From contig JAFYOP010000001.1 in NCBI GenBank assembly GCA_017547885.1, positions 1,500 through 65,499 on the forward strand: 64,000 nucleotides of DNA, given 5' to 3'. Positions 1 through 64,000 of the stretch are shown in pieces. The stretch is from Clostridia bacterium. Its GTDB lineage: Bacteria; Bacillota; Clostridia; Christensenellales; CAG-138. A program made the translations under genes and the position numbers. Positions within the stretch are counted from its first letter, which is position 1, and the number at the start of each line of letters is the position of its first letter. The notes beneath the pieces were generated by a model that searched no databases, was not told the DNA's origin, and saw only the letters and a list, made by a program, of their open reading frames with translations.

Positions 1-807
1 GCCACGGCAGACCTTGACGACGTGAACATGATCGACCCCTTCCATCTGGATGCATACGGGGTAACTACGGTAAACTACAACCGTGACGTTGAGGTTTTCC
101 CTGTGCTCAATGCCATATTCAAGCGCATATACGGAGAATCCCCGTACAAATCCCCTACGGACATGGGCGTGAATATGATAGGCAGCTGCATAACCGACGA
201 CGAGGTGTGCCGTGAGGCCTCACGGCAGGAGATAATCCGCCGCTACTATGCCGCCATGTGTACCGCCCGTCAGGGCATGAGCGACAGCCGCCCCGCGGAA
301 AAAATACATCTTCTGATGAATCAGCTGGATCTGACCTCTGCCAATCGTCCCGTTGTAGGTGCCGCCATGGCAAAGGCAGAAGAGACCGGCCAGCCTGCAG
401 CCGCCATAGAGCTGCCCAACGGCGAAATAGTTACCGGCAAGACCAGCAAGCTTTTGGGAGCATCCTCCGCGGCGCTGCTGAACGCGCTGAAAAAGCTTGG
501 GGGCATACATGACGACATGCACCTTATCTCCCCCATAGTAATAGAGCCCATACAGGACCTGAAGGTAAACCATCTGGGCAATCACAACCCAAGGCTGCAT
601 GTGGACGAGGTATTGATAGCACTGACCATATCCGCCGCCACCAACCCCACCGCCGAGATGGCAATGCGCCAGCTGGACAAGCTGAAGGGCTGTGAGGCCC
701 ACTCCAGCGTTATACTCTCCGGCGTGGATGCCAGCACCTTCCGCAAGCTGGGCCTCAACGTTACCTGTGAGCCCCGCTATCAGACCAAGAAGCTGTATCA
801 TAAATAG
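1..807 (+). CDS. DUF1846/UPF0371 family protein, C-terminal part (5' end lies outside the window)
   Basis: Reading frame is open to the window start (track ORF 22..807, same frame). Motifs PFHLDAYG..NYNRDVEVFPVL..SPTDMGVNM and QEIIRRYY match my recollection of UPF0371 proteins. Confidence 0.75.
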   Translation, partial: ATADLDDVNMIDPFHLDAYGVTTVNYNRDVEVFPVLNAIFKRIYGESPYKSPTDMGVNMIGSCITDDEVCREASRQEIIRRYYAAMCTARQGMSDSRPAEKIHLLMNQLDLTSANRPVVGAAMAKAEETGQPAAAIELPNGEIVTGKTSKLLGASSAALLNALKKLGGIHDDMHLISPIVIEPIQDLKVNHLGNHNPRLHVDEVLIALTISAATNPTAEMAMRQLDKLKGCEAHSSVILSGVDASTFRKLGLNVTCEPRYQTKKLYHK

Positions 808-910
808 CCCGTTTCTTGACAGCCAAATCGGGCCGAGGGTAAAATTAATAGGGCGGCTCTGCGGTTATGCCGCAGGGCCGCTGTTTATTTTTGCAAAGGA
901 GAATCATGGG

Positions 911-1774
911 ATGAAGAATACCGCCAAAGAAATAATGCTGCGCTATGCCGCCATAATAGCGGGCTGCCTTGTTTACGCGGCGGGCATCGCCATATTCCTT
1001 GACCCTAACGGCCTTGCTCCCGGCGGCGTTACCGGTATCGCAATAATGATATCCTACGCCGCAAAGATACCCACAGGTACCCTGGTGCTGATAATCAACA
1101 TACCTCTGCTTATTATCGGCGCATGGAAATTCGGACGTAATTTTCTCATGTATACCGCGGTGTCCACAGTCCTTTCCTCCCTTATGATAAACTGGCTGTC
1201 CGCAATATCCCTGGGAATAACGGACAAGCTCCTTTGCGGCATAGTGGGCGGCGCTCTTATGGCGGTGGGCATGGGCATAGTGTTCAAGTGCGGCGGCACA
1301 ACGGGCGGCTCGGATATACTGATTAAGCTATTGCGCCTCAGGTACCGCCACCTTCGCACGGGCACCCTTTTTGCCATTACGGATACCATAATAGTGGCGG
1401 TGTCCGCGCTGGTGTTTAAAAATATCCAAAACGCCCTCTATGCGGGCATTGCCCTTGCGGTTTCCAGCATGGTGCTGGACCTTGTGCTGTACGGTCCTGA
1501 CGAGGCCAAGTCCGTAATGATAATCAGCGACAGGTCTGAGGACGTGGCAAAGCGCATATTGGAGGAGCTGGACATAGGCGTTACCTACCTGCAGGGCAGG
1601 GGCGCATACACAGGGGCAGAAAAGCAGGTGCTGCTCTGCGCCATGCGCAAGGCCCTTTTTCCCAAGGTGCGTCAGGTGGTGCAGCAGGAGGACCCCGCCG
1701 CCTTTATGATAGTATCCAGCGCCACCGAGATATTCGGCGAGGGATTTAAGGATCACTTTACAGAAGAAATATAA
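911..1774 (+). CDS. YitT family membrane protein (DUF2179-type C-terminal domain)
   Basis: Track ORF 692..1774. Start moved to ATG 911, which is preceded by AAGGAGA. Multi-TM N-terminal region plus a soluble C-terminal domain (GVTYLQGRGAYTG) typical of the YitT family. Confidence 0.8.
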   Translation: MKNTAKEIMLRYAAIIAGCLVYAAGIAIFLDPNGLAPGGVTGIAIMISYAAKIPTGTLVLIINIPLLIIGAWKFGRNFLMYTAVSTVLSSLMINWLSAISLGITDKLLCGIVGGALMAVGMGIVFKCGGTTGGSDILIKLLRLRYRHLRTGTLFAITDTIIVAVSALVFKNIQNALYAGIALAVSSMVLDLVLYGPDEAKSVMIISDRSEDVAKRILEELDIGVTYLQGRGAYTGAEKQVLLCAMRKALFPKVRQVVQQEDPAAFMIVSSATEIFGEGFKDHFTEEI

Positions 1775-1825
1775 TCAGTTTCGAAAAAGTCCTGTTGGAA
1801 CTTTTTCGAGATAACAGCTTTTGCC

Positions 1826-1960
1826 TAAAACGCTAAAGCGTTTCCGGGCGGCAAAATCTGCAAAGTACGAAAACCTGACGGTTTTCATCCGTTTTGCCGT
1901 ACACGCCACCAAAGCCGGAATGAAAATCAAGGGGGTGCGACCCCTTGATAATCCCCGGAG
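1826..1960. repeat. Family B structured intergenic repeat, copy B1
   Basis: Alignable with 21893..22034. It has a closing helix TTCCGGG/CCCCGGA, hairpin GAAAACC-TGAC-GGTTTTC, helix CATCCG..CCGGAATG and hairpin ATCAAGGGG-loop-CCCCTTGAT. Confidence 0.7.
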
Positions 1961-2027
1961 AATAACTTTTTTAGACAGGCTTGTTATATTGTTTACCATA
2001 CAGTGAATTTTTTCAGGAGGTTTACCT

Positions 2028-3386
2028 ATGAACAGCAAAACCGATCTTTGGATAGACAGCCGCAGGGAGGAGATAATCTCTGCCCTTCAGAAGCTCATCA
2101 CCTTCAAAAGCGTAAGCTGCAGAAGCGATGTGCCCGGAGAGCCCTTTGGCCCCGAGTGCAAAAAGGCCCTGACCCATACCCTGAGCCTGTGCAAGGATAT
2201 GGGCTTTGCCCCTGTTGATATGGATGGCTACATCGGCTATGCGGACTATGGCAAGGGGGAGGAGACCCTTGGCATACTCACTCACCTTGACGTTGTTCCC
2301 GAGGGGGACGGCTGGACAAAGGCAGGCCCCTATGAGGGCAGGGTAATAGACGGATGGATGGTGGGCCGCGGCACATTGGACGACAAGGGCCCCGCAATAG
2401 CCTCTGTATACGCCCTTGCCGCCGTAAAGGAAGCGGGCTATGAATTCCGCCGCAACGTGCGCCTTATATTCGGCTGCGACGAGGAGACCGGCATGGGCTG
2501 CCTCACCCATTACATGGAGCATGAGCGCATACCCGACATCGCCTTCTCTCCGGATGCGGAATACCCTCTGGTAAATTCCGAAAAGAACATATACCACGCA
2601 AAGTTTGCCTGTGAATATCCCTCTGCCATAACATTTAAGGCGGGCACCGTGGTAAACGCAGTTCCCGGCTCCGCTGAAGCCTTTGTTCCCTGCGCCATTG
2701 AAACCGTGCAGGCCGCCATAAATGGCAAAGATGGCCTTGAAGCAAAGGCCGCAGAGAACGGCACGGTGATAACCGCCACAGGCAGCGCCGCCCACGCTTC
2801 CACCCCCGAGTGCGGCAAAAACGCCATACAGATGATGATAGCCCTGCTGTGCGAGCTGCCCCTTCCTGAGGCCGATCTCAGTGCCCTCAGCGCCATAAAG
2901 GCCGCCTACGGCATGGAGTACAACGGCGAATCCGTTGGCCTTGACAAGAGCGACGAATCCGGCCGCCTTACCCTCAACCTTGGCCTTATGGACTGGAACG
3001 ACAAGGGCTATGCCCTCAGCATAGACATCCGCGCCCCTATTTCTGTATTGGAAGATGAAATAAGCGAAAAGCTTGCCGCCTCCCTGCCTATGGCAAAGCT
3101 TGAGGACGTATCCTTCAGCCACGGCCACTATGTGCCTGAGGACAGCGAGCTGGTAAGCGGCCTGCTTAAGGTTTACCGTGAGCGCACCGGGGATATGTCC
3201 GCCCCCAAGCGCATCGGCGGCGGCACCTATGCACGCCATTTCGATACCGCCGTCGCCTTCGGCATAGAGCGTGAGTATCGTGAAAACAGGCTGCACATGG
3301 TGGATGAGGCGCTGAACATGGATGATTTTATTGAGGACGTAAAGATAATGGCGGACGCCATAGTTGAGCTGGCCTGCGTAAAGTAG
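2028..3386 (+). CDS. pepV: M20-family dipeptidase (PepV / Sapep type)
   Basis: 452-aa ORF after AGGAGG. M20 hallmarks HLDVVPEGDGW, GRGTLDDKGP and FGCDEETG. Confidence 0.85.
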   Translation: MNSKTDLWIDSRREEIISALQKLITFKSVSCRSDVPGEPFGPECKKALTHTLSLCKDMGFAPVDMDGYIGYADYGKGEETLGILTHLDVVPEGDGWTKAGPYEGRVIDGWMVGRGTLDDKGPAIASVYALAAVKEAGYEFRRNVRLIFGCDEETGMGCLTHYMEHERIPDIAFSPDAEYPLVNSEKNIYHAKFACEYPSAITFKAGTVVNAVPGSAEAFVPCAIETVQAAINGKDGLEAKAAENGTVITATGSAAHASTPECGKNAIQMMIALLCELPLPEADLSALSAIKAAYGMEYNGESVGLDKSDESGRLTLNLGLMDWNDKGYALSIDIRAPISVLEDEISEKLAASLPMAKLEDVSFSHGHYVPEDSELVSGLLKVYRERTGDMSAPKRIGGGTYARHFDTAVAFGIEREYRENRLHMVDEALNMDDFIEDVKIMADAIVELACVK

Positions 3387-3400
3387 CGGAGGAAATCAAG

Positions 3401-3598
3401 GTGAAAGTAAGGCTCAATGAGGACACCGAAGTTGTCCGCATGGTAAAGGAGGGCCTTGAGGCCCGTGGGGGCTACTGCCCCTGTGTGCGTGAGATCAGCG
3501 AGGACACAAAGTGCATGTGCAAGGAGTTCAGGGAGCAGATAGCGGATCCCGACTTTGAGGGCTACTGCCACTGCATGCTGTACTATAAGGAAAAGTAA
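3401..3598 (+). CDS. Small Cys-rich protein, ferredoxin-thioredoxin reductase catalytic-subunit-like
   Basis: 65-aa ORF with a GTG start 7 nt after GGAGG. Cysteine pattern CPC..CMC..CHC resembles FTR catalytic-domain proteins. Confidence 0.65.
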   Translation: MKVRLNEDTEVVRMVKEGLEARGGYCPCVREISEDTKCMCKEFREQIADPDFEGYCHCMLYYKEK

Positions 3599-3610
3599 AC
3601 AATAAAAGTA

Positions 3611-3645
3611 AAAGGGCTGTGGGAAACCACGGCCCTTTGATATTT
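3611..3645 (+). terminator. Intrinsic terminator after the FTR-like gene
   Basis: Stem GGGCTGTGG / CCACGGCCC with a GAAA loop, followed by TTTGATATTT. Confidence 0.7.
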
Positions 3646-3889
3646 ATCTAATCCCACCCACCACAGAACTAAAGTAATAGTGAATAGTGAAGGAGTATTT
3701 ATTATCTATACCCACCCGCCACCCTTTAAATGTATCTTCGCCTAATGGCGAAGACGGGGGAGGACGGATAAAGCTCCATTAACCGCGAATAACTCCATGG
3801 GGTGTAACCTATCCTGCCGATAGCACGTTTCGCTTCTCCCGCAGGGAGAAGCTTCCTTAAAGGGTGGAGGGTGGGTATAGATAATAAAT
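3641..3889. repeat. Family A quasi-palindromic element, copy A1 (extended variant)
   Basis: The order is a solo arm TATTTATCTAATCCCACCCACCACA, then a GTAATAGTGAATAGTGAAGGAGTATT module, then the full element 3697..3889. The element's arms are ATTTATTATCTATACCCACCCGCCACCCTTTAA and TTAAAGGGTGGAGGGTGGGTATAGATAATAAAT. Subterminal hairpins are TCTTCGCC-TAAT-GGCGAAGA and GCTTCTCCC-GCA-GGGAGAAGC. Confidence 0.85.
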
Positions 3890-3975
3890 GGTCTATCGCC
3901 AAAAAGGGAAAAACGGATTGCCACGGCAGTATGCGGACTGCCTCGCAATGACAAAAGCCAACTTGCTCATCTTAC

Positions 3976-4007
3976 ACAAAAAGCCCCATCCTTCATGGGG
4001 CTTTTTG
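3976..4007. terminator. Bidirectional intrinsic terminator (part of the C1 3'-UTR cassette)
   Basis: CAAAAA-AGCCCCAT-CCTTC-ATGGGGCT-TTTTT. An A-run lies upstream and a T-run downstream. A near-identical hairpin occurs at 35650..35679. Confidence 0.75.
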
Positions 4008-4051
4008 GGCAGCACACCTAAGCATGCTTACACTTGAATCAATTTAAAACT

Positions 4052-4122
4052 TTCGCTTTTCTTTCTCTTTTTGCTTCTTTTTCTTCTTTATTTTCGCGTC
4101 CGAAAAGAAAGAGAAAAAGAAG
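4052..4122 (+). repeat. Family C Py-Py-Pu triplex-type module, copy C1
   Basis: TTCGCTTTTCTTTCTCTTTTTGCTTCTTTTTCTTCTTTATTTTCGCGTCCGAAAAGAAAGAGAAAAAGAAG. Same tracts 1 and 3 as 35724..35794 and the reverse complement of 63642..63713. It starts 11 nt beyond the stop of minus-strand gene 4133..4783. Confidence 0.9.
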
Positions 4123-4132
4123 GTATATCAAA

Positions 4133-4783
4133 TCACTTCCTCCTCACCCGCACCCAAAAGCCGCTGCCGTCCCGGGCACGGAGGAAGCGGGTGTAGCCGG
4201 GAGGGCCGCTGCGGCCCTCTGCGGGAAGGGCGTGAATGAGATAATCCACACCCTTGTGGCGGGACTCCCCCTCAAGATAGCAGCGGTCCGTGCCGGGATA
4301 TTCCACCCGCCGCCAGCGGGAAAAGGGAAAAGCCTGAGGGAAGGGATTCAGTACCGCGTCATCCTGAGGCGGCGGGGGAAGGGGCTGGGGCTGTTCTGCG
4401 GGGAAAAGCTCCGCCGCCTTTTGCAGTATTTCAAGGAGAGCGGCGGAATTGGGCCGCTGGGGCTGCTTGGGCTGAGCTTGCGGCGGCTGCTCAGGGTGCC
4501 GGGGAGCAGGAATAGGCTTTTGAGCCGAAAGGCCCATCAGCAACGCCGTCCGTGCCTTGCCAAGGGCAGCGGAGTGCCCCGCAAGGCAGCCCTGCATGGC
4601 TATCCTGTCTCCATCCGGCACAAAGGCGCCCACCACGTCATTAGGGGCGGATTCCCGCGGGTATACCTTGCCCTGCCTGTCAATAAGGTACAGCTCCTTA
4701 CAGGGAACGGACAGCTGTATTTCCTCCCCCAGCGTAAGAAATGCCCTGCCGCCCGGGCCTGAAAGGGTAATGAGTCTTTTCAT
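4133..4783 (-). CDS. Hypothetical protein with a Pro/Gln-rich central linker
   Basis: Track ORF 4133..4918. Start moved to ATG 4783, preceded by AAAAGGAGA. No family recognised with confidence. Confidence 0.5.
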   Translation of the reverse strand: MKRLITLSGPGGRAFLTLGEEIQLSVPCKELYLIDRQGKVYPRESAPNDVVGAFVPDGDRIAMQGCLAGHSAALGKARTALLMGLSAQKPIPAPRHPEQPPQAQPKQPQRPNSAALLEILQKAAELFPAEQPQPLPPPPQDDAVLNPFPQAFPFSRWRRVEYPGTDRCYLEGESRHKGVDYLIHALPAEGRSGPPGYTRFLRARDGSGFWVRVRRK

Positions 4784-4877
4784 GCCCTGTCTCCTTTTAT
4801 GTTTGTGTTGATATAAAACTATGATATAATTTTGCTGTATAGACTTTGACCATTGCGCCAAAGAAAGGAAGAACCCC

Positions 4878-5588
4878 ATGAAAAACAAAAAGACCCTTTC
4901 GGCCCTGCTTACCGCCATAAGCTGCGTGGCATGGCTGGTGATAATAATCGCCCTGATGTTTACTTTCCTTAGGGGGGAGCTGAAAAACGAGAGCCGCTAT
5001 CTGGCCTTTTATGAGGAATACCGCATAGAGGAGCGTACAGGCCTTACCCCCAAGGGCGCCACCGATGCCCTTATGGCGCTGGTGGATTATATGGAAGGGG
5101 ACAGAGACAGCATACAGCTTACTGTTGAAGAATACGGCGTACCTGTTGAGATGTACTCTGAGGATGAGATACACCACATGGTGGATGTGTATTATCTCTA
5201 TCAGGGCTTTGCAAAGTTTCAGCCCGCGGGCATCGCATGCGCCGTGATAATACTGCTCATCGGCTGGTACGCAAAGAAAAACGCACTGCCCAATATACCC
5301 TTGCGGAGCTTTTTCCGGGGGCTGGGGCTGTTTGTGCTTATAGGGGGCGGCCTTGCCCTGTGGGCGATGCTGGATTTCACCTCCTTCTGGACGGCATTCC
5401 ACCTTGCCTTCTTCAGCAACGACCTGTGGCTGATGGACCCCAGAGTATCCCGCATGATACGCATATGCCCGGAGCACCTCTTCAGCGGCATTGCGGGCCG
5501 CATGGCCGCAAAGACCGCCGCAATGCTGGGCGTGATATGCATTGCCCTCATTACTTACAGCAGACATACCCGCAAAAAGGAAGCGTGA
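4878..5588 (+). CDS. TIGR01906/DUF1461 family integral membrane protein (Lit-like)
   Basis: 236-aa ORF after GAAAGGAAG. N-terminal TM segment, a middle domain with the EDEIHHMVDV motif, and C-terminal TM segments, as in TIGR01906 proteins. Confidence 0.7.
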   Translation: MKNKKTLSALLTAISCVAWLVIIIALMFTFLRGELKNESRYLAFYEEYRIEERTGLTPKGATDALMALVDYMEGDRDSIQLTVEEYGVPVEMYSEDEIHHMVDVYYLYQGFAKFQPAGIACAVIILLIGWYAKKNALPNIPLRSFFRGLGLFVLIGGGLALWAMLDFTSFWTAFHLAFFSNDLWLMDPRVSRMIRICPEHLFSGIAGRMAAKTAAMLGVICIALITYSRHTRKKEA

Positions 5589-5593
5589 GAACC

Positions 5594-6664
5594 ATGAGCG
5601 AAATGTATTCAGCATCCGCGGCAAAAGGACTTGCCGCATATCAGCATAATAAGGACGCACTGCTCCTTGCCATAGAAAGCTCCTGTGACGAAACGGCGGC
5701 CTCTGTGCTGCGGGGGGACAGGGAAGTGCTCAGCATGAGCGTATATACCCAGATACCCCTCCATCGTAAGTTCGGCGGGGTGGTGCCGGAGCTTGCCTCA
5801 CGCAGCCACGTGGAAAAGATAGGGGAAGTGGTAAACTATGCCCTTGAGTCCGCAAAGGTCACCATAGACGACATATCCGCCATAGCCGTCACCTGCGGCC
5901 CCGGCCTTGTGGGGGCGCTGCTGGTGGGGGTAAGCTATGCAAAGGGCCTTGCCTTTGCCAAAGGGCTGCCCCTCATCGGCGTAAACCACCTTGCGGGGCA
6001 TATCGCTGCCAACTACCTTACATATCCCGACCTTAAGCCTCCCTTTATGTGCCTTGTGGCCTCCGGCGGGCACAGCCATATTATCAAGGTGGAGGATTAT
6101 CATAAATTCACTCTCCTTGGCCGCACCCGTGACGACGCGGCAGGTGAGGCCTTTGACAAGGTTGCAAGAGCACTGGGTCTGCCATACCCCGGCGGGCCGG
6201 AGCTTGAGAAGCTGGCCCGTGAGGGAGACCCAAACAAATACCCCTTCCACTCCGCGCTGAATCAAAGCATAGAGGAAAGCGACTTCAGCTTTTCCGGCAT
6301 AAAGACAGCGGTGGTAAACCTGCTGCACAATGCAGAGCAAAAGGGCGAAAGCCTGGATCCTGCGGACATTGCCGCGTCCTTCCAGCGGGCGGTGTGCGAT
6401 GCCCTTACAATGAAATCCGTACATGCCGCAAAGGCCCACGGCATGGACACCCTTGCCCTTGCGGGGGGAGTATCCGCCAACAAGGCCCTCCGGGGCGCAC
6501 TTGAGGCAGAGTGCAGGCGTCAGGGGGTGCGGTTCTGCTGTCCGGATTTCCGCTTCTGCACCGACAACGCCGCAATGATAGCCTGCGCCGGCCACTACGG
6601 CCTTATGGCGGGGCAGCTCAGCGGCCTTGAGCTGAATGCCGTGCCGAATCTGGCGCTGTGTTAG
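5594..6664 (+). CDS. tsaD: tRNA N6-adenosine threonylcarbamoyltransferase
   Basis: Track ORF 5237..6664, start set at ATG 5594. Motifs ESSCDETAASV, GVNHLAGH, SGGHSHI and FSFSGIKTAV are classic TsaD/Kae1. Confidence 0.95.
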   Translation: MSEMYSASAAKGLAAYQHNKDALLLAIESSCDETAASVLRGDREVLSMSVYTQIPLHRKFGGVVPELASRSHVEKIGEVVNYALESAKVTIDDISAIAVTCGPGLVGALLVGVSYAKGLAFAKGLPLIGVNHLAGHIAANYLTYPDLKPPFMCLVASGGHSHIIKVEDYHKFTLLGRTRDDAAGEAFDKVARALGLPYPGGPELEKLAREGDPNKYPFHSALNQSIEESDFSFSGIKTAVVNLLHNAEQKGESLDPADIAASFQRAVCDALTMKSVHAAKAHGMDTLALAGGVSANKALRGALEAECRRQGVRFCCPDFRFCTDNAAMIACAGHYGLMAGQLSGLELNAVPNLALC

Positions 6665-6672
6665 GGGGGAGT

Positions 6673-6730
6673 GTTCTTTTCTTTAAAAGAAAAGAACCAA
6701 AAGAAGCGTACTTTCCTTAAAGGAAAGTAC
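6673..6730 (-). repeat. Family D twin Py/Pu hairpin module, copy D1 (Py-Py-Pu sense on the minus strand)
   Basis: GTTCTTTTCTTTAAAAGAAAAGAAC-CAAAAGAAGC-GTACTTTCCTTAAAGGAAAGTAC, 8 nt after the tsaD stop. Same module as the reverse complement of 62243..62314. Confidence 0.9.
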
Positions 6731-6781
6731 CAAAGGATAAATAACATAATTAAAAAAGTTTGCACAGAAGTGCTGTCAATC

Positions 6782-6809
6782 AAAAAAGCCACTCACGAGC
6801 GGCTTTTTT
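6782..6809. terminator. Bidirectional intrinsic terminator between tsaD and the AI-2E transporter gene
   Basis: AAAAAAGCCACTC-ACGA-GCGGCTTTTTT, flanked by an A-run and a T-run. Confidence 0.75.
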
Positions 6810-6817
6810 GCATATAT

Positions 6818-6860
6818 AATACTTATTCACTATTCATTCTTCACTATTACTTATCTATAT
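6818..6860. repeat. Fragment of the family A flank module plus the start of an arm
   Basis: AATACTTATTCACTATTCATTCTTCACTATTAC-TTATCTATA. This is the reverse complement of the GTAATAGTGAA..GTATT module seen beside A1 and A5, joined to TTATCTATA. It overlaps the stop codon of 6855..8000. Confidence 0.6.
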
Positions 6861-8000
6861 CTCCTGTCCTGCGGCCCGCTTTTCCTCCAGCCGCTTATTT
6901 ACCCATTCCCGCGTCATGGTGTGGATGACCGCCATAATGGGCACGCACAGCAGCGCTCCAAGGAAGCCGAACAAGCCGCCGCCCAAAAGCAGCGCTATCA
7001 ATACCCACAGGGGAGAGATGCCCACGGCGTTGCCCACAACGTGGGGGTAAATAAGGTTGCCCTCGATGGGCTGAATGGTGCATATCAGCAGTATGAACCA
7101 CAGTGCGCTGGGGGGATCCACCACAAACAGTATCACCGCGCCTATGCCTGCGGATACCCATGCGCCTACGATGGGTATCATCTGGCCCAGGCCCACCAAT
7201 ACGCTTATCAGCAGAGCAAAGGGGAACTTGAATATGCTCATGCCGATGAAGCACATGCCTCCCAGTATAAAGCACTCGGTAAGCATGCCGTATACATAAT
7301 TGTGCAGTGAGGTGTTGGTTTCGTCGCCTACGTGTATTATGTAATCTGCGGTGCGCTCATTGAACACGGCCTTGCAGAACTTGCGGGATTGACGGATAAG
7401 TGTCTCCTTGCCGGCAAGGCAGTATATGCTGATGATGAAAGCGAAGGCAAGGTCAACCAATACTCCGGCAAGCCCCATGGTGAACTTTACCGCAGCAGAG
7501 CTTACTGTGGAGATGTATTGGTATATCTCTGTAAGGATATTGTTGCCCATCTCCATCAGCTTGGCTTCCACTTCTTGGTTGAAGTTGAGGCTTTCCCAAA
7601 CGTTGGTGGCCCATTCGGTAAGGCTGGTGGCGTACTGGGTGAAGTCTGCTGCAAGGGTCTTTATGCTTTCCACCAGCTGAGGACCCACCACCAGCACAAG
7701 CGTTATGATTATTGCAAACACAAACAGCATTGCAAGCACAAGGCAGGTGCCCCGCTTTGCGCCGCAGTCCTTCCAGCGGCGGAATACCTTTGTCTCCAGA
7801 AAGTGCATGGGCATGTTTGCGATAAAGGCTATGGCAATGCCTATGAAAACAGGAGTAACAATGCTGACAAAGCCGCCGAGGGCAGAGCGCACCGCTGTCA
7901 GGTTTTCAAGTATTTCGTAAAGTATTATGCCGAAGGCCACAATGAACAGGGAACGTCGGGTGGACTTCCACAGGCTCTCCATGTTTGGTCTATCCTTCAC
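6855..8000 (-). CDS. AI-2E family transporter (PerM-like permease)
   Basis: 381-aa polytopic ORF. The C-terminal region IQPIEGNLIYPHVVGNAVGISPLWVLIALLLGG is typical of the AI-2E/UPF0118 family. Confidence 0.85.
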   Translation of the reverse strand: MKDRPNMESLWKSTRRSLFIVAFGIILYEILENLTAVRSALGGFVSIVTPVFIGIAIAFIANMPMHFLETKVFRRWKDCGAKRGTCLVLAMLFVFAIIITLVLVVGPQLVESIKTLAADFTQYATSLTEWATNVWESLNFNQEVEAKLMEMGNNILTEIYQYISTVSSAAVKFTMGLAGVLVDLAFAFIISIYCLAGKETLIRQSRKFCKAVFNERTADYIIHVGDETNTSLHNYVYGMLTECFILGGMCFIGMSIFKFPFALLISVLVGLGQMIPIVGAWVSAGIGAVILFVVDPPSALWFILLICTIQPIEGNLIYPHVVGNAVGISPLWVLIALLLGGGLFGFLGALLCVPIMAVIHTMTREWVNKRLEEKRAAGQEI

Positions 8001-8649
8001 TTGCTTTCTCCTTTGCCCGCTGATCCTGCCGGTCGAATTTCTCCGCCAGCAGCTTTGCGGAGATGTATGCTGTAATGGCGTCTATCGCTCTGGGGTTCTT
8101 GCCGCCGCCCATCACGGCAAAGTCGGCCTCTTTTATGTATTTGCTTATGTATTCCTCATACATGGGCTTTACCGTGGCAAGGTACTGCTCGGTAATGTTT
8201 TCTATGGAGCGGCCCCGCTTCATCATGTCGCGGCGGACCCGCCTCAGAAGGCATACGTCCACATCCACATGCATGTATACCTTAAGACTCATAATGTCTG
8301 TGAGCCGCTTATCCCGAAACATATGTATGCCTTCGAGTATCAGCACATCCGTGGGATAAATAAGCTCGGGACTGTCTGCCCTTCTGTGGTTGGCGTAGTC
8401 ATAGCCCTTTGTTGTGATGGGCTTGCCCTCCATCAATAGCTTTATGTCCTCATAAAGCTCGTCAAAGTCAAACACATCGGGTTCGTCATAGTTTATATGT
8501 ACCCGCTCCTCAAAGGGAAGGTGGGCATGGTCGCGATAGTAGCAGTCCAGGCCTATTATGCGGGAGGAACAGCTCAAAGACTGGGATATGAGCCTTGCCA
8601 GTGTGCTTTTTCCGCTGCCGCTTCCGCCGCATACGCCTATAACTATCAT
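7990..8649 (-). CDS. udk: Uridine kinase
   Basis: 219-aa ORF. P-loop GVCGGSGSGKST and conserved YDEPDVFDFDEL, LILEGIH and RRVRRDMMKRGRS. Confidence 0.9.
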   Translation of the reverse strand: MIVIGVCGGSGSGKSTLARLISQSLSCSSRIIGLDCYYRDHAHLPFEERVHINYDEPDVFDFDELYEDIKLLMEGKPITTKGYDYANHRRADSPELIYPTDVLILEGIHMFRDKRLTDIMSLKVYMHVDVDVCLLRRVRRDMMKRGRSIENITEQYLATVKPMYEEYISKYIKEADFAVMGGGKNPRAIDAITAYISAKLLAEKFDRQDQRAKEKASEG

Positions 8650-8860
8650 ATGATATCCCCCAAGCTTTTTTTATATTATAACCGTACCCGTGGGAAATGA
8701 ATAGCGGTTTTTACCGAATTTGCTATATTTTCACAGCTCTTTTACGATGCAGAACAGCCATTGTATTCCTGTTTACCGATTGTTTTGTTTTCATGTATAA
8801 TATCTGTGGTATAATGATTTAGCAAAAATCGGCGGCATGCCGCAGACAATAGGAGAAAAC

Positions 8861-10534
8861 ATGAAACGCAGCCGGGGAATGTCCAGCATAACATCAATAT
8901 TAAGGAGCAGCCTGCGCCGTGGGGCAATGTCCCTTCGCCGCTTTAAAAAGCGGGGCGGGATAGGCGGCTTTTTGGGCAGGATTATGCTGAACCTAAGAAA
9001 GGGAAAGCGCAGCACCATAATGGGCTGTGCCGCCTTTGGCCTTGCCCTTGTGCTGTGCATATGCCTGCCCATGATAAAGGGCGGCAGGGAGCCTGAGCCC
9101 GAGATGACCTCTGTTTATGGAGCTTCAGCCGTCAGCGAGGACGGAGTGGTGGACCTTCAGGGAGAGTTTGCGGCGCTGCAGCAAAGCCTTGCGGCGGCAG
9201 AGCCTACTCCTTCACCTACTCCTGTGCCCATTCGCCTTGAGGAGGGCTATGACGGGGATGTGATATACGACATACAGGCGCGGCTCATGGACCTGAGCTA
9301 TATGGATAACGACGAGCCCACCTACCACTTCGGCCCCGCCACAGAGGAGGCCATAGAGCTGTTCCAGCGGCGGCATAACCTTACCATAGACGGCGTAATA
9401 ACCAACGCCGTGTACGATCTGCTGTTTTCCGATGAGGCCCTTAAGTACATGGTATGCGTGGGCATATCCGGCACAGACGTAAAGGAGCTGCAGGGCAGAC
9501 TGCGCGAACTTGGCTACATGGATAAGGCCACGGGCAATTTCGGCGAGGAGACAGAGGCGGCGGTGAAGGAATTCCAGAAAAACAACAAGCTGACCACCGA
9601 CGGCAAGGTGGGGGAGCAGACCCGCGAAATGCTCTACAGCGAGGATGCAATACCCAAGTCCCTTTCCTATGGTGAAAAGAGCGACGAGGTGCGCTCCTAT
9701 CAGAAGCGGCTGCAGCGCCTTGGCTACCTTACCACAGAGCCTGACGGCACCTTTGGCCGTGATACCGTAAACGCGGTTAAGATGTTCCAGCAGCAGAACG
9801 GCCTTATAGTTGACGGCCACATAGGCCCCATGACAAAGGAACTGCTCATGAGCGACCAGGCCCAGTCCAGCGTAATAGGCATAGGCGACAAAAACTCCAC
9901 CGTAACCAAGATACAGTCCCGCCTCAGGGAGCTTGGCTATCTTGACGCAAAGGCCACGGGCTACTTTGGCTCCTCCACAGAGGCGGCGGTGCTGGGCTTC
10001 CAGAAGGAAAACGGCCTGAGCCGTGACGGCAAGGTGGGCAAATCCACCATGCGTACCCTGTTCTCCTCCTCCGCCAAAAAGGCCCCCAGCAACTATGAGG
10101 CTCCTCAGGTGGATAACAGCAGCAGCTCTTCCGCTCCTTCAGGCGGCAGCAGCGGCGGCTCCTCCGGCGGCGGCAGCCTTGACAGGTTCATTGCAGCCGC
10201 AAAGAGCAAGCTGGGCTGCAGATACGTCCGCGGGGCAAAGGGCCCGGATAAGTTTGACTGCTCAGGCTTTGTATACTGGTGCCTCAAGCAGGCGGGCGTA
10301 AATCAGAAATACCTCACCAGCTCAGGCTGGAAGAGCGTATCCGGCTACACCAAGGTCAGTTCCATCGGCTCACTCCGCCGAGGCGATATAATCGTCTTCA
10401 AGGGTCACGTTGGCATTGCCATGGGAGACGGTACCATGATAGACGCTTCCAGCGGCAACGGCAAGGTAGTACACAGAAGCTGCACAGGCGACTGGTCATA
10501 CAGGAACTTTATCTGCGCATGGAGGATATTCTAA
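8861..10534 (+). CDS. Cell-wall hydrolase: signal anchor, four peptidoglycan-binding repeats, C-terminal NlpC/P60 domain
   Basis: Track ORF 8837..10534, start set at ATG 8861 after AGGAGAAAAC. Contains repeated PG_binding_1-like units (LQxRLxELGY..DGxFG..T..AV..FQ) and the C40 motif DCSGFVYW..GHVGI. Confidence 0.85.
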   Translation: MKRSRGMSSITSILRSSLRRGAMSLRRFKKRGGIGGFLGRIMLNLRKGKRSTIMGCAAFGLALVLCICLPMIKGGREPEPEMTSVYGASAVSEDGVVDLQGEFAALQQSLAAAEPTPSPTPVPIRLEEGYDGDVIYDIQARLMDLSYMDNDEPTYHFGPATEEAIELFQRRHNLTIDGVITNAVYDLLFSDEALKYMVCVGISGTDVKELQGRLRELGYMDKATGNFGEETEAAVKEFQKNNKLTTDGKVGEQTREMLYSEDAIPKSLSYGEKSDEVRSYQKRLQRLGYLTTEPDGTFGRDTVNAVKMFQQQNGLIVDGHIGPMTKELLMSDQAQSSVIGIGDKNSTVTKIQSRLRELGYLDAKATGYFGSSTEAAVLGFQKENGLSRDGKVGKSTMRTLFSSSAKKAPSNYEAPQVDNSSSSSAPSGGSSGGSSGGGSLDRFIAAAKSKLGCRYVRGAKGPDKFDCSGFVYWCLKQAGVNQKYLTSSGWKSVSGYTKVSSIGSLRRGDIIVFKGHVGIAMGDGTMIDASSGNGKVVHRSCTGDWSYRNFICAWRIF

Positions 10535-10879
10535 GGGCGTTGCCCTTTCGCGAAAAACCATTTGGGTTTTCCGCGAGTATCCGCTGGGTTGGGGGCGGCC
10601 AAATGCTGCGCAAGTGGCCGAATACAATCCCTTTGGGGGATGCCGATTCCCTCTCGCGGCTGCGGCCGCTCCCGGGCGGGAATCGGGCAGCGGTATCCAT
10701 CCCTTGCGGGATGGTTCCGTTTTCGCCGCACATGTCGCCGAAAACGGATTGAAAGCTTTGGGCATGCTGCCGAATGCGGATTGAAAGCCTCGAAGGTCTA
10801 ATATCCTTCCGATAGCACGCCCTGTTTTTCCGCAAGGAAAAACATACCTTAAAAGGGTGGCGGGCGGGAATAGATAAAT
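10535..10879. repeat. Composite repeat A2: family B-like hairpin series fused to a family A right end
   Basis: The B-like part has TTCCCTCTCGCGG..CTCCCGGGCGGGAA, CCATCCC-TTGC-GGGATGG and CCGTTTTCGCCG-CACATGT-CGCCGAAAACGG. It ends with CCGATAGCACG, TGTTTTTCC-GCAA-GGAAAAACA and TTAAAAGGGTGGCGGGCGGGAATAGATAA. No left arm is present. Confidence 0.75.
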
Positions 10880-10964
10880 ATACCCAAACCTAACTTGCCT
10901 CAGTTGACAAAATTGCACCTGCGATTATGCGGGAGCAAAAATAAAGAACGGAAGTACACACCGT

Positions 10965-11672
10965 ATGGAAACCACACAAAAGAAGATAAAGGGCTGGGGA
11001 GAGCTGGCCTTTGTGCTGGGCACGGTACTGCTGGCCATAGGCGTATCCCTTATGGAAAAGGGCGGCTTTGGCATGTCCATGGTCACCTCCATGTCCTACA
11101 TAATCTCCCTTGGCGTAGAGGCGCTGAGCTTTGGTACGGCGGACTATCTGCTGCAGGGGCTGCTGCTGGTGTTTTATTACATCATCGTGCGGCGCTTTCG
11201 TGCGGTGCATCTGCTGTCCTTCCTGTCGGCCTTTCTCTTTGGCGTTACGCTGGACGGCGTAATGTGGCTGCTCAGGGGGGTGGAGCTCACCTCTGTATGG
11301 GCAAGGATAGCCTTCTTCGGGGTGGGCATGGCAACCAATGCTCTGGGCGTTGCGGTGTTCTTTAAGACCTATCTTCCCCTGCAGGTGTACGAGCTTTTTG
11401 TGGAGGGGCTTTGCGAAAGGTTCAAGTTTCCCCTGTCGAGGGCAAAGACCGGCTTTGATATAGCCTGCTGCCTTACGGCGGCTGCTCTATCCCTGCTGTT
11501 TTTCGGGGAACTGAGGGCACTTGGCATAGGTACTGTGATGTGCGCGCTTTTTAACGGCACCCTTATCGGCATATATCATAAAATAATGGATAAATACATA
11601 GACTTTTCTCCTGCCTGCCCAAAGCTGCATGAAATTTTTGAGGGCTGGAAAAACACGGGGGCAAAGGCTTGA
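10965..11672 (+). CDS. Polytopic membrane protein, YczE/YitT-like (DUF6198-type)
   Basis: 235-aa ORF with about 6 TM segments. The family call rests on recollected similarity only. Confidence 0.55.
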   Translation: METTQKKIKGWGELAFVLGTVLLAIGVSLMEKGGFGMSMVTSMSYIISLGVEALSFGTADYLLQGLLLVFYYIIVRRFRAVHLLSFLSAFLFGVTLDGVMWLLRGVELTSVWARIAFFGVGMATNALGVAVFFKTYLPLQVYELFVEGLCERFKFPLSRAKTGFDIACCLTAAALSLLFFGELRALGIGTVMCALFNGTLIGIYHKIMDKYIDFSPACPKLHEIFEGWKNTGAKA

Positions 11673-11682
11673 TGCGCAAAAT

Positions 11683-11711
11683 AAAAAGGCACACATAATG
11701 TGTGCCTTTTT
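11683..11711. terminator. Bidirectional intrinsic terminator
   Basis: AAAAAGGCACACA-TAA-TGTGTGCCTTTTT lies between convergent genes. Confidence 0.8.
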
Positions 11712-11722
11712 GGTTTGTCGGT

Positions 11723-11923
11723 TTACTTGCTTTCCAGATAAGCGTTGATCATGTTGATGAGTACATCAGCATCGATGCCGTGAACGGCGCAGGCCTGCTC
11801 CAGGTTTTCGCCATGGGCCATTACGCAGCCCAGGCAGTGCATGCCGGCAGAGGTGAGTATCTCGGCAATGCCGATATCGGTCTGAAGGATCTGTTCGATG
11901 GTCATATCTTTGGTAACGGACAT
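11723..11923 (-). CDS. DUF1858 domain protein (hybrid-cluster-protein-associated redox disulfide type)
   Basis: Track ORF 11723..11968, start set at ATG 11923 after GGAGCAAATACA. Motif MHCLGCVMAHGENLEQAC. Confidence 0.75.
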   Translation of the reverse strand: MSVTKDMTIEQILQTDIGIAEILTSAGMHCLGCVMAHGENLEQACAVHGIDADVLINMINAYLESK

Positions 11924-12208
11924 TGTATTTGCTCCTTTTTCGGTGGTTTTTCGGTAATAGTATACCACTTTGGTGGGAATTTTAAATACTTTTTTGGTGA
12001 ATCAAAAACAATATTTAAAAAAACAATAATCCTGCAGTACGCAAACGCTGACAAAAGAGGAGATTTATCAGGAAAACAGCTGAAAAAATCATATCCGGAA
12101 CGGTATGCAGTTTTTTTGACAGTCTATATGTTTATGGTGTAAAATATAAATACACTATATAAATATAGAAGACCTACACAATACATTTTAAAGGATATAG
12201 CTTGAGAT

Positions 12209-14113
12209 ATGGAAAATAACCTGAGAGAGACCGACCTCTACCTGTGGGGAGAGGGTACTAATACACATGCATATCTTACCTTTGGCTGCCACAGGGTAAA
12301 GCACGATGGCTACGATATGTATCGCTTTGCAGTATGGGCTCCCAATGCGGAGGCTGTAAGTGTAGTAGGCGATTTTAACGGCTGGAATACTCAGGCTGAC
12401 CCCATGACTCCCTGCGGAGATACCGGTGTATGGCAGTGCTTTATCGGTATAGTGTCCCCCGGTACCATATACAAATACGCCATCCGTACAAAGGAAGGCG
12501 AAACCATCTACAAGGCAGACCCCTTTGCCTTCCGCAGCCAGCTCAGGCCCAACACCGCTTCAGAGGTATGGGACCTTGATGACGGCTACAAGTGGAAGGA
12601 TGCCGCCTACATGAAAAAGCTGGCCAATAAGGACCACCGCACCTCTCCCATGAGCATATACGAGGTGCACCTTGGCAGCTGGATGGAGGGGCTGGATTTC
12701 CCCGCCATGGCGGAGCGCCTTGTAAAGTATGTCTCCTCCATGGGCTATACCCATGTTGAGCTTATGCCGGTATCCGAATATCCTCTGGATGACAGCTGGG
12801 GCTATCAGGTAACTGGCTATTACGCTATCACCGCCCGCTACGGCACCCCCACCCAGTTCAAGCAGCTGGTGGACAGCTTCCACAAGGCAGGCATAGGCGT
12901 AATAGTGGACTGGGTGCCTGCCCACTTTACCCGTGACGCCCAGGGTCTGCGCCGCTTTGACGGCACCGCCCTTTACGAGCATCCGGATCCCCGCAGAGGC
13001 GAGCAGCCTCAGTGGGGCACCATGCTGTTCAATTATGAAAAGAACGAAGTGCGCAGCTTCCTTATATCCAACGCCGTGTTTCTCATGAAGGAATACCACA
13101 TAGACGGCATCCGCGTGGACGCTGTAAGCTGCATGCTTTACCTTGACTATGGCAAGGAGCCGGGCCAGTGGCTGCCCAATGAATACGGCGGACACGAAAA
13201 CCTTGGCGCCATAGACTTTTTCCGCAGGCTTTCCCAGGTCGTGCATACCGAGTTTCCCGGCCGCCTGCTCTTTGCGGAAGAAAGCACAGCCTTTGCGGGG
13301 ATCACCGCCGACCCCAAGTGGGGAGGCCTGGGCTTCGACTATAAATGGAACATGGGCTGGATGAACGATACACTGGACTATATGTCCCGTGACAGCGTAT
13401 ACCGCAAGTATCATCACGACCAGATAACCTTCTCCATGTGCTATGCCTTCTCGGAGCATTATCTGCTGCCCCTCTCTCACGATGAGGTGGTGCACGGCAA
13501 AAAGAGCCTGATAAACCGCATGCCCGGCGAGTATGTTGACCAGTTCCGTCAGCTGAGGCTGCTGTACATGTATCAGTACGCCCACCCCGGCAAAAAGCTC
13601 ACCTTCATGGGCAATGAATTCGGTCAGTTTATCGAATGGAACTTCCGTCAGTCCCTTGACTGGCTGCTGCTGGAGTACCCTGCCCATGCGGAAATGCAGG
13701 AATTCGTGGCCCAGCTGAATAAATTCTATACTGCCACCCCCGCTCTGTATCAGCAGGATGACGGCTGGGAGGGCTTCCAGTGGATGCAGGTGGATGATGC
13801 GCCTCACAGCGTATTGGCATTTGTCCGCCGGGATGCCAAGGGCAAGGAGCTGCTCTGCGTATTTAACTTTACTCCTGTGGAGCATTATCCCTACCGCATA
13901 CCCATGGCAAGGGAATGCACACTGGATCAGGCCATGTCCAACGTGGACCTGAGGGACATAAAGGGCATAACCACAGAAAAGGACGAAAAAGACAATTTCT
14001 ACGTGGACATTGAGCTGTCCCCCTACGAGGCGGTATTCTACTACCTCAGCGACTCTCCCAAACCCAAAGCTAAAAGCACAAGAAGCACCAAAACAACAAA
14101 AATCAAAGAATGA
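12209..14113 (+). CDS. glgB: 1,4-alpha-glucan branching enzyme
   Basis: 634-aa ORF. GH13 branching-enzyme motifs GYTHVELMPV, DWVPAHF, GIRVDAV, AEESTA and LPLSHDEVVHGK. Confidence 0.95.
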   Translation: MENNLRETDLYLWGEGTNTHAYLTFGCHRVKHDGYDMYRFAVWAPNAEAVSVVGDFNGWNTQADPMTPCGDTGVWQCFIGIVSPGTIYKYAIRTKEGETIYKADPFAFRSQLRPNTASEVWDLDDGYKWKDAAYMKKLANKDHRTSPMSIYEVHLGSWMEGLDFPAMAERLVKYVSSMGYTHVELMPVSEYPLDDSWGYQVTGYYAITARYGTPTQFKQLVDSFHKAGIGVIVDWVPAHFTRDAQGLRRFDGTALYEHPDPRRGEQPQWGTMLFNYEKNEVRSFLISNAVFLMKEYHIDGIRVDAVSCMLYLDYGKEPGQWLPNEYGGHENLGAIDFFRRLSQVVHTEFPGRLLFAEESTAFAGITADPKWGGLGFDYKWNMGWMNDTLDYMSRDSVYRKYHHDQITFSMCYAFSEHYLLPLSHDEVVHGKKSLINRMPGEYVDQFRQLRLLYMYQYAHPGKKLTFMGNEFGQFIEWNFRQSLDWLLLEYPAHAEMQEFVAQLNKFYTATPALYQQDDGWEGFQWMQVDDAPHSVLAFVRRDAKGKELLCVFNFTPVEHYPYRIPMARECTLDQAMSNVDLRDIKGITTEKDEKDNFYVDIELSPYEAVFYYLSDSPKPKAKSTRSTKTTKIKE

Positions 14114-14123
14114 TCCCACTGCT

Positions 14124-14151
14124 GCGGGGCAGGGACGCTCCCTGTCCCCGC
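14124..14151 (+). other. Strong GC hairpin between glgB and glgC with no U-tract
   Basis: GCGGGGCAGGGA-CGC-TCCCTGTCCCCGC, followed by ACAAATCAC. Confidence 0.5.
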
Positions 14152-14249
14152 ACAAATCACATATCCTATCGAGAACGATTTTCCGCGGCAAGCGGCAATA
14201 ATAAATACATATCGTCATAAAAGCCTTTTTATTGACAGGGAGGTAACTT

Positions 14250-15488
14250 ATGGTCAGAAAGAAAGTAGTAGCCATGCTGTTGGCGGGCGGTCAGGGCAGC
14301 CGTCTCAGCGTACTTACAAACCGCGTGGCAAAGCCCGCCGTACCCTTTGGCGGTAAGTACAGGATCATCGATTTTCCGCTGTCCAATTGCGTCAATTCGG
14401 ATATCGATACCGTTGGCGTGCTTACCCAGTATGAACCGCTGGAGCTGAACGCCTACATAGGCACCGGTCAGGCATGGGATCTGGACAGAAACAGCGGCGG
14501 CGTTTTCGTTCTGCCTCCTTATCAGTCCAGCCAGGCAGGCAGGTGGTATTCCGGTACAGCCGATGCCATCTATCAGAACATAGCCTTCATCGACAGATAT
14601 AATCCCGAGTATGTGCTCATACTCTCCGGCGACCATATCTACAAGATGGACTATGCCGCTATGCTGGATGCCCACATAGCCAAAAAGGCAGACCTTACCA
14701 TAGCAGTCCGCCCCGTCCCCATGGAGGAGGCACATCGCTTCGGCATCATGAACACCGATGCCGATGAGCGCATAATCGAATTCGAAGAAAAGCCCAAGCA
14801 GCCCAAGAGCAACAAGGCTTCCATGGGTATATACATCTTCTCCTGGCCGGTACTGAGAAAGTATCTGTGCCTGGACGAGGAAAATCCCGAATCCTCCAAT
14901 GACTTCGGCAAGAACGTTATCCCCGCCATACTCAACGACGGCCTTGGGGTATACGCCTATGCCTTTGACGCCTACTGGAAGGACGTCGGTACCGTACAGA
15001 GCCTGTGGGAGGCCAACATGGACCTTATTTCCGAGGATCCCGAGATACAGCTGGATGATCCCGCATGGCGCATATACAGCAAATCTCCCTGCATGCCTCC
15101 TCACTGCGTAGGCGTTGACGCTGTGATAGAGCGCAGCTCCATTACCGAGGGCTGCTACGTGGGCGGCACGGTAAAGCACAGCGTGCTGTTTGCCGGCGTT
15201 ACCGTAGAGGATGGGGCAGAGGTGCTGGATTCCGTGATCATGCCCGGCGCATCCATACTCAGCGGCGCAAAGGTACACAGGGCCATAATCGGAGAAAACT
15301 CCGTTGTTGGCAAGGATGCCTTCGTGGGCGCAGAGCGTCTGCCCGAGGACGGAGACTACGATACCTCCCTTACCGACGATATCACCCTTATCGCCAGCGG
15401 TACCGAGATAGCCGCAGGCAGCAGGGTACCTGTGGGTATGATAGTCAACACAGGGGTGTACGGCGCAATTGAGGACGAGGAGGAATAA
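14250..15488 (+). CDS. glgC: Glucose-1-phosphate adenylyltransferase
   Basis: 412-aa ORF after GGGAGG. Motifs [24 protein letters not shown] and WYSGTADA. Confidence 0.95.
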
Positions 15489-15491
15489 GCC

Positions 15492-16616
15492 ATGAGAAAC
15501 GACGTATTCGGTCTTATCTATACCGGCGAATCCAGCATGCAGCTCAGAGACCTTACCTATTCCCGCTCCGTGGCCGCGGTGCCCTTTGCGGGCAGGTATC
15601 GCTGCATCGACTTTGTGCTGAGCAATCTGGTAAATACCGGCATATCCAACGTTGGCATAGTGGCCCAGAAGAACTATCACTCCCTGATGGATCATCTCGG
15701 CAGCGGCAAGGAATGGGAGCTCCACAGGAAGCATGACGGCCTGTTCATACTGCCTCCCTTTGTTACCCGCGACAATACCGGTATCTATCGCGGCACCATC
15801 GATGCCTATCATTCCGTAATGGGCTACATCCGCCGCAGCTCCCAGAAGTACATCATTCTGGTGGGCAGCCATACCATATACAGCACCACCTATGACGATA
15901 TGCTCAAAAAGCACATCGAGTCCGGCGCCGCCATAACCCTCATGTACAATGAGGTGGGCAAGCATCATCCCGATGACCAGTTCAACGAGCTGCGCTTTGC
16001 GCTGGAGGATGACGGACGCATAACCGACATACAGCTCAACCCCAACAACCCCGCCACCTGCTATTCCTTCTGCGATACCGCAATAATGGAAAAGACCACC
16101 TTTGAGCACCTGATAGAGGATGCATACTCCAGGGGTGAAACCGACTTTATCCGTGACGTACTCCTCAAGAAGGTAAACGAGATACCCATGTACGGCTGGC
16201 GCTATGACGGCTATGTTGGCTGCCTCAGCTCCCTCTCCAGCTACTTCAACCACAATATGAACGTGCTCAAGAGAGAGGTTCGCGACGACCTGTTCAACCC
16301 CGCCCATCCCATCTATACCAAAACAAAAGACGAGGTGCCCGCAAGGTACGTTGGGGATGCCAAGGTCAAGAATAGCCTTGTGGCAGACGGCTGCGTAATA
16401 GAGGGCGAAGTGGAAAACTGCGTGCTGTTCCGCGGCACCCACGTGGGCAAGGGTAGCAAGCTGAAGAACTGCGTAGTGCTGCAGGCCTGCCATATCGAGG
16501 AGGACTGCGAGCTGAACTACGCCATACTGGATAAGGGCTGTACCATCCGTTCCGGCAGAAAACTGGCAGGATACGACAGTTTCCCCATTATCATCCGCAA
16601 GGGAAGTGTGATATAA
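15492..16616 (+). CDS. glgD: Glucose-1-phosphate adenylyltransferase subunit GlgD
   Basis: 374-aa GlgC paralogue immediately downstream of glgC. It lacks the GGxGxRL motif and has VPFAGRYRCIDF, as in Firmicute GlgD. Confidence 0.9.
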   Translation: MRNDVFGLIYTGESSMQLRDLTYSRSVAAVPFAGRYRCIDFVLSNLVNTGISNVGIVAQKNYHSLMDHLGSGKEWELHRKHDGLFILPPFVTRDNTGIYRGTIDAYHSVMGYIRRSSQKYIILVGSHTIYSTTYDDMLKKHIESGAAITLMYNEVGKHHPDDQFNELRFALEDDGRITDIQLNPNNPATCYSFCDTAIMEKTTFEHLIEDAYSRGETDFIRDVLLKKVNEIPMYGWRYDGYVGCLSSLSSYFNHNMNVLKREVRDDLFNPAHPIYTKTKDEVPARYVGDAKVKNSLVADGCVIEGEVENCVLFRGTHVGKGSKLKNCVVLQACHIEEDCELNYAILDKGCTIRSGRKLAGYDSFPIIIRKGSVI

Positions 16617-16629
16617 TATGCATACTGAG

Positions 16630-16659
16630 GGGCGGGAGCAGGCCTCCCGCCCTTCTTTT
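16630..16659 (+). terminator. Intrinsic terminator after glgD
   Basis: GGGCGGGAG-CAGGC-CTCCCGCCC followed by TTCTTTT. Confidence 0.75.
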
Positions 16660-16709
16660 AATGAAATGGCGTATGTATATATGCCAAATATAACAAAGGA
16701 AACCGATAT

Positions 16710-18497
16710 ATGAGCACCAAGAAGACAGAAACCACCACTGCCCCAAAGACCGAGGCAAAGGCAGCCGCAAAGGCCAAGGCTCCCGCAAAGGCAAAGACCG
16801 GCACAAAGGCCAAGGCCCCCGCAAAGGCGGCCGCCAAGCCCCAGCCCGCACCCGAAAAGAAAAAAGCTGCGGCCGGTAAGGCATCATCCCCCGTGGAAGC
16901 AGCAGCGATAAAGGCGGCAGAGGAAGTAAAGATAAACGCTGAGGAGGCAGCCATGGAAATAAAGCAGGACACCGTAGAGAAGGTAAAGGACACCGCTGTA
17001 GAAGCCGCAGAAGAAATAGTTCCTCAGATACCCGTAGAGCCCCAGCGCCCCCCTCTCAAGGTGCTGTTTGTGGCGTCCGAATGTGCCCCCTTTGTAAAGA
17101 CCGGCGGCCTTGCGGACGTTGTTGGCGCGCTGCCTGCGGTGCTTAAGAAAAAGGGAGTGGATGTGCGCGTTATGCTGCCCCTGTATTCTGCAATAGGCCA
17201 GCAGTATCGCTCCCAGATGAGCTACATCACCAACTTCTACGTACCCATGGGATGGCGCAGCCAGTACTGCGGCATTATGACCATGGAAAAGGATGGAGTA
17301 ATATACTACTTCCTTGACAATGAATACTACTTCGGCCGCAGCTATATCTACGGCGAGTGCAATAACGAAGAGGGCGAGCGCTTTGCCTTCTTCTCCAAGG
17401 CGGCGCTGGATGCTCTTCGTCACCTGAATTTCTATCCCGATGTGCTGCATGCCCATGACTGGCAGGCGGCCATGACCATAGCGCTGCTGCGCATGCAGTA
17501 CAGCAATATTTGGGAATACAGGGACATTGCCACCATGTATACCATACATAACCTCAGGTATCAGGGCATATTCGGCTGGGAGCATATGAATGACATACTC
17601 AACATTGACAAGGCCAGCTTCAATTTCGATACCATAGAGTATTTTAAGGACGTAAACTTCACAAAGGGCGCCCTGTCCTTTGCCAATGCCATCACCACCG
17701 TAAGCCCCACCTATGCCAAGGAGATACAGACAGCCCAGTATGGCGAAAATCTGGACGGCCTCCTCAGAAAGCGCAGCTGGGATGTGCACGGCATACTTAA
17801 CGGCATAGACGAGGACCTTTTCAATCCCGAAACCGACAGCAACCTGCCCTTCAACTTCAGCGCGGCAGACATTTCCGGCAAGGCAAAGTGCAAGGAAGCC
17901 CTGCGCACAGAGTTCTGGCTGGATAAGGACGATTCTCCCCTTGTGGGCATAGTTACCCGCTTCACAGGGCAAAAGGGACTGGATATAATCGAATACGCCA
18001 TCGATGCCCTTATGGAAAAGGGTATTCAGCTGGCAGTTCTCGGCAGCGGCGATACCCGCTATGAGCATCTGTTCAGCTGGGCCTCCTGGAGATACGGCGG
18101 AAGGATAGCGGCGCGCCTTACCTACAGCAATTCCATTGCCAACAGGATATACGGCGGCTCTGATATGTTCCTTATGCCTTCTCAGTTTGAGCCCTGCGGC
18201 CTTGCCCAGATGATAGCCCTCCGCTACGGCACTCTGCCCATCGTTCGCGAGACCGGCGGCCTTAAGGACAGCATTACTCCATATAACAAGTTCACCGGCG
18301 AGGGCCTTGGCTTTACCTTTGCCAATTACAACCATCTGGATATGCTGGGCGCTGTGGACAGGGCCATCGAAGCCTACCGCAATAAGGACGCATGGCAGAA
18401 GCTGATACAGAACGCCATGGGCGCTCACTTTACCTGGGATATTTCCGCAGACGAATACATAAACCTTTACAACAGGATAAAGTACAGAAAGTATTAA
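16710..18497 (+). CDS. glgA: Glycogen synthase with a ~115-aa Ala/Lys/Pro-rich N-terminal extension
   Basis: 595-aa ORF. The canonical GlgA start KVLFVASECAPFVKTGGLADV appears only at residue ~117. The preceding part is AKAAAKAKAPAKAKTGTKAKAPAKAAAKP low complexity followed by an acidic segment. Confidence 0.9.
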   Translation: MSTKKTETTTAPKTEAKAAAKAKAPAKAKTGTKAKAPAKAAAKPQPAPEKKKAAAGKASSPVEAAAIKAAEEVKINAEEAAMEIKQDTVEKVKDTAVEAAEEIVPQIPVEPQRPPLKVLFVASECAPFVKTGGLADVVGALPAVLKKKGVDVRVMLPLYSAIGQQYRSQMSYITNFYVPMGWRSQYCGIMTMEKDGVIYYFLDNEYYFGRSYIYGECNNEEGERFAFFSKAALDALRHLNFYPDVLHAHDWQAAMTIALLRMQYSNIWEYRDIATMYTIHNLRYQGIFGWEHMNDILNIDKASFNFDTIEYFKDVNFTKGALSFANAITTVSPTYAKEIQTAQYGENLDGLLRKRSWDVHGILNGIDEDLFNPETDSNLPFNFSAADISGKAKCKEALRTEFWLDKDDSPLVGIVTRFTGQKGLDIIEYAIDALMEKGIQLAVLGSGDTRYEHLFSWASWRYGGRIAARLTYSNSIANRIYGGSDMFLMPSQFEPCGLAQMIALRYGTLPIVRETGGLKDSITPYNKFTGEGLGFTFANYNHLDMLGAVDRAIEAYRNKDAWQKLIQNAMGAHFTWDISADEYINLYNRIKYRKY

Positions 18498-18514
18498 TAA
18501 ACTGCCGGATAAGT

Positions 18515-18545
18515 AAAGGCGGCTGCTCCGGCAGCCGCCTTTTTC
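18515..18545 (+). terminator. Intrinsic terminator after glgA
   Basis: AAAGGCGGCTGC-TCCG-GCAGCCGCCTTTTT. Confidence 0.85.
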
Positions 18546-18677
18546 TGCGCAAAAGTTGTGAAAAACGGTAGTAAAAGTAAACTTTTAAGCAAAGCTATTC
18601 ATTTATCCGTAATATGATGATATAATCTACTTGCGTCATAGTTTGACGCTATTTTAACGAAACCTGGAGGCGGGACA

Positions 18678-19280
18678 ATGGTAAAAAACGTATGTATTTT
18701 CGGCGCATCATGCTCCAGCATAGACCCCGCCTATTTTGACGCTGCATATCGCACCGGCGCTCTCCTTGCAGAGCGGGGCATCGGTATGGTGTTTGGCGGC
18801 GGCAATACCGGCCTTATGGGGGCGGCCGCCCGTGGAGTGCACGAAAACGGCGGCAGGCTTATCGGCGTTATACCCGAAAAGCTTCACCAGCCCGGCATTG
18901 CCTATCCCCACTGTGATGAGCTTATAGTTACCCCGGATATGCATACCCGCAAGGCCACCATGGAAAAGCTGAGCCAGGGGTTTATTGCCCTTCCCGGCGG
19001 CTTTGGTACCCTTGAGGAGCTTATGGAAGTGCTGACGCTGAATCAGCTTGGTTACATTGCGTCTCCCGTGGTGATACTCAATACCCGGGGGTTTTACGAC
19101 AGGCTGATAGATCAGCTTAAGTATTGCGTATCAGAGGGTTTTACCTCTCCTGCCTGCCTTGCGATATTTGCCGTGGCAGAAACCCCGGAGCAGGCGGTTG
19201 GCATGATATCCCAGATGAAGCCTGCAGAGCTTCCCGATAAGATAAAGGACGCGGTGCGTTCTGCCCAAGGAAAGGCGTGA
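18678..19280 (+). CDS. LOG family / TIGR00730 Rossmann-fold nucleotide-binding protein
   Basis: 200-aa ORF. Motifs GGGNTGLMG and LPGGFGTLEEL. Confidence 0.85.
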   Translation: MVKNVCIFGASCSSIDPAYFDAAYRTGALLAERGIGMVFGGGNTGLMGAAARGVHENGGRLIGVIPEKLHQPGIAYPHCDELIVTPDMHTRKATMEKLSQGFIALPGGFGTLEELMEVLTLNQLGYIASPVVILNTRGFYDRLIDQLKYCVSEGFTSPACLAIFAVAETPEQAVGMISQMKPAELPDKIKDAVRSAQGKA

Positions 19281-19287
19281 TTGAAAA

Positions 19288-19665
19288 ATGGCTGAATGGA
19301 ACAACATAATGGTGTGCGTCACAGGGCAAAAAACCTGCGACAAGCTTATTGCCAGAGGTATGGAGCGCAAGGAAAACGCGGATATCCAGGTGGTACACTG
19401 CGTTGAGACAGGGCGCAACTTTATGGGCTCTCCCTTTGAGGGGGACGCTGTGGAGTATCTCTTTACGGCGGCACAGCTGGCAGGTGCGGAGCTTATACTG
19501 CTCCGTGCGGATGATGTGGAGGATGCCCTTGTAAACTACGCCGAGACCAAGCATATCAATACCATCATCATGGGGGCCAGCCCCTCAAACGGCAGCGATA
19601 AGGAATCCATGGAGGTAAGGCTGCAGCGCAGGCTTCCCAAGGTGGAGTTTGATATAGTAAGATAG
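19288..19665 (+). CDS. Universal-stress-protein-like (KdpD Usp-domain-like) protein
   Basis: 125-aa ORF. Resembles an Usp/adenine-nucleotide alpha-hydrolase fold (IMVCVTGQKTCDKLI..IIMGAS). Weak call. Confidence 0.5.
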   Translation: MAEWNNIMVCVTGQKTCDKLIARGMERKENADIQVVHCVETGRNFMGSPFEGDAVEYLFTAAQLAGAELILLRADDVEDALVNYAETKHINTIIMGASPSNGSDKESMEVRLQRRLPKVEFDIVR

Positions 19666-19729
19666 GTTTATATTGCTAACCCAAAGGGCCGTAATCGGCC
19701 CTTTATTCAAAATATTTGGAGGATACACC

Positions 19730-21514
19730 ATGGCCGCAGAGCTTAAAAGCAGAAAAGATATGGATGCCAGCTTCATGTGGGATCTAAAGGATATATTCGC
19801 CGCAAAGCAGGACTGGGAGCAGGCCTGCGCCGCCCTTCAGGCGGAGATACCCCAAATGGGGCGCTTCTCAGGCACACTGGGTACCCTTGAGGGGGTAAAG
19901 ACCGCCCTTGATTATTTTTACCGGGTGTCGGAGCAGGCTACCCTTATCTACCTGTATGCAGAGCTTCTCAAGTCCGGCGACAACGGCGATCCCGAGTATC
20001 AGGCCATGAACCAGCAGGCCATGATGCTGCTGGTGCAGATGGATTCCGCCATGAGCTACATTACCCCCGAGCTGGCCGCCCTGCCCACCGAAACGCTGGA
20101 GAACTACCTCAATGAGCCAGACCTTGCTGAATACCGCCATCAGATAGGCGACATAATACGTGTGCGCAGGTACGTTTTGAGCCCTGAGCAGGAAAAGATG
20201 CTTTCCATGCTTCAGGATGCAGCCCAGACCCCCGACAACAGCTTTACCATGCTGGAGAGCGTGGACATGACCTTCCCCGCCATAGTGGACGAAAAGGGGG
20301 AGGAGGTTCAGCTGACCCACGGCAACTTCGGAGTGTTCCGGGAAAGCGCTGACAGAAGGGTGCGCAAAGAATCCTTTGAAAAGTACTTTGGCGAGTTTAA
20401 AAAATACATCAACACCTTTGCGGCAATGTACGGCGGCAGCGTAAAGTTTGACAACTACTTTGCGGATGTCCGCGGCCATGAAAACGCCCTTGTACACGGC
20501 CTTTACGGCAACGCGGTGCCGGTCAGCGTATACGACAGCCTTATCGAGGCGGTCCACGGCGCGCTGCCCGCAATGGGCAGGTACATCGACCTTCGCAAGC
20601 GGGTGCTGAGCCTTGACGAGCTGCACATGTACGACCTGTACAACCCCATGGTGGAGCAGCAAGACGAGGTGTATACCTATGACCGCGCCAAGGCCATGGT
20701 AAAGGAAGCCCTTGCCCCATTGGGTGAGGAGTACGGCAAACTGCTGGATCGCGCCTTTGATGAGGGCTGGGTGGACGTATACGAAAACAAGGGCAAAACC
20801 ACCGGCGCTTTCTCCTGCGGCGTGTACGGCGTGCATCCCTATGTATTGCTGAACTATACCGATACTCTGGACGATGTATTCACCCTTGCCCATGAGCTGG
20901 GTCACGCAATGCACTCCTACCTTTCCGACCATGCCCAGACCTTCGCCAATCACGATTATTCCATAATGGCGGCGGAGGTGGCCTCCACGGTAAACGAGGT
21001 GCTGCTGCTGAAGCACCTTATGGCAAAGGAGACCGACGAGAAAAAGACCGCATACCTGCTCAATCACTTTATCGAGGGCTTCCGCACCACCCTTTTCCGC
21101 CAGACCCTCTTTGCGGAATTTGAAAAGCAGGCCCACCTTATGGCAAAAGAGGGCACACCTCTTACCGCCGACAGCCTCAATGCCCTTTACAGGGGGCTCA
21201 ATGAGCTTTATTATGAAGGTGCGATGATAGATGAGCTGCAGGATATCGAGTGGGCAAGGATACCCCATTTCTATCGTGCGTTTTACGTATACCAGTACGC
21301 CACGGGCTATTCCGGTGCCGTGACCATTGCGGAAAACATACTTTCAACCGGCGACCCTTCCGCATACCTTAAGTTCCTTACCACCGGCGGCAGTGATTAT
21401 CCCATTCCGGAGCTTCGCATCGCGGGGGTGGATTTTGAAAAGCCTGATGTGGTGGCCCGGGCGCTGAAGGAATTTGAAAACGCTGTGGATCGCTTAAGCG
21501 AAATACTCAAATAA
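19730..21514 (+). CDS. pepF: Oligoendopeptidase F (M3B)
   Basis: Track ORF 19673..21514, start set at ATG 19730 after GGAGGA. Contains HELGHAMH zinc motif. Confidence 0.9.
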   Translation: MAAELKSRKDMDASFMWDLKDIFAAKQDWEQACAALQAEIPQMGRFSGTLGTLEGVKTALDYFYRVSEQATLIYLYAELLKSGDNGDPEYQAMNQQAMMLLVQMDSAMSYITPELAALPTETLENYLNEPDLAEYRHQIGDIIRVRRYVLSPEQEKMLSMLQDAAQTPDNSFTMLESVDMTFPAIVDEKGEEVQLTHGNFGVFRESADRRVRKESFEKYFGEFKKYINTFAAMYGGSVKFDNYFADVRGHENALVHGLYGNAVPVSVYDSLIEAVHGALPAMGRYIDLRKRVLSLDELHMYDLYNPMVEQQDEVYTYDRAKAMVKEALAPLGEEYGKLLDRAFDEGWVDVYENKGKTTGAFSCGVYGVHPYVLLNYTDTLDDVFTLAHELGHAMHSYLSDHAQTFANHDYSIMAAEVASTVNEVLLLKHLMAKETDEKKTAYLLNHFIEGFRTTLFRQTLFAEFEKQAHLMAKEGTPLTADSLNALYRGLNELYYEGAMIDELQDIEWARIPHFYRAFYVYQYATGYSGAVTIAENILSTGDPSAYLKFLTTGGSDYPIPELRIAGVDFEKPDVVARALKEFENAVDRLSEILK

Positions 21515-21535
21515 AAACACAAAAGGAGAAAAGCT

Positions 21536-21850
21536 ATGCAGTACGATGTTGACATGAATGCCATGAAGGCCTATATAATCGAAAAGTTCAAGGCAGAGGG
21601 AGATTTTGATTTCCTCAAGGAAGGCCTGCTGGAAGAAATGGTGAGCGAGATGCTGTCCCTTGACCAGGCATACATGGCAAAGCTTTCCGAAGATGACGAA
21701 TACGACGATGACGACGTATACGATATCCTCTTTTCCGCCATGCAGAAGAAATATCCCGATTACAAGATGTTTGCAATGCGCCTTGCAGAGGACTATCTGG
21801 ACTTTGCCGAGGAGTATCTGGTAAGCGTGGACGCAATAGAGTGGGATTGA
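21536..21850 (+). CDS. Small acidic hypothetical protein
   Basis: 104-aa ORF after AAAAGGAGAAAAGC, probably co-transcribed with pepF. No family recognised. Confidence 0.5.
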   Translation: MQYDVDMNAMKAYIIEKFKAEGDFDFLKEGLLEEMVSEMLSLDQAYMAKLSEDDEYDDDDVYDILFSAMQKKYPDYKMFAMRLAEDYLDFAEEYLVSVDAIEWD

Positions 21851-21860
21851 TAAGGATGTC

Positions 21861-21886
21861 AAAAAAGCGGCGAATGCCGCTTTTTT
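21861..21886 (+). terminator. Intrinsic terminator
   Basis: AAAAAAGCGGC-GAAT-GCCGCTTTTTT. Confidence 0.85.
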
Positions 21887-21892
21887 GAGTTT

Positions 21893-22034
21893 TGCAGGAT
21901 TTCCCTCTCGCCTTGCGGCTCCCGGGCGGGAAAGCCTGTAAAGAAAGAAAACCTTATGGTTTTCATCCGTTCTGACGCACATGTCGTCAGAGCCGGAATG
22001 AAAATCAAGGGGTGCGCCCCTTGATGATCCCGGA
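21893..22034. repeat. Family B structured intergenic repeat, copy B2
   Basis: Has TTTCCCTCTCGCC..CTCCCGGGCGGGAAA, then GAAAACC-TTAT-GGTTTTC, CATCCGTTCTGACG-CACATGT-CGTCAGAGCCGGAATG and ATCAAGGGG-TGCG-CCCCTTGAT, and closes with TCCCGGA. Confidence 0.75.
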
Positions 22035-22047
22035 ATTTATGATGAAA

Positions 22048-22079
22048 TAAAGCCCCGAAGCTGCTGCTTCGGGGCTTTT
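22048..22079 (-). terminator. Intrinsic terminator of minus-strand gene 22093..22545
   Basis: AAAGCCCCGAAGC-loop-GCTTCGGGGCTTT. On the minus strand it is followed by TTTATTTC. Confidence 0.7.
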
Positions 22080-22092
22080 GTGTGCTTACGGG

Positions 22093-22545
22093 TCATTCTT
22101 TGGATTCTTTCAGACGGGCATAGGCTGCTTTGTTTGCAAAAAATAATGCTGTGCCGATCAGGACAAAGGTTCCCATCATAATTGCCGCTGCACCCCATGT
22201 CCACATGCCGAAAGCCTTTTTAATAAGGATAAGCAGCATCAGCAGCAGACTGAAAATCAATCCGCTGATAATATAGCTCAGGATGTATCTCATAAAAGGC
22301 TTGAGATTTTTTTTCTGCTCCGCAAGCTCGTCCTTTGCGCTGCGGTTGGTGTGCTGAAGGGACATTACCGCCGCTTCTATAATCAGGATGATGAGGAGGT
22401 TACCGGACAGCTTTTCGGGCAGCGGCATATATTTATTGATGAAGGCAAGGCAGGGAAGGCATAATATGAGGGACAGCACAAGGTATTCCGCAAAGCCTGT
22501 GAGAAACCTTTTGCGCTTGCTTTTTATCAGATACAGGTGCAGCAT
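22093..22545 (-). CDS. Hypothetical membrane protein (about 4 TM segments)
   Basis: 150-aa ORF after AAAGGAGG. More AT-rich than its neighbours. No family recognised. Confidence 0.5.
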   Translation of the reverse strand: MLHLYLIKSKRKRFLTGFAEYLVLSLILCLPCLAFINKYMPLPEKLSGNLLIILIIEAAVMSLQHTNRSAKDELAEQKKNLKPFMRYILSYIISGLIFSLLLMLLILIKKAFGMWTWGAAAIMMGTFVLIGTALFFANKAAYARLKESKE

Positions 22546-22590
22546 GTGGGCCTCCTTTCTGCGGGTGCCTGTGGGGCAAGAGAAATGGCG

Positions 22591-22771
22591 TATTTATCTA
22601 TACCCACCCACCACCCTTTTAATGTGCTTTTTCCCTTACGGGAAAAAGGGCAGGGTTGTTCGCAAGCCCGTTCTGATATGCAATGATTTAGATGCGTGTC
22701 ATTGACAGCACCCTCGGCTTTTCCGCAGGAAAAGCTACATTAAAAGGGTGGCGGGCGGGATTAGATAATTA
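22591..22771. repeat. Family A quasi-palindromic element, copy A3
   Basis: Arms are TATTTATCTATACCCACCCACCACCCTTTTAATG and CATTAAAAGGGTGGCGGGCGGGATTAGATAATTA. Subterminal hairpins are CTTTTTCCC-TTAC-GGGAAAAAG and GCTTTTCC-GCA-GGAAAAGC. Confidence 0.9.
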
Positions 22772-22830
22772 TCCGTAAAACAACATCGATGACGTATACC
22801 ATGTACACGTCAGCGATTTATTTATGTGTG

Positions 22831-24411
22831 TTAGATATTCAGCAGGTCGCTGTAAACCTTCAGCGCGCCGTCGGTATCGTGTGCCAGTACCCGCTTTGCC
22901 AGTACCTTGCCCAGCTGAACGCCTTCCTGGTCAAAGCTGTTCAGGTTCCATGCGAAGCCCTGGAACATGACTTTATTTTCAAAGTGGGCAAGCAGTGCGC
23001 CAAGGGCGGCAGGGGTCAGCTTATCTCCGATGATGATGCTGGAGGGGCGGCCGCCTGCAAAGTTCTTGTTGAGGTCATCGTCCTGCTTGCCGCAGGCAAA
23101 GGCGATTATCTGGGCAGCAACGTTTGCGTTGAGCTTCTGCTGGCTGGTGCTGCCCTGAATGTCTATGTCGGTGGCCATCTGGCTGTTCTTAAAGCCTACG
23201 AACTGCAGGGGAACTATATCCGTGCCCTGATGCAGCAGCTGATAGAAGGAGTGCTGGCCGTTGGTGCCGGGCTCGCCGAAGATAACGGGGCCGGTAACGT
23301 AGTCCACAGGCTGGCCGAAGCGGTTTACGCTCTTTCCGTTGGATTCCATATCCAGCTGCTGAAGGTGTGCGGGGAAGCGGCTCAGAGCCTGGGAGTAGGG
23401 CAGCACGGCGGTGGTGGGATAGCCCAGCACGTTGCGCTCATACAGGCCTATCATGGCGTCCAGCATGGCGGGGTTCTCAAGGAGATCGGGGCTGGTTGCA
23501 AGCTGGTCTGCTTCTGCTGCGCCTGCAAGGAACATATCGAATACCTCGGGGCCAAAGGCAAGGGACAGCACTGCGCCGCCTACGGAGGAGGTGGAGGAGT
23601 AGCGGCCGCCGATGTAGTCATCCATGAAGAAGGCCGCAAGGTAGTCGGGGCTCTTTGCCATGGGGGAGGTCTCGCTGGTTACCGCCAGCATATGGCGGGA
23701 GGCGTCCAGACCGGCATTCTTCAGGGCATCACGAACGAAGGACTCATTGGTGAGGGTCTCAAGGGTGGTGCCGGACTTGGATACCACGATAAACAGGGAA
23801 TGGGCCATGTCAACACGGGCAAGGACCGCCGCTGCGTCATCGGGGTCAACGTTGCTGACGAACTCAGCCTTCATCTTGCGGCAGCCGTTTACCTGCGCCC
23901 AGTTTTCAAGGGCCAGATACATCGCCCGGGGGCCAAGGTCGCTGCCGCCGATACCTACCTGAACCACGGTGGTGAAGGGCTCGCCTGCGGCGTTTGTGAT
24001 CTCGCCTGCGTGTACCCTGTTGGCAAAGTCGGCTATCTTGCTCTGCTGCTGGGTGTAGAAAGCCCTCTTGTTTGTGCCGTCGGCAATAACGTCATTGCCC
24101 AGCTGGCCGCGGGTAAGGTGATGGAGAACAAGGCGCTTTTCGCCGGTGTTGATGACGGCGCCGTTGTAAAGCTCTGCAAACTTTTCCGTGAGCTGCGCTT
24201 CTTCTGCAAGGGCAGAGAGGGCTGCAAGGATGCTGTCATCCACGGGCCTTGCGCCATAGTTGAAGGCGAGGCCTGCGCCCATGGGAACGGTATACTTCCT
24301 TACGCGCTCTGCGCCGCCTTCGCCGCTCATTGCGGTGGCAAGGCAAATGGGAGAGACCTTGGTGAGGGCCTGATAGGAGGCCAATTTATCCATGTTGGTC
24401 CAGCTGATCAT
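22831..24411 (-). CDS. pgi: Glucose-6-phosphate isomerase
   Basis: Track ORF 22831..24453, start set at ATG 24411 (MISWTNMDKL). Long-form PGI motifs VGIGGSDLGPRA, SKSGTTLET and GEPGTNGQHSFYQL. Confidence 0.9.
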   Translation of the reverse strand: MISWTNMDKLASYQALTKVSPICLATAMSGEGGAERVRKYTVPMGAGLAFNYGARPVDDSILAALSALAEEAQLTEKFAELYNGAVINTGEKRLVLHHLTRGQLGNDVIADGTNKRAFYTQQQSKIADFANRVHAGEITNAAGEPFTTVVQVGIGGSDLGPRAMYLALENWAQVNGCRKMKAEFVSNVDPDDAAAVLARVDMAHSLFIVVSKSGTTLETLTNESFVRDALKNAGLDASRHMLAVTSETSPMAKSPDYLAAFFMDDYIGGRYSSTSSVGGAVLSLAFGPEVFDMFLAGAAEADQLATSPDLLENPAMLDAMIGLYERNVLGYPTTAVLPYSQALSRFPAHLQQLDMESNGKSVNRFGQPVDYVTGPVIFGEPGTNGQHSFYQLLHQGTDIVPLQFVGFKNSQMATDIDIQGSTSQQKLNANVAAQIIAFACGKQDDDLNKNFAGGRPSSIIIGDKLTPAALGALLAHFENKVMFQGFAWNLNSFDQEGVQLGKVLAKRVLAHDTDGALKVYSDLLNI

Positions 24412-24539
24412 GGTAAAATCCTTTCTGTGATGTGGATTTGGGCATACATTCATATAATAATACTACCTCTAATATATTTAAACTGCAAGGAGCTTAAGGA
24501 GCAAAAAGAAAATTATATTCCTGAAAAAGAAAACATGAT

Positions 24540-24568
24540 AAAAGCCGCTCAGCTGCCGAGCGGCTTTT
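24540..24568 (-). terminator. Intrinsic terminator of the DUF1015 gene
   Basis: AAAAGCCGCTC-AGCTGCC-GAGCGGCTTTT. Confidence 0.8.
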
Positions 24569-24595
24569 GATATGGTATGCTGTGTTTTTGTTTTA

Positions 24596-24632
24596 CGTTA
24601 TTCTTTGGTTCTTTTCTTTTAAAGAAAAGAAC
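24596..24632 (+). repeat. Family D module, single-hairpin variant D2
   Basis: ACGTTATTCTTTG-GTTCTTTTCTTTTAAAGAAAAGAAC, 6 nt beyond the stop of minus-strand gene 24639..25973. It equals D3 with the hairpin-b segment deleted. Confidence 0.85.
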
Positions 24633-24638
24633 GTATAA

Positions 24639-25973
24639 CTACTTAGTGATGCTCCTGCACTCCAGATAGTACCTCTTCTCGTGGGCTTCGCCCATGGAGA
24701 AGGTCTTGCGGGGCAGGGCGCCGTCGAAGATAACTGTGGGGAAGAAGGCGGCCTTATCCATGGAGGGGAGCAGGAAGCCCATGTTGCCTTCCTTGCTTCC
24801 AAGGTCGTTTACAACGTCCGCGCCGTGGATGTAGTCTATGGTCGCGCCCTCGGTCTCCTTGATGAGGATATCCAGGGCGTTCTGGAGGGTGCCTACTTCC
24901 AGCTGAGCAACAGGATTTTCAACATGCAGGCAGCCCACGCCTTCCTTGCTTACGAAGGGGATGATATGTCCGGCCTTGCCGGCGGTCTCAGCCTTGAGCT
25001 CTTCGAAGGAGGAGAAGGCGTGCACTTCGCAGGAACCGTTCTGCTCTATGAGCTTATTCTTTATCCATTCAAGGGCACCGTCTCCAACGTTGAAGATTAC
25101 GCGGTGGATGGGCTCGAAAATGATGCCTTCATCGTGAACGTTTTCCAGTTCAACCAGGCAGTAGCGGGCGGGATGCTCATCGGAGGCGGACAGGCCTTCC
25201 TCTGCCTTTACCCGCTCCCAGTTTGCCTTGGCGGTGGCGAAGGAATGGTTGCCGTCGCCCATGGCGAAGAGCAGGGGAGCCTGATCGGTTTCGTACTTGG
25301 CGGCGTAGGCGTCCTTTTCAATGAGGGCCTCAAGGGCAGCGATAACGCCCTTTACCTGAGCCTCGTCCTTTACAAGGTAGCCCTCGATGTGGCCGCCCTT
25401 CTGCATAAGGTCAAAGTCATAGAGCTTTTCGGTCTTATCAAGGGCTTCGCCGATGGGCTCGATAACGGTGCGGGCGGGGTCGTCTATCAGCACCAGTATG
25501 TGGGGCATCTCAAGGGGAGCGTCCTTGCGGATGCGCAGGCGGGGAGGTATGCGCTCCACAATGGTGCCTTCGGTGGCGCGGATAAGGGTGGTGGAACCCT
25601 TGGTATAGTCGTAATTTTCAAGGTCAAGGGCCACTATAAGGCCCTTGCGGGTGCGGCCCTCAACGGTGCGCAGAACGTAGGCAAAGCCCTCGCCCTTGTT
25701 TTCCAGTACGCCGTTTTCAACGTACTGCTTCATGTGGGAGTTTATGGAGACTATGCGCTCTGCCTCGTCGGGCTTGTCAAGGTAAAGCTCGGGCAGCATT
25801 ATGCGGAGGGTGGAGGGGGCGTCCCCAACTATGGACTCGGTCTCGTTCCAGTAATCCGGCTGGGAGGTATACTGGTCGCAGGCAACAACGGCCCACTTGG
25901 TCATGTCAACGGCGGAATTGGGCAGCAGCAGTTCGGGCACCTTAACGCCTATGGAGTTAGCATACTTAGTCAT
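24639..25973 (-). CDS. DUF1015 domain-containing protein
   Basis: 444-aa ORF after ACGGAGG. The N-terminal pattern LLLPNSAVDMTKWAVVACDQYTSQPDYW and the overall length match DUF1015 proteins as I recall them. Confidence 0.8.
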   Translation of the reverse strand: MTKYANSIGVKVPELLLPNSAVDMTKWAVVACDQYTSQPDYWNETESIVGDAPSTLRIMLPELYLDKPDEAERIVSINSHMKQYVENGVLENKGEGFAYVLRTVEGRTRKGLIVALDLENYDYTKGSTTLIRATEGTIVERIPPRLRIRKDAPLEMPHILVLIDDPARTVIEPIGEALDKTEKLYDFDLMQKGGHIEGYLVKDEAQVKGVIAALEALIEKDAYAAKYETDQAPLLFAMGDGNHSFATAKANWERVKAEEGLSASDEHPARYCLVELENVHDEGIIFEPIHRVIFNVGDGALEWIKNKLIEQNGSCEVHAFSSFEELKAETAGKAGHIIPFVSKEGVGCLHVENPVAQLEVGTLQNALDILIKETEGATIDYIHGADVVNDLGSKEGNMGFLLPSMDKAAFFPTVIFDGALPRKTFSMGEAHEKRYYLECRSITK

Positions 25974-26228
25974 GAAACAGCCTCCGTTTTTAGTTTTGAT
26001 AATTTTGCTGGATAAAGTTATTTAGTGTAGATTTGCTGTGATGAAATTGCACCTAAAAAATTTTTAGGCAACATGTCTTTTTTTATATGATATAACGTTA
26101 ACCCTCTCAGGTCAATGAATCTTTTTGGCCTGAGGAATATTTTTTTAAAACTTTTTTGCATTTTATCGCTTTAATCTGCTAAAGTATGGTGGTATAATCT
26201 TTATATACTGAAAAAATGGAGGCGGCAC

Positions 26229-26516
26229 ATGTACAAAAGCAAGCTGATGACAGAGGATACCGAGGCCTTTTTCAATGCCATACTGTCCCTCAGGACTACC
26301 GAAGAATGCTGCCGCTTCTTTGAAGACGTGGCAACCATAGGAGAAGTACAGGCTATGGCACAGCGGCTGCAGGTTGCAAAGCTGCTGGCTCAGGGGCTGA
26401 AGTATTCGGACATTGCCCGGCAGACCGGCGCCTCCACCGCCACCATTTCCCGTGTCAGCCGCTGCCTTGGCTATGGCGCAGACGGCTACAAGCTGGTGCT
26501 GGAGCGCATGGAATAG
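26229..26516 (+). CDS. YerC/YecD family TrpR-related protein
   Basis: 95-aa ORF after TGGAGG. Motif RLQVAKLL..G..Y.DI...TGASTATISRV. Confidence 0.85.
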   Translation: MYKSKLMTEDTEAFFNAILSLRTTEECCRFFEDVATIGEVQAMAQRLQVAKLLAQGLKYSDIARQTGASTATISRVSRCLGYGADGYKLVLERME

Positions 26517-26530
26517 CAAAAACACATTTC

Positions 26531-26563
26531 AACAGGCAGGCTTTACAGCCTGCCTGTTGTTTA
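26531..26563. terminator. Bidirectional intrinsic terminator
   Basis: AACAGGCAGGCT-TTAC-AGCCTGCCTGTT followed by GTTT, between convergent yerC-like and spoIID genes. Confidence 0.75.
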
Positions 26564-26591
26564 GCCTGAATGGATTTAGCCATGGTTTTCT

Positions 26592-27587
26592 TTATTGTGC
26601 GGCCATAGAGCAAGGGGGCTGATCCATTTTGTCTATCTCCACCCCGGTATAGTAATGGGTCAATATCTCCCTGTAGTCTGCGCCGCCGAGTGCCATGGCC
26701 CGTGCGCCGTACTGGCTCAAGCCAACGCCGTGGCCGTAGCCCACGGTGCGTATGAGTACGGTGTCGGATATATCTATGGTGAAGTTTGCGCTGTTAAGGT
26801 TCAGCAGCTTGCGCATCTCCTTGCCGGATACAGTGATTTTGTTGAGCCTCAGCGTTTCCACCTGCCCGCTGTCATAGCGGGAGAGTATCTCCACCTGGGA
26901 AGAGAGCTTTTTGCGGTCCAGCTTGGCCTTGGGCCATTTTTTATTTACCGCCGCGGCAAATTCCCGGGGGGTGTATTGCTTTTCCCCGTGATACTTGCTG
27001 CCCTCCTCGCCGGGGCTTTCCACCCCCACAAGGTAGGGCAGAGCAGAGGAAAAAACATTCTGTGCATCTTCCGTCCGCCCGCCTGCGGAGGAATGGTACA
27101 GGGCCTCTATGGGGGAATCGTTGTAAAGTATCACTTCCCCCTCTGTGGAGTATACCGCCTCTGTCAGCTTATCCATGTAGCGGCGGGCATTATCGCCCCA
27201 GTTGGCCCTTAGCTCTTCGGGGGCGGTATACGCCTGACAGCAGGAGCTGTCGGTGCATATGTCCGCGCCATCCTTGCCGCAGCCTTTTCCGCCGTAGCAG
27301 GCCATGCGCCGTACCGCGTATGTGCGGGCAGCCACCGCCTGTGCCTTCAGCGCCTCAAGGGGGAATGAGGCAGGCATTTCGCCGCCAACCACCCCTATGA
27401 GGTATTCGTTCAATGACATCACCAGCACCTCCCCGTCGCTAAAAACGGCGATATCCGGAGAGGTGACAGGAGCATGCTGCTGTTCCCGGGATATGGCGCA
27501 TCCCCTTATGCCTGCGATCAAAAGGCACAGGGCAAATGCGGCAAGCAGCGTGCACGGATAAATACTTTTGACAGAATGGCGCTTCAT
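26592..27587 (-). CDS. spoIID: Stage II sporulation protein D (SpoIID/LytB domain)
   Basis: Track ORF 26592..27743, start set at ATG 27587 (MKRHSVK.., signal anchor). Motifs ALKAQAVAARTYA, CTDSSCQAY and GYGHGVGLSQYGA. Confidence 0.85.
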   Translation of the reverse strand: MKRHSVKSIYPCTLLAAFALCLLIAGIRGCAISREQQHAPVTSPDIAVFSDGEVLVMSLNEYLIGVVGGEMPASFPLEALKAQAVAARTYAVRRMACYGGKGCGKDGADICTDSSCCQAYTAPEELRANWGDNARRYMDKLTEAVYSTEGEVILYNDSPIEALYHSSAGGRTEDAQNVFSSALPYLVGVESPGEEGSKYHGEKQYTPREFAAAVNKKWPKAKLDRKKLSSQVEILSRYDSGQVETLRLNKITVSGKEMRKLLNLNSANFTIDISDTVLIRTVGYGHGVGLSQYGARAMALGGADYREILTHYYTGVEIDKMDQPPCSMAAQ

Positions 27588-27696
27588 AGCATATCTGTAT
27601 GCGGGGCTGCCCTGCGAAATACGTTGCGGAGCATGGCGGGGGTGGATTATAATAATATATGGAAAATGCGGTATTTTGTCACATCGGAGGAAAAAC

Positions 27697-28461
27697 ATGT
27701 CAGCTGAAAAGACAGAACTTAGGGAAATACTGGAAAACAACATAGGTGATGTATATAAAAACGCCCTTTCGGCCCTGAAGGATCAGACCGCCGCCAAGGA
27801 GGTTACCCGCCGTGTAATGGCGCTGCTGAAGCGCACATTTGAGGCGGGCCTTTCGGTGACCCCTGATACCGTAAAGCGGCTGACGGAGGACTGCTGCAAA
27901 GAGCAGCTCAGCTATAACAGCAAAAAGGCTGCCTTTCGTGACGGCGTCATCGCCGACATGCCGGACTTTGATACTGCCATAGCCTCAATAACGGGGGAGG
28001 AAGTGCGCGCAAAGGCCCGAAGCGACGCGGAGGATAAGGCCGCCGAAGCCCACAGGGCCATCCGCCAGGCAGAAGCATTGGAGGGCAGGACTATAACCGC
28101 GGCTGAGTCCGTTTGGGCTATACCTGAGCAAAGGCAGGTCAGCGCCGTGGATGAAGCAAAGGCCCGGGTGGAAAAGGTGTGGGCGGAGCTTGATCTTGAC
28201 GATGATGACGATTACGATGATGACGATTGCGACGAATATGATGACGATGACGATGAAGAGTACGAGCCTCTGTTTGAAAAGAAAGAGAGGCCTCCGGTAC
28301 TGCCCCTGATAGGTATATGGGCGCTGATAGTGCTGCTGGCCTTAGTGGCGGTTTGCCTGATGGTGATGCTGATGCAGCGCAACGTACTGCCCGGCGGATC
28401 AAGTCCCTTTGTGCAGAATTTTACCGCTTGGTTCAATTCACATCTTTTCCCACTGTTTTAA
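27697..28461 (+). CDS. Hypothetical protein with a poly-Asp tract and a C-terminal TM anchor
   Basis: Track ORF 27568..28461, start set at ATG 27697 after GGAGGAAAAAC. Contains DLDDDDDYDDDDCDEYDDDDDEEYE followed by one TM segment. Confidence 0.5.
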   Translation: MSAEKTELREILENNIGDVYKNALSALKDQTAAKEVTRRVMALLKRTFEAGLSVTPDTVKRLTEDCCKEQLSYNSKKAAFRDGVIADMPDFDTAIASITGEEVRAKARSDAEDKAAEAHRAIRQAEALEGRTITAAESVWAIPEQRQVSAVDEAKARVEKVWAELDLDDDDDYDDDDCDEYDDDDDEEYEPLFEKKERPPVLPLIGIWALIVLLALVAVCLMVMLMQRNVLPGGSSPFVQNFTAWFNSHLFPLF

Positions 28462-28543
28462 CGGTTTGTACATATTTTCTCAATTGGATTATGCTATCAT
28501 AATATTGAAGACATATCCGTACAATATAATTCGAGGTGATATT

Positions 28544-29047
28544 ATGGAATCCGTAACTCAATACATTTTAGGCTGGAACACCCCCGCTGTAATATGCCTC
28601 GTTGCAGGCATGGTGCTGATGGCCATAGAAATATTCACACCCGGCATGGGTGCGCCCGCCATATTCGGCAGCATTTCCCTGATAGCCGCAATAATACTCA
28701 GGGCAGACAGCATAGAGACTGCCCTCATCACCCTTGTGCTGATACTTATTCCCCTGCTGCTGGGTGCAGGCATTGCTATTCGTTCCTTTTCCAGGGGCGC
28801 GCTGAACCGCTCTCCCGTGGTATTGAAGGACAAGATAGAAGGCAGCTCCACCTCCCTTTCGGATGCCGAGATGCAGCAGCTGGTGGGGGCAGAGGGCGTA
28901 GCCCTTACCGCACTTCGCCCCGCAGGCAACGGAGTATTTGACGGCAGAAGGCTGGACGTTGTAACAAGCGGTGGATTTATTGCCAAGGACAGCCCTATCC
29001 GCATCGTTGCCATTGAGGGTCTTCGCATAATGGTGGAAAAGGTATGA
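28544..29047 (+). CDS. NfeD family membrane protein (short form, no protease domain)
   Basis: Track ORF 28409..29047, start set at ATG 28544 after GAGGTGAT. TM-rich N-terminus plus an NfeD-type C-terminal beta domain (GVALTALRPAGNGVFDGRRLDVVT). Lies upstream of floA. Confidence 0.75.
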   Translation: MESVTQYILGWNTPAVICLVAGMVLMAIEIFTPGMGAPAIFGSISLIAAIILRADSIETALITLVLILIPLLLGAGIAIRSFSRGALNRSPVVLKDKIEGSSTSLSDAEMQQLVGAEGVALTALRPAGNGVFDGRRLDVVTSGGFIAKDSPIRIVAIEGLRIMVEKV

Positions 29048-29289
29048 GCCTGAAATTCTGCAAAACCTGCGGCACTCTTTACGACGAGGCCAAGGTGGAA
29101 TGCCCAAAGTGCGCCGCAAAGGCGCTGGAGCCCGATTATGATGAGCTGACCTATGACCGGGAAATGGACAAGGCGGAAGCGGACAGGCTTCGCAGAAAAA
29201 GCTGGATACAGCTGATAATAGGAGTGCCCGCGTTCATAGGCGTATTGTATCTTGCGGGATACCTTATAAAGATGTTTGTTTTAAAATAG
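29044..29289 (+). CDS. Zinc-ribbon protein with a C-terminal TM helix
   Basis: 81-aa ORF overlapping the nfeD stop (ATGA). Contains CKTCG..CPKC followed by one TM segment. Confidence 0.55.
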
Positions 29290-29311
29290 TAAACATAGAG
29301 AGGAGAAAAGT

Positions 29312-30280
29312 ATGGACTTTATCGTAGTAATATTCCTTGTAGTGGCAATTATAATCTTCCTTGCGCTGTTCTTCAGCTTTGTGCCCATCGGCCTGTGGAT
29401 CTCCGCCACAGCTTCCGGCCTGAGGGTGGGCCTGTTCCAGCTGGTGGCCATGCGCATCCGCAAGGTTGTTCCCAGCCGCATAATCAACCCCGCCATCAAG
29501 GCCACCAAGGCCGGCATGGAAGTGCCCCTCAACAAGCTTGAGGCTCATTACCTTGCGGGCGGTAATGTTGACCGCGTTGTAAACGCACTTATCGCCGCAC
29601 AGCGTGCCGGCATCCCTCTGGACTTTGAGCGTGCCTGCGCAATAGACCTTGCGGGCCGCGATGTGCTCAACGCCGTGCAGATGAGCGTTAACCCCAAGGT
29701 CATCGAAACTCCCGTTATCGCAGCCATTGCAAAGGACGGCATAGAGCTTCGCGCAAAGGCAAGGGTGACCGTTCGTGCCAATATCGACCGTCTGGTTGGC
29801 GGCGCAGGCGAGGAGACCATCATCGCCCGTATCGGCGAGGGCATCGTTACCACGGTAGGTTCTTCCACCAGCCACAAGGACGTACTGGAGAACCCCGACC
29901 TTATCTCCCAGACCGTGCTGAACAAGGGCCTTGACGCAGGTACCGCCTTTGAAATTCTCTCCATCGACATTGCGGACGTGGACGTTGGCCGCAACGTTGG
30001 CGCACAGCTGCAGATAGACCAGGCAGAAGCCGACAAGCGCATCGCCCAGGCAAAGGCGGAAGAGCGCCGTGCCATGGCGGTTGCTCAGGAGCAGGAAAAC
30101 AAGGCAGAGGTACAGGGCATGCGCGCACGCGTTATCGAGGCGGAGGCAGAAGTTCCCAAGGCCATCGCCGCCGCATTCCGGGACGGCAAGCTGGGCGTAA
30201 TGGATTACTACAACATGCAGAATATAATTTCGGACACCCGTATGAGAGACTCCATTGCCGGAGAGGGCAAGAACTCCTAA
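29312..30280 (+). CDS. floA: Flotillin-like protein FloA
   Basis: 322-aa ORF after GAGAGGAGAAAAG. Start is UPF0365/FloA-typical ([30 protein letters not shown]). Confidence 0.9.
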
Positions 30281-30316
30281 TGCCCTGATTATTTCCCGGG
30301 AAAGGAGGGAGCTTAA

Positions 30317-30871
30317 GTGGATGGTTTAATATTCCTTGCCATACTTGCAGTGGCAGCCAAGTACGCCATAAAGGAAGGGCAGAAGAATGCTGACAAGCAA
30401 AAGGCAAAGCAGCGGCAGGCTCAGTGGCAGCAAAGCCATCAGGCAGAGCAGCCGCAGCCCCGTCAGTATCATCCCGCATTTGACACGGAAGAGGTACAGC
30501 CTGTAACCATGCAGGACCTTATGCGCCAGGCGAAAAACGCGGCGGGCGCCGTAAAGGAAAAGGTAACACAGCACCGCCCCGCGGCGGGCAGCATGGTCTA
30601 TGATTCCTCCGAGGGGGAGGGGCATATCGACGGCGATTACCGCTTTGAGGAGATCACTCCACATTCCGATGACCACGTGGTAAAGCCCCTAACCGAAACA
30701 AAGCACATACACACCGAAAGCACTATAATGGGCTCTGAAAAGTGTGAGCCTGCGGACAAGGACGTATACGGGCAACCTGCGGCAGTTGCAGCCGAGGCGG
30801 AAATGTCCGACATCCGCAAGGCCATCATCTGGAGCGAGATAATCGGCAAACCAAAGGCGCTGAGAAGGTAA
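30317..30871 (+). CDS. Hypothetical membrane-anchored protein
   Basis: 184-aa ORF with a GTG start 7 nt after AAAGGAGGGA. N-terminal TM segment then a Gln/Lys-rich segment. No family recognised. Confidence 0.45.
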   Translation: MDGLIFLAILAVAAKYAIKEGQKNADKQKAKQRQAQWQQSHQAEQPQPRQYHPAFDTEEVQPVTMQDLMRQAKNAAGAVKEKVTQHRPAAGSMVYDSSEGEGHIDGDYRFEEITPHSDDHVVKPLTETKHIHTESTIMGSEKCEPADKDVYGQPAAVAAEAEMSDIRKAIIWSEIIGKPKALRR

Positions 30872-30920
30872 AAGCAGCCTACCGACATCCCAAACTCAAC
30901 AGGGAGTAAAGGAGGAAGGC

Positions 30921-31655
30921 ATGAAGACAAAGCTCAAGCTGACGCCCGGGCGGATAGTGACCGCCTTGCTGTGGATAGCCGGCATTGCCTTTCTTATCTG
31001 GCGGACGGGCTGGTACAACGACTATGTGGCAAGCCTTCCGGAATTTGAGACCGAGGGCAATGTGCTGAAAAGATACAATGGAAACAGCGAGCACGTTGTT
31101 ATAGGCCATGGCATTGAGGAGATAGGCAGCGGAGCATTCGCTGACAATCGCGAAATAAAGTCCGTGGATATACCCAACAGCGTCACCTATATAGGGCGGA
31201 GTGCTTTTGATGGCTGCATATCCCTTGAAAGCGTAAGTTTTTCTGTCAATCTTAAGGAAATAGGACCCTGGGCCTTTTATGGGGCAGAATCCCTGGGGCA
31301 TGTGGAATTCCCGGAGGGGCTTGCGATTATACACTTCAGTGCCTTTGAGGACTGCAAAAGCCTCACCTTTGACAGCCTGCCTCAGTCCCTTGGGGATATG
31401 AGCGCAAATGTATTTAAGGAATGCGACAGCCTTGAAACGGTGGTGATACCTGAGGGCGTGCGGTCGATACAGGACTGGGCCTTTGGCAACTGCGACAGTC
31501 TTACGGATGTATACGTGCCGGATACGGTGCGGGAAGTGGAAGAGCTGGCTTTTGAGAACAGCCATAATGTGGTGATACACACCATAAACTCTACGGTGGC
31601 CAAGTTCGCCAAAGAGGCAGGACTGCCGCTGGATTACGACATGACGGTGGATTAA
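30921..31655 (+). CDS. Leucine-rich repeat (BspA-type) protein with an N-terminal anchor
   Basis: 244-aa ORF after AAAGGAGGAAGG. Repeated units of the form IP.SVT.IG..AF..C.SL. Confidence 0.75.
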   Translation: MKTKLKLTPGRIVTALLWIAGIAFLIWRTGWYNDYVASLPEFETEGNVLKRYNGNSEHVVIGHGIEEIGSGAFADNREIKSVDIPNSVTYIGRSAFDGCISLESVSFSVNLKEIGPWAFYGAESLGHVEFPEGLAIIHFSAFEDCKSLTFDSLPQSLGDMSANVFKECDSLETVVIPEGVRSIQDWAFGNCDSLTDVYVPDTVREVEELAFENSHNVVIHTINSTVAKFAKEAGLPLDYDMTVD

Positions 31656-31665
31656 TCACAATATT

Positions 31666-31697
31666 AAAAGCTCCGCACATTATTGTGCGGAGCTTTT
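31666..31697 (+). terminator. Intrinsic terminator after the LRR gene
   Basis: AAAAGCTCCGCACA-TTATT-GTGCGGAGCTTTTGTG. Confidence 0.85.
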
Positions 31698-31716
31698 GTG
31701 TGCTTTCATTCAAACC

Positions 31717-31820
31717 GGGAATACCTTACCCACACAGGCAACACCGGCCTTTGGACAGAGCATCCCTTTTTCCCGCAGGGAAAAAGTACATTGAAGGGCG
31801 GTGGGAGGGAATAGATAATA
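31717..31820. repeat. Family A element, truncated copy A4 (right half plus a degenerate left arm)
   Basis: GGACAGAGCATCC, then CTTTTTCCC-GCA-GGGAAAAAG, then TACATTGAAGGGCGGTGGGAGGGAATAGATAATAAG. The left side has only a TACCTTACCCACACAGG remnant. Confidence 0.7.
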
Positions 31821-31830
31821 AGCCGCAAAT

Positions 31831-31863
31831 AAAAAGCCTTCCGGTTAAACTCACAGGAAGGCC
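31831..31863 (-). terminator. Intrinsic terminator of minus-strand gene 31883..33253
   Basis: On the minus strand, GCCTTCC-loop-GGAAGGC followed by TTTTT. Confidence 0.65.
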
Positions 31864-31882
31864 TGATCCTTTGGTATGCTGC

Positions 31883-33253
31883 TTAATATATGGGATATCC
31901 GCTTATGAACATCCACAGGTAGATGAGCATGGATGCTGCAAGGAGCAGCAGCGCGGCTGCCCGCAGGAACTTTTTGCCCTTGGTAAGCTCTGCAATGCCG
32001 AAGGCCAGAGGGAAGCACACCGCAAGGTACCTTGGGCCGCTTAAGAGCCATGTGCAGCCGATGGTCACGGCAAAGTATACCAATGCGTAGCCGCTGTATG
32101 CGGGGCGCAGCTTTTTCATGGAGGGGATAAGCAGGCCAAGGAAGCCGAAGGCGCAGAGGAGATTTGGCAAAAACAGCCCGTATGCCATCTTTGCGTCCCC
32201 GGTGATAATATTCTTCAGCAGCAGGTCTGTCTGGTAGGCGGCTGTGCCGAAGAAGGGGCCCAGCTGCTGGCTCCAGTGCTCGCTCTGATATTTAAGGAAG
32301 GTAAAGGCAGAGCCTGTTACAAGATGGTTGATAAGGAGATATCCCGCGGTGCCCAGGGCTATCATGGCTGTGCCGCCCAGTCGGGAGGCTATGGCCCTGG
32401 AGGAGAGGGGCTTGTTGCGGACGTGATCCGTAAGTGCCTCTATAAATATGGGAGCTATCAGAAGCAGGCCAACCGAGCGGGTGAATGCCGCAAGGGCGCC
32501 GAATCCTCCCGAAAGGAGATACTTCTTTTTGCGGGCGCAGAACAGACAGCTCAGGGAAAGCAGCAGGAAAAGGCTTTCCGTCATGGGGGCCGCAAGGAAA
32601 AAGCTGCCGGGGAATACCGAAAGCAGGGTGGACGCAAAGAGGGCGTCCTTTCGTTCCATGTCAAGGGCAGCCAGCTCATAAGCCATAATGCCTGCGCCTA
32701 TGGCGCAAAGGTTGGAAATCACCATGGCGGAGGCAAAGTAATTGCCCACGGCAAAATTAAACAGCTTTGTCAGCAGGGGATACAGGGGAAAGAATACTAT
32801 ATGTAAGCGGGGATCCCCCTCGGTAACGTACCAGTTTTGTGCAATGCCCTGATAGTGGGGGGCATCGGTGCGGTTCCACAGCCTTGCCATGGTGTCCAGC
32901 ATGCCGCCGGAGTAGCCGTTTTTCGCAAGGTCAAAGCTGTATGCGGCGGCGTAGAGGATAATGTGCAGCAGTATTACCCTCAGGGCGATGACCGCCCAGG
33001 GATGCCGCCTGTCAAAGCGGGAGGCGCGAATGCCGGGATCCGGCAGGAGGGCTTCTTCACCGGTAAGGCCGGTGTGCAGTGCGGGAAAGAACCTTGCAAT
33101 GCAAAGGCCGAAAAGCCCTGTACTGAGGGCTGCTGCAGCTATGGCCATAGCGGAATAGCCTGCGCCAAAGGCCCAGACTCCAAACCAGCCGCCCAAGCCT
33201 ATGAGCAATATGGGCGGAGCATATTTAATAAGTATTTTTTCGATCATATTCAT
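31883..33253 (-). CDS. Polytopic membrane glycosyltransferase-like protein (mannosyltransferase / PIG-V-like)
   Basis: Track ORF 31883..33373, start set at ATG 33253 (MNMIEKI). More than 10 TM segments. The family call is by recollected resemblance only. Confidence 0.5.
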   Translation of the reverse strand: MNMIEKILIKYAPPILLIGLGGWFGVWAFGAGYSAMAIAAAALSTGLFGLCIARFFPALHTGLTGEEALLPDPGIRASRFDRRHPWAVIALRVILLHIILYAAAYSFDLAKNGYSGGMLDTMARLWNRTDAPHYQGIAQNWYVTEGDPRLHIVFFPLYPLLTKLFNFAVGNYFASAMVISNLCAIGAGIMAYELAALDMERKDALFASTLLSVFPGSFFLAAPMTESLFLLLSLSCLFCARKKKYLLSGGFGALAAFTRSVGLLLIAPIFIEALTDHVRNKPLSSRAIASRLGGTAMIALGTAGYLLINHLVTGSAFTFLKYQSEHWSQQLGPFFGTAAYQTDLLLKNIITGDAKMAYGLFLPNLLCAFGFLGLLIPSMKKLRPAYSGYALVYFAVTIGCTWLLSGPRYLAVCFPLAFGIAELTKGKKFLRAAALLLLAASMLIYLWMFISGYPIY

Positions 33254-33529
33254 GTAAGCATTATAACACGGTACATATGCTAAAGGAACAGCGAGAAAAG
33301 AAGGATAAGGAGAATAAAGATAAAATGCAGAAAAGTTCCAGTAAAAAAATATGGGACAACAGCTGCCAACCATTACAAACTCTCATGGCTGATATGAATA
33401 TACTGTGGATTGTGCAGCGCCAAAACATATGGCCCAATATATTGAAAAACCTTATGCCGTCTAAGTAAATTCCATTATTTACATGTGTGCGGCAAGCAGA
33501 TATATGCCCGTCATGAATAGGTTATAATA

Positions 33530-33558
33530 TTGACAAGCGTTCACAATGTTGTTACAAT
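33530..33558 (+). promoter_or_regulatory. Consensus sigma-A-type promoter for 33681..34580
   Basis: TTGACA, a 17-bp spacer, then TACAAT. It leaves a ~115-nt leader before the start codon. Confidence 0.65.
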
Positions 33559-33680
33559 ATTAACGTTGAATGGACTGGGAGGTCGTGTATGCTTTCCCAT
33601 AGGGGAAATGAGAAAGCAGGCATGGGCAGCCCGGAAAGTTCGGACTCTTCAAAACTATTTTTTATTGGAGGATTTCTTTA

Positions 33681-34580
33681 ATGGTACTGGCTCTTCAGAT
33701 CATTCTGGGCATCTGCTTCGTAGGCATCGCTGGCATGCTGATCGTAGACATCAACAAGAACCACAAGGGCGAGCTCAAGTCCGCTGGCGGCAAGAAGTGG
33801 GCACAGGGCATGTTCGTAGGTATTCTGTGCAACTTCCTGGATACCCTCGGCTGCGGCTCCTTCGCTCCTTCCACCTTCCTTTACAAGGTATTCAAGAATG
33901 TTGAAGACATCAACATCCCTGGTACTCTGAACGTCGGCGATACCTTCCCCGTTATCTTCGAGGCTCTGATCTTCACCACCAGCGTAGAGTGCGAACCCGT
34001 ATTCCTGGTAGCTATGTGCGTAGCCGCCATGGTCGGTGCTTATGCATTTGCTGAGATCATCACTAAGTGGGAAATCAACCAGATCCGTCTGTGGCTCGGC
34101 TGGGCAATGGTAGCTTGCGCTATCATCATGGTTTGCAAGAACCACGGCGTTGGCCCCTTCGGCGCTGTAGGCGAAGGTGCTGGCTTCCTGCCCAATCAGT
34201 GGCAGTTCTGGGTAGCTGTTATCCTGAACGTTCTCTGGGGTGCTCTCATGGACGTTGGCTTCGGTCTGTATGCTCCCTGCATGGCAACCTGCCTGCTCCT
34301 CGGCTGCTCCGGTGGTACCTGCTTCCCCGTATTCATGGGCTCCTGCGCTCTGCTGATGCCTGCTAACTCCATCGTATTCATCAAGAAGGGTCGTTACGAC
34401 GCCGTTGCCACTCTGGGCAACTTCATCGGCGGCTGCATCGGCGTATTCATCGCTTGGAAGATCATCACCAGCCTCCCCATGTACTGGCTGATCAACCTGG
34501 TATGCGTAGTTCTGCTCTGGACTGCTTACACCATCCTCAGCGCACGCTCCAAGGCCCTCAAGGAAGCAAAGGCTGCCTAA
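33681..34580 (+). CDS. Polytopic permease of uncertain family (TSUP-like two-half architecture)
   Basis: 299-aa ORF after TGGAGGA, ~8 TM segments, with repeated LGCGSFAP / LGCSGGTCFP motifs. Uses ATC rather than ATA for Ile throughout, unlike most neighbouring genes. Confidence 0.6.
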   Translation: MVLALQIILGICFVGIAGMLIVDINKNHKGELKSAGGKKWAQGMFVGILCNFLDTLGCGSFAPSTFLYKVFKNVEDINIPGTLNVGDTFPVIFEALIFTTSVECEPVFLVAMCVAAMVGAYAFAEIITKWEINQIRLWLGWAMVACAIIMVCKNHGVGPFGAVGEGAGFLPNQWQFWVAVILNVLWGALMDVGFGLYAPCMATCLLLGCSGGTCFPVFMGSCALLMPANSIVFIKKGRYDAVATLGNFIGGCIGVFIAWKIITSLPMYWLINLVCVVLLWTAYTILSARSKALKEAKAA

Positions 34581-34607
34581 TAGGGTGATCGCTTAACAAG
34601 CAAAGCA

Positions 34608-34640
34608 AAAGGACGTTCCTTCGGGAGCGTCCTTTCTTTA
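34608..34640 (+). terminator. Intrinsic terminator after the permease gene
   Basis: AAAGGACGTTCC-TTCG-GGAGCGTCCTTTCTTT. Confidence 0.8.
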
Positions 34641-34664
34641 TGTTCCGGGGGAAAGGAATGGAGG

Positions 34665-34916
34665 AAATTTATCTATACTCTGCCCGTAAATGAAGCTGCG
34701 GGTAATAATGAATGGTGAGAGAGTATTGATTATCTATTCCCACCCACCACCCTTTTAAGGTATCTTCGCCTGCCGGCGAAGACGGGACAGGTATGATAAA
34801 CCTCCGGCCTTTGCTAATAACCCAAAGGATAATGTACCGCATTATCGATGGAATGCTCGGCTTTTCCGTAGGAAAAGCTACATTAAAAGGGTGGCGGGTG
34901 GGATTAGATAATAATT
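34665..34916. repeat. Family A quasi-palindromic element, copy A5 (extended variant)
   Basis: The order is a solo arm start AATTTATCTATAC, then a GGTAATAATGAATGGTGAGAGAGTATT module, then the element. Its arms are GATTATCTATTCCCACCCACCACCCTTTTAAGG and CATTAAAAGGGTGGCGGGTGGGATTAGATAATAAT. Hairpins are TCTTCGCC-TGCC-GGCGAAGA and GCTTTTCC-GTA-GGAAAAGC. Confidence 0.85.
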
Positions 34917-35067
34917 ACCTTTTCACTGTTACCGATAACTTTGTTTGCGGGCGGGTATGGATTGGATCCTATATATAATCCCATAAGTCCTAAAATAATG
35001 GACGAAACAGCCGTATTGTGATATTATTATTGTAATTACGGCCATATGGCCATATGGAGGATATGTA

Positions 35068-35595
35068 ATGTTTGAAAATCAATATGTAATGGATATAAAG
35101 CGCTATCGCCGCTGGACTGCTCCCACCTTCTATAAGGTAAAGAGCTTCTGGCCCTGGATGGTAATATTTGCAATCGGCCTGTATGGCGCTATCTTTTTCC
35201 GCAATGAAAATACTAAGCTCAATTGGGAGTCTCTGGCATACATGCTGATGCTGGTCAGCGTATATCGTTCCGTATTCTTCCGCTACATGCTTGCAGGCAA
35301 GCAGTTCAAGATGATGCGCGTGCAGTACGGCAAAAAGCAGTGGGACTGCAAGGTGGTCGTTGGTAATACCATTCGCCTGTTCATGGACGGCGAGCCCAAC
35401 AACGAAGTATTCTGGAAGCAGGTTAAGAAATGCGTTGAGGCCAAGAGCTACTTTGACCTGAGCGTGGACAATGACTTTGTGCGCCTGGATAAGAACGGCT
35501 TTACCAAGGGCGATGCGGACAGCTTCAAGGCATGGGTACAGGCCGAACATCCCGAGATCCCCTGGGAGAAGGAACTTCCCGAATTTGATAAGTAA
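35068..35595 (+). CDS. YcxB-like family protein
   Basis: 175-aa ORF after TGGAGGA. Two N-terminal TM segments plus a C-terminal domain. Family call by recollection. Confidence 0.55.
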   Translation: MFENQYVMDIKRYRRWTAPTFYKVKSFWPWMVIFAIGLYGAIFFRNENTKLNWESLAYMLMLVSVYRSVFFRYMLAGKQFKMMRVQYGKKQWDCKVVVGNTIRLFMDGEPNNEVFWKQVKKCVEAKSYFDLSVDNDFVRLDKNGFTKGDADSFKAWVQAEHPEIPWEKELPEFDK

Positions 35596-35649
35596 CACGG
35601 TTTTGCATTCAGCCGCTGAGGAGCAATCCTCAGCGGTTTTTGCTTATAC

Positions 35650-35679
35650 AAAACGCCCCATCCTTCATGGGGCGTTTTT
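35650..35679. terminator. Bidirectional intrinsic terminator (part of the C2 3'-UTR cassette)
   Basis: AAAACGCCCCAT-CCTTC-ATGGGGCGTTTTT. Same hairpin as 3976..4007, with an A-T to C-G compensatory change at the stem base. Confidence 0.8.
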
Positions 35680-35723
35680 AGATAGCACGATCAGGCTTGC
35701 TTATTATATTTATTTGTTTAACG

Positions 35724-35794
35724 TTCGCTTTTCTTTCTCTTTTTGCTTCTTTTTCTGCTTTCTTTTCGCGTCCGAAAAGAAAGAGAAAAAGAAG
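35724..35794 (+). repeat. Family C Py-Py-Pu triplex-type module, copy C2
   Basis: TTCGCTTTTCTTTCTCTTTTTGCTTCTTTTTCTGCTTTCTTTTCGCGTCCGAAAAGAAAGAGAAAAAGAAG, 11 nt beyond the stop of minus-strand gene 35806..36750. Confidence 0.9.
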
Positions 35795-35805
35795 AATATC
35801 CTCCA

Positions 35806-36750
35806 TCAATAAAACGTTGCAACTTCCTTTTCCGGCTTTTGTGCAGGCTCAACATCTATAACGTGGAGCACAGGGCCGCGGCCGCCGTAGATGCGGTTAA
35901 AGCGTACCTCTATGGAGGCGGTGACTATAACCCACTGGCGCTGGGTCAGGGTGTCTGCCTTGTCCCACTTGCACACAAGGCCGCTGTATTCGATATCGTC
36001 CACACAGCAGGTCATAACGTGACGTCCGGCAATGAAGGTATCTTCGGGCAGGCGGGCGTTGCGGGCAACTATGCCCTTAAAGCGAACGGTTTTGCCTGCG
36101 TACTTTTTCAGCTCCTCGGACATATCCCGATACCATATGGCGTAGTCGTTGTCGCCGATTTCGATAACCGGAGCATCAACGTCAAAGGGGAGGGGGTCCT
36201 CAATATCGTCGTATTCCACATGGCCGTCGGTGTATTCGTAGGCGATGTTGGCACGGCGGGATACACCGCGGATTATCTTGTGTATCTCCTCTTTGTTGAG
36301 GGTGTCGTCCGCACGGTTCAGCACAACCAGCTCCGCCGTCATCAGCTTGTCCACCATAAGGGAGCGCATGTTGGTGTTGTAGGGAATGAAGGTTTTGGCG
36401 TCCACAAACATGAACTCCTGATACACTGTCCATTCCTTGGGGAAAACACGGGCAAGGTCGCTGAGCAGCCACATGCCGTTGTACTCTATCAGCACGCGAT
36501 CCGCCTGATATTTCTTGACCAGCTTGGTAAGGTCTTCGGAGGTGACCTCTTCGATATCCTCTATGGTTTCGATGTAAACGTATTTGCTGGGGAACTTTGA
36601 AGGATCCAGCTCCTCAATGCCCTCCTCGCACATCAGCACAAGGGTGCGCTCCCCGTCATTAAAGCGCTTATCGCACAGGGTCTCCTGCATAAAGCGGGTC
36701 TTGCCGCCCTCCAGAAACCCCGTGAACATATATACAGGAATCTGTTTCAT
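35806..36750 (-). CDS. G3E-family GTPase-like N-terminal domain fused to a DUF1980/TIGR03943-like C-terminal domain
   Basis: 314-aa ORF. N-terminus VYMFTGFLEGGKT (P-loop-like). The C-terminal segment GRHVMTCCVDDIEYSGLVC resembles YcgQ/DUF1980. Confidence 0.65.
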   Translation of the reverse strand: MKQIPVYMFTGFLEGGKTRFMQETLCDKRFNDGERTLVLMCEEGIEELDPSKFPSKYVYIETIEDIEEVTSEDLTKLVKKYQADRVLIEYNGMWLLSDLARVFPKEWTVYQEFMFVDAKTFIPYNTNMRSLMVDKLMTAELVVLNRADDTLNKEEIHKIIRGVSRRANIAYEYTDGHVEYDDIEDPLPFDVDAPVIEIGDNDYAIWYRDMSEELKKYAGKTVRFKGIVARNARLPEDTFIAGRHVMTCCVDDIEYSGLVCKWDKADTLTQRQWVIVTASIEVRFNRIYGGRGPVLHVIDVEPAQKPEKEVATFY

Positions 36751-36753
36751 GTA

Positions 36754-37902
36754 CTATACTCCAAACAGCTCCATAAGGGCGGATTCATTCAGCTTTGCGC
36801 CGATTACGCACAGCCTGCCGGTAACGCCTGCGCTGCCTTCGCGAACGTTTATCTCGCCGGGTACAAAGTCAAAGTGTATCCAGGCATTTTCGCCCTTCAG
36901 TATGCCCTTTGCCCTGAGTACCGCGCCGTACTTTTCCTCGTCCTCAAGGGCGGCAAGGGCAGCGGCGATACCTTCCGCAGAGAAGGCCTTGGCAGTTTCA
37001 ACGCCCCAGCTGGTGAATACTTCGTCAGCGTGATGATGGTGATGATGTCCGCACTCGCACTCGTGGTCATGCTCGTGATGATGGCCGCATTCGCACTCAT
37101 GGTCATGCTCGTGATGATGGCCGCATTCGCACTCGTGGTCATGCTCGTGATGATGGCCGCATTCGCACTCATGGTCGTGTTCGTGATGGCCGCACTCGCA
37201 CTCGTGGTCATGCTCGTGATGATGTCCGCACTCGCACTCGTGCTCGTGATGGTGGTGGTGATGATGCTCGCTTTCTGCCTTCAGGTGTGCAAGCTCCTCA
37301 TCAAGGGTGTCGCGGCGCTCCATGGCGGTGAGTATCTGTGCGCCGGTCAGCTCATCCCAGGGGGTAGTGATGAGGGTGGCATCGGCGTTGTGCTGACGGA
37401 TAAGCTCAACGGTGGCGGTGAGCTTGTCCTCGGATATGCCTGCGGTGCGGGAGAGGACTATGGAATTGGCGTGCTCTATCTGGTCGTTGAAGAATTCACC
37501 AAAGTTCTTCATGTACATCCTGCACTTGTTGGCGTCAACGATGGCGGTAAAGCTGTTGAGCTGCAGCTCCTCTGCTCCCACGTCCTGTACGGCGCGGATA
37601 ACGTCGCTGAGCTTGCCTACGCCGGAGGGCTCTATCAGTATACGGTCGGGGGAGTACTGCTCCAGCACCTTCTTGAGGGCCTCGCCAAAATCGCCCACCA
37701 GGCTGCAGCAGATGCAGCCGGAGTTCATTTCGGTAACCTCAATTCCGGCTTCCTCAAGGAAACCGCCGTCAATGCCTATTTCACCGAATTCGTTTTCTAT
37801 AAGTACCAGCTTTTCCCCGCCAAATGCCTCGGGGATGAGCTTCTTGATGAGAGTAGTCTTGCCTGCGCCCAGGAAGCCGGAAAAAATATCTACCTTTGTC
37901 AT
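36754..37902 (-). CDS. CobW/COG0523 family GTP-dependent metallochaperone with a long His/Cys repeat insert
   Basis: Track ORF 36754..38055, start set at ATG 37902 (MTKVDIFSGFLGAGKTT); ATG 37914 is an alternative. Has the CICCS motif (CxCC), the ILIEPSGVG switch and a CobW C-terminal domain. The insert is (HDHECECGHHHE)n. Confidence 0.85.
   Translation of the reverse strand: MTKVDIFSGFLGAGKTTLIKKLIPEAFGGEKLVLIENEFGEIGIDGGFLEEAGIEVTEMNSGCICCSLVGDFGEALKKVLEQYSPDRILIEPSGVGKLSDVIRAVQDVGAEELQLNSFTAIVDANKCRMYMKNFGEFFNDQIEHANSIVLSRTAGISEDKLTATVELIRQHNADATLITTPWDELTGAQILTAMERRDTLDEELAHLKAESEHHHHHHHEHECECGHHHEHDHECECGHHEHDHECECGHHHEHDHECECGHHHEHDHECECGHHHEHDHECECGHHHHHHADEVFTSWGVETAKAFSAEGIAAALAALEDEEKYGAVLRAKGILKGENAWIHFDFVPGEINVREGSAGVTGRLCVIGAKLNESALMELFGV
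37030..37268 (-). repeat. Coding tandem repeat, 36-bp unit x about 5.5, inside the COG0523 gene
   Basis: Units GCCGCATTCGCACTC(A/G)TGGTCATGCTCGTGATGATG begin at 37048, 37084, 37120, 37156 (33 bp) and 37189. They encode HHHEHDHECECG repeats flanked by His runs. Confidence 0.9.
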
Positions 37903-38113
37903 GGTTTGATGCATCTCTTTTCGTTGTATTTTGAGAAGGAAGACTGCAAAAGGCCATCCCTCCACAACTGTATTATAGTCAGACAGAAGCGGATATACAA
38001 GGGCACACGGGCATTTTCTTGCTATGTTCACAGGTAAGGAGGAATTTCGCCACAAATTATGAACAAATGCGTATTATAGGTGAACTGAATAAAAAATATG
38101 GTATAATAGGCCT

Positions 38114-38857
38114 ATGGAAAAGCGGGATAGAAAAGAAAGAAAGAACGCAAAGGTCATACGTCGTATTTTGACGGGCATTATCTGCGCCGCGCTGATATTT
38201 ATCGGGGCGTTTTTATGGTTCTTTGTGTTTGAGGTTACCCCGCTGCCCAAGGCAATAAAGCAGGAAGCTGTGGAAACCACTTCTGCGCCGACTGCAGCGC
38301 CTGAGCCTGCACCTGAGCCTGTGCCCACGCTGTACATACCCAAGCCGGAGGTGAACACATACACCGCAAAGCTGTGGGCAAAAGAGGAGACCATTAAAGG
38401 AAGCATGCGCCTCCACTACATAAACAACGGAGCGGATACCCTGTATTCCGTGCCTTTCCATCTCTATCCCAATACCGTTACCCCCGATGCCATTACGGTG
38501 GATAGGCTGTCCCTTGACGGCAAAGAAGCCTATTACGTGGTGGATAATGATAAGCTGAACGTACCCCTTGCGGTGGAGCTGATGCCGGGAGAGGATTGCG
38601 TGATATTTGTGGAGTTTACTGTGAACCTGTATAAGGGGCAATACGGCTCTGACGGTAAGCTCATGTATCTGCTGCCTGCCGCGGCGGTGTATGAGCATGA
38701 CTGGCTGCTGGATGCCCGGCCTGAGGATGTGAATTATACCGCACCTGCTACATACAGCATAATAATAGAGGGAGAAGCCTCCTGCGGCATGCCACAGAGC
38801 GAGGAAGGTCACTATTACGGCGAAAATATGCAGGGCCTGACCGTAATATTGCATTAA
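38114..38857 (+). CDS. Hypothetical membrane-anchored extracytoplasmic protein
   Basis: 247-aa ORF. Basic N-terminus, one TM segment, a Pro/Ala linker and a beta-rich domain. No family recognised with confidence. Confidence 0.5.
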   Translation: MEKRDRKERKNAKVIRRILTGIICAALIFIGAFLWFFVFEVTPLPKAIKQEAVETTSAPTAAPEPAPEPVPTLYIPKPEVNTYTAKLWAKEETIKGSMRLHYINNGADTLYSVPFHLYPNTVTPDAITVDRLSLDGKEAYYVVDNDKLNVPLAVELMPGEDCVIFVEFTVNLYKGQYGSDGKLMYLLPAAAVYEHDWLLDARPEDVNYTAPATYSIIIEGEASCGMPQSEEGHYYGENMQGLTVILH

Positions 38858-38863
38858 AAAATC

Positions 38864-38890
38864 GAGAACCCGCAAGGGTTCTTTTTATTT
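38864..38890 (+). terminator. Intrinsic terminator
   Basis: AGAACCC-GCAA-GGGTTCT followed by TTTTATTT. Confidence 0.8.
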
Positions 38891-39017
38891 GTAAAAATAT
38901 GGAATTGCGTCCATGTTTTTGATGCTGTCCTTTATGAAGAATAAACTTATATGTGCTGGGAATACTAAACCTCAAACACCGCATACGCGGAAAAATCAAG
39001 GAGGAAATATCCACAGC

Positions 39018-39515
39018 ATGAAGAAAAGAGTATCTTTGGCCGTGATGGCCATGCTTGTCGTGGCAGCTATGCTGATGGCGGTGGGCTGCGCAAATAACAC
39101 ACCTGAACCTGCACCCAGCCCCTCACCCATGGCTACCGTAAGCCCCAGCCCCGATGCGCCCATGGTAGAAGTAAATCCCAGCGCCGGGCAGCCCCCCATG
39201 GCGGGCGGAGTGATCCAGAACTTTGTGGAGGGTGCGGTTATCGAGCTGACCCAGCTGCCCGCAGAGATCTCTGACGCAATCAAGAAGGAATACGCCGACG
39301 CAACCGTTAAGAGCGCATCCTATGCCACCTATGAAAATCAGCAGATGTACAAGGTGACCATCCAGCGGGCCGAAGATGACGCCACCGAGGACGTATATGT
39401 TACCTCCGAGGGCAGGATCATCCCCGCCAAGGCCACCGCGGCATCACCATCACCCACTGCAGGCGGCTCCGGCAGCACCGAAACCCCTGCCGGCGGAGTG
39501 GAAAGCGGCAAATAG
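39018..39515 (+). CDS. Lipoprotein with a PepSY-like C-terminal domain
   Basis: Track ORF 38913..39515, start set at ATG 39018 (MKKRVSLAVMAMLVVAAMLMAVGC, a lipobox). A Pro/Ser linker follows, then a YKVTIQ..VYVTSEGRII segment. Confidence 0.6.
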   Translation: MKKRVSLAVMAMLVVAAMLMAVGCANNTPEPAPSPSPMATVSPSPDAPMVEVNPSAGQPPMAGGVIQNFVEGAVIELTQLPAEISDAIKKEYADATVKSASYATYENQQMYKVTIQRAEDDATEDVYVTSEGRIIPAKATAASPSPTAGGSGSTETPAGGVESGK

Positions 39516-39534
39516 CAGAATACATTCAAAGGGA

Positions 39535-39567
39535 ATCGATAACGGAAAAAACCGTTATCGATTTTTT
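39535..39567 (+). terminator. Intrinsic terminator after the lipoprotein gene
   Basis: AATCGATAACGG-AAAAAA-CCGTTATCGATTTTTTG. Confidence 0.85.
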
Positions 39568-39600
39568 GAATAATAGAATAATTGGATTAGGGATATGAAT

Positions 39601-39782
39601 TTAACAAATGGGCAGCCCTGTGCTATTATAGACACAAGACATAGTAATGATGCTGCCTTTGGCAGGGCAGTACAAAGAATACCTCCTCTTAAATAAATGG
39701 ATTCGGTTCGGGCGAAGGGATAGCGCCCGAAAAACAGCGGGAAAATCAGCATTATCGGAAAGTTCGATAATGCTGATTTTTT
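39601..39782 (+). promoter_or_regulatory. Promoter plus a ~150-nt terminated leader or small RNA upstream of sdaAB
   Basis: TTAACA, a 17-bp spacer, then TATTAT (39601..39629). Internal hairpins are CTGCC-TTTG-GCAG and TTCGGGCG-AAGGGATA-CGCCCGAA. A strong terminator AAAATCAGCATTATCG-GAAAGTT-CGATAATGCTGATTTTTT lies at 39742..39782. Upstream GTAATGATGCTG can pair with the terminator 5' arm CAGCATTAT. Confidence 0.45.
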
Positions 39783-39881
39783 GTGCGGGCAGGTGCGCGG
39801 AGATGCTGTGGATTTTTGTTATATTTGGCTGTATAATTACATTACCAAAATGCGGCTTGGCCGCTGAAAGGATGACCGGCG

Positions 39882-40565
39882 ATGGCTGATATTTTTGATA
39901 TTCTGGGGCCCATAATGGTTGGCCCGTCCAGTTCACATACGGCAGGCGCTGTGCGTATAGGCAGCATGGCCCGCACCCTGCTTGGGGAAAGGGTGGTCAG
40001 CGCGGATATACTGCTGCACGGCTCCTTTGCGGACACCGGCCACGGCCACGGTACAGACAGGGCGCTGCTGGCAGGCCTTCTTGGCATGGATCCCGCAGAC
40101 CTTCGCATACCAAATGCCTTTGAGGAGGCAGACAAAGTGGGGCTGAAGTATACCTTTGGCGAAATAGAGCTTATGGATGCCCACCCAAACTCCGTGGTGA
40201 TGGACATAGTGGGGGAATCCGGACTTAGGCTCAGCATAAGGGCGTCCTCCATAGGAGGGGGCCGCATAATGGTAAATGAGCTGGATGGCATTGAGGTGGC
40301 CTTTGACGGCAGCTTCAATACCCTTGTGATACACCATGTGGATGAGTTTGGCACCATTGCCGAGGTATCAAGGCTGCTGTCAAATTATCGCATAAACATA
40401 GCAAATATGCGCTTGTCCCGCCATCGCAGGGGCGGAGAGGCACTTATGATAATAGAAACGGACCAGACCGTGGAACGCAAGATAATAGACTGGATACGGG
40501 AATTCCACGGCATAGCAAAGGTGACCTATTACGATAAAAACAAGGAGGCCGAATATGAGGCTTGA
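39882..40565 (+). CDS. sdaAB: L-serine dehydratase, iron-sulfur-dependent, beta subunit
   Basis: 227-aa ORF. Starts IFDILGPIMVGPSSSHTAGA and has a C-terminal ACT-like domain. Confidence 0.9.
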   Translation: MADIFDILGPIMVGPSSSHTAGAVRIGSMARTLLGERVVSADILLHGSFADTGHGHGTDRALLAGLLGMDPADLRIPNAFEEADKVGLKYTFGEIELMDAHPNSVVMDIVGESGLRLSIRASSIGGGRIMVNELDGIEVAFDGSFNTLVIHHVDEFGTIAEVSRLLSNYRINIANMRLSRHRRGGEALMIIETDQTVERKIIDWIREFHGIAKVTYYDKNKEAEYEA

Positions 40566-41430
40566 TTCCATGGAGGCCATTTGCCTGGGGGCAAAAGAAG
40601 CCGGTGCGCAGTTCTGGGAGGCTGTGCTCCTTTATGATATGGAAGAGCGTCAGTGCATCCGTGAGGAGTCTATGGCAAAGATGCTGACCGTGTGGACGGC
40701 TATGGTAGAGGCCTCCGACAGCTATACGGGACAGCGCCGCTCTGTAAGCGGCCTTGTGGGGGGCGATGGCCTTAAGATGCGCATGTACAATCGCCGGGGA
40801 GAATCTCTTTGCGGAGATTACGTGGGCCGCGTAATAGCAGAGGCTTTGTCCATGGCGGAATCCAATGCCTGCATGCGCCGCATAGTGGCTGCTCCCACGG
40901 CAGGCTCCTGCGGCGTATTGCCTGCGGTGCTTATCCCCCTGTGGAATCAGCAGAAACTGACCCAGCGTCAGGTTATAGAGGCCCTGTATACCGCCAGCGG
41001 CATAGGGGCTGTGATAGCCTCCAAGGCCGGCATATCCGGTGCGTCCGGCGGCTGTCAGGCGGAGATAGGTTCTGCTGCGGCAATGGCTGCCGGAGCCCTT
41101 GTGCATATACAGGGGGGGGATATGGATATGATATGCAACGCTGTCGCAATAGCGCTGAAAAACCTTATGGGTCTCATATGTGATCCCGTGGCGGGCCTTG
41201 TAGAGGTGCCCTGCGTAAAGCGCAACGTGGCGGGAGCCATGACGGCGGTAAGCGCTGCGGATATGGCCCTTGCAGGCATAGAGAGCCGGGTACCTGTGGA
41301 TCAGGTAATACAGGCCATGGGCGAGGTGGGGCGGCACATGCCCCTTGAATTCCGGGAAACTGCCCTTGGAGGCCTTGCGGCCACCCCCTTTGGCAAGGAG
41401 ATAAAGCAGAGACAAAAGGAAAGGGAATAA
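40555..41430 (+). CDS. sdaAA: L-serine dehydratase, iron-sulfur-dependent, alpha subunit
   Basis: 291-aa ORF overlapping sdaAB by 11 nt. Motifs AAPTAGSCGVLPA, SGASGGCQAEIGSAAAMAA and LICDPVAGLVEVPC. Confidence 0.9.
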   Translation: MRLDSMEAICLGAKEAGAQFWEAVLLYDMEERQCIREESMAKMLTVWTAMVEASDSYTGQRRSVSGLVGGDGLKMRMYNRRGESLCGDYVGRVIAEALSMAESNACMRRIVAAPTAGSCGVLPAVLIPLWNQQKLTQRQVIEALYTASGIGAVIASKAGISGASGGCQAEIGSAAAMAAGALVHIQGGDMDMICNAVAIALKNLMGLICDPVAGLVEVPCVKRNVAGAMTAVSAADMALAGIESRVPVDQVIQAMGEVGRHMPLEFRETALGGLAATPFGKEIKQRQKERE

Positions 41431-41445
41431 ATGCATATCGATTAT

Positions 41446-41472
41446 AAAAACCGCGGCATGACCGCGGTTTTT
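41446..41472 (+). terminator. Intrinsic terminator after sdaAA
   Basis: AAAAACCGCGG-CATGA-CCGCGGTTTTT. Confidence 0.85.
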
Positions 41473-41616
41473 ATATTGTTTGCCGTATAATTGATAAAAT
41501 CGATATATGACCGAACAATATCGTATTTTTGAATTGGACTGCATAGACAGTGAGTATTTATACTTTGAATAATACTGGGGTGTTATGCGGCTGTGTCGAC
41601 CGCGGGAGGAACAGTA

Positions 41617-42360
41617 ATGGAAGATCTGATTCTGCGCGTAACGGATATTCGGAAAGATTACGGACATATACAGGCGCTGCAAGGCGCTTCTTTAAGTGTG
41701 AAAAGGGGAAGTATAACCGCAGTTGTTGGCGACAATGGCTCGGGAAAATCCACCCTTATAAAGATACTGTCCGGCAACATAAAGCCCGATGGCGGCAGCA
41801 TACAGGTGGGACAGGAAAGCTATGGCAGCCTCAGCATCAAGAATGCAATGGAGCTGGGCATACGCACGGTCTATCAGGATCTGTCGCTGGATAATTATAA
41901 AAACAGCTTTGAAAACATATTTCTTGGGGCAGAGCTTACCAGGGGGCCGTTCCTTGATCGCAGAGCCATGAAGGAGGAGGCCGGGGCCATACTTGAGCGC
42001 ATCAATGTGGCTATACCTGACCTGGAGGAGCCGGTGGGAAACCTTTCGGGAGGTCAGCGTCAGGGGGTGGCTATAGCAAGGGCACTAAGGACCCCGGGAA
42101 AGATACTTCTGCTGGATGAGCCCACCGCTGCCATGGGTATACATGAGAGCCACAGCGCCATGAACATACTGCGCAGCCTCAAAGAGCAGGGAATGAGCCA
42201 GCTTATAATAAGCCATAACATACATCAGGTATTTGACATTGCAGACTACATATGGGTCATGCGTCTGGGGCGCTGTATCGCGGGAGTAGCCACTGCGGAT
42301 ACCACACCTCAGCAGCTGCAGGAGCTTATCCTCAGCAGAGAAAATCAGGAGGTACAGTAA
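41617..42360 (+). CDS. ABC transporter ATP-binding protein (single NBD, sugar/CUT2-like)
   Basis: Track ORF 41593..42360, start set at ATG 41617 after GGGAGGAACAGTA. Walker A GDNGSGKST, signature LSGGQRQ, Walker B LLLDEPT. Confidence 0.85.
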   Translation: MEDLILRVTDIRKDYGHIQALQGASLSVKRGSITAVVGDNGSGKSTLIKILSGNIKPDGGSIQVGQESYGSLSIKNAMELGIRTVYQDLSLDNYKNSFENIFLGAELTRGPFLDRRAMKEEAGAILERINVAIPDLEEPVGNLSGGQRQGVAIARALRTPGKILLLDEPTAAMGIHESHSAMNILRSLKEQGMSQLIISHNIHQVFDIADYIWVMRLGRCIAGVATADTTPQQLQELILSRENQEVQ

Positions 42361-43317
42361 ATGAGCTCCTTTAAAAGATGGTGCGTAAAGCAGTCCACCG
42401 CGCTGCTGCTCATACTGGTATGCCTGCTGATGATGGCGTTTTTATCGGTTGAAACCAGGTCGTTTTTTTCGGTAAAGAATGTTGTAAATATACTGGAGGC
42501 GAACTCCTATCGCCTGATATTGGCCGTGGGAATGATGTGCGCCATAGCCTCGGGAGCAATAGACTTGTCCATGGGCTCAATACTTTCCTTCAGCGCCATA
42601 TGCATGGCAAAGGCAATGAAGGCAGAGTGGTCTGTAGCGGGAAGCATAATGCTTTCTCTGGCGCTGGGCATGCTTATGGGCGCCGTAAACGGCTCGGTAA
42701 TACACCTTACCCGCATAAACGCTTTTATAATTACCCTTGCAACATCCATGCTGTACAGAGGATTGTCCCTTATAGCCACTCAGGGCATACCTATAACCAA
42801 GCTGCCCCAGCTGTTCAGAGAAATCGGCTGCGGAGATATATTTGGGATGGAGTCCGGCGTTACAATGGCGATAGTCATTACTGTGCTGCTGATACCATTG
42901 TTTTATCACACCAAGTGGGGCAGTTACGTAATGTCACTGGGCGGAAATCCCGAGGCGCTGAAGCGCAGCGGCGTGCCCATAGGATTGTATAGAGTATCCG
43001 TATTTGTGCTGACAGGGCTGCTGTCCGCTGTTGCCGGAATAATAGTGACCGCAAGGCTGAATTCCGCAGAGGCTAACGCAGGGCTCAGCATGGAGATGGA
43101 CGCAATATGCGCCGTTGTTATGGGAGGCACCGCCATGAGAGGCGGCAGCGGAAGCCTCTTGGGCACAGTTGTTGCGGTGTTTTTGATGGGCCTTATACGA
43201 AATGGCCTTACGATAATGAGCGTTTCTTCCTATTATCAGCAGTTCATTACCGGTGCCATGATGCTGTGCGCGGTAATAATTGCCGAAATGAGGGAACGCC
43301 GTACCCGTATAGGGTAA
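42361..43317 (+). CDS. ABC transporter permease (RbsC/branched sugar type)
   Basis: 318-aa polytopic ORF starting at the stop of the ATPase gene. Motif GGNPEALKRSGVP typical of the RbsC family. Confidence 0.85.
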   Translation: MSSFKRWCVKQSTALLLILVCLLMMAFLSVETRSFFSVKNVVNILEANSYRLILAVGMMCAIASGAIDLSMGSILSFSAICMAKAMKAEWSVAGSIMLSLALGMLMGAVNGSVIHLTRINAFIITLATSMLYRGLSLIATQGIPITKLPQLFREIGCGDIFGMESGVTMAIVITVLLIPLFYHTKWGSYVMSLGGNPEALKRSGVPIGLYRVSVFVLTGLLSAVAGIIVTARLNSAEANAGLSMEMDAICAVVMGGTAMRGGSGSLLGTVVAVFLMGLIRNGLTIMSVSSYYQQFITGAMMLCAVIIAEMRERRTRIG

Positions 43318-43381
43318 ATATTTTTTGCATATAAGGTACATTTCCTTATAAATAAAATCATTTTAACTGGAGGAATTTCCA

Positions 43382-44503
43382 ATGAAGAAGATCATGGCAT
43401 TTGCACTGGCTCTTGTTATGGCTATGTCCATGGCAGCCTGCGCTAAGCCCGCCGAAGCTCCCGTTGCTCCCGTTGAGGAAGCCCCCGTTGCTCCCGCTGA
43501 GGAAGCCCCCGTCGCTCCTGCTGAAGAAGCTCCCGCCGCTCCCGCAGTATCTGCCACCGTACAGAAGCTGTATGACGAGTTTGACGCCGCTATGGCTGAG
43601 CAGCTGGGCGCAATGCCCGAAAGCTTTGCTGAGCTGAAGGTCGGTGCTGTTGTTATCTCCCTCACCAATCCCTTCTGGGCAAACATGAAGGACTGCTATG
43701 AGGCAGCCGGCGCTGAGATGGGCGTTGCCATTGACGTTCAGACAGGTACCACCGAAGGCGATACCGCTTCCCAGCTGGATGTTCTCATGACCATGGCCGA
43801 TATGGATTACGATGTGATCATCGTTTCCCCCATTGACGGCACCAACCTGATCCCCGGCATCGTAAAGTGCAACGAAAATGGCGTTAAGGTTATCAACCTT
43901 GGCCCCGGCGTTGATACAGCCGCTCTGGAAGAGGCAGGCGGACATCTGGATGCCAAGATCACCGTTGACTTTGCCGAGCAGGGCGAAACCTGCGCTAACG
44001 ACATGATCGCACGTCTGCCCGAAGGCGGTCAGGTGGCTATCATCTCCGGTCTTGCAGGCGCAGGCCAGAGCGAAGGCCGTACCGCCGGCGCTAAGGAAGT
44101 TCTGGAAGCCGCAGAAGGCTTTGAGCTGGTAGCTGTACAGAACTGCGACTGGGATGCCACTCTGGCATACGATGCCGCAAAGGCTCTCATCACCGAGTAT
44201 CCCGAGCTGAAGGGCGTATTCTGCTGCAATGACACCATGGCTCTTGCCGTTAAGGAAGCTATGGCAGCCGAAGGCAAGGAAGGCGTTCTCATCTATGGCG
44301 TAGACCTTACCGATGACGCCCGCGCAGCCATCTCCGAAGGCACCATGACCGGCTCCATGTCTTACTCCAGCCAGCGTTACACCAAGGCCGCTCTCCAGAT
44401 GGCCGTAATGCTCAACGAGGGTCATGTATTTGAAAGCTTCGTATACCTCCCCCTGACTCTCGTTCACGTTGACAACGTAAACGACATGGAAGGCTGGAAG
44501 TAA
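43382..44503 (+). CDS. ABC transporter substrate-binding lipoprotein (RbsB/periplasmic-binding-protein type I)
   Basis: 373-aa ORF after TGGAGGA. Lipobox MSMAAC, a linker with (EEAPVAPA)x3 repeats, then a PBP type-I fold (VISLTNPFW..IIVSPIDG..FCCNDTMALA). Confidence 0.85.
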   Translation: MKKIMAFALALVMAMSMAACAKPAEAPVAPVEEAPVAPAEEAPVAPAEEAPAAPAVSATVQKLYDEFDAAMAEQLGAMPESFAELKVGAVVISLTNPFWANMKDCYEAAGAEMGVAIDVQTGTTEGDTASQLDVLMTMADMDYDVIIVSPIDGTNLIPGIVKCNENGVKVINLGPGVDTAALEEAGGHLDAKITVDFAEQGETCANDMIARLPEGGQVAIISGLAGAGQSEGRTAGAKEVLEAAEGFELVAVQNCDWDATLAYDAAKALITEYPELKGVFCCNDTMALAVKEAMAAEGKEGVLIYGVDLTDDARAAISEGTMTGSMSYSSQRYTKAALQMAVMLNEGHVFESFVYLPLTLVHVDNVNDMEGWK

Positions 44504-44505
44504 AG

Positions 44506-45279
44506 ATGAAATTCCTTGTGGAAACCTGCCTGCTTACTCATGGGCTCAAGTCTGTTACGGACGAGCTGCTCCTTGCGGAATGGCCCAAGGATATTGACTG
44601 TATAGCATGGGTAGATAGAGGCAGGGCCCGCATAGGCGGCGTTGAGGAATATATACCCTTTCGCAGCAGAGAGGACATAATCCGTATAGACAGGGACAAG
44701 CTGCCCATGGCCCTCTCCCAGGGCATGTCCGGCCCCCTTACCGCCTCAGGCACAATGGCCCTGGCTGAGAGCATGGGAATATCCCTTGCGGTCAGCTGCG
44801 GCATAGGCGGCCTGTGCGATATAAGGGGCGAAGAGCTTTGTCCTGACCTTCCCGCCATTGCAGAGATGCCGGTAACGCTGCTTGCCACCGCCTTTAAGGA
44901 TATGCTGGATATATCCGGTTCGGTGGAATGGCTGCGTAGCCACGGCGCAAAGGTGCTGGGCGTAAACAGCGGCCGCTGCACAGGATATCTGTTCAGCAGT
45001 GCTGATGTTCAGCTGGACGGTGTGCTGGAAAATGATACTCTCCCTCAGTGTGGCGGTATGCTTGTGCTGAATCCTATTCCCGAAAAGGACAGGATTCAGG
45101 ATATATCCCTGCTTCAGCAGGGCATAGCTGCCGGCAAGGCTGAGGAGGCCAGAGGAGGATACTATCATCCTGCTGCCAATGCAGAGTTTGACAGGCTGAC
45201 TGATGGGGAAATATCCCGCATACAGCTTCGCTCTATTATTGCAAACGCACAGCTTGCGGGCAAGCTTATTCAAGGATAA
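44506..45279 (+). CDS. Divergent, shortened pseudouridine-5'-phosphate glycosidase (PsuG/IndA) family protein
   Basis: 257-aa ORF. Alignable by eye to E. coli YeiN blocks: VETCLLTHG vs LESTIISHG, SCGIGGL vs TGGIGGV, LLATAFKDMLD vs VVCAGAKSILD, GGMLVLNPIPEK vs GGLVVANPIPEQ. Confidence 0.6.
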   Translation: MKFLVETCLLTHGLKSVTDELLLAEWPKDIDCIAWVDRGRARIGGVEEYIPFRSREDIIRIDRDKLPMALSQGMSGPLTASGTMALAESMGISLAVSCGIGGLCDIRGEELCPDLPAIAEMPVTLLATAFKDMLDISGSVEWLRSHGAKVLGVNSGRCTGYLFSSADVQLDGVLENDTLPQCGGMLVLNPIPEKDRIQDISLLQQGIAAGKAEEARGGYYHPAANAEFDRLTDGEISRIQLRSIIANAQLAGKLIQG

Positions 45280-45298
45280 CGCTTAACAGCAATCGCGG

Positions 45299-45331
45299 CG
45301 CCCCTGCCCAAAATGGCAGGGGCGTTATATT
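45299..45331 (+). terminator. Intrinsic terminator after the ABC/PsuG-like operon
   Basis: CGCCCCTGCC-CAAAAT-GGCAGGGGCG followed by TTATATT. Confidence 0.7.
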
Positions 45332-45473
45332 GTAAGGGGGATCCTCTGCGTGATAAAATTCCCTGTCAAAATATCGCAGAAAATACTTGCTTTTTCTCTG
45401 CTGCTGTTGTATTATATTTAAGTCCGCAATGCGGAAAACAAAATAGCAAATATCCTTAGACCTAGGAAATCGT

Positions 45474-45564
45474 GGAGAGATGGCTGAGTTGGTCGAAGGC
45501 GCACGACTGGAAATCGTGTAGTGCAGGAATGTACTCAAGGGTTCGAATCCCTTTCTCTCCGCCA
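45474..45564 (+). tRNA. tRNA-Ser (anticodon GGA), class II with a long variable arm, CCA encoded
   Basis: GGAGAGA acceptor pairs with TCTCTCC. The anticodon loop is CTGGAAA. The T-arm is AAGGGTTCGAATCCCTT, and the 3' end is GCCA. A possible promoter TTGCTT-17-TATTAT lies at 45387..45415. Confidence 0.9.
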
Positions 45565-45568
45565 AACA

Positions 45569-45598
45569 AAAAAGACACTACAAGAGAGTGTCTTTTTT
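45569..45598 (+). terminator. Intrinsic terminator after tRNA-Ser
   Basis: AAAAAGACACTC-TACAA-GAGTGTCTTTTTT. Confidence 0.85.
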
Positions 45599-45626
45599 GT
45601 ATGTAAAGAGCAATATTCAAGAAAAC

Positions 45627-45658
45627 TAAAACACCCTGCTGTGGGCAGGGTGTTTTTT
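45627..45658 (-). terminator. Intrinsic terminator ending the pur-guaB-fhs gene string
   Basis: AAAACACCCTGC-TGTG-GCAGGGTGTTTTTT, usable in both directions. Confidence 0.8.
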
Positions 45659-45672
45659 GAGTATGTACGGCT

Positions 45673-47340
45673 TTAGAACAGGCCGGTGATGGTGCCGAAT
45701 TCGTCCACGTCTATCTTTTCTGCGGCGGGCACCTTGGGAAGACCGGGCATGGTCATAATATCGCCTGTGAGGGCCACAAGGAAGCCCGCGCCGGCGGATA
45801 CCTTAATGTTGCGTACGGTAACGGTAAAGCCCTCGGGAGCGCCCAGAAGGGTCTGATCATCGGAGAAGGAGTACTGGGTCTTTGCCATGCAGATAGGCAG
45901 CCTGCCAAAGCCCTGAGCCTCCAGCTGAGCCATCTGCTTCTTTGCGTTGGCGATCAGCTGTACGCCATCCGCCCTGTATACGCGGGTGCAGATGTCGTTA
46001 AGCTTCTTTTCAATGGGATCCTCCGCATCGTAGGCAAAGCGGAAATCATTGGGCTGCTCACAAAGGCGTACCACTTCCTCTGCAAGGGCAATGCCGCCCT
46101 CGCCGCCCTTTGCCCATACTTCGGACAGGGCAACGTTTACGCCCAGCTCACGGCACTTATCCTCCACCAGCTTAAGCTCGGCGGCGGTGTCGGTGGGGAA
46201 TGCGTTTATGGCTACTACGCAGGGCAGGCCGTATACATCCTTGATGTTGGATACATGGCGCAGCAGGTTTGGCATGCCGGCTTCCAGAGCTCGGAGGTTT
46301 TCATTGTTCAGCTCAGCCTTGGGTACGCCGCCGTGATTCTTAAGGGCGCGCACAGTGGCAACTATAACTACCGCGTCAGGCTTGAGCCCTGCAAGGCGAC
46401 ACTTGATGTCCAGGAATTTTTCAGCGCCAAGGTCAGCGCCAAAGCCGGCTTCGGTAACGGTGTAATCCGCAAGACGCATCGCGATGCGGGTGGCCATTAC
46501 GGAGTTGCAGCCGTGGGCTATATTGGCAAAGGGGCCGCCGTGTACAAGGGCGGGAGTGCCCTCAAGGGTCTGAACAAGGTTGGGCTTAAGGGCATCCTTG
46601 AGCAATGCTGTCATTGCGCCGTCTGCCTTAAGGTCCTTTGCGGTTACGGGCTTATCCTCAAAGGTATAAGCCACCACCATGCGGCCCAGACGTGCCTTCA
46701 GATCCATAATGTCAGAAGCAAGGCAAAGCACTGCCATTACCTCGGAGGCAACGGTAATATCAAAGCCGTCCTCACGGGGAACGCCCTGCATCCTGCCGCC
46801 AAGGCCGTCTATAACGTTTCTCAGCTGTCTGTCGTTCATATCCACGCAGCGCTTCCATACTATGCGCTTTACGTCGATGCCAAGCTGATTACCCTGCTGA
46901 ATGTGGTTGTCCAGCATTGCGGCAAGGAGGTTGTTGGCTGCGCCTATGGCGTGGAAGTCACCGGTGAAGTGCAGGTTGATATCCTCCATGGGAACGACCT
47001 GAGCGTAGCCGCCGCCGGCCGCGCCGCCCTTAACGCCGAATACGGGGCCAAGGGAGGGCTCGCGGAGGGCTACCATTACGTTTTTATTCAGCTTCTTCAG
47101 GCCGTCTGCAAGGCCAACGGTGGTGGTGGTCTTGCCTTCCCCTGCGGGGGTGGGGTTGATGGCGGTAACAAGTATCAACTTGCCGTCGGCGTTGGTGTTT
47201 TCACGGAGCAGACGGTAGTCTATCTTTGCCTTGTGGTTGCCGTACAGCTCAATGTACTCGGGAGCAATGCCCGCGGTCTCTGCTATCTGGGTAATATGAC
47301 GGGGCTTACATGCCTGTGCTATCTGGATATCGGTCAACAT
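45673..47340 (-). CDS. fhs: Formate--tetrahydrofolate ligase
   Basis: Track ORF 45673..47493, start set at ATG 47340 (MLTDIQIAQ). Motifs [15 protein letters not shown] and [24 protein letters not shown]. Confidence 0.95.
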
Positions 47341-47360
47341 GCGATGGTTCCTCCTTATAT

Positions 47361-48869
47361 TTAAGACTGGCTGCCGGTGGTGGTGCGCAGTGTTACGTCG
47401 TGATAGCCGCCCTCTACGATGGAGGTGGCGGATACACGGGTTATGCGGGCCTCTGCCTGCAGCTGAGGTATGGAGGTAACGCCGCAGTTGCACATGGTGG
47501 ACTTTACCTTGTAAAGGCTCTTTTCAACGTTATCGTGGAGGGAGCCTGCATAGGTAACGTAGGAGTCAACGCCCTCTTCAAAGGCCAGCTTGTTTTTGCC
47601 GCCCAGATCGTAGCGCTGCCAGTTGCGGGCGCGGTTGGAGCCCTCTCCCCAGTATTCCTTAACGTATACGCCGTTTACAAGGAGCTTGTTGGTGGGGGAT
47701 TCGTCAAAGCGGGCAAAGTAGCGGCCCAGCATCAGGAAGTCAGCACCCATTGCAAGGGCAAGGGTCATGTGATAATCATGTACGATACCGCCGTCGGAGC
47801 AGATGGGTACGTAAATGCCGGTCTCCTTGAAGTATTCGTCACGGGCAGCGGCAACCTCTATTACAGAGGTGGCCTGACCGCGGCCGATGCCTTTGGTTTC
47901 GCGGGTTATGCAAATGGAACCGCCGCCGATGCCAACCTTTACAAAGTCTGCGCCTGCTTCTGCAAGGAAGCGGAAACCATCCTTATCAACAACGTTGCCT
48001 GCGCCGATCTTAACGGAATCGCCGTACTTTTCACGGACGAAGTCGATGGTCTTCTTCTGCCAGAAGGAGTAGCCCTCGGAGGAATCGATGCACAGCACGT
48101 CAGCTCCGGCCTCAACCAATGCGGGGATACGCTCTGCAAAGTCGCGGGAGTTTACGCCTGCGCCGACAAGATAGCGCTTGTCCGCATCCTGCAGGCTGAG
48201 GGGGCGCTCCTTATGCTCGGAGTAGTCCTTGCGGAATACGAAATACATAAGGCAGTCGTTTTCATCCACTATGGGCAGGGAATTGAGCTTGTTATCCCAG
48301 ATGATATCGTTTGCTTCCTTAAGGGAGGTGCCTGCGGGGGCAACGATAAGCTTCTCACGGGGAGTCATGAACTCGCGGACGGGCACATCGGTGCTCATGC
48401 GGGATACGCGGTAATCACGGCCGGTAACGATGCCTAAAAGCTTGCCGTTGGGCTCTGCGTTTTCGGTTATGGCTACGGTGGAGAAGCCCTTTTCTTCCTT
48501 AAGCTTCAGCACGTCCGCAAGGGTATGGTCGGGGGTAAGGTTGGATGCGCTTACAACAAAGCCTGCCTTGTGGCTCTTTACCCTGCGAACCATAGCAGCC
48601 TGAGACTCTATGGACTGGGAACCGAATATAAAGGAGATACCGCCTTCCTTGGCAAGGGCTATCGCAAGAGTGTCGTTGGACACGGACTGCATTATGGCGG
48701 ATACCATGGGGATATTAAGGCTGATGGGGCATTCCTCCTGACCCTTGCGGTACTTTACCAGAGGGGTCTTAAGGGATACCTTATCAGGTACGCAGTTTTC
48801 ATCGGTATAACCGGGCACCAGCAGATACTCGCTGAAAGTATGGGATGGTTCGGGATAGTAGTATGCCAT
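47361..48869 (-). CDS. guaB: IMP dehydrogenase (CBS-pair containing form)
   Basis: 502-aa ORF after AAGGAGGAG. Motifs [22 protein letters not shown] and CSDGGI. Confidence 0.8.
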
Positions 48870-48885
48870 TTAATGTATCTCCTCC

Positions 48886-51800
48886 TTATTTAAAGTATTT
48901 TACGGCGGAAGCAAACAGCTTCATATCAAATTCGCCGGGTACATTTTTGTAAAGGTTTGCGCCAATGCGCTCGGAATGGCCCATCTTGCCCAGTACTCGT
49001 CCGTCGGGAGAGGTGATGCCTTCAATGGCGCATACAGAGCCGTTGGGATTGTAGGCGGTCAGCATGGAGGGCTTGCCTTCCATGTCCACATACTGGGTGG
49101 CTATCTGGCCGTTGGCCTCAAGCTGCTTCACCAGTTCATCGGAGGCGATGAACCTGCCCTCGCCGTGGGAAATGGGTATGGTGTAAACTTCGCCCACATT
49201 CAGGCTGCTGAACCAGGGGGACTTGGCGGAGCATACGCGGGTACGCACAAGGCCGGACTGGTGGCGGCCGATGGTGTTATAGGTAAGTGTGGGGAAGGAA
49301 GCATCGGTATCCAAAATCTTTCCGAAAGGCACGAGACCCAGCTTGATAAGGGCCTGGAAACCGTTGCAGATGCCCAGCATAAGGCCATCACGCTGATCCA
49401 GCAGAGTCTGTACCTGTTCCTTTACAGCGGGGCTCCTGAGGAATGCGGTGATGAATTTGGCAGAGCCGTCGGGCTCGTCGCCGCCGGAGAAACCACCGGG
49501 CAGTATCAGCATCTGGGATGCCTTAAGGGCTTTTGCAAAGTCCTCTACGCTGCTGCTTACATCGGATGCGGTAAGGTTGCGTATTACGAATATCTCAGCC
49601 TCGCCGCCTGCTTCCATAAGGGCACGGGCGGTGTCGAATTCGCAGTTTGTGCCGGGGAATACAGGGATAAGGGCCTTGGGCTTTGCAAGCTTCACATTGG
49701 AAGAAATTGCGCAGGGCTTGTCATATGCAAAGGCGGGTACTTCGCCTTCGTCCTTTGTCCTGGTGGGGTATACGTCCTCCAGCACTGCCTCGTTGATGGC
49801 AAGCAGCTCCTCTGCCTTTGCGCTGTCATTGCCGATAGTGATCACGCTGTCATCGGCGGTAACGCCCAGCAGGGATGCGCAGGGTACGGATACTTCTTCG
49901 GCAAGCTCTGCTATGATGGCGCCGGGCATGGGAGCGTACCAGTCAAGGTCAGCCTTGGCGGCAAAGCCTATGCCGTTGCCGAATGACATTTTCATAATGC
50001 CTTCGCTTACGCTCTGCTCAACAGCCCATGCGGACTTTACCTTGCCGGCCTTGCAGAGCTCATGGAAAGCTTCCCATGCAGCCTTGGTGTCTTCGCCTGC
50101 AAAGAGGTATACGGGATGGCCCGCATCTTTAAACTCGGGGCTGATCACATCCTCAGCCAGCACAGGACATACCGCAAAGGAGATAAGCGTGGGAGGAACA
50201 TCCATATCCATAAAGGAACCGGACATGGAATCCTTGCCGCCGATGGCAGCTGCGCCCAGTTCCAGCTGAGCATCCAGAGCGCCAAGGAGTGCGGCAAAGG
50301 GCTTGCCCCAACGCTCAGGCTTATCCTTCAGCCGCTCAAAGAACTCCTGGAAGGAAAGGTATGCCTTGGTATAGTCTGCGCCTGCGGCAACCAGCTTTGC
50401 CATGGAGGTGTAAACTGCGCCGTGTGCTCCGTCATAGGGAGATGTGGAAAGGGTCTCGGGATCACAGCCCCATGCCATCAGGCTGCCCTGAGAGGTATGC
50501 CTGCCGGGGAGCACGGGCAGCAATGCTGCCATTGCCTGGGTGGGGGTGCGCTGGGTCTTGCCGCCAAAGGGCATAAGCAGAGAGCCCGCGCCTATGGTGC
50601 TGTCAAAGCGCTCCATAAGGCCTCTGCGGCCTGCACAGGCGAGGCTGCCCGCCATGTCACGGAGGGAGGTGAACCTGGGGGCGGTAAGGCCGCTGCGCTC
50701 TACTGCGGCAACAGCTACGTTTGCATGTTTTACTGCGCCATTGGTGCTGAGGAATTCGCGGGAAAGGTCTGCAATGGTGCTGCCCTTCCACTTCATCACC
50801 ATGCGCTCCTCTTCGGTAACGGTGGCTACAACGTATGCCTCAAGGTTTTCCTTCTGTGCGGCAGCTATGAATGCATCCACATTCTCGGGAGCCACTACAA
50901 CAGCCATGCGCTCCTGGGATTCTGAAATAGCCAGCTCGGTGCCGTCAAGGCCCTCGTACTTTTTGCGCACGGCATCAAGGTCGATGGTAAGACCGTCTGC
51001 CAGCTCGCCTATGGCAACGCTTACGCCGCCGGCGCCAAAGTCGTTGCAGCGCTTTATAAGGCGGGTAACATCGCCATCGCGGAACAGGCGCTGTATCTTT
51101 CGTTCTTCGGGGGCGTTGCCCTTCTGAACTTCGCTGGCCATGGTGGTCAGGGACTTTTTATTGTGGGATTTGGAGGAGCCGGTGGCGCCGCCAATGCCGT
51201 CACGGCCGGTGCGGCCGCCCAGCAGTATAACAACATCGCCGGGGGCGGGGCGTTCACGCACTACGTTTTCCGCGGGGGCTGCGGCAACTACCGCGCCGCA
51301 TTCAAGGCGCTTTGCCACATAGCCGGGATGATATACTTCCGCAACGTGGCCGGTAGCAAGGCCTATCTGGTTGCCGTAGGAGGAGTAGCCCGCCGCGGCA
51401 GTCTGGGCCAGCCTGCGCTGGGGCAGCTTACCCTCAAGGGTATCCTGCAGCGCGGTGCGGGGGTCGCCGCCGCCGGTAAAGCGCATTGCCTGATGCACAT
51501 ATGCTCGGCCGGAGAGGGGATCACGAATGCAGCCGCCGATGCAGGTGGCCGCTCCGCCAAAGGGCTCTATCTCTGTGGGGTGGTTATGGGTCTCGTTTTT
51601 GAACATCAGCAGCCAGTCTTCATCCACGCCGTCAACCTTGGCGTTTACGCGGATGGAGCAGGCGTTTATCTCTTCGCTCTCGTCCAGCTCAGGCAGCATG
51701 CCCCTCTTCTTGAGGGTCTTTGCGCCTATGGTTGCGATGTCCATAAGGGTCTGGGGGCGCTTTGCGGCCTTCTCCTCACCGTATACCTCTATCCTTGCGT

Positions 51801-52554
51801 CAAGATAGCGCTGATATGCGGCCTTAACAGCCTCATCCTCAATGGAAATGCTGTCCAGATGGGTGGAGAAGGTGGTATGGCGGCAGTGATCAGACCAGTA
51901 GGTATCCACCAGACGTATCTCGGTAATGGTGGGATCACGGCGCTCGGTGTCACGGAAATAGCCCTGCAGGAAGCGCAGGTCGTCAATATCCATGGCAAGG
52001 CCAAGGGTGCTGAGCAGCTCGGCAAGGCCGTTGTCATCAAGGGCGGTAAAGCCTTCAACGGTCATAACGGAATCCGGCTGAACATAGTCCACATGCAGGG
52101 TCTCGGGCTTGTCCAGAGAGGCCTCACGGGATTCTACGGGGTTTATCATGTGGCGGCGTACAGCATCCAGCTCCTGCTGAGAAAGCTCGCCATAGAGGGC
52201 GTATACCTTTGCGCAGCGCACTGCGGGGCGCTCGCCCTGGCTCAGCAGCTGTATGCACTGGGCGGCAGAGTCTGCACGCTGATCAAACTGACCGGGCAGT
52301 GCTTCCACCGCAAACACGGCAGCCGCATCGGAAAGGTCCATTTCTTCAGAACATACATCCACAGGAGGCTCGGAAAAAACGGTGGTTTTAGCATAGTCAA
52401 ACAGCTCCTTATCAATGCCCTCTACGTCATAGCGGTTGAGAACACGGATAGAAGTTAGGCCGGATATGCCCAGAAATCCACGGCACTCGTTCAGAAGGCC
52501 TGAGGCTTCTGCGGATATTCCGGGCTTCTTTTCTACAAATACTCTGAATACCAT
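48886..52554 (-). CDS. purL: Phosphoribosylformylglycinamidine synthase, single-chain large form
   Basis: Track ORF 48886..52575, start set at ATG 52554 (MVFRVFVEKKPG). About 1220 aa with a C-terminal glutaminase domain (GICNGFQ..HSER). Confidence 0.95.
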   Translation of the reverse strand: MVFRVFVEKKPGISAEASGLLNECRGFLGISGLTSIRVLNRYDVEGIDKELFDYAKTTVFSEPPVDVCSEEMDLSDAAAVFAVEALPGQFDQRADSAAQCIQLLSQGERPAVRCAKVYALYGELSQQELDAVRRHMINPVESREASLDKPETLHVDYVQPDSVMTVEGFTALDDNGLAELLSTLGLAMDIDDLRFLQGYFRDTERRDPTITEIRLVDTYWSDHCRHTTFSTHLDSISIEDEAVKAAYQRYLDARIEVYGEEKAAKRPQTLMDIATIGAKTLKKRGMLPELDESEEINACSIRVNAKVDGVDEDWLLMFKNETHNHPTEIEPFGGAATCIGGCIRDPLSGRAYVHQAMRFTGGGDPRTALQDTLEGKLPQRRLAQTAAAGYSSYGNQIGLATGHVAEVYHPGYVAKRLECGAVVAAAPAENVVRERPAPGDVVILLGGRTGRDGIGGATGSSKSHNKKSLTTMASEVQKGNAPEERKIQRLFRDGDVTRLIKRCNDFGAGGVSVAIGELADGLTIDLDAVRKKYEGLDGTELAISESQERMAVVVAPENVDAFIAAAQKENLEAYVVATVTEEERMVMKWKGSTIADLSREFLSTNGAVKHANVAVAAVERSGLTAPRFTSLRDMAGSLACAGRRGLMERFDSTIGAGSLLMPFGGKTQRTPTQAMAALLPVLPGRHTSQGSLMAWGCDPETLSTSPYDGAHGAVYTSMAKLVAAGADYTKAYLSFQEFFERLKDKPERWGKPFAALLGALDAQLELGAAAIGGKDSMSGSFMDMDVPPTLISFAVCPVLAEDVISPEFKDAGHPVYLFAGEDTKAAWEAFHELCKAGKVKSAWAVEQSVSEGIMKMSFGNGIGFAAKADLDWYAPMPGAIIAELAEEVSVPCASLLGVTADDSVITIGNDSAKAEELLAINEAVLEDVYPTRTKDEGEVPAFAYDKPCAISSNVKLAKPKALIPVFPGTNCEFDTARALMEAGGEAEIFVIRNLTASDVSSSVEDFAKALKASQMLILPGGFSGGDEPDGSAKFITAFLRSPAVKEQVQTLLDQRDGLMLGICNGFQALIKLGLVPFGKILDTDASFPTLTYNTIGRHQSGLVRTRVCSAKSPWFSSLNVGEVYTIPISHGEGRFIASDELVKQLEANGQIATQYVDMEGKPSMLTAYNPNGSVCAIEGITSPDGRVLGKMGHSERIGANLYKNVPGEFDMKLFASAVKYFK

Positions 52555-52555
52555 A

Positions 52556-53824
52556 TTACTTCTCCAATTCTGCAAGTGCTCTGTGTCCTATATCGCGGCG
52601 GAAATACGCGCCTTCAAAGCTGATATTCCCAACCATCCTGTACGCTTCTGCCACGGCCCTGTCAAGGGTGGGGGCGGTTGCCGTTACGCCCAGCACTCTG
52701 CCGCCGCCTGTTACAAGGCCATCCTCTGTGACCTTTGCGCCGGCCACATAGGTGTGTGCCCTGGCCTCGTCATCCATGCGAATGGCAAAGCCTGTGGGGT
52801 ATTTACCGGGATAGCCGCCGGAGGCCATTACCACGCAGCAGGCACACTCATCGCTGAACTCAACCACGGTGTCCTTAAGGGTGCCGTTGGTCACGGCCTG
52901 CATAACTGTGAGCAGGTCGCTCTTAAGCAAGGGCAGTACTACCTGAGTCTCGGGATCACCGAAACGGCAATTATACTCGATAACCTTGGGGCCGTCCTTG
53001 GTTATCATAAGGCCAAAGTACAGACAGCCCTTGAAGGTGCGTCCTTCAGCCTTCATTGCCCTGATGGTGGGCAGGAATATCTCATCCATGCAGCGGGCGG
53101 CAACCTCATGGGTATAGAAGGGATTGGGGGCTATGGTGCCCATACCGCCGGTGTTGAGGCCGGTGTCTCCCTCCCCTGCCCGCTTGTGATCCATGGAGGA
53201 TACCATGGGAACTACTGTTTCGCCATCCGTAAAGCTAAGGACAGATACCTCGGGTCCGGTGAGGAACTCCTCGATTACAACGCGGCTGCCGCTTTCGCCG
53301 AATATCTTGTCCTGCATCATGGAGGATACAGCCTCCATGGCCTCCTCACGGGTCTCGGCGATTATAACGCCCTTGCCAAGGGCAAGACCGTCCGCCTTTA
53401 TTACCACGGGAATAGGGCTGGTCTTAAGGTATTCCTTGGCGGATTCAGCGTCGGTGAATATCTCGTATGCGGCGGTGGGGATATTGTATTTTTTCATAAG
53501 GTTCTTGGCAAAGGCCTTGCTGCTCTCTATAATGGCAGCTGCCTTGTCAGGGCCAAAGCAGGGTATGCCGGCCTGTGTCAGGGCGTCAACGGCGCCCATC
53601 GCCAGGGGATCGTCAGGGGCTACCACGGCGTAGTCTATTGCATTCGCCTTGGCAAATTCCACCTGAGCCGGGATATCCTTCGCGCCAATGGCAACACACT
53701 CAGCGTCCATGGCAATGCCGCCGTTGCCGGGCAGGCAGTATATCTTTTCAACAGTGGGATTCTTTTTCAGCGCCTTGACGAGGGCGTGTTCCCTTCCGCC
53801 GCCGCCAATTACCATTATTCGCAC
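52556..53824 (-). CDS. purD: Phosphoribosylamine--glycine ligase
   Basis: Track ORF 52556..53884. Start set at GTG 53824, 8 nt after GGAGG (VRIMVIGGGGREHA). ATG 53815 is the alternative. Confidence 0.9.
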   Translation of the reverse strand: MRIMVIGGGGREHALVKALKKNPTVEKIYCLPGNGGIAMDAECVAIGAKDIPAQVEFAKANAIDYAVVAPDDPLAMGAVDALTQAGIPCFGPDKAAAIIESSKAFAKNLMKKYNIPTAAYEIFTDAESAKEYLKTSPIPVVIKADGLALGKGVIIAETREEAMEAVSSMMQDKIFGESGSRVVIEEFLTGPEVSVLSFTDGETVVPMVSSMDHKRAGEGDTGLNTGGMGTIAPNPFYTHEVAARCMDEIFLPTIRAMKAEGRTFKGCLYFGLMITKDGPKVIEYNCRFGDPETQVVLPLLKSDLLTVMQAVTNGTLKDTVVEFSDECACCVVMASGGYPGKYPTGFAIRMDDEARAHTYVAGAKVTEDGLVTGGGRVLGVTATAPTLDRAVAEAYRMVGNISFEGAYFRRDIGHRALAELEK

Positions 53825-53850
53825 TTTTGTTTCCTCCCGTATATTGATCT

Positions 53851-55029
53851 TTAGTGGTGGAACAGACGCATGCCGGTAAAGCACATTGCCATATCGTACT
53901 TGTTGGCGGTCTCTATAACGTTATCGTCACGGATGGAGCCGCCGGGCTGTGCGATGTACTTAACGCCGCTCTTCCTTGCCCGCTCTACGTTATCGCCAAA
54001 GGGGAAGAATGCATCGCTGCCAACGGTTACGCCGCTCTGGGTGGCTATCCATGCCTTCTTTTCCTCAGCGGTGAGGGGCTCGGGGCGGAACTTGAATACG
54101 TTCTGCCATGCGCCGTCGGCAAGTATGTCTTCATATTCGTCGGAAATGTAGATGTCTATGGCGTTGTCCCTGTCGGGGCGGCGAACGTCATCCACGAAGG
54201 GCAGTGCCAATACCTTGGGATTCTGGCGGAGATACCAGTTATCCGCCTTGCCGCCTGCGAGACGGGTGCAGTGTATGCGACTCTGCTGGCCTGCGCCGAT
54301 GCCTATGGCCTGTCCGTCCTTAACGTAGCAAACGGAATTGGACTGAGTGTACTTAAGGGTGATGAGAGACACGATCATGTCGATCTTTGCCTCGGGGGAA
54401 AGCTCCTTGTTTTCGGTTACGATGTTTTCAAGGAGGGATTCGTCTATTTTGAAGTTGTTATGACCCTGCTCAAAGGTGATGCCGAATACATCCTTGCACT
54501 CCTGCTCGGCGGGTACATAGTTGGGGTCTATCCGGACGATATTGTATGCGCCCTTCTTTTTGGTCTTGAGAATCTCAAGGGCTTCGTCGGTATAACCGGC
54601 GGCGATAACGCCGTCGGATACTTCAAGCTTAAGGTAGTTGGCGGTATCCGCATCGCATACGTCGGAAAGGGCTGCCCAGTCACCAAAGGAGCAGAGCCTA
54701 TCGGCGCCTCTTGCCTTGATGTAGGCGCAGGCTATGGGAGAAAGCTCCTTGTCGCTTTCTACGAAGTAAATCTTCTTTTCCACATCGCTTAAGGGAGTGC
54801 CCACTGCGGCGCCTGCGGGGGATACGTGCTTGAAGGAAGCTGCGGAAGGAATGCCGGTGGCTTCCTTAAGCTCCTTTACCAGCTGATAGGAGTTGAATGC
54901 GTCCAGAAAGTTGATGAAGCCGGGCTTGCCGTTGAGCACCTCTATGGGCAGCTCGCTTCCGTCCTTCATGTATATGCTTGCAGGCTTCTGATTGGGGTTG
55001 CAGCCGTATTTAAGTTCGAATTTTTCCAT
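53851..55029 (-). CDS. purH: AICAR formyltransferase (stand-alone AICARFT domain, no MGS/IMPCH domain)
   Basis: 392-aa ORF starting LKYGCNPNQ. Motifs SFKHVSPAGAA, GIGAGQQSRI and VGSDAFFPF. Confidence 0.85.
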   Translation of the reverse strand: MEKFELKYGCNPNQKPASIYMKDGSELPIEVLNGKPGFINFLDAFNSYQLVKELKEATGIPSAASFKHVSPAGAAVGTPLSDVEKKIYFVESDKELSPIACAYIKARGADRLCSFGDWAALSDVCDADTANYLKLEVSDGVIAAGYTDEALEILKTKKKGAYNIVRIDPNYVPAEQECKDVFGITFEQGHNNFKIDESLLENIVTENKELSPEAKIDMIVSLITLKYTQSNSVCYVKDGQAIGIGAGQQSRIHCTRLAGGKADNWYLRQNPKVLALPFVDDVRRPDRDNAIDIYISDEYEDILADGAWQNVFKFRPEPLTAEEKKAWIATQSGVTVGSDAFFPFGDNVERARKSGVKYIAQPGGSIRDDNVIETANKYDMAMCFTGMRLFHH

Positions 55030-55041
55030 TGTGCTTCTCCT

Positions 55042-55752
55042 TTAGCGGTTCTTGTTGAGTATGCGCTGCTGAGTTTCGCCGGTCTTAAGGTTGGTATAGC
55101 GCACAAAGAGGGAGATCTTGTTATCCTGATTCAGATTGTCCCACAGCAGGGCGGTAAATTCATCGATATCGCCGCTGATGGCTACCCGCTCAGGCTCACC
55201 GGTGAAGGTGGGGATGGGATCGCCGTCGCATACGTAGGTATGCAGGAAACGGCCCTGACCCTTGATGGCGGGATACTCAAAGAAAATGCGGGCACATGCG
55301 CTGCCTTCGGGATCTGCGGACTTGAGGATGGACATTTTATAGCTTCCATCGGGACACAGCAGGCCGGAAATGCGGGGGGTCCAGTTGGGGCCGTCCGGCT
55401 CAAACTCGCGGGTTCTGAGAGCCTGCTCCAGAGTTTCGCCCCGCTCCATAAAGTCACGGATGGTATCGGTCTGGTCGCCGTTGGTCACGATAAGGCTGCG
55501 GCCCATCTCACGTACGGGATGATAGATGATGAGGCTGGGGTCAGACAGCTTGGAAGGGTCGAATGCCTCGGTGCGGATACCGTCGGGTTCTTCCACAAAT
55601 ACGCGGTTGCGGCTGTTTACGCTGCGGCCCATGATAAAGTAGGCGGCAACTGCGGTTTCGCCGTCCTCAGAGGTGCCGAGGATTATGCCGCGGCCGGGAT
55701 AGGTGTTGTCCTTGAGAAGGAATGCTATATCATAAGTTTCATATACGTTCAT
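55042..55752 (-). CDS. IMP cyclohydrolase, PurO-like family
   Basis: Track ORF 55042..55776, start set at ATG 55752 after AAGAGG. Start YPGRGIILGTSEDG..AAYFIMGRS matches the PurO-type IMP cyclohydrolase family. Confidence 0.75.
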   Translation of the reverse strand: MNVYETYDIAFLLKDNTYPGRGIILGTSEDGETAVAAYFIMGRSVNSRNRVFVEEPDGIRTEAFDPSKLSDPSLIIYHPVREMGRSLIVTNGDQTDTIRDFMERGETLEQALRTREFEPDGPNWTPRISGLLCPDGSYKMSILKSADPEGSACARIFFEYPAIKGQGRFLHTYVCDGDPIPTFTGEPERVAISGDIDEFTALLWDNLNQDNKISLFVRYTNLKTGETQQRILNKNR

Positions 55753-55756
55753 TGGT

Positions 55757-56371
55757 TTAACCTCTTTCTTCTGCAATGCTGCGGCTCACAAGCTCTGCCG
55801 CCCTGGGCAGCAGTATCCATTCCGCCTGCTCCATAACACGCCTCTGCAAAGTCTGAGGTGTGTCGTCGTCCATTACTTCCACGACCTTCTGGAATATTAT
55901 CCTGCCGCCGTCGGGTATCTCGTTTACAAAGTGTACGGTGGCGCCTGTCACCTTTACGCCCCGCTCAAGGGCAGCCTCATGGACCTTAAGGCCGTAATAG
56001 CCCTTGCCGGCAAAGGCGGGAATAAGGGCGGGATGCACGTTGATGATGCGCTCCGGCCAGCGGGAAGTAAAGCTTTCGCTGAGAATGCTCATAAAGCCCG
56101 CAAGTATGATAAAGTCGATATTATACTCACTGAGCAGTGCGGATATGCCCGCTTCAAATGCTTCCTGAGAGCCTGCTTCTTTGCGGTTTACCACCCTGCC
56201 GTCCACCCCGGCGTTTTTGGCCCGCTCAAGGGCATAAGCGCCATGCTGAGAGGAGATAACAAGGCATATTTCACCATGGGCAAGCTCCCCGCGGCTCTGA
56301 CTGTCGAGCAATGCCTGAAGGTTGGTGCCGCCGCCGGATACCAGCACCGCTATGCGAGCCTTCTTTAGCAT
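55757..56371 (-). CDS. purN: Phosphoribosylglycinamide formyltransferase
   Basis: 204-aa ORF. Motifs IAVLVSGGGTNLQAL, LAGFM and NVHPALIP. Confidence 0.9.
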   Translation of the reverse strand: MLKKARIAVLVSGGGTNLQALLDSQSRGELAHGEICLVISSQHGAYALERAKNAGVDGRVVNRKEAGSQEAFEAGISALLSEYNIDFIILAGFMSILSESFTSRWPERIINVHPALIPAFAGKGYYGLKVHEAALERGVKVTGATVHFVNEIPDGGRIIFQKVVEVMDDDTPQTLQRRVMEQAEWILLPRAAELVSRSIAEERG

Positions 56372-57408
56372 AATTCCACCTTTTCCTCGCCCTTGACCAC
56401 TTCGCCAAGAACATATGCGTCAATGCCGTTTGCCTTGAAGGAAGCGATTGCCTTATCACAGTCTTCCTTTGCGGCAACAACAGCCATGCCAACGCCCATG
56501 TTGTAGGTGTTGAACATATCCCTCTCGGGTATATTGCCGAGGCGCTCTATCATATCGAATATGGGCAGGGTGCGGATAGCGGCCTTGTCCACCTTTGCGC
56601 AGAGGCCGTCAGGCATGCAGCGGGGAATGTTTTCGTAAAAACCGCCGCCGGTGATATGGCTTACGGCGCTTATGCGAGCCTCCTTCATGGCGGCCAGCAC
56701 AGGCTTTACATACAGCTCGGTGGGGGTTAGCAGTGCTTCGCCAAGGGTCATGCCCAGCTCAGCGTGATATACATCCAGTCCGCCGTTTTCCACATCGAAC
56801 ACCTTGCGTACAAGGGAGAAGCCGTTGGAATGTACGCCGGAGGAGGGCAGAGCGATTATGACATCGCCTTCGCACATGGACTCGGGGTCGATGATATCCG
56901 CCTTGTCCACGATACCTACGGAGAAGCCCGCAAGGTCGTAATCGTCAGCGGCCATAACGCCGGGGTGCTCTGCGGTCTCGCCGCCGATAAGGGCACATCC
57001 GGAGCGCACGCAGCCTTCGGCTACGCCGGATACTATATCCGCTACCTTTACGGGGTCATTTTTGCCGATGGCGATGTAATCCAGGAAAAACAGGGGCTTT
57101 GCGCCGCAGCAGATAATATCGTTTACGCACATGGCAACGCAGTCGATACCGATGGTGTCGTGCTTGTCCAGCAGCTGGGCAATGCGGATCTTGGTGCCCA
57201 CGCCGTCGGTGCCGGATACCAGCACAGGCTCCTTCATGCCGGCGATGTCAGGCTGAAACAGGCCGCCAAAGCCGCCTATGCCGGACACTACGCCGGGGAT
57301 AACGGTGCGTTTAACGTGCTTCTGCATGAGCTTTACGCCTTCATAGCCTGCGGTGATGTCAACGCCGGCTGCGGCGTAGGAAGCGGAGTAGGATTTATCT
57401 TTATTCAT
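56365..57408 (-). CDS. purM: Phosphoribosylformylglycinamidine cyclo-ligase
   Basis: Track ORF 56365..57462, start set at ATG 57408 (MNKDKSYSASYAAAGVDI). Motifs DGVGTK, GGETAEHPG and HSNGFSL. Confidence 0.95.
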   Translation of the reverse strand: MNKDKSYSASYAAAGVDITAGYEGVKLMQKHVKRTVIPGVVSGIGGFGGLFQPDIAGMKEPVLVSGTDGVGTKIRIAQLLDKHDTIGIDCVAMCVNDIICCGAKPLFFLDYIAIGKNDPVKVADIVSGVAEGCVRSGCALIGGETAEHPGVMAADDYDLAGFSVGIVDKADIIDPESMCEGDVIIALPSSGVHSNGFSLVRKVFDVENGGLDVYHAELGMTLGEALLTPTELYVKPVLAAMKEARISAVSHITGGGFYENIPRCMPDGLCAKVDKAAIRTLPIFDMIERLGNIPERDMFNTYNMGVGMAVVAAKEDCDKAIASFKANGIDAYVLGEVVKGEEKVELC

Positions 57409-57415
57409 GGCTTGG

Positions 57416-58840
57416 TTATTCCTTTCCGGTCCAGCAGTAGGTGCAGACCTTGTCCGGGTCAATGCCTATGGCCTTGAGCAGGCCGTCCAGGGACTGATAA
57501 ACAAGGGTATTGAATCCAAGTTTTTCGCAGATGGCCTTGCGCATGCACTTTCCTCGCTCGGTGGAGGGGTCCGCGTATTCGTCCACATGTTCCTGGCCCA
57601 TGTTGCCCTCAAGCTCCTGTATTACCCTGCGGGACAGCAGATCCATATCGGAATTGCTGCGGGAGAAGTTAAGGTACTTGCAGGCATACATTATAGGAGG
57701 GCAGGCGGAGCGCATATGAACTTCCTTTGCGCCGCTGTCGTAGAGAAACTCTACGGTGCCCTGAAGCTGTGTGCCGCGCACTATGGAGTCGTCAAGGAAC
57801 AGCAGTTTTCTGTCCTTTATAAGGGCACTTACGGGTATCTGCTTCATCTTGGCAACCTGGCTGCGCACGTCCTGATTGGCGGACATAAAGGAACGAGGCC
57901 AGGTGGGGGTGTATTTTATGAAGGGGCGGGCAAAGGGCTTGCCGCTGCGGTTGGCGTAGCCTATTGCGTGGGGGAGACCGGAATCCGGCATGCCTGCCAC
58001 CCAGTCCACATCCGGAATAGTACCTTGCTCCATTTCCATTTCTGCCATTATGGAGCCGTTTTTGTAGCGCATTACTTCTACGTTTATGCCTTCATAGCAG
58101 GAATTGGGATAGCCAAAGTAGCTCCAAAGGAAGGAACATATACGCATTTCCTTGCCTGCAGGGGCGAGACTTTGATAGCCATCAGCCGTCAGTTTTACTA
58201 TTTCGCCGGGGCCCAGCTCATAGGCATCGGCGTAGCCCAGCTTTTGATAGGCAAAGGATTCGAAGGATACACAGCATCCCTCGTCGTTTTGGCCGATGAG
58301 CACAGGCAGCCTGCCTACCTTGTCGCGGGCGGCGATTATTTCGCCTTTGTCATTGAGTATCAGCAGGGTAAGGGAGCCTTTTATCAACTCCTGCGCGTTG
58401 TGTATGCCGGATACTATGTCGTCCTTAAGGTTTATCAGCGCCGCAACCAGCTCGGTAGCGTTTACTGCGCCTGAGCTCATTGCCATAAACTGGCGGCCGT
58501 GGTCTGAGAAGTATTCTTTTATCAGTTCCTCGGCATTGTTTATGATGCCTACGGTGGTTATGGCATACAACCCCAGATGGGAACGCACCAGAAGGGGCTG
58601 GGGGTCGGTATCGCTTATGCAGCCTATGCCGCTCATGCCGCGGAAGTCGCTCAGGTCGTTTTCAAACTTGGTGCGGAAGGGAGTGCTCTCGATGTTGTGT
58701 ATCTGGCGCTTGAAGCCTGCTTCCTGATCGTATATGACCATTCCGCCCCGGCGTGCGCCCAGGTGAGAGTGATAGTCCACACCAAAGAAAATATCAAGCA
58801 CACAGTCCCTTTTGGAGACTGCTCCGAAGAAGCCGCCCAT
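57416..58840 (-). CDS. purF: Amidophosphoribosyltransferase
   Basis: 474-aa ORF. Ntn-type start MGGFFG. PRTase motif LLFLDDSIVRGTQ and a C-terminal Cys cluster. Confidence 0.9.
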   Translation of the reverse strand: MGGFFGAVSKRDCVLDIFFGVDYHSHLGARRGGMVIYDQEAGFKRQIHNIESTPFRTKFENDLSDFRGMSGIGCISDTDPQPLLVRSHLGLYAITTVGIINNAEELIKEYFSDHGRQFMAMSSGAVNATELVAALINLKDDIVSGIHNAQELIKGSLTLLILNDKGEIIAARDKVGRLPVLIGQNDEGCCVSFESFAYQKLGYADAYELGPGEIVKLTADGYQSLAPAGKEMRICSFLWSYFGYPNSCYEGINVEVMRYKNGSIMAEMEMEQGTIPDVDWVAGMPDSGLPHAIGYANRSGKPFARPFIKYTPTWPRSFMSANQDVRSQVAKMKQIPVSALIKDRKLLFLDDSIVRGTQLQGTVEFLYDSGAKEVHMRSACPPIMYACKYLNFSRSNSDMDLLSRRVIQELEGNMGQEHVDEYADPSTERGKCMRKAICEKLGFNTLVYQSLDGLLKAIGIDPDKVCTYCWTGKE

Positions 58841-59520
58841 TACGCAAAGAACAGCTTGGACAGAGTCATGGGATCTACGTATTCGCCGTCCTTGTAGACC
58901 CTCATATTGCCGGAAGCGATCTCGTCTATGAGCATAACGTTGCCTTCAGCATCGTAGCCGTACTCAAACTTGATATCGTAAAGCACAAGGCCCTTCTCAA
59001 GGAGGTCGTCAGCAACTATCTTGGTGATCTGCTGGGTCATGAGCTTCATGTCCTCATACTGCTCATCGCTCATAACGCCCAGAGCCACAAGGCCGTCCTT
59101 GGTTACAAGGGGATCGCCCAGTTCGTCGTTCTTGAAGGTGGTTTCAACGTAGGCGGGCAGGTCTGCGCCGGCTTCAATATACTGGCCATAGCGGCGGATA
59201 AAGCTGCCGACTGCCTTGTGGCGGCAGATGACCTCCAGACCCTGACCGAATACCTTGGCAGGGAGAACTTCCATGGTGGTGTTGTTCAGGTCTGCGCTGA
59301 CATAGTGGGTGCGGATACCTGCGGCGTTGATCTTCTCAAAGAAGTAGATGGACATGCGAAGGTTTACGTCGCCAACTCCGTCGATGGTGAGACCTACAGA
59401 GTTCTCGCCGGGATCGAATACGCCATCCTTGCCGGTGCAGTCGTCCTTGAACTTGAGCAGGTAGTTGCCGTTGTCCAGTGCATAAACGTCCTTGGTTTTT
59501 CCGGTGTAAACGTGTTTCAT
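58840..59520 (-). CDS. purC: Phosphoribosylaminoimidazole-succinocarboxamide synthase
   Basis: 226-aa ORF. Start YTGKTKDVY and motif LYDIKFEYG. Confidence 0.9.
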
Positions 59521-59564
59521 AATATAAATTTGACCTCCATTAAGGTTTTTAACGTGATTGGTGA

Positions 59565-60053
59565 TTAGTTGAAGCGTGCCATGGTCTCGGCGTCTGCCTT
59601 AAGCACGGCGGCGCGGCCCTCTTCACGGGCCCTGTTGAGCTTGTCCGCAAGGACGGGATCTGTGATTGCAAGCATTTCTATTGCAAGGAGGGCGGCGTTC
59701 TTTGCGCCGTCTACAGCCACGGTGGCAACGGGTATGCCTGAGGGCATCATAACGGTGGAAAGCAGAGCGTCCATGCCGTCAAAATTGGCGGATCTGCAGG
59801 GAATGCCGATTACAGGCAGGGTGGTGTTTGCGGCGAGAGCGCCTGCAAGATGGGCGGCCATGCCTGCGGCAGCTATGAGCACGCCAAAGCCCCTTTCCCG
59901 GGCAGCGGCGGCAAATTCCCTTGCCTCATCGGGGCAACGATGTGCGGACAATACCCGCACCTCGGTTTCCACGCCGTATTCTTTCAGCACCGCAATGGCT
60001 TTTTCCACTACGGGAAGATCGCTGGTGCTTCCCATGATGACTCCAACTTTCAT
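59565..60053 (-). CDS. purE: 5-(carboxyamino)imidazole ribonucleotide mutase
   Basis: 162-aa ORF after AAGGAGG. Motifs [24 protein letters not shown] and IGIP. Confidence 0.95.
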
Positions 60054-60083
60054 GTACTAACCTCCTTGAAGATTAAAAATTAA

Positions 60084-60203
60084 CAAACAAAAGGGCAACC
60101 CGATTCACATACTCAAATGAGAATCAGCTTGCCCAGGCGGTCGGCTTATTGCGTACGGTTCCCTTGTGGTAAGCCACTTCCGCCAGTAGCCGTACGAGTA
60201 GTA
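60084..60203 (-). promoter_or_regulatory. ZTP (pfl motif) riboswitch with a terminator expression platform, upstream of purE
   Basis: The minus strand reads CGUACGG-CUACUGGCGGAAGUGGCUUACCACAAGGGAA-CCGUACG-CAAUAAG-CCGACCGCCUGGGCA. This contains the conserved ACUGGCGGA, GUGG/CCAC and CCGACCGCCUGGGCA pseudoknot blocks. The GGGCA overlaps the 5' arm of terminator GGGCAAGCUGAUUC..GAAUCGGGUUGCCC-UUUUGUUUG. Confidence 0.9.
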
Positions 60204-60216
60204 TTCATCTGTAAAA

Positions 60217-60245
60217 ATTGTAGCAAAAACGGCACATTTAGTCAA
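60217..60245 (-). promoter_or_regulatory. Sigma-A-type promoter of the pur operon
   Basis: On the minus strand, TTGACT, a 17-bp spacer, then TACAAT, about 15 nt upstream of the riboswitch P1. Confidence 0.65.
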
Positions 60246-60323
60246 TGTGGCAGGGGACGATTTTGCGATATTGCGATATATTTTAAGGATTTTCACCAAA
60301 ACCAGCAGGGGCGGGAGACGGCA

Positions 60324-60359
60324 AAAAGAAAAAAAGGCCCTCCGCAAGAAGGGCCTTTT
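60324..60359 (-). terminator. Intrinsic terminator of the uracil permease gene
   Basis: On the minus strand, AAGGCCCT-TCTTGCGG-AGGGCCTT followed by TTTTTTCTTTTT. Confidence 0.8.
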
Positions 60360-60378
60360 GCAGTAATCCGCGCTTTGA

Positions 60379-61704
60379 TTATACCTTGAAGTTTACAGAG
60401 GTGGAGCCCTGCTCTTCCTGAGCAAAGTCATAGTCCTTGCCGGGCAGGATGGCGTTGAGCATGATGCCTACGATGGAGGCAACAGCCAGACCGGACAGGG
60501 AGGCGATGCCGATGGAGATGGAGCCGGCGGCGGAGTTTGCAATACCAAGGGCCAGCACCATGATGAGGGCGGCGATGATAACATTGCGGGAGGAGGTGAA
60601 GTCCACCTTGTTTTCAACGATGTTGCGTACGCCAACGGCGGAGATCATGCCGTAAAGCACAAGGGATACGCCGCCGATGGTGGCGGTGGGCATTACGGAG
60701 ATGAGGGCCGCAAACTTGGGGCTGAAGGAGAATACGATGGCAAGAACCGCGGCAATGCGGATCACGCGGGGGTCATATACCTTGGACAGGGCCAGAACGC
60801 CGGTGTTTTCGCCATAGGTGGTGTTGGCGGGGGCGCCGAAGAGGGATGCAAGAGCGGTGGCAAGGCCGTCGCCCAGCAGGGTGCGGTGGAAACCGGGATC
60901 CTCCATGAAGTTCTTTTCGCAGGTGGAGCTTATGGCGCAGATGTCGCCGATATGCTCTACCATGGTGGCGATGGAGAGGGGAGCGATGGTCAGAACCGCG
61001 GTGAGCAGCAGAGAGGTGTCAACTTCGCCTGCAAACAGGCCGAATACGGTGTTTTCAAACTGGAAGGGAGCGCCGATCCATGCGGCTTCCTTAACGGCGG
61101 TGAAATCAACCAGACCGCATACGGCAGCAACTACGTAGGATACTACAAAGCCCATCAGTATGGGGATGATCTTTATCATGCCCTTGCCCCAGATGTTGCA
61201 TACGATAACTACGGCTATTGCCAGTATGGCTATCCACCAGTTGGCAGCGCAGTTATTGATGGCGGAGGAGGACAGGGTCAGGCCGATGCAGATGATGATG
61301 GGGCCGGTAACGATGGGAGGGAAGAAGCGCATTACCTTCTTCATGCCGAATACCTTGAAGCAGGCTGCAAGGATTACGTACATGAGGCCGGCGATCATAA
61401 CGCCAAAGCAGGCATAGGGCAGCAGGTGAGCCTCGCCATTGGGGGCGATGGCAGCATAGCCGCCGATAAAGGCGAAGGAAGAGCCCAGGAATGCGGGAAC
61501 CTTGCCCTTGGCCAGGAAGTGGAACAGCAGAGTGCCGAGGCCTGCAAAGAGCAGTGTGGCGGAAACGCTGAGGCCGGTGAGGGCGGGAACCAGTACCGTT
61601 GCGCCGAACATGGCGAACATGTGCTGGAAGCCCAGTACGAACATTCTGGACTTGCCCAGAGTACGGGCGTCGTAAATGGCGCCGTTTACGGAGTTGTTGG
61701 ACAT
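60379..61704 (-). CDS. uraA: Uracil permease (NCS2 / uracil-xanthine permease family)
   Basis: 441-aa ORF after CAGGAGG. Close block-wise match to E. coli UraA: QHMFAMFGATVLVP, GKVPAFLGSSFAF and NTTYGENTGVLA. Confidence 0.8.
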   Translation of the reverse strand: MSNNSVNGAIYDARTLGKSRMFVLGFQHMFAMFGATVLVPALTGLSVSATLLFAGLGTLLFHFLAKGKVPAFLGSSFAFIGGYAAIAPNGEAHLLPYACFGVMIAGLMYVILAACFKVFGMKKVMRFFPPIVTGPIIICIGLTLSSSAINNCAANWWIAILAIAVVIVCNIWGKGMIKIIPILMGFVVSYVVAAVCGLVDFTAVKEAAWIGAPFQFENTVFGLFAGEVDTSLLLTAVLTIAPLSIATMVEHIGDICAISSTCEKNFMEDPGFHRTLLGDGLATALASLFGAPANTTYGENTGVLALSKVYDPRVIRIAAVLAIVFSFSPKFAALISVMPTATIGGVSLVLYGMISAVGVRNIVENKVDFTSSRNVIIAALIMVLALGIANSAAGSISIGIASLSGLAVASIVGIMLNAILPGKDYDFAQEEQGSTSVNFKV

Positions 61705-61967
61705 TGGGTAACCTCCTGTGAATGAATAATGTATAATTTATCTCCCCGAGCATGCATCGGGATACGATGCAGTCCGACAAAATTACGGACAAATCTTCAT
61801 TATACTACCACGGCAAGGGGGGATTCGCAACAATAAATTGAAGCTTTTTTATGGCATCAGCCCCTTAATTTACGCATGAATGACAGTACAAAATCCGATG
61901 GAAAAAATGGAATGGGAAGGGAGGGCAAACCTGTTGAAATAATAGAAAAAGACGGGCGGCAAAGGAG

Positions 61968-62153
61968 TAATTATCTATCCCCACCCGTCACCCTTTTAAT
62001 GTATATTCGCCTTACGGAGAAGAAAAAGGAGTATAAATTATATGTAAACCTGAAAAGCATGCACTGACATTATCCGGTGTCAGCGTAAGCTTATCCTTTT
62101 TTCCCGTAAGGGAAAAAGTACATTGAAGGGTGGAGGGAGGGAATAGATAATTA
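61968..62153. repeat. Family A quasi-palindromic element, copy A6
   Basis: Arms are TAATTATCTATCCCCACCCGTCACCCTTTTAATG and CATTGAAGGGTGGAGGGAGGGAATAGATAATTA. The right subterminal hairpin is CTTTTTTCCC-GTAA-GGGAAAAAG. Confidence 0.85.
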
Positions 62154-62179
62154 AAAAGCTCACTTTTTGCCAAAACCAC

Positions 62180-62208
62180 AAATTCGGCCTCCCATCGAGG
62201 CCGAATTT
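62180..62208 (-). terminator. Intrinsic terminator of serS
   Basis: AAATTCGGCCTC-CCATC-GAGGCCGAATTT. On the minus strand it is followed by TTTGTGGTTTTGG. Confidence 0.75.
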
Positions 62209-62242
62209 GGATAGCATATGTATGGTTTTTAATAGGTTATTT

Positions 62243-62314
62243 TACGCTATTCTTTGGTACTTTCTTTTAAAGAAAGTACGCTTCTTTTGGTTCTTTTCTT
62301 TTAAAGAAAAGAAC
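62243..62314 (+). repeat. Family D twin Py/Pu hairpin module, copy D3 (Py-Py-Pu sense on the plus strand)
   Basis: TACGCTATTCTTTG-GTACTTTCTTTTAAAGAAAGTAC-GCTTCTTTTG-GTTCTTTTCTTTTAAAGAAAAGAAC, ending 8 nt from the serS stop codon. Confidence 0.9.
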
Positions 62315-62322
62315 ATACAAAA

Positions 62323-63591
62323 CTACTTAATGTACTCACAGCCCATATACTTCACCAGCGCATCCGGCACCTTAACGGAGCCGTCGGGCTGCTGATAGTT
62401 TTCAAGGATAGCGGCAACGGTGCGGCCCACAGCCACGCCGGAGCCGTTGAGGGTGTGAACCAGCTCGGGCTTTGCGCCCTTTTCGCGGCGGAAGCGTATC
62501 TGGGCGCGGCGTGCCTGGAAGTCCTCAAAGTTGGAGCAGGAGCTTATTTCAACGTAGCGGTTGTAGCTGGGCATCCATACCTCGATATCGTAGGTTTTGG
62601 CGCTGGAGAAGCCCAGATCGCCGGTGGACAGGGTAACCACACGATAGGGAAGGCCAAGGCCCTGCAGCACACGCTCTGCGTCGGCGGTGAGGGACTCAAG
62701 CTCTGCGTAGGAATCCTCGGGCTTTGCAAACTTTACCAGCTCTACCTTGTTGAACTGATGCTGGCGGATAAGGCCGCGGGTGTCACGTCCTGCGCTGCCT
62801 GCCTCGCTGCGGAAGCATGCGCTGTATGCGCAGTACTTGATGGGCAGCATATCGCCGTCAACTATTTCGCCGCGAAGCATGTTGGTTACGGGTACCTCTG
62901 CGGTGGGGATGAGGAAGTAATCGGTATTGGTCACCTTGAAAGCATCCTCCTCAAACTTGGGCAGCTGACCGGTGCCTGTCATGGAGGCGCGGTTTACCAT
63001 GTAGGGAGGCAGAATCTCGGTGTAGCCGTTTTCGCTGTGGGTATCCAGGAAATAGCTGATGATAGCACGCTCCAGCCTTGCGCCAAGGCCGCGGTATACG
63101 GTAAAGCGTGCGCCGGTTATTTTGCCTGCGGTGGCAAAGTCCAGTATGTTCAGGCCTTCGCCGATGTCCCAGTGTGCCTTGGGCTCGAAATCAAAGGATG
63201 GCACTTCGCCCCAGCGGCGCATTTCAACGTTGTCCTGATCGTCTGCGCCTTCGGGTACGGATTCGTGGGGGATGTTGGGAATGGACAGCAGCATGCCGTT
63301 CATTTCCTCGTCCATGGCGGCAATCTGATCGTCCAGCTCCTTTATCTGAGCGCCGACCTTTTTCATTTCCGCCATCAGCTCGGTGGTGTCCTGACCTGCC
63401 TTCTTCATGGCAGGGACCTTGGCGGATTCTTCGTTGCGGCGGGCCTTGAGCTGCTCTGCCTCCTGCATGAGCTCACGGCGCTTTGCATCCATTTGGATAA
63501 GGCCGGATACGTCCGCGCCCTTGCTGCGGCGCTTTCTCATGGCCTCGGTCAGTGCTTCGGGGTTCTGGCGTATGCGTTTGATGTCCAGCAT
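62323..63591 (-). CDS. serS: Serine--tRNA ligase
   Basis: Track ORF 62323..63693, start set at ATG 63591 after AGGAGGAAAACAATA ([12 protein letters not shown]). Class II motifs [21 protein letters not shown] and GSGVAVGRT. Confidence 0.95.
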
Positions 63592-63641
63592 TATTGTTTT
63601 CCTCCTGATAGAGTGTGAAGTTCGATTTTTTGTTTTATTCT

Positions 63642-63713
63642 CTTCTTTTTCTCTTTCTTTTCGGACGCGAAAAGAAATGAGAAAAAGAAGCAAAAAGAGA
63701 AAGAAAAGCGAAA
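63642..63713 (-). repeat. Family C Py-Py-Pu triplex-type module, copy C3 (sense on the minus strand)
   Basis: The reverse complement reads TTCGCTTTTCTTTCTCTTTTTGCTTCTTTTTCTCATTTCTTTTCGCGTCCGAAAAGAAAGAGAAAAAGAAG. It lies between the stop of 63745.. and the serS start. Confidence 0.9.
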
Positions 63714-63744
63714 GGTTGAAAATGGATGATGTATTAAGGGAACT

Positions 63745-64000
63745 TTAGCTGATCTTTGAAAGCTCTGCGCCCATATCCGCAAAGAAGGCGGTAAGGGCTG
63801 CCTCGTCAGACCAGTCAACTTCATTATAGAGAAGGAACAGCCCAGATGCGGAAACCGCATTATCCTCGCCCGGGGTGAAGGTAATGGCGGCAGAAGGGCA
63901 GTTGTCGAATACGTAGAGATATATTACGCTTTCTGTCAGCGATTCGTCAACAAAGGTCTTTCCTGCGGCGCAGACGGCGGAGGCGGCCAAATTCTGCGCC
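63745..64000 (-). CDS. Hypothetical protein, C-terminal part (gene continues beyond the window end)
   Basis: The frame of track ORF 63745..63990 stays open to the window edge. No family recognised. Confidence 0.4.
   Translation of the reverse strand, partial: AQNLAASAVCAAGKTFVDESLTESVIYLYVFDNCPSAAITFTPGEDNAVSASGLFLLYNEVDWSDEAALTAFFADMGAELSKIS

What the first reader, a model, noticed from the sequence alone, without database searches (positions are those of the whole stretch)
3976..4122. Reusable 3'-UTR cassette: stop codon, triplex-type module, GATAGCAC-like box, terminator
C1 lies between the stop codon of minus-strand gene 4133..4783 and the bidirectional terminator at 3976..4007. The same order recurs at 35650..35805, downstream of the G3E GTPase gene. 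That order is stop codon, about 10 nt, the Py/Pu module, a roughly 40-nt AT-rich spacer, a GGCAGCACA / AGATAGCACGA box, and the terminator GCCCCAT-CCTTC-ATGGGGC. About 150 bp are alignable, including the terminator, whose basal pair differs A-T versus C-G (compensatory).

The D modules have the same placement:
- tsaD stop, D1, terminator 6782..6809.
- DUF1015 stop, D2, terminator 24540..24568.
- serS stop, D3, GGATAGCAT box, terminator 62180..62208.

So five of six modules sit inside predicted 3' UTRs. In those mRNAs the module appears as a hairpin followed by the mirror purine tract. This looks like a modular, possibly mobile, terminator or 3'-end cassette rather than independent evolution of each terminator.
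Basis: partly seen in the sequence, partly recalled or inferred. Interest (0 to 1): 0.6.

Follow-up and report, generated by a model that had tools for sequence, protein, structure and literature searches.

The report
Triplex-type repeat cassette at gene ends
The flagged stretch is one copy of a small, fast-changing family of intergenic repeats in uncultured gut Clostridia. Its three purine/pyrimidine tracts change together so that one strand could always fold into a hairpin plus a third strand. It sits right after stop codons, or less often just before start codons, which makes it a natural test case for whether bacteria use triple helices at mRNA ends.

Summary
C1 (4056-4122) and C2 (35728-35794) share about 150 alignable bases in the order stop codon, module, AT-rich spacer, GRYAGCAC box, bidirectional terminator. 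A third copy, C3 (63642-63708, minus strand), lies in the serS leader.

Each module has three tracts. T2 and T3 form a 22-bp hairpin. T1 is the parallel complement of T3, which is triplex logic rather than Watson-Crick logic.

In 60 related loci, all 18 C variants and 6 D variants keep this three-way match through coordinated changes in all three tracts:
- T5/T5/A5 becomes T4/T4/A4.
- One triad changes G to A in all three tracts.
- Eight triads are lost from each tract.
- The clamp pair swaps compensatorily.

Strains with identical flanking proteins carry different or deleted alleles. The whole cassette recurs next to unrelated genes.

The hairpin side always faces the gene. About 20 C loci sit a few to about 26 nt after a stop codon (four lie further away). 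Nine sit 24-50 nt before a start codon, in the opposite orientation.

The closest known kind is the intrastrand-triplex (PIT/BoxC/TMECO) repeats. This family is a new AT-rich, gene-end-linked variant. I infer a role in protecting mRNA ends; this is not shown.

The parts
4133..4135 (-). Stop codon (TGA) of the 216-aa gene 4133-4783, 10 nt from the module.
   Evidence: The gene is called in public assemblies. It has no Pfam match and a weak codon score, but is the best of the six frames.
4102..4122 (+). C1 tract T3: purine tract GAAAAGAAAGAGAAAAA plus clamp GAAG. This is the gene-proximal side.
   Evidence: It pairs by Watson-Crick with T2.
4074..4101 (+). C1 tract T2: clamp CTTC, pyrimidine arm with one bulge and one mismatch, closing pair, and loop CGTC.
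4056..4073 (+). C1 tract T1: CTTTTCTTTCTCTTTTT plus G. It is the parallel complement of T3 at 17 of 17 positions and stays unpaired in Watson-Crick folding.
4043..4055 (+). Conserved left flank TTTAAAAC-TTTCGC of the module.
   Evidence: It is shared by most copies.
4016..4042 (+). AT-rich spacer containing the palindrome TAAGCATGCTTA.
   Evidence: It is orthologous between strains even where the module and terminator differ.
4007..4015 (+). Box GGGCAGCAC (GGATAGTAC in other strains).
3978..4006 (.). Bidirectional terminator: A5, GCCCCAT-CCTTC-ATGGGGC, T5.
   Evidence: The stem is replaced by a different one in other strains.
35654..35794 (+). C2 cassette: terminator 35654-35679, box AGATAGCAC 35680-35688, spacer, module 35728-35794. 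The stop codon of the CobW-like gene is at 35806-35808.
   Evidence: It is conserved at the orthologous site in relatives whose CobW-like protein is 95% and 86% identical.
63642..63708 (-). C3 module. It lies 32 nt after the stop of the upstream gene and 50 nt before the serS ATG, and the transcript reads Py1-Py2-Pu.
   Evidence: A type-2 allele sits at the same site in relatives with 97% identical serS.
6673..6738 (+). D1: two hairpin-plus-mirror-tail units, 8 nt after the tsaD stop. GTGCTGTC box at 6770-6777, terminator at 6782-6809.
24600..24632 (+). D2: one unit, 6 nt from the stop of the minus-strand DUF1015 gene. Terminator at 24540-24568.
62249..62314 (+). D3: two units, 8 nt from the serS stop (minus strand). 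Box GGATAGCAT follows terminator 62180-62208.
   Evidence: It is conserved, with three-tract changes, in relatives with 97% and 93% identical serS.

Best explanation
**What it is.** C1 is one copy of a family of short (about 45-90 nt) intergenic repeats. The family is confined to a clade of uncultured, Christensenellales-like gut Clostridia.

**Anatomy.** Each element has three homopurine/homopyrimidine tracts.
- T2 and T3 form a long hairpin closed by a 4-bp clamp.
- T1 is joined by a single nucleotide and is the mirror of T2.
- One strand can therefore fold as a hairpin plus a third strand, an intrastrand triplex. This is the pyrimidine motif (class IV) on one strand and the purine motif (class II) on the other.
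- The D modules are shorter versions of the same design.

**Copying.** The element is copied or converted between loci. This often happens as part of a larger unit of about 150 nt: terminator hairpin, GRYAGCAC box, AT-rich spacer and module. That is why C1 and C2 align.

**Orientation.** The element is always placed with the hairpin next to a gene end and the third strand away from it.
- Most copies sit a few to about 26 nt after a stop codon and before a bidirectional terminator.
- A minority sit 24-50 nt before a start codon.

**Inferred mechanism (not shown).** The element is transcribed as part of the mRNA and acts as an end cap. The very stable hairpin blocks exonucleases. The third strand, which is the strand nearest the RNA end in both placements, folds onto the hairpin and locks or hides that end. 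In the 3' placement, cleavage or trimming through the terminator and the AT-rich spacer would leave the module as the stable 3' end.

**Shown versus inferred.** The following are shown: the anatomy, the three-tract co-variation, the gene-linked orientation, the cassette reuse and the rapid turnover. Transcription, triplex formation and any effect on stability are inferred.
For: **Three-tract logic**
- In all 18 C variants and 6 D variants, T1 matches T3 in parallel register: 16-17 of 17 in the long C forms, 9 of 9 in the short forms, and every triad (6-9) in the D forms.
- T2 matches T3 by Watson-Crick pairing.
- The clamp is 4/4 paired in seven different sequence versions.
- Canonical T1 matches T3 at only 13 of 17 positions in the antiparallel sense, so an alternative hairpin does not explain it.

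**Coordinated changes in all three tracts**
- T5/T5/A5 becomes T4/T4/A4.
- Type 1 versus type 2 differs by a triad G to A. Alignment columns 12 and 58 associate perfectly, 8 sequences against 6.
- Type 3 has its first triad changed G to A.
- The short form lacks 8 triads in each tract.
- D unit A loses its G/C triad in all three tracts in the relatives with 97% identical serS.

**Gene-linked orientation**
- T3 faces the gene end in all 29 or so C loci.
- All 7 D copies with an adjacent gene end in view read class II after a stop codon. The other two are uninformative: one follows a terminator (L004) and one lies at a contig end (L012).
- In L041/42, two modules of opposite orientation flank one terminator. 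Each lies 13 nt from the stop of its own convergent gene.
- Within the window, orientation follows the adjacent gene and not one replication direction.

**Conservation at orthologous sites across species-level distances**
- C2 is present in the 100, 95 and 86% groups.
- C3 is present in the 100 and 97% groups, and D3 in the 100, 97 and 93% groups.

**Folding.** The hairpin is the minimum-energy fold on both strands, at -20 to -30 kcal/mol with z-scores of -2.6 to -5.8. T1 is left free.

**Cassette reuse.**
Against: - No expression or structure data exist for these organisms.
- In the commoner 3' placement the mRNA carries the purine-motif version. Holder et al. state that this motif does not form in RNA. 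A 2026 review does list A.A-U and G.G-C reverse-Hoogsteen triples as an RNA class.
- The 1-nt link between T1 and the 4-bp clamp is geometrically tight if clamp and triplex form together. This is my own reasoning.
- Alleles with large deletions exist in strains with identical flanking protein, so a given copy is dispensable.
- In L009 a terminator lies between the stop codon and the module.
- In four loci the module is 49-141 nt from the stop.
- A simple hairpin would be enough as an exonuclease barrier, so the barrier idea alone does not explain T1.
Confidence: 0.45

Rival explanations
1. This is a DNA-level element only. It would be a potential-intrastrand-triplex (PIT/TMECO-like) repeat that matters as single-stranded or supercoiled DNA. 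It could be H-DNA formed from the T1/T2 mirror repeat, an intrastrand triplex on the non-template strand or in R-loops, or a replication or transcription obstacle. It would persist as selfish or instability-prone DNA with no role in the mRNA.
For: - It has the same architecture as the class II/IV motifs of Holder et al. Those motifs are intergenic, multi-copy and linked to genomic instability, and showed no promoter or terminator activity.
- The C1 locus carries five different alleles, including 22-nt and 30-nt deletions, among contigs whose flanking protein is identical.
- Other small hairpin elements are nested in T2.
- Synteny breaks right after the tsaD stop, where D1 sits.
- Both triplex motifs are accepted for DNA.
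Against: - Orientation is tied to the adjacent gene and to whether the site is 5' or 3' of it, not to one strand or to the replication direction. TMECO shows no such trend.
- The spacing to stop codons is tight.
- The element is kept at orthologous sites across three species-level groups.
Confidence: 0.3
2. The cassette is a small transcription unit. The box would act as a -35 element, with a TAYWYT -10 element 17 nt downstream. Transcription would run through the module in the Py1-Py2-Pu sense. The module would then always be a 5' triple-helix leader, either of an mRNA (5' type) or of an antisense RNA running into the 3' end of the neighbouring gene (3' type).
For: - TGGATA/TAGATA-17-TATACT/TATTAT matches occur at C2 and in C1/C2 alleles.
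- L012 has a perfect TTGACA at the position of the box.
- This reading would unify all copies under the well-established U.A-U RNA triplex motif.
Against: - Only 6 of 31 copies carry a promoter-like match, against 2.5 +/- 1.5 in shuffles. Four of the six are homologous cassettes.
- The -10-like hexamer is not kept in the L049 cassette.
- In L003, L007, L010 and L014 the terminator hairpin abuts T1 directly, leaving no room for a promoter.
- The D modules have no such signal.
Confidence: 0.07
3. The tracts are binding sites for a protein or for ribonucleases (for example a GAAAAG-recognising factor). On this reading the mirror arrangement reflects the binding geometry rather than a nucleic-acid triplex.
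For: - The flanks are conserved (TTTAAAC-TTCGC on the T1 side, RTAT on the T3 side) and the box recurs.
- A/G-rich single strands are typical protein-binding RNA.
Against: - The C, D and IR-family versions differ in sequence but keep the same three-way relation.
- A mirror repeat does not present two equivalent surfaces to a protein. This rests on established DNA geometry.
Confidence: 0.08
4. The resemblance is a chance similarity of low-complexity AT-rich sequence, and the terminators evolved independently.
For: - The tracts are low-complexity.
- A purine-only pattern gave one unrelated hit in a viral contig.
Against: - Zero matches are expected against 3 observed for the core.
- There are 18 exact hits in genome and metagenome scans, all in one clade or one sample.
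- There are no triple-type hits in shuffles.
- The probability that a permuted T1 matches as well is 0.0003-0.006 per long variant.
Confidence: 0.01

Closest known systems
Potential intrastrand triplex (PIT) elements, also called BoxC or TMECO, and the ITxF class I-IV motifs (Hoyne/Maher 2000 as cited in, and Holder et al. 2015, PMC4666352)
   Same: - Three consecutive tracts on one strand (pyrimidine, purine, (reverse-)Hoogsteen) separated by short loops.
- The complementary strand carries the partner class (here class II and class IV).
- Multi-copy and strictly intergenic.
- Sometimes found in inverted pairs.
- Associated with local sequence instability.
- Not linked to phages, as far as the viral contig scans show. 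Plasmids were not searched.
   Different: - This family is A/T-rich with isolated G/C triads. TMECO is G/C-rich.
- It has 16-17 triads, above the 6-15 searched by ITxF.
- It has a 4-bp Watson-Crick clamp beyond the triads and a recurrent mid-tract bulge.
- Its position and orientation are fixed relative to gene ends. TMECO showed no distance or orientation trend.
- It is embedded in a larger reusable cassette with a terminator.
- It occurs in Clostridia rather than Proteobacteria or Cyanobacteria.
- Natural three-tract co-variation is documented here.
REP/BIME extragenic palindromes of enterobacteria (from established knowledge and the introduction of PMC4666352)
   Same: - Short extragenic hairpin repeats found mostly after genes.
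- Combined with other motifs in mosaic arrays.
- Known to stabilise upstream mRNA against 3' exonucleases.
- Hot spots of rearrangement.
   Different: - REPs are GC-rich imperfect palindromes without a third mirror tract.
- REPs occur in both orientations.
- REPs are tied to RAYT transposases, which I could not look for here.
ENE / MALAT1 / PAN RNA triple helices that protect RNA 3' ends (reviewed in PMC13541005)
   Same: - The idea that a terminal strand is hidden in a major-groove triple helix to block exonucleases.
- A U-rich/A-rich composition with a few C+.G-C triples.
- An interruption in the middle of the helix.
   Different: - In an ENE, two U-rich strands clamp a 3' A-rich tail (U.A-U).
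- Here the 3'-UTR version has one pyrimidine and two purine strands (purine motif). Only the 5'-leader version has the U.A-U arrangement.
- ENEs are eukaryotic or viral. According to that review, known prokaryotic RNA triple helices are riboswitches and a group II intron.
Selective RNA processing and stabilisation by intergenic stem-loops in Clostridium cellulolyticum (PMC4423207, abstract only)
   Same: Intergenic structures in a Clostridium that set the stability of neighbouring transcript segments. C3 sits between two co-oriented genes.
   Different: No repeat family, mirror tract or triplex is described there. I did not read beyond the abstract.
H-DNA-forming mirror repeats
   Same: T1 and T2 form a homopyrimidine mirror repeat with a 5-nt spacer. 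That is the sequence requirement for H-DNA.
   Different: H-DNA needs only two tracts. The conserved third tract (T3, the inverted repeat of T2) points to a single-stranded fold.

Membership tests
Intrastrand triplex motif (PIT / ITxF class II and IV) | Three consecutive tracts on one strand: pyrimidine, purine, and a third tract that matches the purine tract in the (reverse-)Hoogsteen sense. | tested here: met
   16-17 of 17 triads in 16 long variants, 9 of 9 in the short forms, and every triad (6-9) in the D units; no such arrangement in 20 shuffles.
Intrastrand triplex motif (PIT / ITxF class II and IV) | Short loops (1-6 nt) between the tracts, with at most one mismatch. | tested here: met
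   The T2-T3 loop is 3-6 nt plus a closing pair. The T1-T2 link is 1 nt, or 5 nt if the clamp opens.
Intrastrand triplex motif (PIT / ITxF class II and IV) | Multi-copy and intergenic. | tested here: met
   There are 3 C and 3 D copies in the window. At least 9-12 C copies occur in the camel co-assembly, and several in each of three MAGs. All are between genes.
Intrastrand triplex motif (PIT / ITxF class II and IV) | The isolated strand actually forms a triplex (CD, NMR or melting). | not testable with these tools
   The folding tools model Watson-Crick pairs only.
REP/BIME | Imperfect GC-rich palindrome of 20-40 bp, with an associated RAYT transposase. | tested here: not met
   The hairpin is AT-rich and about 50 nt, with an extra mirror tract. 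A RAYT was not searched for because no whole genome is available.
MITE | Terminal inverted repeats and target-site duplication, with a clean empty site in relatives. | tested here: inconclusive
   The flanks (TTTAAAC-TTCGC versus RTAT) are not inverted repeats or duplications. No clean empty site was found, because the loci lacking the module (L043-48, L057-59) are too diverged.
Intrinsic terminator | GC-rich stem-loop followed by a U-run. | tested here: not met
   The module has no U-run after the hairpin on either strand. The neighbouring GCCCCAT hairpin with A5/T5 does meet this feature.
ENE-type RNA triple helix | A U-rich internal loop clamping a 3' A-rich tract as U.A-U triples. | tested here: not met
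   The 3'-UTR orientation has one pyrimidine and two purine tracts. Only the 5'-leader orientation (C3 and 8 other loci) has two pyrimidine tracts, and there the third strand is 5'.
Any Rfam family | A match at the family's gathering score. | tested here: not met
   In the whole window only a tRNA and a ZTP riboswitch pass. In 3387-4200 the permissive scan gives only sub-threshold generic hairpin hits.

The most novel reading that the evidence does not exclude
These modules are bacterial mRNA-end caps built on real triple helices. In leaders, a 5'-terminal pyrimidine strand would fold into the hairpin's major groove (U.A-U / C+.G-C). After stop codons, a 3' purine strand would do the same by reverse-Hoogsteen pairing (A.A-U / G.G-C). 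On this reading the three-tract co-variation seen here is the evolutionary signature of that fold. It would be the first dispersed, gene-end-linked triple-helix element in bacterial mRNAs. It would also be natural evidence that a long purine-motif triplex forms in RNA, or co-transcriptionally in DNA, in vivo.
Probability: 0.25. Interest if true: 0.85.

Novelty: new variant of a known kind. Interest (0 to 1): 0.6.

Why it matters
Whether intrastrand triplex repeats in bacteria do anything has been open since BoxC/PIT elements were described. The best-studied case, TMECO, gave no in vivo footprint, no positional trend and no function beyond instability.

This family adds two things that case lacked:
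- Natural three-way co-variation across alleles and paralogues. This is hard to explain without selection on a three-stranded fold, because no copying mechanism templates a mirror repeat.
- A strict gene-linked placement rule: hairpin towards the gene, third strand away, a few to about 26 nt after stop codons or 24-50 nt before start codons.

Together these give a directly testable hypothesis, namely protection of the mRNA end by a triplex. They also give ready-made natural mutants: type 1, 2 and 3 alleles, short forms, and alleles with a deletion or hairpin-only shortening (none found with T1 alone removed).

The result also matters practically. These elements break short-read assemblies at the hairpin loop and are hot spots of strain-level variation in gut Clostridia.

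Tried and rejected
- **Small peptide.** The plus-strand frame through C1 reads [27 protein letters not shown] rejected a coding role because there is no conserved start codon or ribosome-binding site, the frame differs between copies, indels vary between copies, and the long ORF 4034-4762 scores -0.32 per codon.
- **Promoter in the cassette.** Promoter-like matches were not significantly enriched: 6 of 31 copies against 2.5 +/- 1.5 in shuffles.
- **Known RNA family.** None was found.
- **Phage association.** Three viral scans were run. Two found nothing. One hit was an unrelated purine-rich tract without a hairpin.
- **Alternative Watson-Crick pairing of T1 with T3.** Canonical T1 matches only 13 of 17 positions. 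Type 2 is mirror-symmetric and so cannot discriminate between the readings, but types 1 and 3, the short form and the D forms can.
- **Replication-linked orientation.** Rejected, because neighbouring modules in the window and in L041 point in opposite directions, each following its own gene.
- **Tool-based pair counting.** Abandoned, because MAFFT misplaces the T4/T5 indels in this low-complexity sequence. A hand-parsed table was used instead.
- **Terminator scan.** The tool misses A/T-flanked bidirectional terminators.
- **REP-near-stop-codon study.** I looked for the study I recall (Liang, Rudd and Deutscher 2015, from memory) showing that REP hairpins close to stop codons stall ribosomes. 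It is not in the library, so I do not use it as evidence.
- **Clean empty site.** None was found for the module.
Full report
**1. Observation**

On the + strand C1 consists of:
- an A5 run, the hairpin GCCCCAT-CCTTC-ATGGGGC and a T5 run (3978-4006)
- the box GGGCAGCAC (4007-4015)
- an AT-rich spacer
- the module (4056-4122)
- 10 nt further on, the stop codon of the minus-strand gene 4133-4783

C2 (35654-35794) has the same order and ends 11 nt from the stop of a CobW/G3E-like gene. The two copies align across the terminator, spacer and module. The terminator's basal pair is A-T in C1 and C-G in C2.

The 22-nt core occurs three times in the window against none expected. The third copy, C3 (63642-63708, minus strand), lies 32 nt after an upstream gene's stop and 50 nt before the serS start. 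There the transcript reads the module in the opposite sense.

The D modules sit 8, 6 and 8 nt after the stops of tsaD, the DUF1015 gene and serS. Each is followed by a terminator.

The box is only weakly enriched overall, at 16 occurrences against 9.3 +/- 3.0 expected. It nevertheless keeps its place in the cassette at C1, C2, D1 (6770-6777), D3 and in relatives.

**2. Anatomy**

I name the tracts T1, T2 and T3 along the + strand of C1.
- T1 is CTTTTCTTTCTCTTTTT.
- T2 is the clamp CTTC plus a pyrimidine arm.
- T3 is GAAAAGAAAGAGAAAAA plus the clamp GAAG.

T2 and T3 form a 22-bp hairpin. It is the minimum-energy fold on both strands, at -20 to -30 kcal/mol with z-scores of -2.6 to -5.8.

T1 stays unpaired in that model. 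Yet it is the base-by-base complement of T3 read in the same direction, at 17 of 17 positions. In the antiparallel sense it matches only 13 of 17. That is the rule for a third strand in a triplex:
- T.A-T and C+.G-C on this strand (class IV).
- A.A-T and G.G-C on the complementary strand (class II).

D units have the same plan with 6-9 triads: clamp GTTC or GTAC, hairpin, one C, then a mirror purine tail. A generic scan finds such arrangements only at these modules and at one site inside another repeat family. It finds none in shuffles.

**3. Relatives**

- Exact-pattern scans found the loop-centred 20/21-mer nine times in three uncultured Clostridia MAGs and nine times in one camel co-assembly. 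It was never found in viral contigs.
- BLAST within the fetched loci added further types.
- The window matches a 192-kb ENA contig. The source names for its proteins are "Clostridia bacterium", with relatives named Christensenellales or Christensenellaceae.

**4. Three-tract co-variation**

All 18 distinct C variants and 6 D variants keep the parallel T1:T3 match, the T2:T3 pairing and a fully paired clamp. The variants differ from one another by changes that appear in all three tracts at once:
- T5/T5/A5 becomes T4/T4/A4 (L003, L033-39).
- The type-2 pattern G-A4-G-A5-G-A4 replaces G-A4-G-A3-G-A-G-A5. The Py1 and Pu columns associate perfectly, 8 sequences against 6.
- Type 3 has its first triad changed from G to A.
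- A short form lacks eight triads from each tract.
- In the relatives with 97% identical serS, D unit A loses its single G/C triad in the hairpin arms and in the tail.

The clamp occurs as CTTC/GAAG, CTAC/GTAG, CTGC/GCAG, GTTC/GAAC, TTGC/GCAA, GTAC/GTAC and GCAC/GTGC.

Hairpin arms can be homogenised by templated repair. A mirror repeat cannot be copied from any template. I therefore read the T1 co-variation as selection on a three-stranded fold; this is inference.

Nearly all long forms also carry a one-base irregularity in the middle of T2. Its identity varies (a, c, g or t).

**5. Turnover and cassette reuse**

*C1 locus.* Contigs that encode the identical 216-aa protein carry five different alleles:
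- the window's type 1
- an intact type 2
- a form with both hairpin arms shortened
- a 22-nt deletion
- a 30-nt deletion

In the same alignment the terminator stem is entirely different (GCCCCAT..ATGGGGC versus CCGCTC..GAGCGG), while its flanks, the box and the spacer are conserved. The window strain's C1 module and terminator match its own C2. This suggests patchwise conversion between copies (inference).

*C2 locus.* The module, box and GCCCCAT terminator are present in relatives whose CobW-like protein is 95% and 86% identical, and absent at 83%. Different alleles occur within one protein class. One allele (L040-42) has a 58-nt foreign hairpin element nested in T2. L041 and L042 also show a second module after the stop of the convergent gene.

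*Other loci.* The same nested composite, with the same junction, occurs at other loci, so composites propagate. A complete cassette of terminator, box, spacer and module also lies next to unrelated genes in L017 and L049-54.

**6. Placement rule**

*C loci.* I curated about 29 non-redundant C loci.
- About 20 have T3 facing the stop codon of a gene whose mRNA then reads hairpin followed by purine tail. The distance is mostly 8-26 nt. The four outliers are at 49-141 nt, one of them with a terminator in between.
- Nine have T3 24-50 nt upstream of a start codon, so that the mRNA reads T1-T2-T3.

*D copies.* All 7 D copies with an adjacent gene end in view follow a stop codon at 6-16 nt in the hairpin-then-tail sense. 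The other two are uninformative: one follows a terminator and one lies at a contig end.

*Overall pattern.* T1 is always the gene-distal strand. Orientation follows the neighbouring gene, not a single genomic direction. Two genes, serS in the window and ORF 2695-4608 in L003, carry a module at both ends.

*Terminators.* On the T1 side there is usually a bidirectional terminator. It is either about 45 nt away or fused to the module's TTCGC edge, so that T1 doubles as its T-tract.

**7. Interpretation**

The gene-linked orientation argues for a role coupled to transcription or to the transcript. The rule "hairpin towards the gene, third strand towards the RNA end" fits an end-capping structure for both placements. 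I therefore favour an mRNA-end protection element in which T1 locks onto the hairpin (confidence 0.45; the mechanism is inferred).

The main difficulty is that the commoner orientation needs a purine-motif triplex in RNA. One source says this does not form. Another lists it as a class.

The main rival is a purely DNA-level PIT element, whose instability is well illustrated here (0.3). A promoter or antisense-leader reading is weakly supported. Coding, chance and known-RNA explanations are rejected.

**8. Comparison and novelty**

The closest described kind is the intrastrand-triplex repeats (PIT/BoxC/TMECO; PMC4666352). The sequence-level defining features are met. Triplex formation itself is untestable here. 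The family differs from TMECO in five ways:
- AT-rich composition
- length of 16-17 triads
- the clamp and the mid-tract bulge
- a strict gene-end placement
- membership of a reusable terminator cassette

It works partly like REP/BIME elements, and conceptually like ENE triple helices, but fails their membership features. A recent review lists only riboswitches and a group II intron as prokaryotic RNA triple helices. I rate it a new variant of a known kind, with interest 0.6.

Noticed in passing
window 3697-3889, 22591-22771, 34715-34926, 61961-62154; half copies at 3634-3675, 10822-10881, 31763-31822: A second repeat family of about 190-260 nt. Its terminal inverted repeats are TTATCTATNCCCACCCNCCACCCTTTWAA and its reverse complement, which is rich in G3 runs. 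It contains the GATAGCAC box and small Py/Pu hairpins with mirror tails. It is present or absent (258 nt) between strains with identical flanking protein, and is abundant in all related loci. It looks MITE-like.
   Followed up: partly
window 37007-37296 (inside minus-strand gene 36754-38055): Seven tandem 36-nt repeats, from codon composition apparently His/Cys/Glu-rich (not translated), lie in the second CobW/G3E gene. That gene's length varies from 359 to 435 aa among close relatives, possibly through repeat copy-number changes (not checked).
   Followed up: no
L010 5162-5214, L018, L014, L040-42; L017 9136-9243, L049-54: Two other small hairpin elements are found nested in the middle tract (T2) of modules, at or near the bulge position, and partly replace it. 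They are GGGCTGCCCGCAGGCAGTTCGTTGGAGCCGTCTCCCGGCTCCAAC and CCCCGAAAATCCTTAGATTTTCGGGG...GTCAAAGCTTCGCTTTGAC.
   Followed up: partly
window 3916-3952: The hairpin element GGATTGCCACGGCAG...CTGCCTCGCAATGAC sits between the IR element and the C1 terminator. The same element recurs in L011, L014 and L017, so the whole 3387-4132 spacer is a mosaic of repeats.
   Followed up: no
window 60124-60200 (-): A ZMP/ZTP riboswitch (53 bits against a gathering score of 39) lies upstream of the purine-biosynthesis genes.
   Followed up: no
window 1844-1934 and 21922-22012: A 91-nt direct repeat, 82% identical and of unknown nature. Another repeat at 10545-10756 is also found in L001 and L018.
   Followed up: no
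L020, L022, L027, L028, L030: Short-read (Logan) contigs end exactly in the module's hairpin loop. The module therefore breaks de Bruijn assemblies, and short-read censuses will under-count it.
   Followed up: no
window 6664-6870 versus L024/L025: Synteny breaks immediately after the tsaD stop. Strains without D1 have a different downstream gene (a FctA/Cna_B pilin-like protein) in place of the AI-2E transporter.
   Followed up: partly
window 4007-4015, 35680-35688, 6770-6777, 62209-62217; L017, L033-39, L049-54: The GRYAGCAC box always directly abuts the terminator's T/A run on the module side. It also occurs inside the IR family. Its role is unexplained, and a -35 promoter reading is not convincing.
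   Followed up: partly

Follow-up and report, generated by a model that had tools for sequence, protein, structure and literature searches.

The window analysed here is a stretch of 64,000 nucleotides from a Clostridia bacterium (GCA_017547885.1 JAFYOP010000001.1:1500-65499). It contains three copies of a short module termed D and three copies of a longer module termed C, every one of which is intergenic. One twin D module (6737..6673, minus strand) lies next to the tsaD gene, the stop codon of which is located on the opposite strand at 6664, 8 nt from the end of the module, and a second one lies next to serS; the identities of both genes, TsaD and SerS, are confirmed by NCBIfam. Read 5' to 3' on the minus strand, the module at tsaD consists of tract b (TCCTTT, 6732..6737), a spacer G (6731), hairpin b (GTACTTTCCTTTAAGGAAAGTAC, 6708..6730), a GC dinucleotide, tract a (TTCTTTT, 6699..6705), another spacer G (6698) and hairpin a (GTTCTTTTCTTTTAAAGAAAAGAAC, 6673..6697). 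Hairpin b is composed of a GTAC/GTAC foot, the pyrimidine arm TTTCCT, a TTA loop and the purine arm AGGAAA, and hairpin a is composed of a GTTC/GAAC foot, the pyrimidine arm TTTTCTT, a TTA loop and the purine arm AAGAAAA. Tract b, the predicted Hoogsteen strand for hairpin b, mirrors the arm TTTCCT at 6/6 positions, and the same combination of tract and arm is found at three other loci (L010, L134, L139). Tract a mirrors the arm TTTTCTT at 7/7 positions. It is placed like a U-tract, directly after hairpin b. The first-pass annotation of this locus gave the module as 6673..6730, which covers the two hairpins and tract a and leaves out tract b. It correctly recognised the order of Hoogsteen pyrimidine strand, Watson-Crick pyrimidine strand and purine strand, and the same plan (tract, G, foot, arms) in the 70-nt C modules. 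GGTAC and GGTTC, which it took to be free 5-nt turns, are in fact one unpaired G and a foot, GTAC or GTTC, that is paired with the 3' GTAC or GAAC. Shuffled windows contain zero matches to hairpin a or hairpin b, and the fold z-scores of both hairpins are -5.2 (RNA) and -7.2 (DNA). The minimum-free-energy folds, which were calculated with ViennaRNA and thus without base triples, leave the tracts unpaired.

About 8 nt separate the end of the twin D module at serS (62250..62314, plus strand) from the serS stop codon, which is on the minus strand. In this module, tract b is TTCTTT (62250..62255), hairpin b (GTACTTTCTTTTAAAGAAAGTAC, 62257..62279) has the arm TTTCTT and the purine arm AAGAAA, and tract a and hairpin a (62282..62314) are identical to those of the tsaD copy. 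Re-reading of both sequences gives exactly three differences between the tsaD and serS copies: C/T at position 9 of the arm, G/A at position 15, with which it pairs, and C/T at position 2 of the tract. These three positions form one predicted triple, as first claimed. This is one comparison of two window copies, which would carry little weight by itself; the weight for a constraint on three strands derives from the diversity of variants seen in other genomes. The third D copy (24601..24632, plus strand) is a single module, in which a b-type tract TTCTTT is joined to hairpin a. It looks like a former twin that underwent a deletion between its two TTCTTT(T)GG repeats, and the twin is retained at an orthologous locus (L014). 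The triple register of this copy is off by 1 nt, such that its mirror score is 4/7 at the fixed register. The mirror scores of the opposite flanks of the window hairpins are 0/7, 0/6 and 4/7.

The C module is the long form of this architecture, and its first copy (4056..4122, plus strand) consists of a 17-nt tract CTTTTCTTTCTCTTTTT, a G, the foot CTTC, a bulged pyrimidine arm, the loop CGTC, a purine arm and GAAG. The second copy (35728..35794, plus strand) has a bulged G and the third copy (63642..63708, minus strand) a bulged A in the pyrimidine arm. The tract is parallel-complementary to the purine arm at 17/17 positions in all three C copies. The Watson-Crick pyrimidine arm contains a 1-nt bulge (T, G or A) at approximately the same place in each copy, and that of the copy at 4056..4122 contains a mismatch as well, despite its 17/17 tract match. 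The third copy is of pyrimidine sense and lies between two genes that both run on the minus strand, with the stop of the upstream gene near 63746 and the start of serS near 63590; it is located just upstream of the serS ribosome-binding site. By its common plan of tract, G, 4-bp foot, mirrored arm, loop and purine arm, the C and D modules are classified here as one family of dispersed, REP-like intergenic repeats. Read on the pyrimidine-sense strand, each unit has (A)AAG and a tract X ahead of a single G and one side of the 4-bp foot; the mirrored version of X comes next, followed by a loop (TTCA, TTTA or TTA), the purine arm and the other side of the foot.

The copy set consists of the window and 138 loci, among the matches listed, from public genomes and metagenomes. 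Genomes were scanned with the pattern GGTTC Y6 TTTAA R6 GAAC and metagenomes with the pattern GGTTC Y5 N0-1 TTTAA N0-1 R5 GAAC; the tract is unconstrained in both patterns, and all counts for the family are counts among the matches listed. About 40 of the listed metagenome matches represent one coding-region coincidence without any tract. The hosts among the matches listed are uncultured Clostridia and other Bacillota, with an imperfect copy in the alphaproteobacterium Rhodovastum, and the GC content of the host contigs ranges from 25 to 69%. The modules are extremely AT-rich even where the genome GC content is 60-69%. A perfect mirror tract is present in 59/67 distinct informative elements, that is, elements from the window and the matches listed with an arm that contains C. 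Permutation of the tracts among the elements leaves 13.2 ± 2.9 perfect mirrors, and the highest value among 5000 permutations is 24. The arms that have a mirrored tract of their own represent at least 15 different sequences. The pairs of tract and arm include TTTTCTC|CTCTTTT, TTCTCT|TCTCTT, TCTCTT|TTCTCT, TCTTTC|CTTTCT, TTTTTC|CTTTTT, CTTTTT|TTTTTC, TTTCTT|TTCTTT, TCTTTT|TTTTCT and TCCTTT|TTTCCT. Seven different feet are found among the mirror-obeying elements of the matches listed. Both scans fixed GGTTC..GAAC, and the generality of the spacer and foot rests on neighbouring modules that were not selected by the scans; these have the feet CTTC, GTAC, GCAC, GCCC, GTCC and TTTC and obey the mirror rule too. 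The foot covaries in Watson-Crick manner, as GCAC..GTGC (L014), GCCC..GGGC (L003), CTTC..GAAG, GTCC..GGAC and TTTC..GAAA.

These results bear on the explanation that the modules are plain REP-like or terminator-accessory hairpins, in which the tract is only the U- or A-tract of an adjacent terminator and the mirror is a by-product of low-complexity or periodic T-rich sequence, such as (CTTTT)n. Hairpin a with its tract is close to a (CTTTT)n run, TTCTTTT is also found as a direct repeat inside GTTCTTTTCTT, hairpin b with tract a is terminator-like in a simple scan in the pyrimidine sense, and many members among the matches listed are homopolymeric T/A and thus uninformative. However, the aperiodic arms CTCTTTT, TCTCTT, CTTTCT and TTTCCT and the 17-nt C tract agree with the mirror rule but not with a rule of direct repeats, the tracts are strictly pyrimidine, and the signal is absent from the permutation control and from the slid-register control described below. 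This explanation is largely refuted by these results and is considered improbable.

When the loop alone sets the orientation of the elements and the tract is disregarded, perfect mirrors are found at one axis, with a spacer of 1 and a foot of 4, in 54/99 cases and off this register in 0-9 cases, with the equivalent shifted diagonal populated too. The best direct-repeat register gives 21/80, because some sequences are mirrors of themselves. Pair counting was limited to 21 distinct elements of the 31-nt class, because gaps were misplaced in a MAFFT alignment of 52 elements, and six parallel contacts between tract and purine arm were declared as pairs. Double-sided changes from T.A to C.G are found at 6/6 contacts, with 12 and 10 such cells. 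The corresponding numbers are 3.0 ± 1.4 for shuffles, none of which reaches the observed number in 500 trials, and 0-4 for slid registers. The double change from T.A-T to C.G-C that was first noticed at one triple is thus seen at all six tract positions when the three positions of each triple are tabulated over the larger copy set, at a level far above that of the shuffled and slid controls, which is a strongly favourable result for the proposed triples. The opposite flank of the same hairpins mostly scores 0-2 of 6 across the copy set.

The alternative pairing of the tract was also compared with that of permuted tracts. If the module is an RNA switch, in which the tract and the 5' arm compete for Watson-Crick pairing with the purine arm and an alternative hairpin is formed, the tract is expected to pair with the 3' half of the hairpin. 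Some tracts, which are nearly mirrors of themselves, can indeed form 5-7 bp with purines close to the loop or to the foot, and the mean length of the longest run is 5.68. However, the value for permuted tracts is 5.50 ± 0.06, and the alternative pairing is therefore an effect of composition. In addition, elements with the arms CTCTTTT, CTTTCT, CTTTTT, TTTCCT and TTCTTT keep the mirror without such pairing, as judged by inspection, and the main hairpin is far more stable. A switch of this type is scarcely credible. The mirror rule has exceptions. The tract TCTTTT is combined with the arm TTTCCT at L012, and TTTTCCC with CTCTTTT at L015; the proximal C is absent at L125 and L131; and the window copy at 24601 is shifted in register.

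The tracts of the mirror-obeying elements contain T and C only, never A or G, and the stems are nearly perfect, with one transversion and no G.U pair among 49 distinct elements. An attempt to identify the transcribed strand from G.U versus C.A mismatches was given up, as the stems are essentially always perfect. Stems that are nearly free of mismatches and contain no G.U pair fit DNA at least as well as RNA. Another reading is a site in duplex DNA for a protein that reads shape, or A/T versus G/C in the minor groove, and for which a mirror repeat would be symmetric: in a code of weak and strong pairs, the tract, the pyrimidine arm and the purine arm would become a threefold repeat, and AT-rich modules near terminators lie where nucleoid proteins often bind. 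Such a protein would, however, tolerate A for T and G for C, and the perfect complementarity of the hairpin and the covarying foot would be superfluous for it. A weak/strong shape code is disfavoured because the tracts are strictly pyrimidine, and we regard a protein site of this type as very improbable. As far as the elements compared here go, the three strands are kept matched, either by selection or by the family's own mode of propagation, and it is probable that all three strands are under constraint. A mirror, or parallel complement, is accounted for neither by a copying mechanism nor by the twofold symmetry of a protein, and Hoogsteen pairing is the natural physical reading of the mirror rule.

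The three D modules and two of the three C modules share a common order, in which gene A is followed by a symmetric terminator (A-tract, hairpin, T-tract), 30-45 nt, the module in pyrimidine sense and a gene B, which is convergent with gene A and has its stop codon next to the module. The stop codon of gene B is 6-11 nt away in 5/6 window modules, and the exception to this convergent setting is the minus-strand C module at 63708..63642. At tsaD, a bidirectional intrinsic terminator AAAAAAGCCGCTCGTGAGTGGCTTTTTT (6786..6816) is located between a ytvI-like gene and the D module; equivalent terminators are located at 24540..24568, 62179..62209, 3977..4007 and 35650..35678. True bidirectional terminators are present 30-45 nt from the modules. 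Hairpin a has no U-tract in either sense. As judged from this gene order, the abundant transcript, the 3' UTR of gene B, is of purine sense and presents the hairpin first and then a purine tract. Pyrimidine-sense RNA would therefore be produced only by read-through of the strong bidirectional terminator of gene A. A pyrimidine-motif triplex of RNA cannot form from the purine-sense strand, which is the nearest-gene transcript of 5/6 modules. A scan of the three D copies for an own promoter of the pyrimidine-sense RNA finds none that is consistent. A TTGACA-N19-TTTAAT sequence is seen by eye upstream of the tsaD copy.

In many relatives, two inverted modules flank a GC-rich hairpin, and the tract directly follows this GC-rich hairpin, like a U-tract. 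In 65/105 modules, the end of a helix of at least 5 bp is located no more than 8 nt upstream of the tract, as compared with 37-41/105 in controls. The distance from the tract to the last paired base does not discriminate, as random positions score equally. That the tract extends the central hairpin of composite elements by pairing with the purine tract of the opposite module was considered as a general rule, and fails at L007 and L115. It is rejected because the left and right tracts differ at these two loci and each matches its own hairpin. The tracts of the L007 modules differ and yet fit their own hairpins, and therefore the relation within the module is the constrained one.

The module at tsaD changes rapidly among relatives. 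When the TsaD identity is 100% (L139), the same twin D module follows the stop codon. At 95% (L141) a twin is present, its hairpin b is the other allele (TTCTTT / TTTCT / AGAAA), and its flank (..CAAAGAATAACG) resembles that of the other D copies of the window. At 90% (L142) the position is occupied by a C-type module, in which both arms lack 6 nt and the 17-nt tract is intact. At 86-75% (L143-L149) no module is found, only ordinary terminators. The pattern at L141 points to exchange between dispersed copies rather than to three point mutations in place, and the module at L142, on this comparison, is a counterexample to strict tracking among the three strands. The compensatory change of hairpin b represents one event at most, because both hairpin-b variants circulate as alleles and recombine among copies. 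Thus, the concerted change of three strands proposed in the first-pass annotation stands as a description of the difference between the two copies, and falls as an account of three substitutions in place. The arrays in relatives contain one to three hairpins (three at L010), and the copies within a genome are identical. In these respects the family, as sampled here, behaves like REP-type repeats, with fast turnover, homogenisation within the genome and variable array length. Identity within a genome and rapid turnover fit a selfish repeat, and covariation among the copies of one genome is therefore not independent.

The main rival to the reading given below is that the module is a DNA-level element similar to PIT/TMECO, which folds in single-stranded DNA during replication or transcription and is a semi-selfish repeat rather than an RNA element of the host. 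One strand of such an element would be an intrastrand triplex of class IV and the other one of class II, and the structure, by stalling polymerases and promoting recombination, would itself drive spread and homogenisation. Stems with one transversion and without G.U among 49 distinct elements, identical copies within a genome, tandem arrays of one to three hairpins, the deletion between tract repeats in the copy at 24601 as compared with L014, and the allele swap, replacement of the module type and loss of the module at 86% identity or less at the tsaD locus are all consistent with this rival. It also agrees with the reported connection of triplex motifs, in the case of TMECO, with instability of the genome (PMC4666352). 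In contrast, AT-rich triplexes of the purine motif are weak according to general triplex chemistry, an association of the modules with hairpins and terminators is seen, and the consistent placement of the modules at gene ends suggests a role at transcript ends. The DNA-level element is judged to be on the unlikely side, with appreciable weight nevertheless.

The best explanation for the D/C unit, to which we assign a probability of roughly 0.5, is that it is a potential intrastrand triple helix, spread as a REP-like repeat family. When the pyrimidine-sense strand is single-stranded, the hairpin would form, and tract X would then lie in its major groove parallel to the purine arm. The predicted triples, 6-7 in D and 17 in C, are of the T(U).A-T(U) and C+.G-C types. 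The lone G would cross the groove over the foot, like loop 1 of an H-type pseudoknot, and a constant spacer of 1 nt over a 4-bp foot is expected from the established geometry of RNA if the linker crosses the deep groove. The pyrimidine-sense strand could be RNA that reads through from the upstream terminator, RNA of a co-directional spacer, such as that before serS, or single-stranded DNA. We infer a pyrimidine-motif triplex of this strand from the module sequences. The pyrimidine motif, which is mostly T.A-T, is chemically more plausible because the module is A/T-rich, and the AT-richness kept at 60-69% GC fits T.A-T triples, which are independent of pH. The stability of 6-7 triples with one or two C+ would be marginal at neutral pH.

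The effect of the fold is proposed only tentatively. The folded unit may be a compact plug beside an intrinsic terminator, may protect or define 3' ends and may insulate the neighbouring gene from read-through. It would resist nucleases and helicases, and each tract would double as the U-tract of the preceding hairpin. That the modules represent a widespread, undescribed class of bacterial RNA triple helices, in which a U-rich tract behind a terminator or another hairpin folds into the major groove of the next, mirror-matched A.U hairpin, with U.A-U and C+.G-C triples on a 4-bp foot, is a more doubtful extension. If true, the modules would be a nuclease-resistant 3' cap or a fail-safe terminator, a bacterial counterpart of ENE/MALAT1 and a new structural class for bacterial 3'-end biology, the Hoogsteen pairs of which would already be defined by natural covariation in Bacillota and in high-GC metagenome contigs. 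A roadblock formed by a triplex of the non-template strand inside RNA polymerase was considered as well, and is excluded by our reasoning on steric grounds.

Major-groove triplexes of RNA are formed by ENE and an A-rich tail, as in PAN and MALAT1, and by loop 1 and stem 2 of H-type pseudoknots, as in telomerase RNA, SAM-II and preQ1-II. They contain U.A-U and C+.G-C triples, a third strand parallel to the purine strand and a short linker that crosses the groove. The likeness of the predicted module triples to these triplexes rests on the known structures, and the bipartite layout of the long C modules, with its bulge, recalls the reset of MALAT1. The modules differ from them in that a 5' U-rich tract is combined with a simple pyrimidine/purine stem without a second pseudoknot stem, and a U-rich internal loop that clamps an A-rich 3' tract, as in ENE, is not found in the modules. 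As in H-DNA, one strand contains a mirror repeat, which is made up here of the tract and the pyrimidine arm around a centre of 5 nt. A mirror repeat is sufficient for H-DNA, whereas the modules add an inverted repeat that places the purine arm on the same strand. Supercoil-driven H-DNA requires roughly at least 15 bp per arm; the D arms, at 6-7 nt, fall short of this length, and the C arms, at 17 nt, are adequate.

Like REP/BIME elements, the modules are short palindromes that lie outside genes, at the 3' ends of these, either alone or in small arrays; they are homogenised within the genome and turn over rapidly between relatives, and a role in the stability of mRNA 3' ends is likely by analogy. 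REPs are recognised as imperfect palindromes of 20-40 nt that are present in multiple extragenic copies at the ends of genes, and the modules fit this description. In REPs, however, a mirrored flanking tract is no part of the definition, a 5' GTAG is conserved and a link to RAYT transposases (Y1) exists. GTAG adjoins two of the window copies (24633.., 62315.., gene sense), and is absent at tsaD and in most relatives. Rfam contains no family for the module regions at either the gathering threshold or E-value cut-offs, and these regions give sub-threshold noise only, and its matches in the window are tRNA and a ZTP riboswitch. A scan of viral contigs with the twin-module pattern gives none. A literature search by sequence string finds no paper with the module sequences, and a search on triple helix and terminator finds only general reviews and Holder et al. 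2015. On this basis the family apparently consists of widespread, undescribed short intergenic repeats, in which the tract widely mirrors the neighbouring arm, with exceptions. The sequences themselves represent evolutionary evidence for a constraint on the third strand, with at least 15 arms from unrelated genomes at one fixed register. The natural compensatory triple mutants are a tractable experimental set, and the defined geometry, with a 1-nt spacer and a 4-bp foot, allows triple helices at bacterial gene ends to be addressed in either RNA or DNA.

The closest described kind is the PIT/BoxC/TMECO class together with the ITxF catalogue. Four classes of intrastrand triplex are distinguished by Holder et al. 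2015 (NAR, PMC4666352), of which the pyrimidine-type form is adopted by RNA and DNA and the purine-motif form is not adopted by RNA. PIT elements, BoxC and TMECO are the same elements, and these and the ITxF motif classes are taken here from that paper and from Hoyne and Maher (2000) as cited in it. Like them, the modules combine a pyrimidine arm, a purine arm and a block that mirrors the purine arm, one next to the other on a single strand, and are multi-copy and intergenic with a copy number that varies between close relatives. ITxF defines a succession of Hoogsteen, pyrimidine and purine blocks, in which the stems measure 6-15 nt and one mismatch is tolerated. By this definition, hairpin b of the D module scores 6/6 and hairpin a 7/7, and the C tract gives 17/17 against the purine arm. 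The loops, for which ITxF allows 1-6 nt, are 5 nt between tract and arm, of which 4/5 are paired as the foot, and 3 nt in the hairpin. The D module is thus of class IV on the pyrimidine-sense strand and of class II on the other. The TMECO consensus, CCCTCNCCC N3-6 GGGNGAGGG N3 GGGNGAGGG, is a G/C-rich purine motif from proteobacterial genomes (PMC4666352), and is not found in the D and C modules, which are A/T-rich and different in sequence. In contrast to TMECO, the modules are capable of the pyrimidine motif, and hence possible in RNA, have a paired 4-bp foot and a 1-nt spacer, lie close to terminators, are found in Clostridia, other Bacillota and high-GC metagenome contigs, and are supported by covariation. 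For the G/C-rich motifs the evidence in that paper is abundance, conservation and in vitro work on one motif, and A/T motifs of 6-7 nt are regarded there as mostly due to chance (PMC4666352). As judged from its covariation, the module family, unlike these, is not due to chance.

The C modules, which represent the long form (approximately 70 nt) of the D module architecture, are located in the window at 4056-4122 (+), 35728-35794 (+) and 63642-63708 (-). A single bulged base, which is T, G or A, is present in the Watson-Crick pyrimidine arm of every C module, not only in these window copies but also in those of the loci L014, L134 and L139. The position of this bulge is roughly constant among the C modules, while its base identity varies. 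The 17-nt tract shows perfect parallel complementarity to the purine arm despite the bulge. The bulge could mean that the triple helix is bipartite, or that long perfect palindromes are selected against.

Additional partial copies of the 3'-arm (AAAGAAAAGAAC) are detected after the last hairpin, downstream of hairpin a (the hairpin nearest the gene stop), in L010, L012 and L017, as exemplified by GAAC-AAGT-AAAGAAAAGAAC. This result suggests that slippage or recombination has occurred inside the arrays. Composite units, in which a purine-sense module, a GC-rich hairpin and a pyrimidine-sense module are arranged in this order, are found in L007 (2545-2830), L064 (3310-3420), L024, L041, L065, L112 and L127, and are in some cases, as in L007, tandemly duplicated. 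GGTTT(T)A follows every pyrimidine-sense hairpin in one clade (goat-rectum MAG, Ga0228535). In L014, the orthologue of the window gene 24639..25973 contains CAA where the window gene has its stop codon TAA. When the sequence is inspected by eye, the reading frame of this orthologue appears to extend into the D module, where the hairpin b loop contains the TAA that terminates it. So read, the module can supply a stop codon.

Seven in-frame tandem repeats of 33-36 nt each, with the coding sequence read on the minus strand, are located at 37007-37296 inside the ORF 36754..38055, and their product is a His/Cys/Glu/Asp-rich stretch. The adjoining gene gives a weak CobW match and a TIGR03943 permease-subunit match. 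The locus probably has a metal-binding or metallochaperone role. Analyses of the window with Rfam and ARAGORN give a ZMP/ZTP riboswitch at 60124-60200 (-; 53 bits) and tRNA-Ser(GGA) at 45474-45564 (+), and nothing else.

A 91-nt intergenic repeat, for which Rfam gives no family, is present at 1844-1934 and 21922-22012 (82% identity between these two copies), with related pieces at 10727-10786. Its terminal hairpin is ATCAAGGGG..CCCCTTGAT. Short tandem AATAGTG/TAGTGAA heptad-like repeats (reverse complement, TTCACTATTCACTATT) are present at 3676-3692 and 6823-6858 of the window, and also downstream of tsaD in L141 and L142. They adjoin G-rich inverted-repeat ends and terminators.

Elements of approximately 190-200 nt are located at 3692-3888, 22584-22772, 34720-34915 and 61961-62154, and solo ends of these elements at 3634-3675, 10822-10881 and 31763-31822. 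Both boundaries carry inverted repeats of approximately 35 bp, which read ATTATCTAT(A/C)CCCACCCNCCACCCTTTTAA at one boundary and TTAAAGGGTGGNGGGNGGGATAGATAAT at the opposite one, and a Py/Pu hairpin, such as CTTTTTCCC GCA GGGAAAAAG, lies inside the element beside each end. In a promoter scan, the ends of the elements score as promoter-like sites that point outward (TTGAAG-17-GATAAT). C or D modules frequently adjoin these elements. The elements look MITE-like, or like structured RNA.

Follow-up and report, generated by a model that had tools for sequence, protein, structure and literature searches.

Three copies of a structured repeat lie directly after stop codons

We identified three copies (B1, B2 and B3) of a structured intergenic repeat, family B, in the window, by which we mean the whole 64-kb stretch of DNA analysed. 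All three lie on the + strand, and the sequence bears out the positions given for them in a preliminary description of this DNA. That description made the element 115-140 nt long. Such an element exists, but the real unit is about 200 nt, and all three copies reach further upstream than had been proposed. Each copy opens with a hairpin, H0 (H0-like in B3), and continues into a core of helices, which comprises P1 to P4 in B1 and B2 (Table 1).

In each window copy, H0 starts at a distance of about 2-15 nt from the preceding stop codon. B1 begins 2 nt after the stop codon of a YitT-family gene, and H0 of B2 begins 9 nt past the stop codon of the gene at 21536-21850. No other terminator lies between stop codon and H0 at B1, B2 or B3, so H0 of each window copy probably terminates the upstream gene now. 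Direct repeats like those that flank family B elsewhere (see below) are absent at B1, B2 and B3. The three copies are old, fixed insertions directly after stop codons.

Table 1. Family B copies and their parts in the window, with bit scores from covariance model R1
Feature	Position	Strand	Description
B2	21855-22035	+	Left end through 3' CCCGGAA; right inverted repeat and flanking duplication absent; 152.9 bits
B2 H0	21859-21888	+	5' hairpin TCAAAAAAGCGGC-GAAT-GCCGCTTTTTTGA; the left terminal inverted repeat forms its 5' strand
B2 P1	21895-21905 with 21928-21938	+	11-bp helix, CAGGATTTCCC paired with GGGAAAGCCTG
B2 small hairpin enclosed by P1	21910-21919		
B2 CCGGGC motif enclosed by P1	21922-21927		
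B2 P2	21947-21964	+	GAAAACC-TTAT-GGTTTTC; hairpin 1 of the preliminary description
B2 P3	21966-21997	+	Helix 2 of the preliminary description; bulged C at 21993, conserved T.G pair, 7-nt loop CACATGT at 21978-21984
B2 P4	22004-22025	+	ATCAAGGGG-TGCG-CCCCTTGAT; hairpin 3 of the preliminary description
B2 3' CCCGG	22029-22033	+	Earlier proposed as partner of CCGGG at 21922-21926
Host bidirectional terminator	22049-22079		AAA-GCCCCGAAGC-TGCT-GCTTCGGGGC-TTTT; directly 3' of B2 and outside the element; kept in L061 and L059
B1	1776-1981	+	Full-length copy of 206 nt; ends match the family termini; 151.6 bits
B1 left inverted repeat	1776-1790	+	CAGTTTCGAAAAAGT
B1 H0	1781-1809	+	
B1 P1	1815-1825 with 1850-1860	+	
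B1 P2	1869-1886	+	
B1 P3	1888-1919	+	Loop TACACGC
B1 P4	1926-1949	+	
B1 right inverted repeat	1964-1981	+	AACTTTTTTAGACAGGCT
B3	10546-10793	+	Degenerate, rearranged copy; 60.4 bits though outside the seed
B3 H0-like hairpin	10549-10575	+	Followed by about 60 nt of extra sequence
B3 P1	10642-10651 with 10678-10688	+	
B3 P2	10697-10714	+	
B3 P3	10716-10748	+	Loop CACATGT
B3 duplicated segments (repeat family D12)	10727-10754 and 10759-10786		The segment at 10759-10786 partially repeats the 3' half of P3 and replaces P4 and the right end

The preliminary description had suggested a covariance model as a check. We built such a model (R1) from 22 relatives, leaving B3 out of the seed, and it recovers B1, B2 and B3 as the sole family B copies within the window. 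With filters off and every window position scored, the three copies received the scores listed in Table 1 and the runner-up received 14 bits. The R1 match to B2 spans 21885-22041. We also searched with a pattern of unpaired motifs separated by gaps, CCGGGCGGNAA..TCCGTT..CGGAWTGAAA, which matches exactly B1, B2 and B3, with 0 matches expected in shuffled sequence. The pattern used for retrieval fixed CCGGGCGG, TCCGTT and CGGAWTGAAA, so that the invariance of these motifs among pattern matches is partly by construction. The three motifs vary in copies found by the model only (L039:8334, L059, L023:3512 and L060:2770, where L numbers denote loci).

H0 of B2 is terminator-like, with a GC stem and then a T run. 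Hairpin 1, helix 2 and hairpin 3 are present in B2 as the preliminary description gave them; P1 had been overlooked. The MFE fold of 21855-22040 forms H0, P1, P2, P3 and P4, with z = -8.2 under RNA parameters and -9.4 under DNA parameters. A three-way junction closed by CCGGG/CCCGG, also part of the preliminary description, does not stand. This helix is absent from both MFE folds once upstream bases are included. Whether taken as a closing helix or as a pseudoknot, the pairing has nearly invariant strands, two of its five pairs are broken in 9-12 of 22 copies, and it shows zero covariation. The closing helix is probably not real; any pairing by the 3' CCCGG of B2 would be a pseudoknot with the P1 loop. 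The enclosing role belongs to P1, and H0 is an additional 5' hairpin.

Stem replacements between B2 and B3 had been quoted correctly: GAAAACC/GGTTTTC becomes CCATCCC/GGGATGG, and CCGTTCTGACG.. becomes CCGTTTTCGCCG... The statement that B3 keeps the architecture holds for P1-P3, whose pairing is retained, but not for hairpin 3 and the 3' CCCGG, which are absent from B3. Terminal inverted repeats are both present in B1, the left one only is present in B2, and neither is clear in B3. We considered a small peptide encoded by B2 (a 22-codon ORF starting in the P2 loop) and rejected it, because none of the frames is kept from copy to copy. A search for internal promoters in B2 and B3 gave no promoter-like site.

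Family B is a non-coding unit with terminal inverted repeats

We collected relatives in one genome scan and one metagenome scan and defined the unit by aligning their flanks. The genome scan gave 17 loci in 9 Clostridia assemblies; MAG ADurb.Bin182 holds 8 copies. The metagenome scan gave 39 real loci, from the gut of humans, camels and sheep and from fermenters and digesters. MAGs with family B are labelled Christensenella, Oscillospiraceae, Clostridiales, Clostridia bacterium, Firmicutes or Bacillota. One copy is identical across 20 human-gut samples.

The unit runs from a left end, CAGNSTGTCRAARAAG, through H0, a short linker ending in an invariant GAG, P1, P2, P3, P4 and AATCCCC(GG) to a right end, CTTTTTYGACAGNCT. 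Across the family, the CCGGGC motif lies inside P1 together with a small, variable hairpin. The right end is an inverted repeat of the left end, which also forms the 5' strand of H0. These terminal inverted repeats, CAGNSTGTCRAARAA, are imperfect and about 15 nt long (5'-CAGNSTGTCRAARAA ... TTYTTYGACAGNCT-3'), with 9-13 matching bases in eight intact-end copies. Intact-end copies are 199-207 nt long. Many copies contain an outward TTGACA box, and the copy at L006 has four tandem left-end modules. Terminal inverted repeats, mobility and the duplication of terminator hairpins (described below) had all been overlooked in the preliminary description.

Family B is non-coding, with no ORF common to more than 18 of 45 copies. 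The flanking genes are unrelated housekeeping genes, which implies that the element is not a gene-specific regulator.

An Rfam search, also suggested at the outset, gave no match in the window at the gathering threshold, and sensitive scans of B2, B1 and the ADurb copy L011 gave only sub-threshold, terminator-driven hits. Neither BLAST searches of plasmid and phage collections nor pattern scans of viral contigs returned anything beyond a 26-nt chance match and the L088 copy, which lies at a contig end. In a full-text literature search we found no published description of family B.

Core helices covary across the family

We aligned 76 covariance-model hits, comprising 46 distinct copies, in a model-based alignment (A5) that is fitted to the structure. 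In A5, 96.0% of pair cells are paired, a count of sequences rather than evolutionary events. Changes on both sides were found at 27 of 39 pairs, as against 6-10 in slid controls. Further pair types number 51, as against 13-24 in slid controls, which preserve relatedness. None of 500 shuffles reached the observed values, although related sequences may beat shuffles without structure. A structure-blind MAFFT alignment of 22 copies has 92.8% of its cells paired, and 14 of 44 pairs are changed on both sides (3-4 when slid).

All core helices contribute to this pattern. Both-side changes affect eight of the 11 P1 pairs in A5, with 96% of cells paired, and five of 11 in the MAFFT alignment. All seven P2 pairs show a both-side change somewhere in the family, and 6 of 12 pairs in P3 and 6 of 9 in P4 covary (A5). 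For H0, seven of the eight predicted pairs (columns 28-35 with 49-56) are changed on both sides across the family. A single position may show as many as 4-5 pair types; at pair 136-146, AU, UA, GC, CG and UG are all found. In divergent copies found by the model only (L039:8334, L008 and B3), whole stems are replaced and pairing is kept. Wobble pairs number 63 G.U versus 20 A.C; 43 of the G.U pairs come from one conserved T.G, leaving 20 versus 20.

Loops are more variable. The preliminary description had singled out the P3 loop CACATGT, which is indeed identical in B2 and B3, but the B1 loop differs and the family consensus is YRCRYGY. Only some copies contain the palindrome ACATGT, and in one lineage the loop is interrupted by a 48-nt insertion. 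Given this lack of conservation, we rejected kissing through a palindromic loop; the loop motif of B2 is not special. P4 loops carry insertions of 25-30 nt in L002, L013, L014 and L016.

Selection maintains pairing in the P1-P4 core and must act on it while it is single-stranded, as RNA or as ssDNA. Compensatory changes across the 46 distinct copies, and in an orthologue of B2 described next, uphold the earlier view that the element is a selected structure and more than a decaying repeat.

An orthologue of B2 has diverged with its helices intact

We reached three orthologous loci (L059, L060 and L061) through the neighbouring PepF gene. L061, with 97% PepF identity, has B2 at the same site with one substitution. 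L059, with 90% PepF identity, has a copy at the B2 site that is 74% identical to B2 in nucleotide sequence. Third codon positions of two neighbouring genes are 70% and 79% identical between the window and L059. The L059 copy scores 143 bits with R1 and keeps every helix; at four pairs, spread over P1, P2 and P4, the change is fully compensatory. This orthologue has thus diverged about as far as third codon positions, a neutral level, with its helices retained. B2 itself is an old copy that has lost its right end and whose stems are maintained by compensation.

The L059 copy is chimeric, combining a B1-type 5' half with a B2-type P3, and gene conversion between copies may contribute to its pattern of changes. 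We also examined L060 as a clean empty counterpart of the B2 site and rejected it, as the sequence there is unrelated or decayed.

Family B integrates at intrinsic-terminator hairpins

We identified direct repeats of 18-31 bp flanking the element at eight independent sites (L002, L008, L010, L011, L015, the L018 group, L023:6213 and L039:8334). Local alignment of the two flanks gave scores of 18-28, as against a maximum of 12 for mismatched flanks. At each site the duplication is a complete, locus-specific, GC-rich hairpin, and in 8/8 cases a T run follows the hairpin. Both hairpin copies stand at constant positions with respect to the element. The upstream hairpin copy directly abuts the CAG end of the element and is without a T tract; the downstream copy directly follows the right end and retains the original terminator T run. 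The length of the duplication follows the length of the hairpin, with no fixed stagger.

Filled and empty sites agree with this arrangement. The filled site L018 contains a 199-nt element between two copies of the hairpin AGGAACGGCAATGCCGTTCCT. At L065, a CorC-family protein is 98% identical to the protein beside the L018 copy, and the site is empty: the intergenic region is 57 nt long and has a single AGGAACGGCAATGCCGTTCCT hairpin. L062-L064 were considered as further empty L018 sites and set aside because synteny is lost. A second site, between a Usp-family gene and PepF, is occupied in L060, where a degenerate copy directly follows the terminator hairpin between the two genes. L059, L061 and the window have an empty site with just the hairpin, at 19683-19704 in the window.

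These observations show that family B integrates at intrinsic-terminator hairpins, after which the whole hairpin is present on both sides. Between same-direction gene pairs, by our reading, the element is co-oriented with transcription seven times and opposite once, a modest bias.

Comparison with known repeats and insertion sequences

IS1272 and TnSha1, members of the IS1182 family in staphylococci, insert into terminator hairpins without a sequence consensus, and many of their targets lie downstream of genes (PMC4923244; PMC5678879). On insertion, IS1272 deletes the hairpin wholly or partly and no duplication results (PMC4923244; PMC5678879); in IS1272L the left end is duplicated in tandem (PMC5678879). 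Family B resembles IS1272/TnSha1 in choosing its target by hairpin structure and, in the L006 copy, in its tandem left-end modules. It differs in that IS1272 is autonomous and about 1.9 kb long, whereas family B is 200 bp long and non-coding and duplicates the hairpin. The direct-repeat range given by ISfinder for the IS1182 family is 0-60 bp.

Among small repeats, bcr1 of the Bacillus cereus group is MITE-like, with flanking direct repeats, strain-variable location and compensatory changes (PMC3184786, citing Okstad 2004 and Klevan 2007). Thus bcr1 and family B are both interspersed repeats of about 155-200 bp in Firmicutes with a multi-stem fold kept by compensation. They differ in that bcr1 has fixed 5-bp repeats and two independent stem-loops, whereas family B has repeats of 18-31 bp, five helices and specificity for terminators. 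SPRITE carries a motif resembling a Rho-independent terminator and lies near gene ends (PMC3184786). SPRITE, BOX and RUP of Streptococcus pneumoniae, Correia and ERIC are, like family B, small structured interspersed repeats near gene ends, and the SPRITE motif resembles H0. These elements have short or no target duplications and no reported duplication of a host terminator; family B, in contrast, has a four-helix core conserved across several Clostridia orders.

Group IIC introns insert right after intrinsic-terminator hairpins, in the direction of transcription, and read the hairpin in single-stranded DNA. They differ from family B in having ribozyme domains I-VI and usually a reverse-transcriptase ORF, and in making no target duplication. 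We rejected a group IIC intron identity, as the Rfam intron and ribozyme models, including Intron_gpII and group-II-D1D4, gave no match to family B and both inverted repeats and a duplication are present. REP, BIME and REPIN sequences are palindromic units of 20-40 nt with GTAG/CGTC tags and an association with RAYT transposases. This identity was likewise rejected, because family B is 200 nt long, folds into five helices and has both inverted repeats and a target duplication. From its closest known kinds, which are IS1272/TnSha1 and MITE-like structured repeats such as bcr1 and SPRITE, family B differs in its structure-defined, hairpin-sized duplication, its specificity for terminators and a five-helix fold that is conserved across Clostridia orders.

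A MITE-like element as the probable explanation

Family B is probably a non-autonomous, MITE-like mobile DNA element of about 200 bp that integrates at terminator hairpins. Several features by which MITEs are recognised were found: family B is small, non-coding and multi-copy, and has terminal inverted repeats and a target duplication with a filled and an empty site. A transposase supplied in trans would recognise DNA shape, an extruded hairpin or cruciform, and not sequence. It would join one end of the element to each foot of the stem, after which gap repair would duplicate the stem-loop on both sides. H0, which is terminator-like in most lineages, could replace the upstream hairpin that lacks a T tract, so that termination of the upstream gene need not break. 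Joining of the ends at the hairpin feet followed by repair corresponds to pathway b in Figure 13 of PMC5678879, where it is a hypothetical alternative for IS1272.

Several observations count against this explanation. No window copy has a flanking duplication, and B2 is without a right inverted repeat. The orientation bias of 7 to 1 is not predicted by a symmetric cruciform mechanism. The DDE/cruciform step is one that we infer, and IS1272, the known hairpin-targeting element, deletes the hairpin and makes no duplication. To our knowledge, ordinary MITEs keep no covarying internal core across bacterial orders.

A further point against it is that our search for an autonomous partner with matching ends found none, and no transposase, in 470 kb of loci, in plasmids and phages, or in viral contigs. 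Other occurrences of the inverted-repeat motif within these loci fell in coding sequence and were due to chance, and no long repeats were shared among ADurb loci or within the window.

Our best guess for the core is that its fold is an RNA or ssDNA structure needed in cis by the element and possibly co-opted by hosts later. The core P1-P4 might instead be a functional host RNA, a structured module in a 3' UTR or an sRNA, with the role of stabilising or insulating transcripts. A mobile element would carry it or would have given rise to it by domestication, selection on the fold would act at the level of the host, and mobility would be no more than the means of delivery; this reading seems to us unlikely. 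The B2 site gives it some weight: B2 and the L059 copy are immobile, with neither a right inverted repeat nor a duplication, yet at an identity to B2 comparable with that of neighbouring third codon positions the L059 copy retains a high R1 score and four compensatory changes. The identical copy in 20 human-gut samples, the position directly after stop codons, mostly co-oriented with the upstream gene, and the one conserved T.G wobble on the + strand point the same way. Against this, most lineages have a good terminator in H0, ahead of the core, so that little read-through is expected, and B2 has no promoter-like site. G.U and A.C pairs are equally frequent once one position is set aside, the flanking genes have no common function, and gene conversion could mimic compensation, as the 5' half of the L059 copy looks B1-type. 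Gene conversion is also central to a reading without any selection on the stems, in which diverged subfamilies were born with perfect hairpins and mixed by conversion or recombination (concerted evolution). Chimeric copies do exist, in L059 and in the rearranged B3, A5 is fitted to the structure, and its cells count related sequences, which can beat shuffles without structure. We nevertheless find concerted evolution very improbable, given the number of pair types per position and their excess over slid controls, the agreement of the structure-blind alignment, and the whole-stem swaps with pairing kept in L039:8334, L008 and B3; moreover, subfamilies born with perfect hairpins would themselves need selection for pairing.

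Selection on pairing implies a single-stranded stage, and mobility itself might take a single-stranded route, as a SINE-like retroelement or as ssDNA handled by an HUH enzyme (IS200/IS605-like), with the folded core as recognition signal and no DDE cut-and-paste. The bias towards co-orientation with transcription at informative sites, the variable duplication length and the use of terminator hairpins as targets by group IIC introns also speak for such a route, to which we give the smallest chance of the readings considered. The duplication is symmetric and has exactly the extent of the palindrome, consistent with a cruciform cut at both its feet; target duplications are not known for IS200/IS605 elements or group II introns. 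Family B has terminal inverted repeats, shows neither the 5'-truncated series nor the A-tails typical of target-primed reverse transcription, and draws nothing from the Rfam intron and ribozyme models. We also consider it distinctly unlikely that the four-helix core is the active part of mobility, a folded RNA or ssDNA that recruits, or is processed by, a novel enzyme reading terminator hairpins by shape. Were the core to act in this way, family B would represent a new class of structure-guided, terminator-seeking mobile element and not a passive MITE of a known IS family.

Implications for gene ends in Clostridia

As a MITE-like element, family B would provide a natural case of shape-directed integration in which the stem-loop is copied to both sides, earlier only a hypothetical pathway for IS1272. 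Its strongly covarying core raises the question of why a MITE needs a folded core. Family B is common in uncultured gut Clostridia, and its annotation explains repeated intergenic structures that could be mistaken for novel sRNAs or riboswitches. Each insertion rewires the 3' end of a gene by doubling the terminator hairpin and bringing in a new 5' hairpin; many copies also bring an outward TTGACA box. Such insertions may thereby alter termination, mRNA stability or the expression of downstream genes.

Variation among family B copies

Copies of family B, the non-coding MITE-like element, vary at their left ends and within their loops (coordinates in the table). We identified one locus (L006) in which the left-end module, CGCTT-TCAAAAAGACGG..CCGTCTTTTTGA-GTTTACG, occurs four times in tandem upstream of a single core. 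The hairpin loops of these four modules are unlike one another. Some lineages carry extra structured inserts within the loops of the core helices, of ~60 nt in P1, 48 nt in P3 and 25-30 nt in P4. Some of these loop inserts vary from sample to sample among copies occupying the same locus.

A human-gut contig (L023) contains three family B copies inside 3.6 kb. The second of these runs opposite to both flanking genes, and its 5' hairpin (H0) has a sequence unrelated to that of the first copy.

Other repeats and structured RNAs in the window

We also identified a second MITE-like family (repeat families D2 and D4), with four copies of 189-197 nt and inverted ends of ~35 nt (ATAATTATCTAATCCCGCCCGCCACCCTTTTAATGT). 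One solo end of this family lies 29 nt beyond the family B copy B3.

Two hairpin repeats, one long and one short, each occupy three sites in the window. In a relative reached through the PepF neighbourhood (L059), a copy of the long repeat is found at ~5390-5450, directly 3' of the B2 orthologue; B2 itself, unlike its orthologue, has no copy directly 3'.

A tandem array (family D1) has a period of 36 nt, with a single interval of 33 nt, and yields overlapping 77-nt matches with seven start positions. Judging by its sequence, the minus strand may encode a repeat rich in His, Cys and Glu. Rfam matches within the window are limited to a ZMP/ZTP riboswitch and a long-arm tRNA.

Features of family B and of the window (window coordinates unless a locus is named)
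Feature	Location	Strand	Remark
Tandem left ends	L006:4545-4730	-	
Copies with loop inserts	L024:3130-3382; L027:1207-1414; L031:5800-6001; L032:5702-5908; L002:5812-5991; L013; L014; L016		
L023 copies	2786-2941; 3512-3669; 6213-6368		
Right ends with -35-like box	1964-1999 (B1, with adjoining sequence); L008; L010; L019; L035; L046		
Second MITE-like family, copies	3692-3888; 22584-22772; 34720-34915; 61961-62154		
Second MITE-like family, solo ends	3634-3675; 10822-10881; 31763-31822		
Long purine/pyrimidine hairpin	4048-4122; 35720-35794; 63616-63690		CTTCTTTTTCTCTTTCTTTTCG...CGAAAAGAAAGAGAAAAAGAAG
Short intergenic hairpin	6669-6703; 24604-24638; 62286-62320		TTTGGTTCTTTTCTTTTAAAGAAAAGAAC; D6 and D8
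Tandem array	37007-37296		D1
Usp-PepF terminator hairpin	19683-19704		AAAGGGCCGTAATCGGCCCTTT
ZMP/ZTP riboswitch	60124-60200	-	Rfam, 53 bits
Long-arm tRNA	45474-45561	+	Rfam

Usp-PepF hairpin and family B right ends

The terminator hairpin separating the Usp-family gene from PepF carries no family B insertion in the window and in two relatives (L059 and L061). In a third relative (L060), the equivalent hairpin is followed by a degenerate family B copy.

Many family B copies contain TTGACA within the right inverted repeat (CTTTTTTGACAG), where it constitutes an outward-facing -35-like box. In B1, the arrangement is TAGACA-16 nt-TACCAT, located 30 nt 5' of an M20 peptidase gene. Judged from sequence, the B1 right-end box and its adjoining sequence could form a candidate hybrid promoter.
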